A stretch of 24,107 nucleotides of DNA from an uncultured Candidatus Saccharibacteria bacterium (GTDB lineage: Bacteria; Patescibacteriota; Minisyncoccia; Phycocordibacterales; PALSA-1337), in contig CAZDRC010000002.1 of the NCBI GenBank assembly GCA_964507965.1, forward strand, positions 3,261-27,367. The letters are read 5' to 3'. The position numbers were made by a program, and so were the translations under genes. A model generated the notes under the pieces. The model had not been told where the DNA came from. It saw nothing but the letters and a program-made list of their open reading frames with translations, and did not search any database. Below, one piece after another: positions 1-24,107 of this stretch. How positions within the stretch are numbered: the first letter of the stretch is position 1; every line of letters begins with the position of its first letter.

Positions 1-1002
1 ATGATAAATTCAGAACAAAAGTTAAATCCAAAATTATTTGATAATGATATTGAACAATTACCAATACGTAAAGGTTTCGGTGAGGGTCTATTTATTGCAG
101 GTGATAGAGATAAGAGAGTAGTAGGTCTATGTTCAGATCTTACAGAATCAACACAGATGCATCTTCTACGTAATAAATATCCAGACAGATTCATACAGGT
201 AGGTATAGCAGAACAGAGTATGGTAAGTGTAGCATCTGGTATGGCCGCTATGGGTAAGATTCCTTTCATTACTTCATATGCAATGTTTTCTCCAGGTAGG
301 AATTGGGAGCAGATACGTACTACTGTTTGTTATAATAATCAACCAGTGAAGATTGCAGGCTCACATGCAGGTATATCTGTAGGTCCAGATGGAGGTACAC
401 ATCAAGCAATAGAGGATATGGCTATAACAAGAGTAATTCCTAATATGGTGGTGATATCTCCTTGTGATTCTATAGAAGCTAAGAAAGCGACAATAGCATG
501 TGCATCTACAAAACTCCCTACATATATACGTCTAGCTCGTGAGAAGACTCCAATTATCACAACAGAAGATACGCCTTTCGAGATCGGTAAAGCTCAATTA
601 CTTTTCTTTCCTGCCAATAATGAAAGAGCAGAAGTGGGAATTATAGTTACTGGTGCTCTAGTATATAAGGCATTGAGAGTAGCGAATGAATTGGAGAAAG
701 ATGGTAAGAAAGTAAAGGTGATAAATCTAGCTACGATCAAACCACTAGATGAAGATACTATTTGGAAATTAGCACATGAGACTGGTGCAATAGTGACAGT
801 AGAGGAACATCAGATCGCTGGTGGTATGGGTTCTGCAGTAGCGGAGTGTCTAGCGAGACATTACCCTGTACCGATGGAATTCGTAGGTGTTAAAGATAAA
901 TTCGGCCAAAGTGGCACACCAGATGAATTATTAGAATATTATGGAATGGGAGAAAAAGATATAAAAGAAGCTGTGAAGAAAGTACTATTGCGTAAAAAAT
1001 AA
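1..1002 (+). CDS. Transketolase, C-terminal (pyrimidine-binding + C-terminal domain) subunit of a split transketolase
   Basis: Motifs DLTEST, VGIAEQSM, HAGISVGPDGGTHQAIED and VTVEEHQIAGGMGSAVAE are typical of transketolase C-terminal/DXS-like subunits. The N-terminal TPP-binding subunit is not in the window. Confidence 0.9.
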   Translation: MINSEQKLNPKLFDNDIEQLPIRKGFGEGLFIAGDRDKRVVGLCSDLTESTQMHLLRNKYPDRFIQVGIAEQSMVSVASGMAAMGKIPFITSYAMFSPGRNWEQIRTTVCYNNQPVKIAGSHAGISVGPDGGTHQAIEDMAITRVIPNMVVISPCDSIEAKKATIACASTKLPTYIRLAREKTPIITTEDTPFEIGKAQLLFFPANNERAEVGIIVTGALVYKALRVANELEKDGKKVKVINLATIKPLDEDTIWKLAHETGAIVTVEEHQIAGGMGSAVAECLARHYPVPMEFVGVKDKFGQSGTPDELLEYYGMGEKDIKEAVKKVLLRKK

Positions 1003-1010
1003 TATAGGTA

Positions 1011-1016
1011 TACAAT
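1011..1016 (+). promoter_or_regulatory. Putative sigma70 -10 hexamer TACAAT upstream of the structured leader
   Basis: TACAAT lies 8 nt after the transketolase stop and 7 nt before a GTG at 1024, the same geometry as other promoters in the window. Confidence 0.45.
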
Positions 1017-1030
1017 AATCATCGTGAAAT

Positions 1031-1168
1031 ATACATCATATAATTTCATAAAGACACTGATTGTGAGCTCTAATTATTCCAGAGTTTGTCCTTATGATGT
1101 ATCTAAATAAAAGAAATTAAAGATAAATCATAAAAACGAGCTCTGGAATAAAATCTGAGCTCGTTTTT
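1031..1168 (+). promoter_or_regulatory. Candidate cis-regulatory RNA leader with mutually exclusive helices (P1-like / antiterminator / terminator)
   Basis: ATACATCATA 1031-1040 pairs with TATGATGTAT 1093-1102. TTATTCCAGAG 1074-1084 pairs with CTCTGGAATAA 1141-1151, and TTATGAT 1092-1098 with ATCATAA 1127-1133. AAAAACGAGCTC 1132-1143 pairs with GAGCTCGTTTTT 1157-1168. Confidence 0.55.
1132..1168 (+). terminator. Intrinsic terminator-like hairpin
   Basis: Perfect 12-bp inverted repeat ending in T5. Confidence 0.65.
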
Positions 1169-1235
1169 GCATGTTCTTGCCTACATGGCTGTAGGTGAAG
1201 AGAACAATGAGCAAAAATAGTACAAAGGCAGAAAA

Positions 1236-1562
1236 ATGAGTGGACATACTATAGACGCAGATACGGATCTTTTCCGTAAGAAGGAATTAGGTGCAGTCTT
1301 TTCTGGGCAACCTGTACATGGCAGTGTTGCTTGGAGAAAGAATGGGGATGAATGGGAAGAACTTATCTATTGGAATAAAGTACCAGAGGTAACTAGCTGG
1401 CTTACAGCAGAAGAATTCCGTCAACGCAAATATAATCTCAAGATTACTCATATTGCCTTCTTTCTGGCAAATCCACATCTCCTGCATGAGAAAATCAGAA
1501 GATCCAATCCTGATAGGCTCCTCAGAAGATTGGCTAGTCGACAGCCATATTACATGGACTGA
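1236..1562 (+). CDS. Hypothetical protein (108 aa), possibly frameshifted or truncated
   Basis: Open ORF with visibly higher GC than its neighbours. No family confidently recognised. Preceded by an ATGA-overlapping 10-codon ORF (1207-1239). Confidence 0.5.
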   Translation: MSGHTIDADTDLFRKKELGAVFSGQPVHGSVAWRKNGDEWEELIYWNKVPEVTSWLTAEEFRQRKYNLKITHIAFFLANPHLLHEKIRRSNPDRLLRRLASRQPYYMD

Positions 1563-1656
1563 AGAAGAATGTCCTTCTGCATCAAGCTGTTTGCATATTT
1601 CCTGCAGACAGCTTTTTCTATTTATCCTTTTTATCAATTTATGCTACTCTATCCAC

Positions 1657-3678
1657 ATGTCACAGAAACCCATTTTCACAATATCAGAGAAAATGTCTCC
1701 AGCCGGAGATCAACCGAAGGCTATAGAGAATCTAATAAAAGGTTTAAATAAAGGCCTTTCCCATCAAACACTTTTTGGAATTACAGGTTCTGGTAAGACT
1801 TTCACTATGGCTAATGTGATAGTTAAATACAATAAACCGACTTTAGTAATAGCTCATAATAAAACTTTAGCTGCACAGCTAGCACAGGAATATAGAGAAT
1901 TTTTCCCTGATAATGCAGTACATTATTTCGTATCATATTATGACTATTATCAGCCAGAGGCGTATATGCCAATAACAGATACATATATAGAGAAAGAGGC
2001 AATGATAAATGAGGAGATAGATAGACTGCGTCATGCTTCAACACAAGCATTACTCACAAGAAAAGATGTGATAATAGTAGCTTCTGTATCATGTATATAT
2101 GGACTTGGCAGTCCAGTGGAATATGAGAAAGTTAATTTGAAGATTAGTAAGGGTATGGAATCCTCTAGATCAGAACTCATACGCAAACTTATCAATATAC
2201 ATTTCGAAAGAACGACTGCAGATCTTAAAGCGGGCATGTTCCGCGCACTCGGTAATATGATAGAAATAATGCCAGTCAATGATAAAACGATATATAGAAT
2301 AGATTATAATGATAGTGTAATAGAGAGTATTATAGAATTGGATCCCGTTACAAGATCTATAAGAGCAGAACATGAGACTATCTTTCTTTTCCCAGCCAAG
2401 CACTTCATAAGTAATGATGAACAATCAAAGAAAGCTTTCAAAACAATAAAAGAAGAATTAGATATAAGATTAAAGGAATTAGAAAAAGCAGGGAAGAATC
2501 TAGAAGCAGAAAGACTGAAGAGAAGAGTGAAATATGATCTAGCTCTTATAAAAGAGATTGGATATTGTAATGGAATAGAGAATTATTCCAGACATTTCTC
2601 TGGTAAGGATGCTGGTGAACCACCAGACAGCCTCCTCTCCTATTTTCCTCATAATGAAGATGGTTCACCTGATTTCCTCACAATAATAGATGAAAGCCAT
2701 GTGACAGTACCACAATTGAATGGTATGTATGCCGGTGACGCCTCTAGGAAGAATACATTGATTGATTACGGTTTCCGCCTACCTTCTGCAAGAGATAATC
2801 GCCCTATGAAATTCGCGGAATTCGAAAGTAATACAGGTCAAATAATATATACATCAGCAACACCAGGACATTATGAAATAGATAAGAGTGAACAAATAGT
2901 GGAACAGATTATCCGTCCTACTGGACTCGTAGATCCGATAATTGAAATAAAACCAGTGGCAGAGAAAGGAAAATATAAAGGTCAGATAATAGATTTCATA
3001 AAACAAGCAGAGAAAACAATAAAGACAGGTAATAGGGTAATAGCGACAACACTTACGAAGAAAATGGCAGAAGATCTCAGTATTTATCTGAAGGAGAAAG
3101 GTATAAAGGCAGAATATCTACACAGTGATATTAAAACTATAGATAGAATAACTATTCTTACAGATTTCCGTAAAGGCAAATTTGATTGTATTGTCGGTGT
3201 GAATCTCCTTCGTGAAGGTTTAGATTTACCGGAAGTTTCACTTATTGGAATACTTGATGCTGATAAAGAAGGTTTCCTACGTTCAGAAACATCTCTCATA
3301 CAGATTATCGGTCGTGCAGCACGTAATATAGATGGTAGAGTAATACTCTATGCAGATATTATCACTGGATCTATAGATAGAGCAGTGAAAGAGACAGATC
3401 GTAGAAGAACTATACAGATTACGCATAATAAGAAGCATAATATCACTCCTAAGACTATATTGAAGAAAATCCACGATATTACAGATGAATTAAGAACAGA
3501 ACATGATAAGACAGTGAGGGAATTATTAAAAATAGATGAGGAATTCGCTCGTATTAATCCACAGAAATTGATAAAAGATAAAGAGAAAGCAATGGAAGAA
3601 GCAGTGAAGATATTGGATTTCGAAACCGCAGCTATAATAAGAGATGAATTGCTTGAATTAAAAAAATATATGATATAA
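1657..3678 (+). CDS. uvrB: Excinuclease ABC subunit B (673 aa); start revised from the ORF track's 1453
   Basis: Walker A GITGSGKT, FVSYYDYYQPEAY, GIENYSRH, DESHV, NLLREGLDLPEV, QIIGRAARN and a C-terminal UVR domain (LDFETAAIIRDEL). Homology begins at MSQKPIF (ATG 1657), with TGcTACTCT 6 nt upstream. Confidence 0.97.
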   Translation: MSQKPIFTISEKMSPAGDQPKAIENLIKGLNKGLSHQTLFGITGSGKTFTMANVIVKYNKPTLVIAHNKTLAAQLAQEYREFFPDNAVHYFVSYYDYYQPEAYMPITDTYIEKEAMINEEIDRLRHASTQALLTRKDVIIVASVSCIYGLGSPVEYEKVNLKISKGMESSRSELIRKLINIHFERTTADLKAGMFRALGNMIEIMPVNDKTIYRIDYNDSVIESIIELDPVTRSIRAEHETIFLFPAKHFISNDEQSKKAFKTIKEELDIRLKELEKAGKNLEAERLKRRVKYDLALIKEIGYCNGIENYSRHFSGKDAGEPPDSLLSYFPHNEDGSPDFLTIIDESHVTVPQLNGMYAGDASRKNTLIDYGFRLPSARDNRPMKFAEFESNTGQIIYTSATPGHYEIDKSEQIVEQIIRPTGLVDPIIEIKPVAEKGKYKGQIIDFIKQAEKTIKTGNRVIATTLTKKMAEDLSIYLKEKGIKAEYLHSDIKTIDRITILTDFRKGKFDCIVGVNLLREGLDLPEVSLIGILDADKEGFLRSETSLIQIIGRAARNIDGRVILYADIITGSIDRAVKETDRRRTIQITHNKKHNITPKTILKKIHDITDELRTEHDKTVRELLKIDEEFARINPQKLIKDKEKAMEEAVKILDFETAAIIRDELLELKKYMI

Positions 3679-3700
3679 TACAAGGTGTATATAAAATCAT

Positions 3701-4522
3701 ATGGAAGAAAATAATAAAAGAGGTGATCAAGCTAGAAAAGAGAAAATTCTCCTAGCTATAAATAATAAATCTTTCTCTAGCGCACTCGCCGAGAAATTGA
3801 ATAAGAGAGGGTATGCAACTCTTACAATAGATAATGGAGAAGAGGCTCTAAAGTATATGAGAGAACAGAATCCTGATATGGCTCTTATAGATCTCGCATT
3901 ATCTGTGAAGGATGGTTATGAAGTATTGACTGAGAAAAGTTTCGACAGACTTATTACGAAAATACCAGCCATGGTAATATCTCATTCTGGTTCTCCTATA
4001 GAAGTTAGGAGAATACCTTCTACTTCTAGCGTGAAGGACTATATAATAAAGACACATATAGAGCCAGATGAAGTAATAGCAAAGATTGATAATTTCTTCG
4101 GATACGAATTTGTTAAAGATAATTATGTGAATAATAAAGATGATCCTAAGAAATCACAGAAGAAAGTGCTCTGGATAGAAGATGATAAATTATTAGGAAT
4201 GATTCTGGTAAAGAAATTTGAATCCTATGGCCATATAATATTCAAAGCTGAGAATGGTAATGATGCCTTCGAATACTTAAAGAAAGATATACCAGATGTA
4301 ATACTTCTAGATATTCTACTTCCTGATATTGATGGATTCAATTTCCTACAGAAAATGAAAATGAATGAAAAACTGCGTCATATACCAGTCATCGTACTTT
4401 CTAATGTTAGTAAAGAGAGCGATAGAGAGAAGGCCAAGGCATTGGGAGCAGATAGATATATGGTAAAAGCAGTGGTATCTCTAGATGAAATAGTACGAGA
4501 GGTTGATAGTTTGACGAAATAG
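3701..4522 (+). CDS. Response regulator made of two receiver (REC) domains, no output domain
   Basis: REC1: KILLAINN...MALIDLAL...VISHS...YIIKT. REC2: VLWIEDD...[12 protein letters not shown]...VLSN...YMVKA. Confidence 0.88.
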
Positions 4523-4540
4523 ATGTATAATATCCCCCTT

Positions 4541-7102
4541 ATGGAGGATAAAATAATAGTAAAGGGGGCAAGAACGCATAATCTGAAAAATATTACGGTA
4601 GAAATGCCGAGGAATAAGCTTATCGCTATAACAGGGCTTTCTGGCTCTGGGAAGAGCTCACTCGCCTTCGATACAATATTCGCTGAAGGACAGAGGAGAT
4701 ATGTAGAATCTCTATCTTCATATGCTAGACAATTTCTTCATCAAATGCAGAAACCAGATGTTGATGAGATTATTGGTCTCTCTCCAGCTATTTCTATTGA
4801 TCAGAAATCAAGATCCAATAATCCACGTTCTACAGTAGCGACTATTACTGAGATATATGATTATCTACGTATACTCTATGCTCGTGTGGGTAAGCCACAT
4901 TGTTTAGTATGTAATAGAGAGATTCATCGTATTTCGAAAGAAGAAATATTGGAGACTATTATAAAGCAAGTCACTAATCATAATAAAAGTGGGAAGAAAG
5001 TAATGGGAATCGGTATTGATGTTGAGAAGGTGAAGATCTTCGCTCCTATCGTCGTCGGTAGGAAGGGTGAATATTATCAATTACTCTATGATCTTCTCGG
5101 TAAGGGCTATGATAAGGTAAAAGTAGATGGCAAGCTCATGCGTCTACGAGAACAGATATTAATAGATAAGAATAAGAAACATGATATAGATGTTCTAGTA
5201 GATGAGATATTTCTTTCTGAATTCAGGAATAAGAAGCAAATAGAGAATGCTAGAGAAAGACTTTCAGAATCTCTAGAGAAGGCTATAGAAGAAGCCCAAG
5301 GACTTATAAAAATTGAATTTGCAGATGAAGAGAAATTAATGTCAGTAAAGTTCATGTGTCCATATGATGGCTTCTCCTATCCAGAGATAGAGCCGAGACT
5401 TTTCTCATTTAATTCACCTTATGGAGCTTGTCCAGCATGTAATGGTTTAGGTACTAGGGAATTCTTCAATAATGAAATATGTCCTATCTGTAAGGGTGAT
5501 CGTCTACGACCGGAGGCCTTATTTATCAATATAGATAATAAGAATATTGTAAATATTACTTCTATGTCTATAGAGGAAACTAGACAATTCTTCAATAAAA
5601 TAAAATTAACAGAAACAGAAAGGGAAATCGCAAAAGTGATTCTAAAGGAAATAGAATCAAGATTACAATTCATGATTAATGTCGGTATAGAGTATCTAAC
5701 TCTCGATCGTCGTGCCAATACACTCTCTGGTGGTGAAGCTCAGCGTATACGTCTAGCCTCTCAGCTCGGCTCAGGCCTTGTCGGTGCTCTATATGTATTA
5801 GATGAACCGACAATAGGATTGCATCAGAAGGATAATGATAGACTAATAAAAACTCTTATTGAACTTCGTGATCTCGGTAATACTATAATAGTCGTAGAAC
5901 ATGATGAAGATACAATGTTCGCATCTGATTATCTTATAGATATTGGTCCTGGTGCTGGTGTGCATGGTGGTGAGGTAATAGTCTCTGGATATCTCGATAA
6001 GCTACTCACTGCAAAGAAGAATGATTCCGATTCTCTTACTCTATCTTATCTGCGTGGAGAGACGAAAATAGATATACCAGATGTACGTAGAGAGCCGAAA
6101 GGTAAGATAATGATACGTGGCGGGAATATTTGGAATATAAAAGATATGAATATTGATATTCCTTTAGGATGCTTCAATGTTATTACTGGAGTTTCTGGTT
6201 CTGGGAAAAGTTCACTTATGTATGAGATTTTATATAAGAATCTGCAAGGGAAATTAGAGAGAAGACATAGAACAGCAGAATTATATAATTGTGGAAGCTT
6301 CACAGGTAGTGAATATTTAGGTAGGACTATTCTTATTGATCAGGGAGCCATCGGGCGTACACCGCGGTCCAACCCTGTCACATATACCGGAGCGTGGCAA
6401 CATATACGTGATTTATTGGCATCATCTGCAGAAGCACGTGCTCGTGGATGGGGTCCAGGGAGATTCTCATTCAATGTGAAGGGTGGACGTTGTGAAGCTT
6501 GTGAGGGTAATGGAGAAATAGCTGTAGAAATGCATTTCTTACCGACTGTCTATGTTCCTTGTGAGATCTGCAATGGAAAGAGATTTATGAAAGAGACATT
6601 GGAAATAAAGTATAAAGGCAAAAATGTATACGATATTCTCCATATGACAGTAGAAGATGCTCTGATATTCTTCGAAGATATTCCTGCTGTGAGTGATAGA
6701 TTGAAGACATTGGATGAAGTAGGTCTCGGTTATCTAGAGCTAGGTCAGAGTGCTACTACTCTCTCTGGTGGTGAGGCACAGAGAGTGAAGATTTCTTCTG
6801 AGCTTTATCGTGCACATCTACAGAAAACAATATATCTTCTAGATGAGCCGACAGTAGGGCTACATTATGAGGATGTGAAGAAACTTATAGATATATTGCA
6901 GAATCTCGTGAATAAGGGTAATACAGTAGTAGTTATAGAGCATAATCTAGATTTAATAAAGTGTTCTGATTATATTATCGATATTGGTCCAGAGGGAGGC
7001 CTGCGTGGTGGTAAGGTAGTAGCCAAGGGTACACCAGAGGATGTGATAAGAAATGAAAAGTCTTATACTGCAAAATATCTGAAGAGAGTTTTGAAAAAAT
7101 AA
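4541..7102 (+). CDS. uvrA: Excinuclease ABC subunit A (853 aa), lacking the insertion domain; start revised from 4523
   Basis: [13 protein letters not shown], two Walker A motifs ([18 protein letters not shown]), two LSGGEAQR signatures, LDEPT Walker B motifs and the zinc finger CEACEGNG...CEICNGKRF. Confidence 0.97.
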
Positions 7103-7113
7103 GGAAAAATAAG

Positions 7114-8322
7114 ATGAAAGAATTAAGAAATACAAATCTTCCCGATTCCCCCGGAATATATTTTTTCAAAGATAAAGAGGAAAAAATTTTATATATTGGA
7201 CGTGCTACATCTCTACGAGACCGTATGCGTAGCTACTTTAATCCTGATCTCATGAAGACTCGTGGACCTCTATTAGTAGATATGATAGTAAAAGCGAAAA
7301 AGATAGAATATACAGAGACGGACTCTGTTCTTGAGGCTATTATCCTAGAAAGTAATGAAATAAAGAAATGGAAACCATATTATAATACGAAAGAGAAAGA
7401 TAATAAGAGTTTCAATTATGTAATTATTACTGATGAAGAATTCCCAAGGATTATTCTTATAAGAGAAAGAGTATTGGATAATATAGAATTGAATAATCAG
7501 CTATATAGAATAAAATATAAATTCGGTCCATATACAGATAATTCTCTTCTTAAGGAAGCTCTGAAGATAGTCAGGAAGATATTCCCATACCGAGATGAGA
7601 AATGTAATATTAAATATCATGAATTATTTTATCGCTCTATTGGACTTTCTCCAGACACTGAGTCTCCAGAAGCAAGGAAAGAGTATCAGAAAACAATAAG
7701 GAATATTGTTCTATTTTTTCAAGGCAAAAAGAGTAAGCTTGCAAAGGTATTAGAGAAGGAAATGAATGAATACGTAAAGAAGAATGAATTCGAAAAAGCA
7801 AATGAAATGAAGAAGACATTGTATGCATTGAATCATATTCAGGATATTTCACTTATAAAATCGGAAAAAACAATAAATAGTTCTAATAAAGATAATTTCC
7901 GTATTGAGGCTTATGATATTGCCCATATGTCTGGGAAAGACACTGTGGGTGTTATGGTAGTAATAAAGAATGGTGAAATAAATAAAAATCAATATAGGAA
8001 ATTCAAAATAAAGATAGATAAGAATGATGATGTGGCAGGGTTGAAAGAGATATTGAATAGAAGATTACAACATACAGAATGGGAATTTCCAGATCTTATT
8101 GTTATAGATGGTGGTATTAATCAATTGAATATTGTGAGAAGTATAATAAAGGATATTCCTATAGTTTCTATTGTGAAAGATAATAATCATAGACCTGATC
8201 ATTTCCTAGGTAATAAGAAAATTATAGAGGAAAATAAGAAATTGATTTTAATTGCGAATAATGAAGCACATAGATTCGCTATTACATATCACAAGAAACT
8301 GCGAAGTAAGAATTTCCTATGA
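7114..8322 (+). CDS. uvrC: Excinuclease ABC subunit C-like (GIY-YIG + UVR + RNase H-like domain; no HhH domain)
   Basis: PGIYFF...LYIGRATSLRDR (GIY-YIG), NEFEKANEMK (UVR), IEAYDIAH, LIVIDGG, NNEAHRFAITYH. The protein ends before the HhH region. Confidence 0.9.
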   Translation: MKELRNTNLPDSPGIYFFKDKEEKILYIGRATSLRDRMRSYFNPDLMKTRGPLLVDMIVKAKKIEYTETDSVLEAIILESNEIKKWKPYYNTKEKDNKSFNYVIITDEEFPRIILIRERVLDNIELNNQLYRIKYKFGPYTDNSLLKEALKIVRKIFPYRDEKCNIKYHELFYRSIGLSPDTESPEARKEYQKTIRNIVLFFQGKKSKLAKVLEKEMNEYVKKNEFEKANEMKKTLYALNHIQDISLIKSEKTINSSNKDNFRIEAYDIAHMSGKDTVGVMVVIKNGEINKNQYRKFKIKIDKNDDVAGLKEILNRRLQHTEWEFPDLIVIDGGINQLNIVRSIIKDIPIVSIVKDNNHRPDHFLGNKKIIEENKKLILIANNEAHRFAITYHKKLRSKNFL

Positions 8323-8334
8323 TATAATATTCCT

Positions 8335-9309
8335 ATGTATAGGATAAGAGTAGCGGTTCTTCGTGGAGGACCAAGTAATGAATATGATGTATCACTCGGT
8401 ACGGGTGCTACTGTTCTACATAATCTACCTAGTGATATATATGAGCCACAGGATATATTCATCTCAAGAGATGGTATATGGCATAGGAATGGTCTCACTA
8501 CTAATATTCATAATATTTTCTCACATACAGATGTGATCTGGAATGCTCTGCATGGATATTATGGTGAAGATGGCAAGCTAGCACATATACTCGAGAGACA
8601 TAAGATACCATTTACTGGATCAGGTTCACTTTCTTCTGCTATTAGTATGAATAAACTTATGACCAAGGATGTTTTCAAGAAAAATAAAATAAAGACTCCA
8701 GAGCATAAAGTTATTGATAGTAAAGATAAAGTTTCTCCAGATCTTCTGAAGGAACTATTCCGATCATTCACTCTACCTTTCGTAGTGAAGTCTATATCTA
8801 GTGGATCCTCTGTAGGGGTTTATATTGTAAAGGATTTCAATTCTTTTGAAAAATCAGTAAATGATGCTTTTAAACATAGTGATACTGTGATGATTGAGGA
8901 ATATATTGCAGGTAGGGAAGCTACTGTTGGTGTAATAGATGGATTCAGGAATCAAGATATCTATACATTACCAGCTGTGGAGATACGACCTTTGAAATCA
9001 ACTTTCTTTGACTATGATGCGAAGTATACGCCTGGAATGTCAGAAGAAATAGTACCTAGTACATTCGATTATAATACGAAAATTGAATTGGAAAATATGG
9101 CAAGAGAAATTCATAAGGCATTGGGCCTACGTCATTATTCTCGTATTGATTTCATCGTAACTCCGAGAAGGGGAATATTCGCTCTTGAGGCCAATACTTT
9201 ACCTGGACTTACAGAAGCCTCTCTTCTACCGAAGGCTCTGTATGCTGTAGGTGGTACTATGCCGGAATTCCTACATCATGTTTTACAACTTGCATTAGAG
9301 GAAAAATAA
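8335..9309 (+). CDS. ddl: D-alanine--D-alanine ligase
   Basis: GGPSNEYDVSL, ALHGYYGEDG, GSSVGV, EEYIAGRE, FFDYDAKY, RIDF, EANTLPGLT. Confidence 0.95.
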   Translation: MYRIRVAVLRGGPSNEYDVSLGTGATVLHNLPSDIYEPQDIFISRDGIWHRNGLTTNIHNIFSHTDVIWNALHGYYGEDGKLAHILERHKIPFTGSGSLSSAISMNKLMTKDVFKKNKIKTPEHKVIDSKDKVSPDLLKELFRSFTLPFVVKSISSGSSVGVYIVKDFNSFEKSVNDAFKHSDTVMIEEYIAGREATVGVIDGFRNQDIYTLPAVEIRPLKSTFFDYDAKYTPGMSEEIVPSTFDYNTKIELENMAREIHKALGLRHYSRIDFIVTPRRGIFALEANTLPGLTEASLLPKALYAVGGTMPEFLHHVLQLALEEK

Positions 9310-9337
9310 TGTAAAATCATTAAACATAAGTATATAC

Positions 9338-9411
9338 GGGCCCTTAGCTCATCTGGCTAGAGCGCCTCATTTGCAATGAGGAGGTGGCAGGTTCGAGTCC
9401 TGTAGGGTCCA
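9338..9411 (+). tRNA. tRNA-Ala(TGC), CCA not encoded
   Basis: Cloverleaf: GGGCCCT/AGGGTCC acceptor stem, GCTC/GAGC D-arm, CCTCA-TTTGCAA-TGAGG anticodon arm, GCAGG-TTCGAGT-CCTGT T-arm. Confidence 0.96.
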
Positions 9412-9416
9412 CAGCA
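9394..9416 (+). repeat. Copy 1 of the tRNA-Ala 3'-end repeat (att-like) CGAGTCCTGTAGGGTCCACAGCA
   Basis: 23-bp identity with 9543-9565; 19-bp identity with 10490-10508. Confidence 0.95.
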
Positions 9417-9453
9417 GAATAAAAGAGAGACCAATGTCTCTCTTTTATTCTGC
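9414..9453. other. Perfect 18-bp hairpin immediately after tRNA-Ala
   Basis: GCAGAATAAAAGAGAGAC-caat-GTCTCTCTTTTATTCTGC. No following U-tract. Confidence 0.85.
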
Positions 9454-9506
9454 CTAAGTGACACAACTTGGACGAGAAAGGCGGAGGCGCGACGGCGCCG
9501 AGCCGG

Positions 9507-9543
9507 GGTCGCGCAAATTTTCAGCAGAAAATTATGCGTGACC
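9507..9543. repeat. GC-rich palindrome abutting att copy 2
   Basis: GGTCGCGCA-AATTTTC-agca-GAAAATT-a-TGCGTGACC. Confidence 0.8.
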
Positions 9544-9565
9544 GAGTCCTGTAGGGTCCACAGCA
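9543..9565 (+). repeat. Copy 2 of the tRNA-Ala 3'-end repeat
   Basis: Exact 23-bp match to 9394-9416. Confidence 0.95.
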
Positions 9566-9569
9566 AAAT

Positions 9570-10352
9570 TTAATAAATATAATAATACACACGAAAATCA
9601 TCTATTTTACCTCTGAAGTATCTACCTAATTCGATTCCAACACTACTATGTGATCTACCAATAGACGTTGGATTTCCACTCATATTTTCAATAGATAATA
9701 ATGGTACTGCTTCTTCTTTATCTAATTTACCATCTATAAAGAATTTATAACCTACTCCACCATCAATAAGTAGTGCTACATGAGTCCATTTATTTAAAGG
9801 GATAATTGCATTTGATGTTGGCCAGTAATTTGAATTTATAATGTTACTATAATCTCTTGTCATTATTCTTAATCTTCTTGATGGATCTATAGCAAAATAT
9901 AGAATACCTGGTAAACCATTTGCTATCATTCTATAGTCACCAGAGTGCTCTGTAGGATATATCCACGTAGTTATAAGTATTGCCCCCTGAGCGCCTCCGA
10001 CTAGATCTGCTCGCGCTCTCAAATCAGTTGTTAAAACATAATTTGTTCCATTGAAGTCTAAAGCATTCCTTAATATACCGTCTGTCCATGTTGGATTATT
10101 TATGAGACTGGCATCAGTTCCATCAGCAGTATTGGCTGTTTGTGATCCAGACCCTTCATCTAGAGATAACATAAGAATAGCATTTGCACCATTTATTGAG
10201 TGCATCTGTGTATGGAATGCTTGTCCTGATGCTATTCTAGCTTTTTCTCTTGCAGTATTTAGACTTGAAAGGACTACACTAGATAATAAACCAATTATAG
10301 AGATAACTACTAATAATTCAATTAAAGTGAAACCCTTATATCTATTTGACAT
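9570..10352 (-). CDS. Prepilin-type N-terminal cleavage/methylation protein with a LamG/concanavalin-A-like C-terminal domain
   Basis: KG|FTLIELLVVISIIGLLSSVV class III signal. LamG-like motifs ALDFNGTNYV, ITTWIYP, LNKWTHVAL, FFIDGKL, YFRGKIDDFRVY. Confidence 0.9.
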   Translation of the reverse strand: MSNRYKGFTLIELLVVISIIGLLSSVVLSSLNTAREKARIASGQAFHTQMHSINGANAILMLSLDEGSGSQTANTADGTDASLINNPTWTDGILRNALDFNGTNYVLTTDLRARADLVGGAQGAILITTWIYPTEHSGDYRMIANGLPGILYFAIDPSRRLRIMTRDYSNIINSNYWPTSNAIIPLNKWTHVALLIDGGVGYKFFIDGKLDKEEAVPLLSIENMSGNPTSIGRSHSSVGIELGRYFRGKIDDFRVYYYIY

Positions 10353-10489
10353 ATATATATATTATAGTATTAATATTTGTATTATACAAAGACTTACCCC
10401 TGTATGAAGTAAGAACACTTTTAAATGTGATGAATAAATTAAAGAAATAATCTATCGTCGAGGAGAAAGTTGGAGCGAGCGTAGGCGAG

Positions 10490-10510
10490 CGAGTCCTGTA
10501 GGGTCCACCA
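10490..10510 (+). repeat. Copy 3 of the tRNA-Ala 3' end, terminating in A-CCA
   Basis: CGAGTCCTGTAGGGTCCACCA. Confidence 0.93.
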
Positions 10511-10592
10511 CAATTGACTTTATCATATTAGGGTGTACTGTAATATCAGATTGACAATCAAACTTAACCGTAGAAATACAGGATAAATAGTT

Positions 10593-11531
10593 ATGAAACA
10601 TATACTTCGTTCACAGCAATTCGATAGATTTGCTTTAGAGAAATTATTCAAGGATACCGATGAACTTGGTGTCCAGTATGATCATCCTGAGGGAAGAACA
10701 GCATTGAGGAATGAGTGTGAAGGGAAGCTTCTCTTTGCTGTTTTTTATGAGCCATCGACACGGACAAGATTTTCATTTTGTTCTGCGGCGCATCACCTCG
10801 GTATGCATTCGATACAGACAGAGAATGCCAGAGAATTCTCTTCGGCAGTGAAGGGTGAGACTCTGGAAGATACTACAAATGCTCTCTGTCAATATGATCC
10901 AGATATTCTGGTTCTACGTCACCATGAGACCGGTGGTGCAGATAGAGCTGCTTCTATCGTGGATATGTATGACTATAGAACTTCCATAGTGAATGCTGGT
11001 GATGGTAGTGGACAGCATCCTACTCAGGCATTACTCGATCTCTATACTATACGTAGAGAGCTTGGTAGAACTCATGATATTACTGTGACTATCGGTGGTG
11101 ATCTAGTGAATGGTCGCACGGCCAGGTCATTGGTCTATCTTCTAACAAAGTACGAAAAGGTCAGATTTATTTTCATCTCCCCAGCGAATCTCAGAATGGG
11201 GGAAGACATTATTGCTCATCTTCAAGAACATGATAGTCCATTCGTCGAGACTGAGGAAATGGAATTGGCTTTGAGTACATCTGACATTGTCTACTGGACT
11301 CGTGTTCAGAAGGAGCGCGGAGGTGTGAATAGTACACTCAATCTACGTATTGGAATGCCGGAGATGCAAATGATGAAGAAAGATGCAGTCCTTCTCCATC
11401 CACTTCCTAGAGTTGAAGAGATAGCCAAGGAAGTTGATTCTGATCATAGAGCTGCCTATTTCCGACAGGTGAGGAATGGTATGCTCATACGCATGGCCTT
11501 GCTCAGGGATCTTTGTACTTCAGGGCGGTAG
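10593..11531 (+). CDS. pyrB: Aspartate carbamoyltransferase catalytic subunit
   Basis: FYEPSTRTRFSF, KGETLEDT, NAGDGSGQHPTQALLD, GDLVNGRTARS, YWTRVQKER, LLHPLPR. Confidence 0.96.
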   Translation: MKHILRSQQFDRFALEKLFKDTDELGVQYDHPEGRTALRNECEGKLLFAVFYEPSTRTRFSFCSAAHHLGMHSIQTENAREFSSAVKGETLEDTTNALCQYDPDILVLRHHETGGADRAASIVDMYDYRTSIVNAGDGSGQHPTQALLDLYTIRRELGRTHDITVTIGGDLVNGRTARSLVYLLTKYEKVRFIFISPANLRMGEDIIAHLQEHDSPFVETEEMELALSTSDIVYWTRVQKERGGVNSTLNLRIGMPEMQMMKKDAVLLHPLPRVEEIAKEVDSDHRAAYFRQVRNGMLIRMALLRDLCTSGR

Positions 11532-11549
11532 CCCAACTATTCAATTTAT

Positions 11550-11585
11550 GTCCCAATAGTCTTTATACTAGTTGGGACTTTTTTT
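11550..11585 (+). terminator. Intrinsic terminator of pyrB
   Basis: GTCCCAATAGT-ctttat-ACTAGTTGGGAC followed by T7. Confidence 0.8.
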
Positions 11586-11592
11586 AATTTAT

Positions 11593-11632
11593 AAAAAAAC
11601 ATACCCCCGAGCCTTGTGGGCAGGGGGGTGTG
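11593..11632 (-). terminator. Intrinsic terminator on the minus strand
   Basis: CATACCCCC...GGGGGTGTG stem with A7 at 11593-11599 (U-tract on the minus strand). Confidence 0.75.
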
Positions 11633-11659
11633 TGTGGTCGTTTCAGGACATGGTAGTCC

Positions 11660-11827
11660 TTACTCTTTGACCGTATTCTTCGGAAGTTTTTTTAGCACTT
11701 CTTCCGTCCTCCTTTTATGCTCGTCTCTTATAAAACGAGTCATAAAGAATTCTTTTTCCTCTACTGTACGATCTGGAAAAAGTAATCCGAAACTTTCCGA
11801 CATTGGCTCGCAAACTTCAAGGATCAT
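11660..11827 (-). CDS. Small charged hypothetical protein, 55 aa (MILEVCEPMSESFGLLFPDRTVEEKEFFMTRFIRDEHKRRTEEVLKKLPKNTVKE); not in the ORF track
   Basis: GGGGGA SD-like site 3 nt before ATG, TGaTAGAAT -10 at 11873-11878 on the minus strand, and a downstream terminator at 11593-11632. Confidence 0.6.
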   Translation of the reverse strand: MILEVCEPMSESFGLLFPDRTVEEKEFFMTRFIRDEHKRRTEEVLKKLPKNTVKE

Positions 11828-11941
11828 CTATCCCCCAATGGTTGATGTTAACCGCCACTTAATTCTGTTAATATTCTATCATACTTCTAGTCTATGCAAG
11901 TCTCTTCACTTTTCCACATATTTAATATAATATAATTCAAT

Positions 11942-12067
11942 ATGGAAACAGCAATGAAAATGATCAGTTTCATTCTATGGGCCACAGTTGCCGTACTTGT
12001 CGTACCATGTCTTCTCGTATCGACCTTTATCTATCCCGCTTGGGATAAATGGGGGGAGAAATTCTAG
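11942..12067 (+). CDS. Small single-TM membrane peptide, 41 aa (METAMKMISFILWATVAVLVVPCLLVSTFIYPAWDKWGEKF); not in the ORF track
   Basis: TATAAT at 11931-11936, 5 nt before ATG. About 24 hydrophobic residues followed by a Trp-rich charged tail. Confidence 0.65.
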   Translation: METAMKMISFILWATVAVLVVPCLLVSTFIYPAWDKWGEKF

Positions 12068-12082
12068 AATTAGGCAGAATAG

Positions 12083-12110
12083 TTGACAAATTCCCATATT
12101 CCTGTATACT
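12083..12110 (+). promoter_or_regulatory. Near-consensus sigma70 promoter for the RRM gene
   Basis: TTGACA (12083-12088), 16-nt spacer, TATACT (12105-12110). Confidence 0.75.
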
Positions 12111-12169
12111 TCCATGGTAAGTTTTCCTAGTCGCTTACGTTTATATTTAAAGACGAGGTTAAAAAGAAA

Positions 12170-12469
12170 ATGGCAAAGAAGCTATATGTAGGAGGTATTT
12201 CTTACGGTACTAGCGAAGATACGCTGAAGAAGCACTTCGAAGCTGCCGGAGCAGTCGAATCAGCAAGCATAATCATGGACAAGATGACAGGCCGATCAAA
12301 AGGCTTTGGATTCGTCCAAATGGCAAATGATGCTGAGGCAGACAACGCTATTAATATGTTTAATGGCAAAGAGCTCGAAGGAAGATCTCTTACTGTTAAC
12401 GAGGCTCGCCCTATGGAGCCACGTGCTCCTCGTGGAAACAGCAGAGGAGAAGGACGTAGCAACTGGTAA
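12170..12469 (+). CDS. RRM-domain RNA-binding protein
   Basis: RNP2 LYVGGI, RNP1 KGFGFVQM, LTVNEARP and an Arg/Gly tail. Confidence 0.95.
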   Translation: MAKKLYVGGISYGTSEDTLKKHFEAAGAVESASIIMDKMTGRSKGFGFVQMANDAEADNAINMFNGKELEGRSLTVNEARPMEPRAPRGNSRGEGRSNW

Positions 12470-12489
12470 TATCAGACTCGTCTAATCAA

Positions 12490-12525
12490 ACAAAAAACAC
12501 TATTCTTCTGAATAGTGTTTTTTGT
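12490..12525. terminator. Bidirectional terminator between the RRM gene and LOG
   Basis: ACAAAAAACACTATTC-ttct-GAATAGTGTTTTTTGT, a perfect 16-bp stem. Confidence 0.85.
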
Positions 12526-12543
12526 CTATTAACCTTCTACTTA

Positions 12544-13221
12544 TTAATCAATATTTTCCCACCATTTCGATATTGGAGCTGTTTTTATTATTTCTATAAC
12601 TTTATCTAAATTATCTGTGACTATGAATAGGTCTAGATCATCTGGAGATATAGCATGATGTTTCTCTAACATATATGATGAAATGAAATTCCTGAATGCA
12701 TTCCAATAATCTTTACCTACTAGTATCATCGGTACTCTCGGTATTTTATTAGTTTGTATTAGAGTAATAATAGTGAAGAATTCATCGAATGTTCCATATC
12801 CACCAGGGAAGAATACGAATGACTCGGCGGAGAAAGCAAGCATTGCTTTCCTAATGAAAAAGTATTTGAAATTAACATCATGATCTAAATAGGCATTCTT
12901 ATGCTGTTCATTCGGAAGGTAGATAGTGAAACCTACAGAATTACCTTGTGCTTCCTGTGCACCGAGATTAGCTGCAGACATTATCCCTGGTCCACCACCT
13001 GTTATCACTGTGTATTCCAATTCTTTAGCAATACGATATGCTAATTCCTGTGCTTGTCTATAATGTGGACTGGCTGGAGTAGAATGAGATGAACCAAATA
13101 TTGTTACAGATTTCGGATATTTCTTCATTTCTTCGAAACCATTTTTGAACTCCTTACCTATCTCCTCCATATGCTCGTGGATATTCTCATTTATTTCTTG
13201 CTTTGATAACTTACTATTCAT
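12544..13221 (-). CDS. LOG family (TIGR00730-like) nucleotide phosphoribohydrolase
   Basis: VTIFGSS, ITGGGPGIM, FKYFFIRK, PGGYGTFDE (PGGxGTxxE motif). Confidence 0.92.
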   Translation of the reverse strand: MNSKLSKQEINENIHEHMEEIGKEFKNGFEEMKKYPKSVTIFGSSHSTPASPHYRQAQELAYRIAKELEYTVITGGGPGIMSAANLGAQEAQGNSVGFTIYLPNEQHKNAYLDHDVNFKYFFIRKAMLAFSAESFVFFPGGYGTFDEFFTIITLIQTNKIPRVPMILVGKDYWNAFRNFISSYMLEKHHAISPDDLDLFIVTDNLDKVIEIIKTAPISKWWENID

Positions 13222-13248
13222 TTTGTTTTATTTATATTATAGGTATAG

Positions 13249-14577
<1,329 letters not shown>

Positions 14578-14581
14578 TCAA

Positions 14582-15580
14582 CTAAATCTCCCTCGGTTTA
14601 TAGTCATCTGGTGCTCTCTTGAGCCACCAATCAAATTGATCAAGAGTAAGAAGCCCTTCTTGTGCACCGACATACTGCACTACAGACATAGGATTCACAG
14701 GTGCCCAAAGCAATGCTTCTAATGGAGATTTCCCCATATGTATAGCAGAGGTGAAGGTAGAAGCAAAGGCATCTCCACAACCAGTGCGTTCTACTGGAGG
14801 CTTCGGATCTGGATATATTGGCATATAATAGAAATGTTCACCATCTAGCATATAGGCGCCTTTTGGTCCATCTGTTATGAGTACTATCTTCGGCCCTAAT
14901 GCATGCATTTCTGCTAATAATTTTTTTATATCTTTTGTATTATTTTCCAATATTCTCTGTGATTCTTCTACATTGCATACGAAAATCTCACTATGACGAT
15001 ATATTTCTCTTAATTTATTCACACCCAATTTCATCTGGAATGTTCCAGGCTGGAAAACTAATTTCACATCTTTATGATTATCAAGATATTTCAATATTTC
15101 TAAATGATAATCATAACTATTAGATGCAAGAGATGAGAGATATATCCATTTCGGAGTTTTTATTGATCTAGGAAGGGAATAATCATATTCAATATGATTC
15201 ACTAATATTGTACGGTCATCTGTATACCATAATACGAAATGATAATTAGTAGGCTTTCCATGATGCTTTTTCATGTATCTTGTATCTACTTTATTCTTTT
15301 TTAATTCATTTATACAATCTGTACCATTATCATCATTTCCTATATTTGCCATAAGACTAGATCGTAGACCTAGACGTGCTGCAGATACGGTAGCATTGGC
15401 AGAATTCCCAACAGCCTTCAATACCTTCACATATTCGAAAGGTACCTTATCACCGAAGCGCATACATAGCTCACAATTCTCTTTATTTATATTGCAATTT
15501 ATATGAGCATCCTTTATCCTGATGAAAGCATCAGTAGTAATATCCCCAATTCCTAAAAAATCAATATCTTTTCCAAACAT
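14582..15580 (-). CDS. PfkB family carbohydrate kinase
   Basis: GNSANATVSAARLG, FQPGTFQ, ITDGPKG, ERTGCGDAFAS (DxxGAGD-type signature). Confidence 0.9.
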   Translation of the reverse strand: MFGKDIDFLGIGDITTDAFIRIKDAHINCNINKENCELCMRFGDKVPFEYVKVLKAVGNSANATVSAARLGLRSSLMANIGNDDNGTDCINELKKNKVDTRYMKKHHGKPTNYHFVLWYTDDRTILVNHIEYDYSLPRSIKTPKWIYLSSLASNSYDYHLEILKYLDNHKDVKLVFQPGTFQMKLGVNKLREIYRHSEIFVCNVEESQRILENNTKDIKKLLAEMHALGPKIVLITDGPKGAYMLDGEHFYYMPIYPDPKPPVERTGCGDAFASTFTSAIHMGKSPLEALLWAPVNPMSVVQYVGAQEGLLTLDQFDWWLKRAPDDYKPREI

Positions 15581-15616
15581 ATATGATAGAATTATAACAT
15601 ATAAATAAAAAAAATA

Positions 15617-16486
15617 ATGAAAAATCTACAAGAATATATAAAATGGGCATTAGAGAATAAAAAAGCAATAGGACATTTCAATATTTCTAATACAGAGGGC
15701 TTCTGGGCTGTGGTACTCGCTACGAAGGAACTCCAAGTACCAGTTATTATAGGTGTATCAGAAGGTGAGAGAGATTTTATTGGTATTAGGGAAATAGCAA
15801 GTATTGTAAAGACATATAGAGAGTATACTGGTGAGCCAGTTTTTCTCAATGCTGATCATACATATTCATTCGATAGAGTTAAAGAAGTAGTAGATGCTGG
15901 ATTCGATGCTGTAATATTCGATGGCACAGAGCTTTCTCTAGATGAGAATGTTGAAGTTACAAAGAAATGCATAGAATATGCGAAATCAAAGAATCCTAAT
16001 ATGCTTATTGAAGCAGAAATAGGTTTTATTGGTAAGAGTTCCAAAGTCCTTTCTGAGATTCCAAAAGGTGTGAATATTACAGATGAATATCTAACAACAG
16101 GAGAACAAGCCAAGGATTTCGTAATTAAGACAGGTGTAGATCTACTCGCTCCAGCTGTTGGTAATATACATGGAATGCTCAAAGGTGGGAAAAATCCAGC
16201 TTTGAATATAAAGAGAATTGGTGAAATACATGAAGTAGCTGGTGTACCTCTAGTTCTTCATGGTGGATCTGGTAATTCCAATGAAGATATTACAGGAGCT
16301 ATAGATAATGGTGTAGCTATAGTACATGTGAATACTGAGCTACGCGTAGCATATAGAGTCGGTCTTATGAAGTCTCTGCAAGAGAATCCAGATGAAATAT
16401 CACCTTATAAATATCTGAAGGGTGCTAGAAATGCCATGCAGAAAGTCGTAGAAGATAAATTAAGAGTATTTAATAAAATAAAATAA
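15617..16486 (+). CDS. fba: Class II fructose-bisphosphate aldolase
   Basis: GHFN, NADH, EAEIG, AVGNIHG, LVLHGGSG, VNTELR; the metal-binding histidines are present. Confidence 0.93.
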   Translation: MKNLQEYIKWALENKKAIGHFNISNTEGFWAVVLATKELQVPVIIGVSEGERDFIGIREIASIVKTYREYTGEPVFLNADHTYSFDRVKEVVDAGFDAVIFDGTELSLDENVEVTKKCIEYAKSKNPNMLIEAEIGFIGKSSKVLSEIPKGVNITDEYLTTGEQAKDFVIKTGVDLLAPAVGNIHGMLKGGKNPALNIKRIGEIHEVAGVPLVLHGGSGNSNEDITGAIDNGVAIVHVNTELRVAYRVGLMKSLQENPDEISPYKYLKGARNAMQKVVEDKLRVFNKIK

Positions 16487-16505
16487 TAATTTACAAATAA
16501 TTCCT

Positions 16506-17477
16506 ATGAAAAATATATTTATAACAAGAAAGATATTGGATGCGGGGGTGAAGATGCTCACTGATAAAGGATATAATGTAGATATTAGTCCAGAGAATAG
16601 ACCTTTGAAGAAAAGCGAAATAATACATTTCCTTAAACAGAAGGAATACGATGGTGTACTCACTCTTCTTACAGATCAGATAGATGCTAGTGTTATGGAC
16701 GCAGCTCCGACAGTGAAGATATATGCTAATTATGCAATTGGATATAATAATATAAAGATAGATGAAGCAAAGAAAAGAAATATCTATATTACCAATACCC
16801 CCGGCGGTGGCGCAGATAGGGTATCAGAACATACTTGGGCTCTAATTCTTGCTCTTACATGTAGGATAGTAGAGGGTGATGCTATGATGAGGAAAGGTAA
16901 ATGGAAGGGTTGGGATCCGATGAATCTACATGGTATAAGACTTCATGGTAAGACTCTAGGTATAATAGGTACAGGTAAAATAGGTTCTGAAGTAGCAGAG
17001 AAAGGTAAGAAAGCCTTTGGTATGAATATTGCCTATTATGATATTACAAAAAATGAGAATCTAGAAAGAGAACTCGGAGCGACATTCTATAGTTCTCCAG
17101 AAGAGGTATTGAAGATTGCTGATATTATATCTCTACATGTTCCACTCCTTCCCACTACCAAGCATCTTATAAATACTGAAAGACTCAGTATGATGAAGAA
17201 AAGTGCATATCTAGTGAATACTTCCCGTGGACCTGTTGTGGATGAGAATGCTCTTGTACATGCATTGACAAATGGTATAATCAGAGGAGCAGGACTAGAT
17301 GTCTATGAGAAAGAACCGAAGACAGCAAAAGGCCTCCGTAAACTTCCGAATGTAGTGATGACTCCACATATCGCTTCTGCTACAGAAGATGCTAGGTATG
17401 ATATGGCCATGCTCTCCACTGGGAATATAATAGACTGTATGGAGGGTCGTGTTCCTAGGAATAATGTAATAAAATAA
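16506..17477 (+). CDS. D-isomer-specific 2-hydroxyacid dehydrogenase (glyoxylate reductase/D-glycerate dehydrogenase-like)
   Basis: GIIGTGKIG Rossmann motif and the VNTSRG, LDVYEKEP, TPHIASAT Arg/Glu/His triad. Confidence 0.92.
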   Translation: MKNIFITRKILDAGVKMLTDKGYNVDISPENRPLKKSEIIHFLKQKEYDGVLTLLTDQIDASVMDAAPTVKIYANYAIGYNNIKIDEAKKRNIYITNTPGGGADRVSEHTWALILALTCRIVEGDAMMRKGKWKGWDPMNLHGIRLHGKTLGIIGTGKIGSEVAEKGKKAFGMNIAYYDITKNENLERELGATFYSSPEEVLKIADIISLHVPLLPTTKHLINTERLSMMKKSAYLVNTSRGPVVDENALVHALTNGIIRGAGLDVYEKEPKTAKGLRKLPNVVMTPHIASATEDARYDMAMLSTGNIIDCMEGRVPRNNVIK

Positions 17478-17501
17478 AGTTAATATTAATTATTAAAAAT
17501 T

Positions 17502-17711
17502 ATGTCAAATGTAGAATTCGATACAGATTCACAAGCGATAAATTATGCTTATCAACAGCAGATGAATCCTAAACCACATGGTGGTATTACTGGTTTGATT
17601 ATAAAGATGAAATTAGCAAATGATGAAGCTGGAGCAAAGGCTGTTCTTATCGGAATTTTCATTGTTAATATTTTAATTACTGGTTTCGTATTATTTTATT
17701 ATATTCTATAG
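17502..17711 (+). CDS. Small membrane protein with a C-terminal TM helix
   Basis: Hydrophobic C-terminus AVLIGIFIVNILITGFVLFYYIL. Confidence 0.7.
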   Translation: MSNVEFDTDSQAINYAYQQQMNPKPHGGITGLIIKMKLANDEAGAKAVLIGIFIVNILITGFVLFYYIL

Positions 17712-17734
17712 TTCTATTAATAGATTTATAATAA

Positions 17735-18274
17735 ATGAAGAACAAAAGCAACAATAATGCCTTCACCCTCATTGAACTTCTAGTAGTTATTTCTATAATT
17801 GGTCTGCTTTCTACTGTAGTGCTAGCAAGTCTAAATACGGCGAGAGGCAAGGCGAGGGATGCGAGACGTATGAGTGATCTGAATCAGATAAAGAATGCAC
17901 TCATTTTTTATTATGATAAATATGGGAATTATGTTTCAACGGGAAGTGGTTGTGGATGGCAAGGTGGAGGTTTAGGTTGGTTTAATGCTTCAAATGGTGA
18001 CCCATTATCATACCCAGCATCTATTACTTCATGCTTAGTCGGTGCAGGTTTTTTGCCTAGTGAAATTAAGGACCCTACTGGTAGTGTTTCTGGATCGACT
18101 CCAAGTAATACTGTCTATAGTTATATGAAATATGATTGTACTATTAGTGGTCAGCGAACAGTCTATGTATATGCTAAATTAGAGACATTATCTCAGAGTG
18201 CTACAGCTACTGATGGAACATGTGATTCAACATTAGATACAACTTATGGTATGAATTATTTTGTTAAAATATAA
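17735..18274 (+). CDS. Type IV pilin/GspG-like prepilin, copy A
   Basis: NA|FTLIELLVVISIIGLLSTVVLASL...ARDARRMSDL...DP; four Cys. Confidence 0.92.
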   Translation: MKNKSNNNAFTLIELLVVISIIGLLSTVVLASLNTARGKARDARRMSDLNQIKNALIFYYDKYGNYVSTGSGCGWQGGGLGWFNASNGDPLSYPASITSCLVGAGFLPSEIKDPTGSVSGSTPSNTVYSYMKYDCTISGQRTVYVYAKLETLSQSATATDGTCDSTLDTTYGMNYFVKI

Positions 18275-18283
18275 TATATATAC

Positions 18284-18826
18284 ATGTATAAAAACACATC
18301 CAAAGCCTTCACCCTCATCGAACTTCTGGTTGTTATTACTATTATCGGTTTACTTTCTACTATCGTGCTAGCGAGTCTAAATACTGCGAGAGGGAAAGCG
18401 AGGGATGCAAGACGTATGAGTGATTTGAATCAGATAAAGAATGCACTTATTTTTTATTATGATAAATATGGGAATTATGTTTCAACAGGTAGTGGATGTG
18501 GCCAGAATGATGATGGTTTTGGTTATTTTAATCTTAATTTATCAAATGATGATCCATTTGCATACTTTAAAAGTATTGCCTTATGTTTAGTCGATGCTGG
18601 TTTTCTACCAAGTGAAATAAAAGATCCCACTGGTGGTATTTCCGGATCAACCCCAGGTAATAATATTTTCAACTATATGAAATATGATTGTACTATTGAT
18701 GATCAACTGACAGTCTATGTATATGCTAAATTAGAGACATTACCTCAGAGCACTACAGCAACAGATGGAACATGTCAACCGACTTTAGATACGGTGAACG
18801 GTATGAATTATTTTGTTAAAATATAG
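18284..18826 (+). CDS. Type IV pilin/GspG-like prepilin, copy B (tandem paralog)
   Basis: KA|FTLIELL; colinear with copy A and has the same four Cys. Confidence 0.92.
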   Translation: MYKNTSKAFTLIELLVVITIIGLLSTIVLASLNTARGKARDARRMSDLNQIKNALIFYYDKYGNYVSTGSGCGQNDDGFGYFNLNLSNDDPFAYFKSIALCLVDAGFLPSEIKDPTGGISGSTPGNNIFNYMKYDCTIDDQLTVYVYAKLETLPQSTTATDGTCQPTLDTVNGMNYFVKI

Positions 18827-18869
18827 TAGTTTTCAATATTACAAATTAATCTTAGTATTATTCAAATAC

Positions 18870-18898
18870 TTGATTTTTATTTACATATATATTAGAGT
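18870..18898 (+). promoter_or_regulatory. Putative sigma70 promoter of rplY
   Basis: TTGATT, 17-nt spacer, TAGAGT, 9 nt before ATG. Confidence 0.55.
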
Positions 18899-18907
18899 AT
18901 ATACTCC

Positions 18908-19585
18908 ATGATCGCTTTGAATATAGAAAAGAGAGATATGAAGCTCAATCTAGAAAACCTCCGCAAGGAAGGCAGACTTCCTGCTGTATTCTATGGTCCA
19001 AAGGAAAAGGCTACTCCTATCACAATATCTATGAAAGATTTCATAAAAGCTTGGAGAAAAGCTGGTGAATCTTCTGTTATTATCTTGAAAGATGGTGCGA
19101 ATGAACATGAAGCTCTGATATACGATATAGATGTACATCCAGTTACAGGTACACCACGTCATGCAGATTTCTATGTTATAGAAAAGGGTAAAAAGGTAAA
19201 GGTTCATATACCTCTAGTATTCGAAGGCATTTCTCCTGCAGTGAAAGATAAAGGTGGAATTCTAGTAAAAGTCCTACGAGAATTGGAAATAGAAGCAGCT
19301 CCGAAGGATCTTCCACATGAACTCAAAGTAGATATATCTACTCTAATAGAGCTTACAAGTGTTGTTATAGCAAAAGATATAAAGATACCAACTGGCATTA
19401 CTCTAATATCTAATATTGATGAAATAGTAGCTTCTATATCAGTAGCTAAAGAAGAAATAGAAGAAGTAAAGCCTATAGATATGTCTACAATAGAAGTAGA
19501 GAAGAAAGGTAAAGAAGCAAAGGAGGGCGAGGAACCTATTGCAGAAGATAATACAGAACCAAAAAAGAAAGAAGAAAAGAAATAG
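18908..19585 (+). CDS. rplY: 50S ribosomal protein L25/general stress protein Ctc
   Basis: LRKEGRLPAVFYG, VHPVTG..HADFY, IPLVFEG.SPAVK..GG, LPHELKVDIS and an acidic tail. Confidence 0.95.
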   Translation: MIALNIEKRDMKLNLENLRKEGRLPAVFYGPKEKATPITISMKDFIKAWRKAGESSVIILKDGANEHEALIYDIDVHPVTGTPRHADFYVIEKGKKVKVHIPLVFEGISPAVKDKGGILVKVLRELEIEAAPKDLPHELKVDISTLIELTSVVIAKDIKIPTGITLISNIDEIVASISVAKEEIEEVKPIDMSTIEVEKKGKEAKEGEEPIAEDNTEPKKKEEKK

Positions 19586-19608
19586 CATATTGTGTTACAA
19601 TAATATCC

Positions 19609-20964
19609 ATGAATTCAGTATTCAGGAATGTTACTATTACAATTTTCATATTTGCCTTTATTTTACCTAGTATAGCTTTTTCCCAATCAACTACAGAATC
19701 AATAAGCGATAGAGAGGCTCGTCTACGCGCTGAATTAGCACAGGTAGAGAAGGAACAGAAAGAGACAGAAATAATATTGAAGGAAACGCAGGGGCAATCC
19801 GCTTCTCTGAAGCGTGATATTACTATTCTAGATACCAAGATAAAGGTAGCCCAATTGAATATAAAGGCCAAGAATCTTCTCATAGAAAGTCTAGGTAAGG
19901 ATATATCTAATAAAGAGAAGACAATAGAAACTCTAGCAGAGAGAATAGATCGTGGCAGAGAAACTCTCACTCAGATAATGAGGAAGACTAATGAAATAGA
20001 TAGTATTACTATTCCAGAGATTATATTAACAAGTACCAATCTCACCAATATATTTTCTGATCTCGATGACTTCGAATCATTACAGAAATCCTTATTGATT
20101 ACATTCGAAGAGATAAGGAATGCAAAAACTCAAACAGAGACAGAGAAAGAGGAGCTAGATGATAGGAGGAGTCAAGAAATGGATGCAAAATATGCCATAC
20201 AGCAGGAGGAAAAGAATATAAAAGGGAATCAAGGTGAGAAACAGAAATTATTGAATATAAGCAAGAATAATGAGCAGACTTATTCACAAGTATTAACACA
20301 GAAAAATCAGAGAGCAGCAGAAATACGTGCAGCGCTATTCTCACTCCGAGATGCAGCACCTATACCATTCGGTGATGCTTTGAAATATGCTAATTTCGCA
20401 TCACAGAAAACAGGAGTAAGACCTGCATTCATACTCGCTATACTCACTCAGGAGAGTGCATTAGGGGCAAATGTGGGCTCTTGCTATCTCACTAATCAAG
20501 ACACTGGTGCTGGAGCGAGTGCGAAGAGTGGTAGAGTATTCTCCAATGTTATGAAGCCGACAAGAGATGTGAAACCATTCGTGAGTATTACGAAGTCACT
20601 GGGACTTGATCCTATGAAGACATTGGTATCTTGTCCACAGTCTGTAGGATGGGGTGGTGCTATGGGTCCAGCACAATTCATACCCTCTACTTGGGTGCTA
20701 TTCGAAGATAGCATAGCTAGTATGCTAGGAATATCACAACCAGATCCATGGAATCCACAACATGCCTTCATGGCATCAGCAATATATCTAGGAGATCTAG
20801 GTGCCCTAGGAGGAAGCTATACGAAAGAACAGAATGCTGCATGTAGATATTATTCTGGCAGATCATGTAGTGCTTCTGCTCTTATAAAAAGCTATGGAAC
20901 TCAGGTTATGGTAAAGGCAGACAGTATACAGCGCAATATGATTGACCCATTACAGGGATTATGA
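19609..20964 (+). CDS. Exported coiled-coil protein with a C-terminal lytic transglycosylase domain
   Basis: N-terminal hydrophobic signal, a long heptad-rich region, AILTQES (catalytic Glu), GAMGPAQFIPSTW and PWNP..AFMASAIYL. Confidence 0.88.
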   Translation: MNSVFRNVTITIFIFAFILPSIAFSQSTTESISDREARLRAELAQVEKEQKETEIILKETQGQSASLKRDITILDTKIKVAQLNIKAKNLLIESLGKDISNKEKTIETLAERIDRGRETLTQIMRKTNEIDSITIPEIILTSTNLTNIFSDLDDFESLQKSLLITFEEIRNAKTQTETEKEELDDRRSQEMDAKYAIQQEEKNIKGNQGEKQKLLNISKNNEQTYSQVLTQKNQRAAEIRAALFSLRDAAPIPFGDALKYANFASQKTGVRPAFILAILTQESALGANVGSCYLTNQDTGAGASAKSGRVFSNVMKPTRDVKPFVSITKSLGLDPMKTLVSCPQSVGWGGAMGPAQFIPSTWVLFEDSIASMLGISQPDPWNPQHAFMASAIYLGDLGALGGSYTKEQNAACRYYSGRSCSASALIKSYGTQVMVKADSIQRNMIDPLQGL

Positions 20965-20984
20965 TAGAGTATCACTTATAAAAC

Positions 20985-21245
20985 ATGAGAAAAGATATAC
21001 ATCCAAGTGAATATCGACCAGTACTCTTCATTGACAATTCCTCTGGAGTGCATTTTTTTATTCCATCTACAATAGATACTAAAGAGAAAGCAAAGCATAC
21101 CGATGGTAAGGAATACCCAGCTTTCCATATAGAAATCTCTAGTGCTTCACATCCCTTCTATACTAATCAAGAAAAGACATTGGATAGCGCAGGTAGAGTA
21201 GAGAAATTCAAAACTCGCCAGTCAAAAGCTAAGAGTAAAAAATAA
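20985..21245 (+). CDS. rpmE2: 50S ribosomal protein L31 type B (Zn-free)
   Basis: [25 protein letters not shown]; no CxxC motifs. Confidence 0.95.
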
Positions 21246-22147
21246 TGACTAATCATAGAACAGCATTTCTAGAGGAAATGCTAATAAAACTCGAAAAAGA
21301 GGAGAAAGATCTTTTATCTATGAGTGAAAAGGATCCATCTATGAAAGAGCTTGCAATAGCTGAGCTAGCTTCTGTAAAAGAGCAGAAGAATAGTGTAGAA
21401 GAGCAAATAAAATCTATATTAGAAGGAGAGAAAGAAGAAGAGGAATATCCAAAAGAAATAATATTAGAAATCCGTGCTGGTGCAGGCGGAGATGAAGCGA
21501 CAATATTCGCTAATGATCTATTGCAGATGTATAAGAGATATTCAGAATCAAGAGGCTGGTCTGCAAAGATTACAGAGGAATTAACATTAGAAATAAAGGG
21601 CAAAGACGTATTCGAATCTCTAAGATATGAAACAGGAGTACATAGAGTACAGAGAGTACCAGAAACAGAGAAAATTGGCAGAGTACATACATCTACAGCA
21701 TCAGTTGCTATTCTACCAATAAGAAAGAAATACAAATTCGAGGTTAATCCTACAGAAATAGAAATGGAATTCTCTCGTGCTGGTGGCAAAGGTGGACAGA
21801 ATGTCAATAAAGTAGAGACAGCAGTACGTCTGGTACATACACCTACAGGTATTGATGTCCGTGCTACTGCCGAGCGTAGCCAGGCTGCCAATAGGGAAAA
21901 GGCTATGGAGATATTAATGGCAAAATTGGAGGCTCTGAAGGAGGAACAAGAAGCAAAGAAATTCAGTGCGAATAGAAAGGGTCAAATAGGGACTGGCGAT
22001 AGATCAGAGAAAATAAGGACATACAATATTCTTCAGGATCGTATTACGGACCATAGGACGAAGCAGAATTGGCATAATATACCACTTATTATGGCTGGTA
22101 AATTAGATCCTATTATCGATTCCTTGAGAGAGATTGCAAATAAATAA
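21245..22147 (+). CDS. prfA: Peptide chain release factor 1 (shortened)
   Basis: [21 protein letters not shown] (PxT), [12 protein letters not shown]. Confidence 0.93.
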
Positions 22148-22171
22148 TAAAAGTGATAAACTCCATAAACA

Positions 22172-22918
22172 ATGTTAAAAGATACAAATTTAGTAAATAA
22201 TGATATAGAGAATATGTTCGTAGCTGGGGCACATTTCGCCTTTTCTCGTAGTAGGAGACATCCCTCTTCATCATCATATATTTTCGGAGTAAAGAATAAA
22301 GTAGAGATATTCGATTTAGAGAAGACATCTAGTCTATTAGATAAAGCAAAGAATTTCATAAAAGAATTAGGAAAAGACGGTAAGACCATACTATTCGTAG
22401 GAGGCAAGAGCGAAGCCAGAAACGCAATAAAGAACGGTGCTCAGTCTATAGGCATGCCATTCGTAGATGGTAGATGGATAGGAGGTACACTCACTAATTT
22501 CGTAGAGATCAGGAAGCGTGTGGAAAAGATGGAGAGATTAATGACAGAAAGAGAGAAAGGTGAATTGATAAAATATACAAAGAAAGAAAGATTATTGATA
22601 GATCGTGAGATTACCAAGCTTGAGAAATTCTTCTCTGGTATTGTTTCTATGAGGGAGAATCCAAAGGCATTATTTGTAATTGATCCTAAGAAAGAAAAGA
22701 GTGTAGTCAAGGAAGCACTAGATATGAAGATACCAGTAATAGCCCTTTCAGGATCTGATTGCGATATTAGGGATATTACATATCCAATACCAGCAAATGA
22801 TGCTTCTCAATCCAGTGCGAAATTCTTCACAGATGAGATAGTAAAAGCTTATAATGCAGGTAAACTAGAAGGTAGAACAGAAACGAAAGAAGTGAAGACA
22901 GAAACTAAGAAAGTATAG
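22172..22918 (+). CDS. rpsB: 30S ribosomal protein S2
   Basis: AGAHF, IFDLEKT, RWIGGTLTNF, PVIAL...DCD, IPAND. Confidence 0.97.
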   Translation: MLKDTNLVNNDIENMFVAGAHFAFSRSRRHPSSSSYIFGVKNKVEIFDLEKTSSLLDKAKNFIKELGKDGKTILFVGGKSEARNAIKNGAQSIGMPFVDGRWIGGTLTNFVEIRKRVEKMERLMTEREKGELIKYTKKERLLIDREITKLEKFFSGIVSMRENPKALFVIDPKKEKSVVKEALDMKIPVIALSGSDCDIRDITYPIPANDASQSSAKFFTDEIVKAYNAGKLEGRTETKEVKTETKKV

Positions 22919-22932
22919 TATAATATTTACAT

Positions 22933-23514
22933 ATGATTACAACAGAACAAATCAAAGATTTGCGAGATCAGACTGGCGTGTCTATCATGCAATGTAAGAA
23001 GGCATTAGAAGAAGCAAAAGGTGATATAGCCAAGGCTATTGTGATCCTAGAGAAGAAGAGTGGGGAATCTTCTCTTAAGAGGAAAGACAAGAACTTCAAT
23101 GCTGGTACAGTGCAGTCTTATATACATGCAACAGGTAATATAGGTACTATGGTTATACTTTCTTGTGAGACAGACTTCGTCTCTGGTAATAATGAATTCA
23201 AATCTCTTGCACGAGATATCGCTATGCATATTACTGCTACGAATCCTAGATTCATGAATAAAGATGATATTACAGAAGATGCCCGTACGAATGCCAGAGA
23301 AGTATTTCAGAATGAAGTAAAGGATAAACCGAAAGATATGCAAGAGAAAATATTAGAAGGGAAATTGGCAACATACTTCAGTGAGATGGTGCTTCTAGAT
23401 CAACCTTTCATAAAGGACCCCTCTATTACCATACAAGGTCTTATAGATAAGGCTGTTCAGAAATTCGGAGAGAAGATCGCCCTTACGAAGTTCAGTAGAT
23501 TCCAAAGCTCATAA
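22933..23514 (+). CDS. tsf: Elongation factor Ts (short form)
   Basis: IKDLRDQTGVSIMQCKKAL, SYIH, SCETDFV, LLDQPFIKD. Confidence 0.96.
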   Translation: MITTEQIKDLRDQTGVSIMQCKKALEEAKGDIAKAIVILEKKSGESSLKRKDKNFNAGTVQSYIHATGNIGTMVILSCETDFVSGNNEFKSLARDIAMHITATNPRFMNKDDITEDARTNAREVFQNEVKDKPKDMQEKILEGKLATYFSEMVLLDQPFIKDPSITIQGLIDKAVQKFGEKIALTKFSRFQSS

Positions 23515-23525
23515 TTAAGAAAAAT

Positions 23526-23885
23526 ATGACAGCATCAATGATACCTTTTTTCATATCAGCTATAGCTATGGCTATAATGATAAAATTAAAATCTCCATTG
23601 TCATTTATGAATAATAAGACAGACAATGCTGTTCATTCTTCCTATGTATATATTCGTAGATTAATATCTTATATCAATAGACATAGTGCTATTGCTCTTA
23701 TTCAATGGATAGCTTATCATATTCTCTCATGGATACGTTCTGTATATATATGGATACGTTCCATTGCTCGCTCTTATCCACATTCGAAGAAAGTCCTAGA
23801 TATGGTGAGAGGTAAGGGCACAGCAGAGAAGAATAATGGTGCATCATTCTATCTGAAGAAGATTTCTGAAGAGAAAGTACATTAA
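23526..23885 (+). CDS. Hypothetical protein with an N-terminal hydrophobic segment
   Basis: Open ORF continuing the operon; no recognised motif. Confidence 0.7.
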   Translation: MTASMIPFFISAIAMAIMIKLKSPLSFMNNKTDNAVHSSYVYIRRLISYINRHSAIALIQWIAYHILSWIRSVYIWIRSIARSYPHSKKVLDMVRGKGTAEKNNGASFYLKKISEEKVH

Positions 23886-23900
23886 TTCATAATAATACAC

Positions 23901-23973
23901 GCCACCTTAGCTCAGTTGGTAGAGCAACGCTTTTGTAAAGCGAAGGTCCCCAGTTCGAGTCTGGGAGGTGGCT
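23901..23973 (+). tRNA. tRNA-Thr(TGT), CCA not encoded
   Basis: GCCACCT/AGGTGGC acceptor stem, GCTC/GAGC D-arm, anticodon loop TTTGTAA, CCCAG-TTCGAGT-CTGGG T-arm. Confidence 0.95.
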
Positions 23974-24107
23974 CAGAAATGAGGTAAATGTGAATTGTTG
24001 TTAGAATTACTACTATCTAATCTTAGCTCGATAGACTTTTATAGTCGCAGTTTCTATTTTCTTATGCAGAATATCAATCTCACTATTTGTAAGAGTTTTA
24101 TCTAGTG

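Follow-up and report, generated by a model that had tools for sequence, protein, structure and literature searches.

What lies in the spacer of roughly 230 nt that separates a transketolase gene from a 108-aa open reading frame (ORF), and what does it sense? The question was raised by DNA from groundwater metagenomes, belonging to an ultra-small bacterium of the Patescibacteria (CPR) whose genome spans 530 kb in 64 contigs and is about 90% complete. The window, by which the whole analysed stretch of 24,107 nt is meant, corresponds to positions 3261-27367 of contig 2. The original prediction, made from the letters alone, had proposed a ligand-sensing RNA with three alternative hairpins that controls an unknown gene. 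The spacer was found to house a promoter, a mini-ORF, and a switch, and we consider it likely that these form a ribosome-mediated leader-peptide transcription attenuator on a leaderless transcript. The features of the locus, in window coordinates, are as follows.

1 to 1002, plus strand: transketolase C-terminal-subunit gene (Pfam), the 5′ neighbour of the element
988 to 993, plus strand: −35 box TTGCGT, overlapping the last transketolase codons (..LLRKK, then stop)
1011 to 1016, plus strand: −10 box TACAAT, 17 nt downstream of the −35 box and ending 7 nt before the GTG at 1024
1024 to 1110, plus strand: leader ORF of 28 codons with a GTG start, MKYTSYNFIKTLIVSSNYSRVCPYDVSK; its TAA (1108-1110) lies in the antiterminator loop
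1031 to 1040, plus strand: region 1a, leader codons 3-6, pairing with 1093-1102 as the anti-antiterminator
1066 to 1071, plus strand: region 1b (GAGCTC), pairing locally with 1081-1086 in a helix that takes up the base of region 2
1074 to 1104, plus strand: region 2, the antiterminator 5′ arm, within the leader ORF (codons 18-27)
1121 to 1151, plus strand: region 3, the antiterminator 3′ arm and also the terminator 5′ arm
1155 to 1168, plus strand: region 4, the terminator 3′ arm (stem 1157-1163, T run 1164-1168)
1163 to 1218, plus strand: post-terminator hairpin ("P5"), whose 5′ arm is the terminator T run (TTTTTGC ... GCAAAAA)
1236 to 1562, plus strand: regulated gene of 108 aa, in an unnamed family with the pattern FRxK..P.HG..GW..W.T..EF..RK..NP.LL..KI
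1584 to 1614, plus strand: terminator-like hairpin that closes the unit, 5′ of uvrB
1657, plus strand: ATG of uvrB, 3′ of the hairpin at 1584-1614

The three helices of the original prediction were all recovered in the sequence. The perfect 10-bp helix is an exact complement between 1031-1040 (ATACATCATA) and 1093-1102 (TATGATGTAT), the arms of the imperfect helix of about 30 bp (1074-1104 and 1121-1151) are 84% complementary, and the perfect 12-bp terminator joins 1132-1143 (AAAAACGAGCTC) to its exact complement at 1157-1168 (GAGCTCGTTTTT), with five T at the end. The antiterminator (2:3) and the terminator (3:4) are mutually exclusive and share region 3, and region 1, which pairs with region 2, lies inside a leader ORF that has a credible start. 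The last hairpin has the build of an intrinsic terminator, with a CGAGCTC/GAGCTCG stem followed by TTTTT at 1164-1168; its stem is 12 bp in most relatives, and the T run is short or broken in some of them (e.g., GTTCTGT, GCTTTCG). Relatives carry ..CTGGAA.. as the counterpart of region 1b, pairing with TTCCAG.

Folding of positions 1003-1180 gave a minimum free energy of −50.5 kcal/mol, compared with −26.8 ± 3.8 kcal/mol in 200 dinucleotide shuffles (z = −6.3; none of the 200 folded as well). When the fold was masked as if by a ribosome over region 2, the terminator formed, and a mask on codons 5-16 yielded the antiterminator. At equilibrium, the 2:3 fold reached −45.4 kcal/mol versus −32.7 kcal/mol for 1:2 plus 3:4. 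Because the antiterminated fold wins at equilibrium, the behavior of an untranslated transcript is uncertain, and according to this folding model it may, in contrast to the trp attenuator, escape termination.

The post-terminator hairpin begins in the T run in all 20 examinable relatives (loci among L029-L051). Its stems differ between relatives through compensatory changes, for example GTTTCGTAT/ATACGAAAC and TTCTGTATT/AATACAGAA, with others of the TTTTGCA...TGCAAAA type. A short semi-conserved motif, AGCACAAA or AGTTCTT, was observed after this hairpin.

Simpler accounts of the hairpins were set aside. The stretch occurs once in its own 530-kb genome, and a repeat or mobile-element reading was rejected on that ground. 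It was also rejected as a plain terminator of the transketolase gene, because a conserved promoter sits between the end of that gene and the hairpins. The transketolase gene lacks its own terminator ahead of the switch, and read-through from it would enter the leader untranslated. A minus-strand ORF at 1287-1637 was discarded, the conserved protein family being encoded on the plus strand. Rfam models searched against the whole window returned two tRNAs and nothing else.

In BLAST comparisons with 40 relatives, the hairpin region was conserved and little else of the spacer was. A covariance model built from eight copies of the element detected exactly one plus-strand copy in 23 of the 45 genomes of the genus. 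It also picked up single copies from ten further families of the order. Covariation was scored on 21 copies aligned independently with MAFFT. Across these sequences, pairing reached 86% in helix 2:3 and 94% in helix 3:4, and both partners had changed at 12 of 27 and 8 of 13 pairs, respectively; none of 500 shuffles reached the value for either helix. Slid controls paired at 31-49% for helix 2:3 and at 21-50% over helices 2:3 and 3:4. Triple substitutions, in which regions 2, 3, and 4 change together, were seen in G041, G019, and G013. Region 1 paired with its own region 2 at −17.6 kcal/mol and with those of other copies at −13.5 kcal/mol, and the corresponding values for region 1a were −11.75 and −8.34 kcal/mol (0 of 5000 permutations as low in both comparisons); support for region 1b was weaker, since 235 of 5000 permutations were as low. 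The hairpin loop and the segment enclosed by helix 1 vary freely in sequence and in length (5-25 nt). Because the 1:2, 2:3, and 3:4 pairings are conserved and covary, the three competing helices are real and under selection. Homologues and covariation in related genomes, for which the original prediction had called, back its layout of anti-antiterminator, antiterminator, and terminator, that of an OFF-switch with its own promoter.

A reduced form of the switch, GAGCTCGTCTTTGG...AAAAACGAGCTCTGAAC.GGCTCGTTTT, was observed at L049 (G056; 1501-1616) and L050 (G007; 1501-1630). There it adjoins the stop codon of the 5′ protein-coding frame and has no separate leader ORF, and the end of the preceding gene may act as the leader.

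The front of the element is kept as well. A sigma-70 promoter, with TTGCGn or TTGACA located 16-18 nt before the −10 box, was found in 31 of 31 elements, the −10 box often following TG; the −10 box that had been proposed at position 1011 proved to be the TACAAT of the window copy. In 27 of the 31 elements the −10 box ends 6-9 nt before the ATG or GTG, and because of this spacing the transcript is predicted to begin on the start codon or no more than about 2 nt from it, that is, to be leaderless. No Shine-Dalgarno sequence was found before the leader start codon; several downstream genes have a clear one. GTG, which serves less well as a leaderless start in some bacteria, begins the leader in the window, in two other members of the genus, and in the poly-Phe leader of G143.

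Downstream of this start, all 31 elements keep the leader frame free of stops over 21-31 codons, whereas 4 of 31 do so in frame +2. Between the start codon and region 2 lie 50, 53, 56, or 59 nt in 20 of the 21 copies; insertions and deletions here thus come in threes. The leader ORF, of 24-31 codons, spans regions 1 and 2. Most copies place its stop within the antiterminator loop or beside it, and a few (G019, G030, G013, and L105) place it in the distal part of the 5′ arm.

The decisive pointer to what such a frame is for comes from homologous elements. In other families of the order, the promoter, the leaderless mini-ORF, region 2, a AAAAACGAGCYCTGG-type region 3, the terminator, and the post-terminator hairpin recur, and the following copies lie in front of aromatic or histidine pathway genes.

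G143: leader VQSIINTYFFFFFFFFWSALP.. (..YFFFFFFFFW..), before DAHP synthase (Pfam E 4e-64)
G071: leader MKNTRFNFFFFSFYG.. (..FNFFFFSF..), before DAHP synthase (Pfam E 1e-81)
G150: leader MKFFGNNFGHHHTNLF.. (..GHHHT..), before HisG
G147, second locus: leader ..NPFAHTHANLE.., before a 134-aa gene that appears HisI-like as read from its sequence

In these His/Phe-type homologues, which carry the post-terminator hairpin too, the regulatory codons precede region 2 by 3-11 codons. Were a ribosome to stall at those Phe or His codons, it would lie over region 1 and region 2 would stay free, which is the textbook logic of trp, his, and phe attenuation. None of the Rfam leader models (His, Phe, Trp, Thr, Leu) matched homologues L062, L064, L067, and L098 at E ≤ 1. 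Because the ORF is kept in frame and because Phe and His runs precede aro and his genes in the homologues, the sensor would be the translating ribosome, not a small-molecule pocket.

Further copies of the scaffold were observed. L097 (G129, minus strand, 1501-1637) is a weak one with a Thr/Ile-rich leader, MNFIKRNLQTLIKTITTTVEVSLVSR, that recalls thr leaders. In L063 (G147), L065 (G129), L066 (G141), L068 (G120), and L061 (G069) the scaffold stands before ORFs of 61-76 aa that match no Pfam families, one of them with sub-threshold zinc-ribbon matches. The leaders of these small ORFs are Phe-rich in G147 and G129 and have two adjacent His codons in G069; those of the G141 and G120 copies have no codon run.

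The proposed mechanism in the window runs as follows. Transcription would start at or next to the GTG at 1024, and a ribosome would translate the 28-codon leader. In the OFF state, an unhindered ribosome would enter region 2 (codons 18-27) and proceed to the stop in the loop, keeping region 2 single-stranded; region 3 would then pair with region 4, and the stem with its T run (1164-1168) would end the transcript before the 108-aa gene. In the ON state, a ribosome delayed within about codons 8-16 would sit on region 1, leaving region 2 free and preventing 1:2 pairing. The far more stable 2:3 hairpin would form, the terminator would be blocked, and RNA polymerase would reach 1236-1562. The start site, the termination point, translation of the leader, its coupling to transcription, and the direction of control are all inferred here from sequence.

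The cue that would delay the ribosome may be the availability of one charged tRNA or a few of them, or general translation speed. In the window leader, no single codon is repeated in a run. Most leaders of the genus, and several from out-of-genus relatives, place an F-[I/T]-K motif some nine codons ahead of region 2, and its Lys codon (1051-1053 in the window) is nearly always AAG. Over codons 3-19 of 27 distinct leaders, Lys was encoded by AAG 40 times and by AAA 7 times, against a genome ratio of 42:58 (binomial p 2e-9, computed ignoring relatedness). Thr is about twofold enriched in the leaders, and hydrophobic codons are also kept in the clade. The leaders of distant relatives differ (FSFSYFLLVL, YLIIPVGFL), and F-[I/T]-K(AAG) is missing from two of these relatives, L113 and L114, which weakens a lysine-specific reading of the leader; that reading is not claimed. 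No riboswitch or T-box that replaces the attenuator was found in the distant relatives of the gene, among which L110 has one weak T-box fragment before a downstream tRNA-synthetase gene. As a separate observation, the assembly has a tRNA-Lys(CUU) gene.

The switch could also be read by the ribosome and still gauge overall translation capacity (a shortage of ribosomes or of initiation, inhibitors, or the efficiency of leaderless initiation) rather than one charged tRNA. This is possible, although we regard it as somewhat unlikely: it fits a leader without a codon run, the divergence of leaders among distant relatives, a regulated gene that is not a biosynthetic enzyme, and an untranslated leader that favors the antiterminator at equilibrium, but the preference for AAG (40 versus 7 for AAA, against 42:58 in the genome) and the fixed distance of F-[I/T]-K from region 2 suggest specificity for a codon or a peptide. 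A further reading, which we regard as doubtful, is that the leader is not an amino-acid gauge; F-[I/T]-K(AAG) would be a stalling peptide or a sensor of a Lys isoacceptor, inducing the chromodomain-like protein of about 100 aa, which would act on ribosomes or nucleic acids, upon translation stress, and the unit would be a mobile cassette in CPR.

The gene behind the switch belongs to a small family. Genes of this family of about 100 aa were found in 21 of the 45 genomes of the genus, with the element directly upstream in 20 of the 21 and the remaining copy at a contig end. Nine further checkable relatives of the gene, metagenomic or from outside the genus, carry the upstream element, although in one of them (L110) the front half of the element alone is readable before a run of N. 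Because the neighboring genes differ among relatives while the element stays upstream of the gene, the promoter, leader, switch, gene, and terminator appear to travel as one unit; it is the upstream neighbor of the gene that varies. Among about 395 searched genomes of the order outside the genus, the gene was detected at E ≤ 1e-4 in 2. An exhaustive HMM search of 1.84 billion representatives yielded 92 clusters, all about 100 aa and unnamed, and a word-index search with the 108-aa protein yielded 2 close homologues; a search for related loci with this single protein as the query found nothing.

The 108-aa protein had no match in Pfam or NCBIfam, none in a PDB sequence search, and no match of weight in structure searches (Foldseek, VIA-align, Atlas). 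Its confident model (pLDDT 84.6) shows three strands forming a sheet, together with helices. The product is basic, and conservation in the family does not extend to the last 20-30 residues. By language-model features, its nearest look-alikes are eukaryotic chromodomains (0.91, 182 shared features); Pfam gave no match to the chromodomain family PF00385 itself. From these features and weak structure matches, a chromodomain-like fold is suggested as a lead only.

Chromodomain-type domains, with their small sheet and helix, often bind nucleic acids. It is conceivable on this basis that the product of about 100 aa, or another RNA-binding protein, shifts the balance between 2:3 and 3:4 and that the small ORF is incidental, and the strict linkage of element and gene, together with a basic product that looks like such a domain, would agree with this. 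We nevertheless hold protein-mediated control to be very unlikely, since regions 2-4 also precede DAHP synthase, HisG, and the HisI-like gene in searched genomes where the gene of about 100 aa was not found, and the constraints on frame, phase, and leaderless start would be left unexplained.

Even less credit can be given to the ligand-sensing riboswitch of the original prediction, in which the stretch closed by 1031-1040 and 1093-1102 is an aptamer that chooses between terminator and antiterminator. The part of that claim concerning the gene stood, in that a conserved gene of about 100 aa follows at 1236-1562; the part concerning the ligand was not supported, as there is no aptamer match and the loops are variable. 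The echo of purine (xpt-type) riboswitches that had been noted was not borne out, the element having no Rfam match at gathering thresholds and no Purine or 2′-dG model matching at E ≤ 10, where the element returned chance matches to long-hairpin microRNA models alone. The related statement that the RNA has no recognizable family was upheld, as cmscan of Rfam gave no real match, leader families included. A three-state layout and a few conserved non-canonical positions in the long helix (e.g., G.A at 1099/1126 in 17 of 21 sequences) are what one might expect of a riboswitch; against it, both the loop and the enclosed segment differ among copies in sequence and in length (5-25 nt), conservation resides in the stems and in a reading frame with indels in threes, and the scaffold is common to his and aro genes with cognate codon runs, which one ligand pocket cannot explain.

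The leader peptide itself ends in ..SRVGxCDVS in many genomes, and its N-terminal half is poorly conserved. G019, L105, and G060 either read the region 2 arm in a different frame or have lost 1 nt ahead of it, and because the arms of these three relatives encode unrelated peptide ends, the conserved ..SRVGxCDVS is a by-product of the RNA helix. That the locus exists for a functional micro-protein of 28 aa, with the hairpins only ending its transcript as a plain or leaky terminator, is for these reasons scarcely credible in spite of the conserved ORF and its recurring end, given that it is the 5′ arm of a covarying helix that codes for the conserved C-terminal residues, that homologues have poly-Phe or His leaders before matching pathways, and that a covarying antiterminator and anti-antiterminator would be superfluous for a plain terminator.

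If the element is indeed an attenuator read by the translating ribosome, ultra-small, host-dependent Patescibacteria would use classical ribosome-sensed attenuation, which would imply close coupling of leaderless translation to transcription. One antiterminator/terminator scaffold serves aro genes, his genes, and the gene of about 100 aa in different families. For annotation, a spacer of 230 nt that looks "empty" becomes a promoter, a mini-ORF, and a switch, and the protein of about 100 aa is flagged as the product of a tightly regulated gene that is probably responsive to starvation or translation stress. In the literature searched, no paper linking Patescibacteria with attenuators was found.

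In the enterobacterial attenuators trpL, hisL, pheL, thrL, and leuL, the position of the ribosome on a translated leader sets the fold of the RNA. The element shares with them a short leader ORF, overlapping 1:2, 2:3, and 3:4 pairings, and an intrinsic terminator, and its homologues carry Phe or His runs before aro or his genes. It differs from them in lacking a Shine-Dalgarno sequence, the ORF starting at the 5′ end of the predicted transcript, and in that the ORF extends across region 2 to a stop codon within the antiterminator loop. The window leader, moreover, is missing the classical defining feature, a codon run, the target is a non-enzymatic protein of about 100 aa, and a conserved extra hairpin is built on the terminator T run. 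None of the Rfam covariance models Trp_leader, His_leader, Phe_leader, Thr_leader, and Leu_leader matched in the window. With the purine riboswitch (RF00167), the element has in common only the generic aptamer/antiterminator/terminator layout; it has no conserved junction or loop-loop core, and the segment that would be enclosed by P1 is here coding and variable.

Leaderless sensory short ORFs at which ribosome pausing controls downstream genes have been described in Actinobacteria (PMC3890552; 10.1101/834739). They include the leader peptides of trpE, leuA, ilvB, and aroF in Corynebacterium glutamicum, which are leaderless short-ORF attenuators (PMC3890552), and the mycobacterial polycysteine leaderless sORFs of Canestrari et al., where a downstream ribosome-binding site is reported to be unmasked (10.1101/834739). 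The element resembles these in having a sensory short ORF at the 5′ end of a leaderless transcript. Its output, in contrast to that mycobacterial Cys system as reported, would be an intrinsic terminator and not the unmasking of a ribosome-binding site; the Actinobacterial attenuators also have cognate codon runs, and the lineage here is Patescibacteria. Stalling on a leader peptide without a run relieves transcription attenuation at the mef(E)/mel and msrD leaders (PMC4335068; 10.1101/2021.11.29.470318). Such resistance attenuators share with the window a leader peptide lacking an amino-acid run, a likeness by analogy alone that bears on the F-[I/T]-K motif, whereas nothing here ties the switch to an antibiotic or a resistance gene. 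By its proposed mechanism the element is a classical leader-peptide attenuator, of an RNA family absent from Rfam, and its particular traits are the leaderless start, an ORF that extends into the antiterminator loop, a leader without a codon run, a non-enzymatic target, and a hairpin on the T run.

Follow-up and report, generated by a model that had tools for sequence, protein, structure and literature searches.

The question raised by this locus is why the 3′ end of a tRNA-Ala gene is present twice more downstream of the gene itself, with a pilin-like gene in inverted orientation lying between the last two copies. The locus is part of a 24,107-nt stretch of DNA, referred to here as the window, from an uncultured Candidatus Saccharibacteria bacterium. 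The host is an ultra-small groundwater bacterium, and its genome is a metagenome bin of 64 contigs. A repeat search placed the three copies at 9394, 9543 and 10490, as reported in the first-pass annotation of the window, and gave spacings of 149 and 947 nt. Copy 1 is formed by the last 19 nt of the working tRNA-Ala gene (9394-9412), in which CCA is not encoded, and the shared 19-nt core extends from C56 of the T-loop to the discriminator base plus one C; a further 8 bases are common to copies 1 and 2 (27 nt with one mismatch). In a whole-genome pattern search (530 kb, up to two mismatches), this tail was detected at just these three sites, while the reversed sequence, used as a control in the same search, had no sites. 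The sequence A-CCA (10507-10510) occurs only after copy 3, copies 1 and 2 reading A-C-AGCA, and the claim that CCA is restricted to the most distal copy was therefore correct. Copy 3 also resembles, and probably is, the displaced original end of tRNA-Ala that had been proposed. Several distal tails elsewhere were likewise followed by CC or CCA (L075, L088, L093, L094, L097, L099 and L103), as against 0 of 35 proximal tail copies in the same set; the tRNA-Ala of genome G001 is an exception to this pattern. A tRNA-Thr at the end of the window was considered as a second tail duplication and rejected, as it represented a contig fork with a diverged pheS and no element.

An array of this type could be produced artificially if a metagenomic chimera had been joined via the tRNA tail, and both the fragmented state of the bin and the breaking of contigs by tRNA and module repeats in the run assemblies are compatible with such an artifact. 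The repeat is, however, just 19 to 27 nt in length. Independent contigs from runs of the source sample covered 9384-9538 and 9511-11600 without differences and at a depth similar to that of the flank (16 to 19 versus 23), indicating that the layout was not an assembly chimera. Pieces of the pilin gene were detected, again without differences, in contigs of two other samples, and the same architecture was observed in hundreds of genomes. An artifact was, in our estimation, extremely improbable.

The repeats divide the locus into two units (Table 1). Unit 1 was described in the first-pass annotation as noncoding and palindromic, and this was confirmed: it has no coding sequence, its whole-unit fold had a z value of −9.0, and its 5′ part contains a perfect 18-bp hairpin. 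Hairpins of variable sequence were found in the equivalent position after the tRNA in most related loci. Unit 2 is essentially a single inverted open reading frame. A conserved 76-nt module is found ahead of tail copy 2 and again ahead of copy 3, and a covariance model of it, termed R1, was built in this analysis; the module is intact before copy 2 and truncated before copy 3. In unit 1, the first 7 nt of tail copy 2 are the pairing partner of the P1 strand, and the stem has a tandem G.A. The truncated module has retained a 5′ half with 89 to 94% identity to the corresponding part of the complete modules at L037 to L041, and its 3′ half appears, from the sequence, to have been lost by deletion between two CGAGTC microhomologies. 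Unit 1 was identical at 114 of 149 positions to the second element at the tRNA-Ala of G001, where the first element opens with a sequence (ACCA-GCAAAAT) similar to the AGCAAAAT that follows tail copy 2 in the window.

Table 1. Features of the tRNA-Ala locus and its flanks (positions within the window)
Feature	Position	Strand	Basis
ddl (D-Ala-D-Ala ligase), conserved upstream flank	8335..9309	+	Pfam Dala_Dala_lig_C/N
tRNA-Ala(UGC), working gene	9338..9412	+	ARAGORN; Rfam tRNA, 62.9 bits
Perfect 18-bp hairpin with flanking A-tract and T-tract, bidirectional-terminator-like; 5′ part of mini-element 1	9414..9453	.	Inverted repeat and fold
Stem P1, 5′ strand (GGACGAG)	9470..9476	+	Fold
Module, three-way junction core (R1), intact copy	9476..9549	+	R1, 89.3 bits, E 2.5e-28; covariation
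Tail copy 2 (19 nt) plus 8 nt resembling an element start (AGCAAAAT)	9543..9569	+	Repeat search
Type IV pilin-like protein with LamG/concanavalin-like domain, 260 aa (P0001)	9570..10352	-	Pfam
Promoter-like site of pilin gene (TTCATA-16-TATAAT)	10381..10408	-	Consensus scan, 10/12 positions, pattern match only
Truncated module, genus-type variant	10465..10489	+	R1, 27.4 bits over 10465-10506
Tail copy 3, then CA, giving A-CCA	10490..10510	+	Repeat search
pyrB-like aspartate/ornithine carbamoyltransferase, downstream flank	10593..11531	+	Pfam OTCace_N, OTCace

The module folds as a three-way junction and exhibited strong covariation. In 14 loci, 15 of 24 pairs had changed on both sides and 92.5% of cells could pair, compared with 27 to 43% when the partners were slid. 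An independent set of 41 matches gave similar values (88% versus 28 to 42%), with 201 double-change cells. All four Watson-Crick combinations were seen at one pair of the module, and one G.U pair was kept in 37 of 40 sequences. G.U exceeded A.C by 51 to 3 among the module pairs, indicating that the tRNA-sense strand is the folding strand. In agreement with the cassette interpretation of the first-pass annotation, a folded, covarying site was present at the end of each unit. The arm upstream of the module paired better with its own tail than with the tails of other loci (−15.5 versus −10.6 kcal/mol; 32 of 35 loci), and in some copies this arm was a near-perfect 19- to 21-nt antisense of the whole tRNA 3′ end. 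A search of 9200-10700 against Rfam 15 with a cutoff E value of 10 gave, apart from the tRNA, a best E value of 0.3, and all of these matches were far below the gathering score. A hammerhead ribozyme was rejected, as the junction strands, judged by eye, do not fit. A MITE, which has conserved terminal inverted repeats and a short target duplication, was also rejected, as the inverted arms differ from locus to locus, each being a copy of the host tRNA. No description of the module or of the element family was found in the literature searched, and the family is apparently undescribed so far.

Modules were detected with R1 in 37 of 45 genomes of the genus (0 to 14 copies each) and in 126 of 151 genomes of the order (0 to 28 copies each), with the core being conserved across 112 of 131 sampled genera. 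Among 149 genomes sampled from the phylum outside the order, 6 had modules. A same-strand tRNA was located 27 to 75 nt upstream of 36 of the 40 modules sampled from the genus, and two of the four modules lacking one were cut off by contig ends. Modules were also found behind tmRNA genes, and a tRNA or tmRNA no more than 75 nt upstream, combined with a copy of its tail, was observed at 36 of 38 evaluable loci. In the window, 63 nt separate the tRNA gene from the module, and tail and tRNA agree at 19 of 19 positions. Complete identity to the neighboring tRNA over 19 positions was seen in 20 of 35 loci, and 10 more of these loci matched at 17 or 18 of the 18 or 19 positions compared. Many tails and modules, including the module at 10465, were truncated. 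The reading that we favor, and consider on the whole to be probable, is that the three repeats in the window mark two stacked units of a large, non-autonomous family of "tRNA-tail elements" of Paceibacteria-type CPR, inserted in the manner set out below.

Conservation of the core across so many genera would also be expected if the module were mainly a functional structured RNA, with the tail copies being part of the RNA and the arrays and variable genes being by-products of recombination between tails. Such an RNA might be a processed 3′-trailer RNA, a T-arm/acceptor mimic for RNase Z or the CCA-adding enzyme, or a guide or bridge-like RNA. Covariation on the tRNA-sense strand only, the conserved G.U and tandem G.A typical of protein-binding RNAs, and the pairing of the upstream arm with its own tail, in some cases as near-perfect antisense of the tRNA 3′ end, are in keeping with this explanation. 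An essential RNA is, however, difficult to reconcile with a range of 0 to 28 copies per genome and with the lack of modules in 8 of 45 genus and 25 of 151 order genomes. Furthermore, the terminator-like hairpin between the tRNA and the module would limit cotranscription, and the space in between is too short for a promoter; the frequent truncation of tails and modules and the lack of an Rfam family match also argue against a primary role as an RNA. We regard this explanation as unlikely.

Comparison of the orthologous tRNA-Ala locus among relatives, a check put forward in the first-pass annotation, revealed variable content. The locus was empty in G019 and contained one module in G020 and two in G001, while the G016 locus had a module, an inverted gene for a NYN nuclease and decayed modules; the ddl flank also precedes tRNA-Ala in G016, G019 and G001. 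The presence of other genes at the same spot in relatives indicated that this is a gene-swapping hotspot without a recombinase. In arrays elsewhere, 0.6 to 3 kb of varied genes was found between the tRNA and the distal module, in both orientations, and included genes for a helicase, Ldh_2 (dehydrogenase), Schlafen/AlbA_2, a NucS-like nuclease, HAD, SDR and NYN. This range of cargo did not fit a system dedicated to the exchange of surface or pilus adhesins, as envisaged initially. In four of six arrays, the cargo was bounded by repeats of whole elements (143 to 180 nt; 94 to 99% identity), and in the other two by shorter repeats (104 to 108 nt; 84 to 94% identity). Cargo lying between near-identical whole elements could represent native DNA between two insertions rather than DNA that travels with the module.

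The pilin-like protein of unit 2 has an N_methyl domain (PF07963; E 1.5e-8) and a Laminin_G_3 domain (PF13385; E 4e-18), and this domain family is only suggestive of a lectin or adhesin role. It had been stated that unit 2 is one inverted gene with its own promoter and a stop codon 4 nt from the repeat. The single inverted gene and a promoter-like site were present, but the stop codon is immediately adjacent to the 27-nt repeat and 8 nt, not 4 nt, from the 19-nt core. The search for homologues gave 397 proteins of Paceibacterota, named as LamG-like or prepilin-type. The nearest of these (51 to 53% identity) are encoded in ordinary chromosomal operons with no module or array nearby, and on these grounds the pilin gene was rejected as a traveling cassette. 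Element insertions would account for the occurrence of a lone, inverted pilus-adhesin-like gene among the housekeeping genes of the window.

An exact 183-nt match was detected in G059 between the tRNA-Glu(UUC) and tRNA-Glu(CUC) loci, with unrelated flanks and with identity ceasing just past the distal tail. This duplicate points to recent copying, as far as can be judged from sequence comparison, and because of it strict co-divergence of the module cores with their host tRNA loci is disfavored. Empty-site or circle junctions, also suggested as a check, were not found in the contigs of four runs from the source sample, a type of data from which rare variants are dropped, and this absence weighs only weakly against current mobility at the locus.

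No recombinase gene was detected among the Pfam matches of the window. The description of the locus as tRNA-anchored, without an integrase, and composed of stacked units with tail copies at their borders was accurate. The sole Phage_integrase (PF00589) match of the genome was an Xer-like gene located outside the window on contig C59, and there was no match to Resolvase (PF00239) in this genome. A co-occurring tyrosine recombinase had been suggested as a point to check; the only candidate was this Xer-like gene, which was present as a single gene in 40 of the 45 genomes of the genus and in most of the module-free ones. A dedicated tyrosine integrase was rejected since this gene occurs once per genome and is near-universal irrespective of modules. 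Reverse transcriptase was found in 62 of 151 order genomes and exhibited no relation to module presence. None of the enzymes surveyed could be linked to the modules. The units may be mobilized in trans.

Large serine recombinase genes were found in sister genomes to converge on and overlap tRNA or tmRNA 3′ ends at 7 of 10 loci, as is the case for DsiB at ssrA (PMC3146451). The units could, on this evidence, be decayed ends of islands driven by a large serine recombinase or a tyrosine integrase, with the module being a conserved attP arm and the integrase-less remnants being retained by accretion. Partial tRNAs and degraded elements also accumulate in Tycheposon islands (bioRxiv 10.1101/2020.12.28.424599). 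The one complete serine-recombinase island analyzed (25 kb, in G016), however, had no R1 match, and its arms at the two distal tails were different; 9 of the 10 recombinase loci had no R1 match when scanned with filters off. In the tenth (L061, in G060), a module scoring 39 bits lies between tRNA-Glu and the recombinase gene; we interpret it as an independent element that inserted upstream of the island. The presence of a large serine recombinase did not track module number: the two richest genomes of the genus, G058 and G059 (14 modules each), have none, and the 100% identical duplicate was present in the latter. Covariation of the core in 126 of 151 genomes is indicative of selection and not of decay. 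A serine recombinase was not supported as the mobilizer, and an origin of the units as decayed islands seems to us quite improbable.

Under the tRNA-tail element reading, a minimal element is ∼150 nt in length and consists of a terminator-like hairpin that immediately follows the discriminator base, a short arm complementary to the tRNA T-arm and sometimes to the whole 3′ end, the 76-nt three-way-junction module, and a new copy of the last 19 nt of the tRNA. Insertion would keep the tRNA working and shift the previous end, often the original CCA-encoding end, outward. On this reading, unit 1 (9413-9561) is an intact element without cargo, and unit 2 (9562-10508) is an older element of a second subtype, in which the pilin-LamG gene is held between an element-like start (AGCAAAAT) and the truncated module. 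Entry of the units would be due to recombination within the 19-nt tail, with the crossover likely to be in the last ∼7 nt, and would be mediated by an enzyme or repair pathway acting in trans. The module, located on the tRNA-sense strand and folded as single-stranded DNA or RNA, may act as a recognition or guide structure, and repeated entry combined with deletion between tails could generate an accessory-gene hotspot. The observations reported here establish the family membership of the units, the module structure, the link to tRNA genes, the variable content and recent copying, while the enzyme, the form of the nucleic acid and joint travel of cargo and module are inferred. It is possible, though doubtful, that the module is the active component of a so far undescribed mode of insertion in which no element-encoded recombinase is involved. 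In such a mechanism, the folded single-stranded DNA or RNA would present the T-arm and tail and direct copying into tRNA or tmRNA genes with a matching tail, utilizing host machinery such as Xer, strand-annealing break repair, or tRNA-processing enzymes with an unknown partner.

CPR/Patescibacteria have very small genomes with few classic mobile elements, which raises the question of how accessory genes are gained or exchanged in these organisms. The structured element described here is present in most genomes of an order, on the tails of tRNA and tmRNA genes, and bounds variable genes for defense, metabolism and surface functions. The tRNA-tail elements would constitute a major source of genome plasticity as well as a new class of structured nucleic acid. 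Should the module guide insertion without its own recombinase, this would be a new principle for the targeting of tRNA genes and would provide tiny genomes with an integron-like means of gene collection.

Several known systems have features in common with this locus. In CTX-phi and other elements that exploit Xer, inverted and direct copies of the target flank a spacer in attP, the folded strand mimics the chromosomal site, and the integrated form retains both target copies at one end. Inverted and direct copies of the target site also flank a spacer in the tRNA-tail elements, but the target is a tRNA tail and not dif, the spacer is a conserved three-way junction, and the stem in many copies is only 7 bp with a tandem G.A. 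The ssrA islands of Dehalococcoides, associated with DsiB, have 20-bp repeats starting in the T-loop, tandem islands, integrase-less units, and a conserved motif just upstream of each repeat (PMC3146451). The target in both cases is the 3′ end of a tRNA-like gene and units are stacked in tandem, whereas the Dehalococcoides islands involve a DsiB/CcrB-like large serine recombinase, which is absent from the genome of the window, and the units here are as small as ∼150 nt; neither an antisense arm nor a covarying three-way junction is described for the ssrA islands. Tycheposons and classic tRNA-integrating islands (Islander-type attL/attR) resemble the tRNA-tail elements in that insertion restores the tRNA, a displaced piece of the tRNA is found at the far end, older units are moved outward as new ones arrive, and remnants accumulate. 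Tyrosine-integrase islands differ in that no integrase is found in or near the units described here and the minimal units are noncoding. The comparison with integron cassettes made in the first-pass annotation holds in outline, as small units, mostly of one to three genes, are collected at one site in arrays that may lack an integrase (as in CALINs), and each unit ends in a folded, strand-specific structure. It does not extend to the details: there is no IntI or attI and the anchor is a tRNA tail. The attC site, compared here by description, is an imperfect palindrome with a hairpin-type fold in which structure but not sequence is conserved, as opposed to the sequence-conserved three-way junction of the module. 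Integron cassettes are promoterless and lie in one orientation, while the inverted pilin gene of the window has its own promoter-like site and the cargo of tRNA-tail arrays runs both ways.

The last 19 bases of the tRNA-Ala gene, from C56 of the T-loop to one base past the discriminator, were repeated at 9543 and 10490, which places the tail copies 149 and 947 nt apart. When the entire genome (530 kb, 64 contigs) was searched with up to two mismatches allowed, only these three tail sites were detected, and a reversed control of the 19-base tail gave none. Eight further bases were common to copies 1 and 2, the CCA continuation was present on copy 3 only, and no recombinase was found in the window. 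The observations of the first-pass annotation were confirmed, and its description of a tRNA-anchored, integrase-less stack of units was borne out. Unit 1, between copies 1 and 2, was non-coding and folded far more strongly than shuffled controls (z = -9.0). Unit 2, between copies 2 and 3, consisted of a single inverted gene, accompanied by a promoter-like site; the 260-aa gene product has a LamG-like domain and an N-terminal prepilin motif. In the source sample, contigs spanned 9384-9538 and 9511-11600 with zero differences and at the depth of the flanks, indicating that this layout is real.

Features of the tRNA-Ala locus in the window (R1, covariance model built here for the conserved 76-nt core)
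Feature	Position	R1 score	Remark
ddl			upstream flank, housekeeping
tRNA-Ala(UGC)	9338-9412		
Perfect 18-bp hairpin	9414-9453		in unit 1
Intact R1 module	9476-9549	89 bits	
Truncated R1 module	10465-10506	27 bits	
pyrB-like gene			downstream flank, housekeeping

A DNA search of relatives found that a GC-rich stretch (9470-9550) shared 85-95% identity with numerous sites in further genomes of the order and that a second stretch (10460-10495) matched many sites in the genus. The matched sites lay directly downstream of various tRNA genes (Trp, Leu, Ser, Glu, Asp, Val, Ile and Arg) and shared a common order: the tRNA, a hairpin that varies in sequence and carries A- and T-tracts, an antisense arm complementary to the T-arm of the tRNA (in some copies extended over the entire 3' end), the conserved core and a closing tail that is a sense copy of the last ~19 bases of that same tRNA. 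Among 35 loci, the tail matched the neighboring tRNA at 19/19 positions in 20 and at 17-18 of the 18-19 compared positions in 10, and was truncated in 5; the arm paired more strongly with the tail of its own locus than with those of other loci in 32 (-15.5 versus -10.6 kcal/mol).

Alignment of 14 cores indicated a three-way junction, with changes on both sides in 15 of 24 pairs, one pair exhibiting all four Watson-Crick combinations and one invariant G.U pair; 92.5% of cells were paired, compared with 27-43% when partners were slid. An independent set of 41 matches gave 88% paired versus 28-42% slid, with 201 double-change cells. G.U outnumbered A.C by 51 to 3, and hence the folding strand is the tRNA-sense one, in the form of RNA or of single-stranded DNA; 106 G.A cells occurred at fixed tandem positions. 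The prediction of folded boundary sites was upheld by this covarying junction; the integron details of the first-pass interpretation were wrong. The core had no Rfam match.

Two R1 copies were present in the genome under study. The module was detected in 37/45 genomes of the genus (0-14 copies each) and in 126/151 sampled genomes of the order (112/131 genera; up to 28 copies), and outside the order in only 6/149 genomes of a phylum-wide sample, with some high scores. Of the modules sampled in the genus, 36/40 had a same-strand tRNA 27-75 nt upstream, and contig ends cut off two of the remaining four; tmRNA genes likewise had modules behind them. Several distal tails in the set of 35 loci extended into CC or CCA and no proximal copy did so, which fits displacement of the original CCA-encoding end; the tRNA-Ala of one relative (G001), which keeps its CCA, was an exception. 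ARAGORN also predicted tRNA-Ser genes with an unusual ACT (A34) anticodon at L046:2992-3079, L096:288-375 and L106:292-381, each followed by an R1 module; the first (genome G056) lay 1.5 kb downstream of a normal tRNA-Ser(GCT).

Comparison across relatives, proposed as a check in the first-pass annotation, showed that content behind this tRNA-Ala, which has ddl ahead of it where visible (G016, G019 and G001), differed in each relative examined. There was no module in G019, one in G020 and two in tandem in G001; G016 had a module, module debris, an inverted NYN-domain gene and a decayed module, and the window had a module followed by the inverted pilin gene and a truncated module. Unit 1 was identical to the second G001 element at 114/149 positions. 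In another relative (G059), which has no serine recombinase, an exact 183-nt stretch was common to tRNA-Glu(UUC) and tRNA-Glu(CUC) on different contigs with unrelated flanks, running from the common tRNA 3' part across the whole element to just past the distal tail. No empty-site or circle junctions were found in contigs from four runs, although rare variants are lost from contigs and the evidence is accordingly weak. The best explanation for the window locus is membership of a widespread family of non-autonomous tRNA-tail elements, for which no publication or Rfam entry was found; we infer that the units are mobilized in trans, by a protein or a repair pathway. A tRNA-Thr site at the window end (23901-24107) was rejected as a tail element. 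Contig C34 begins inside tRNA-Thr(UGU), with CCA encoded in its version and not in that of the window, and enters a pheS 3' end similar to, yet clearly diverged from, the one after the tRNA-Thr of the window, indicating that the bin forks here between strains or paralogues.

In other arrays, 0.6-3 kb of cargo lay between the first and distal elements and included genes for a UvrD-like helicase with Ldh_2, Schlafen/AlbA_2, NucS-like, HAD with SDR, and NYN proteins and methyltransferases. Whole-element repeats (143-180 nt, 94-99% identity) bounded the cargo in 4/6 arrays and shorter ones (104-108 nt, 84-94%) in the remaining two. The left repeat boundary fell ~5-10 nt ahead of the tRNA end, suggesting an effective crossover within the acceptor strand. 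Cargo may have come in together with the element, or may be native DNA trapped between two element insertions. At the window locus, the eight bases after copy 2 resemble the start of the first G001 element, and a truncated genus-type module lies on the opposite side of the pilin gene; the simplest reading is that this gene is enclosed by an older, second element, and that a loss between two CGAGTC microhomologies removed the 3' half of that element.

The cargo protein is one of a large family of pilin-LamG proteins in Paceibacterota (397 matches). Its nearest relatives (51-53% identity) are encoded in ordinary operons that lack both modules and arrays. Adhesins are therefore not what the element system is specific to, and, given also the diverse cargo elsewhere, the suggested purpose of swapping adhesin genes was not borne out. 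Two adjacent small pilin-like genes (17735-18826; 179 and 180 aa) match the cargo pilin N terminus, the prepilin motif being confirmed in the first, and probably belong to the native pilus gene set. Further pilin-like paralogues of the cargo protein were near tRNA genes (C46:988-1575 and C41:1940-2050), one (35% identity) beginning 145 nt after tRNA-Val(GAC) and another within a Leu-Lys-Leu-Cys tRNA cluster; neither had an R1 module or tail copy in this genome.

Among candidate enzymes, a usually single-copy Xer-like tyrosine recombinase was present in 40/45 genus genomes, including most module-less ones. The sole tyrosine recombinase of the genome under study, also Xer-like, is outside the window (C59, 1-1964; 535-aa open frame) and is split at Pfam profile position 135 by a ~420-aa in-frame insertion that looks like an intein or other inserted domain; G042, G009 and G046 have the same split in 726- to 760-aa frames. 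Reverse transcriptase, present in 62/151 order genomes, was unrelated to module presence; these enzymes are similar to one in the genome under study (C15:2603-3214; 329-aa open frame) of a size typical of diversity-generating retroelements. Large serine recombinases were detected in 25/45 genus genomes, but their presence did not follow module number, and the genome under study has none. In G016, the two distal tails of a complete 25-kb tRNA-Asn island carried different arms, and the island gave no R1 match; a further 0.8-kb integrase-less unit follows it. In G060, tRNA-Glu is separated from a serine-recombinase island by an R1 element, indicating that the two classes are distinct though their target is common. 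The serine recombinase genes were convergent on and overlapped tRNA or tmRNA ends at 7/10 loci; in sister genomes (loci L062, L063, L065, L068, L069 and L070), genes of 490-580 aa end in tRNA-Gln, tRNA-Asn, tRNA-Glu or tmRNA on the opposite strand, with 31-180 nt of overlap. A published account of DsiB at Dehalococcoides ssrA describes the same layout, with repeats of 20 bp starting mid-T-loop and with tandem islands, some without integrases (PMC3146451).
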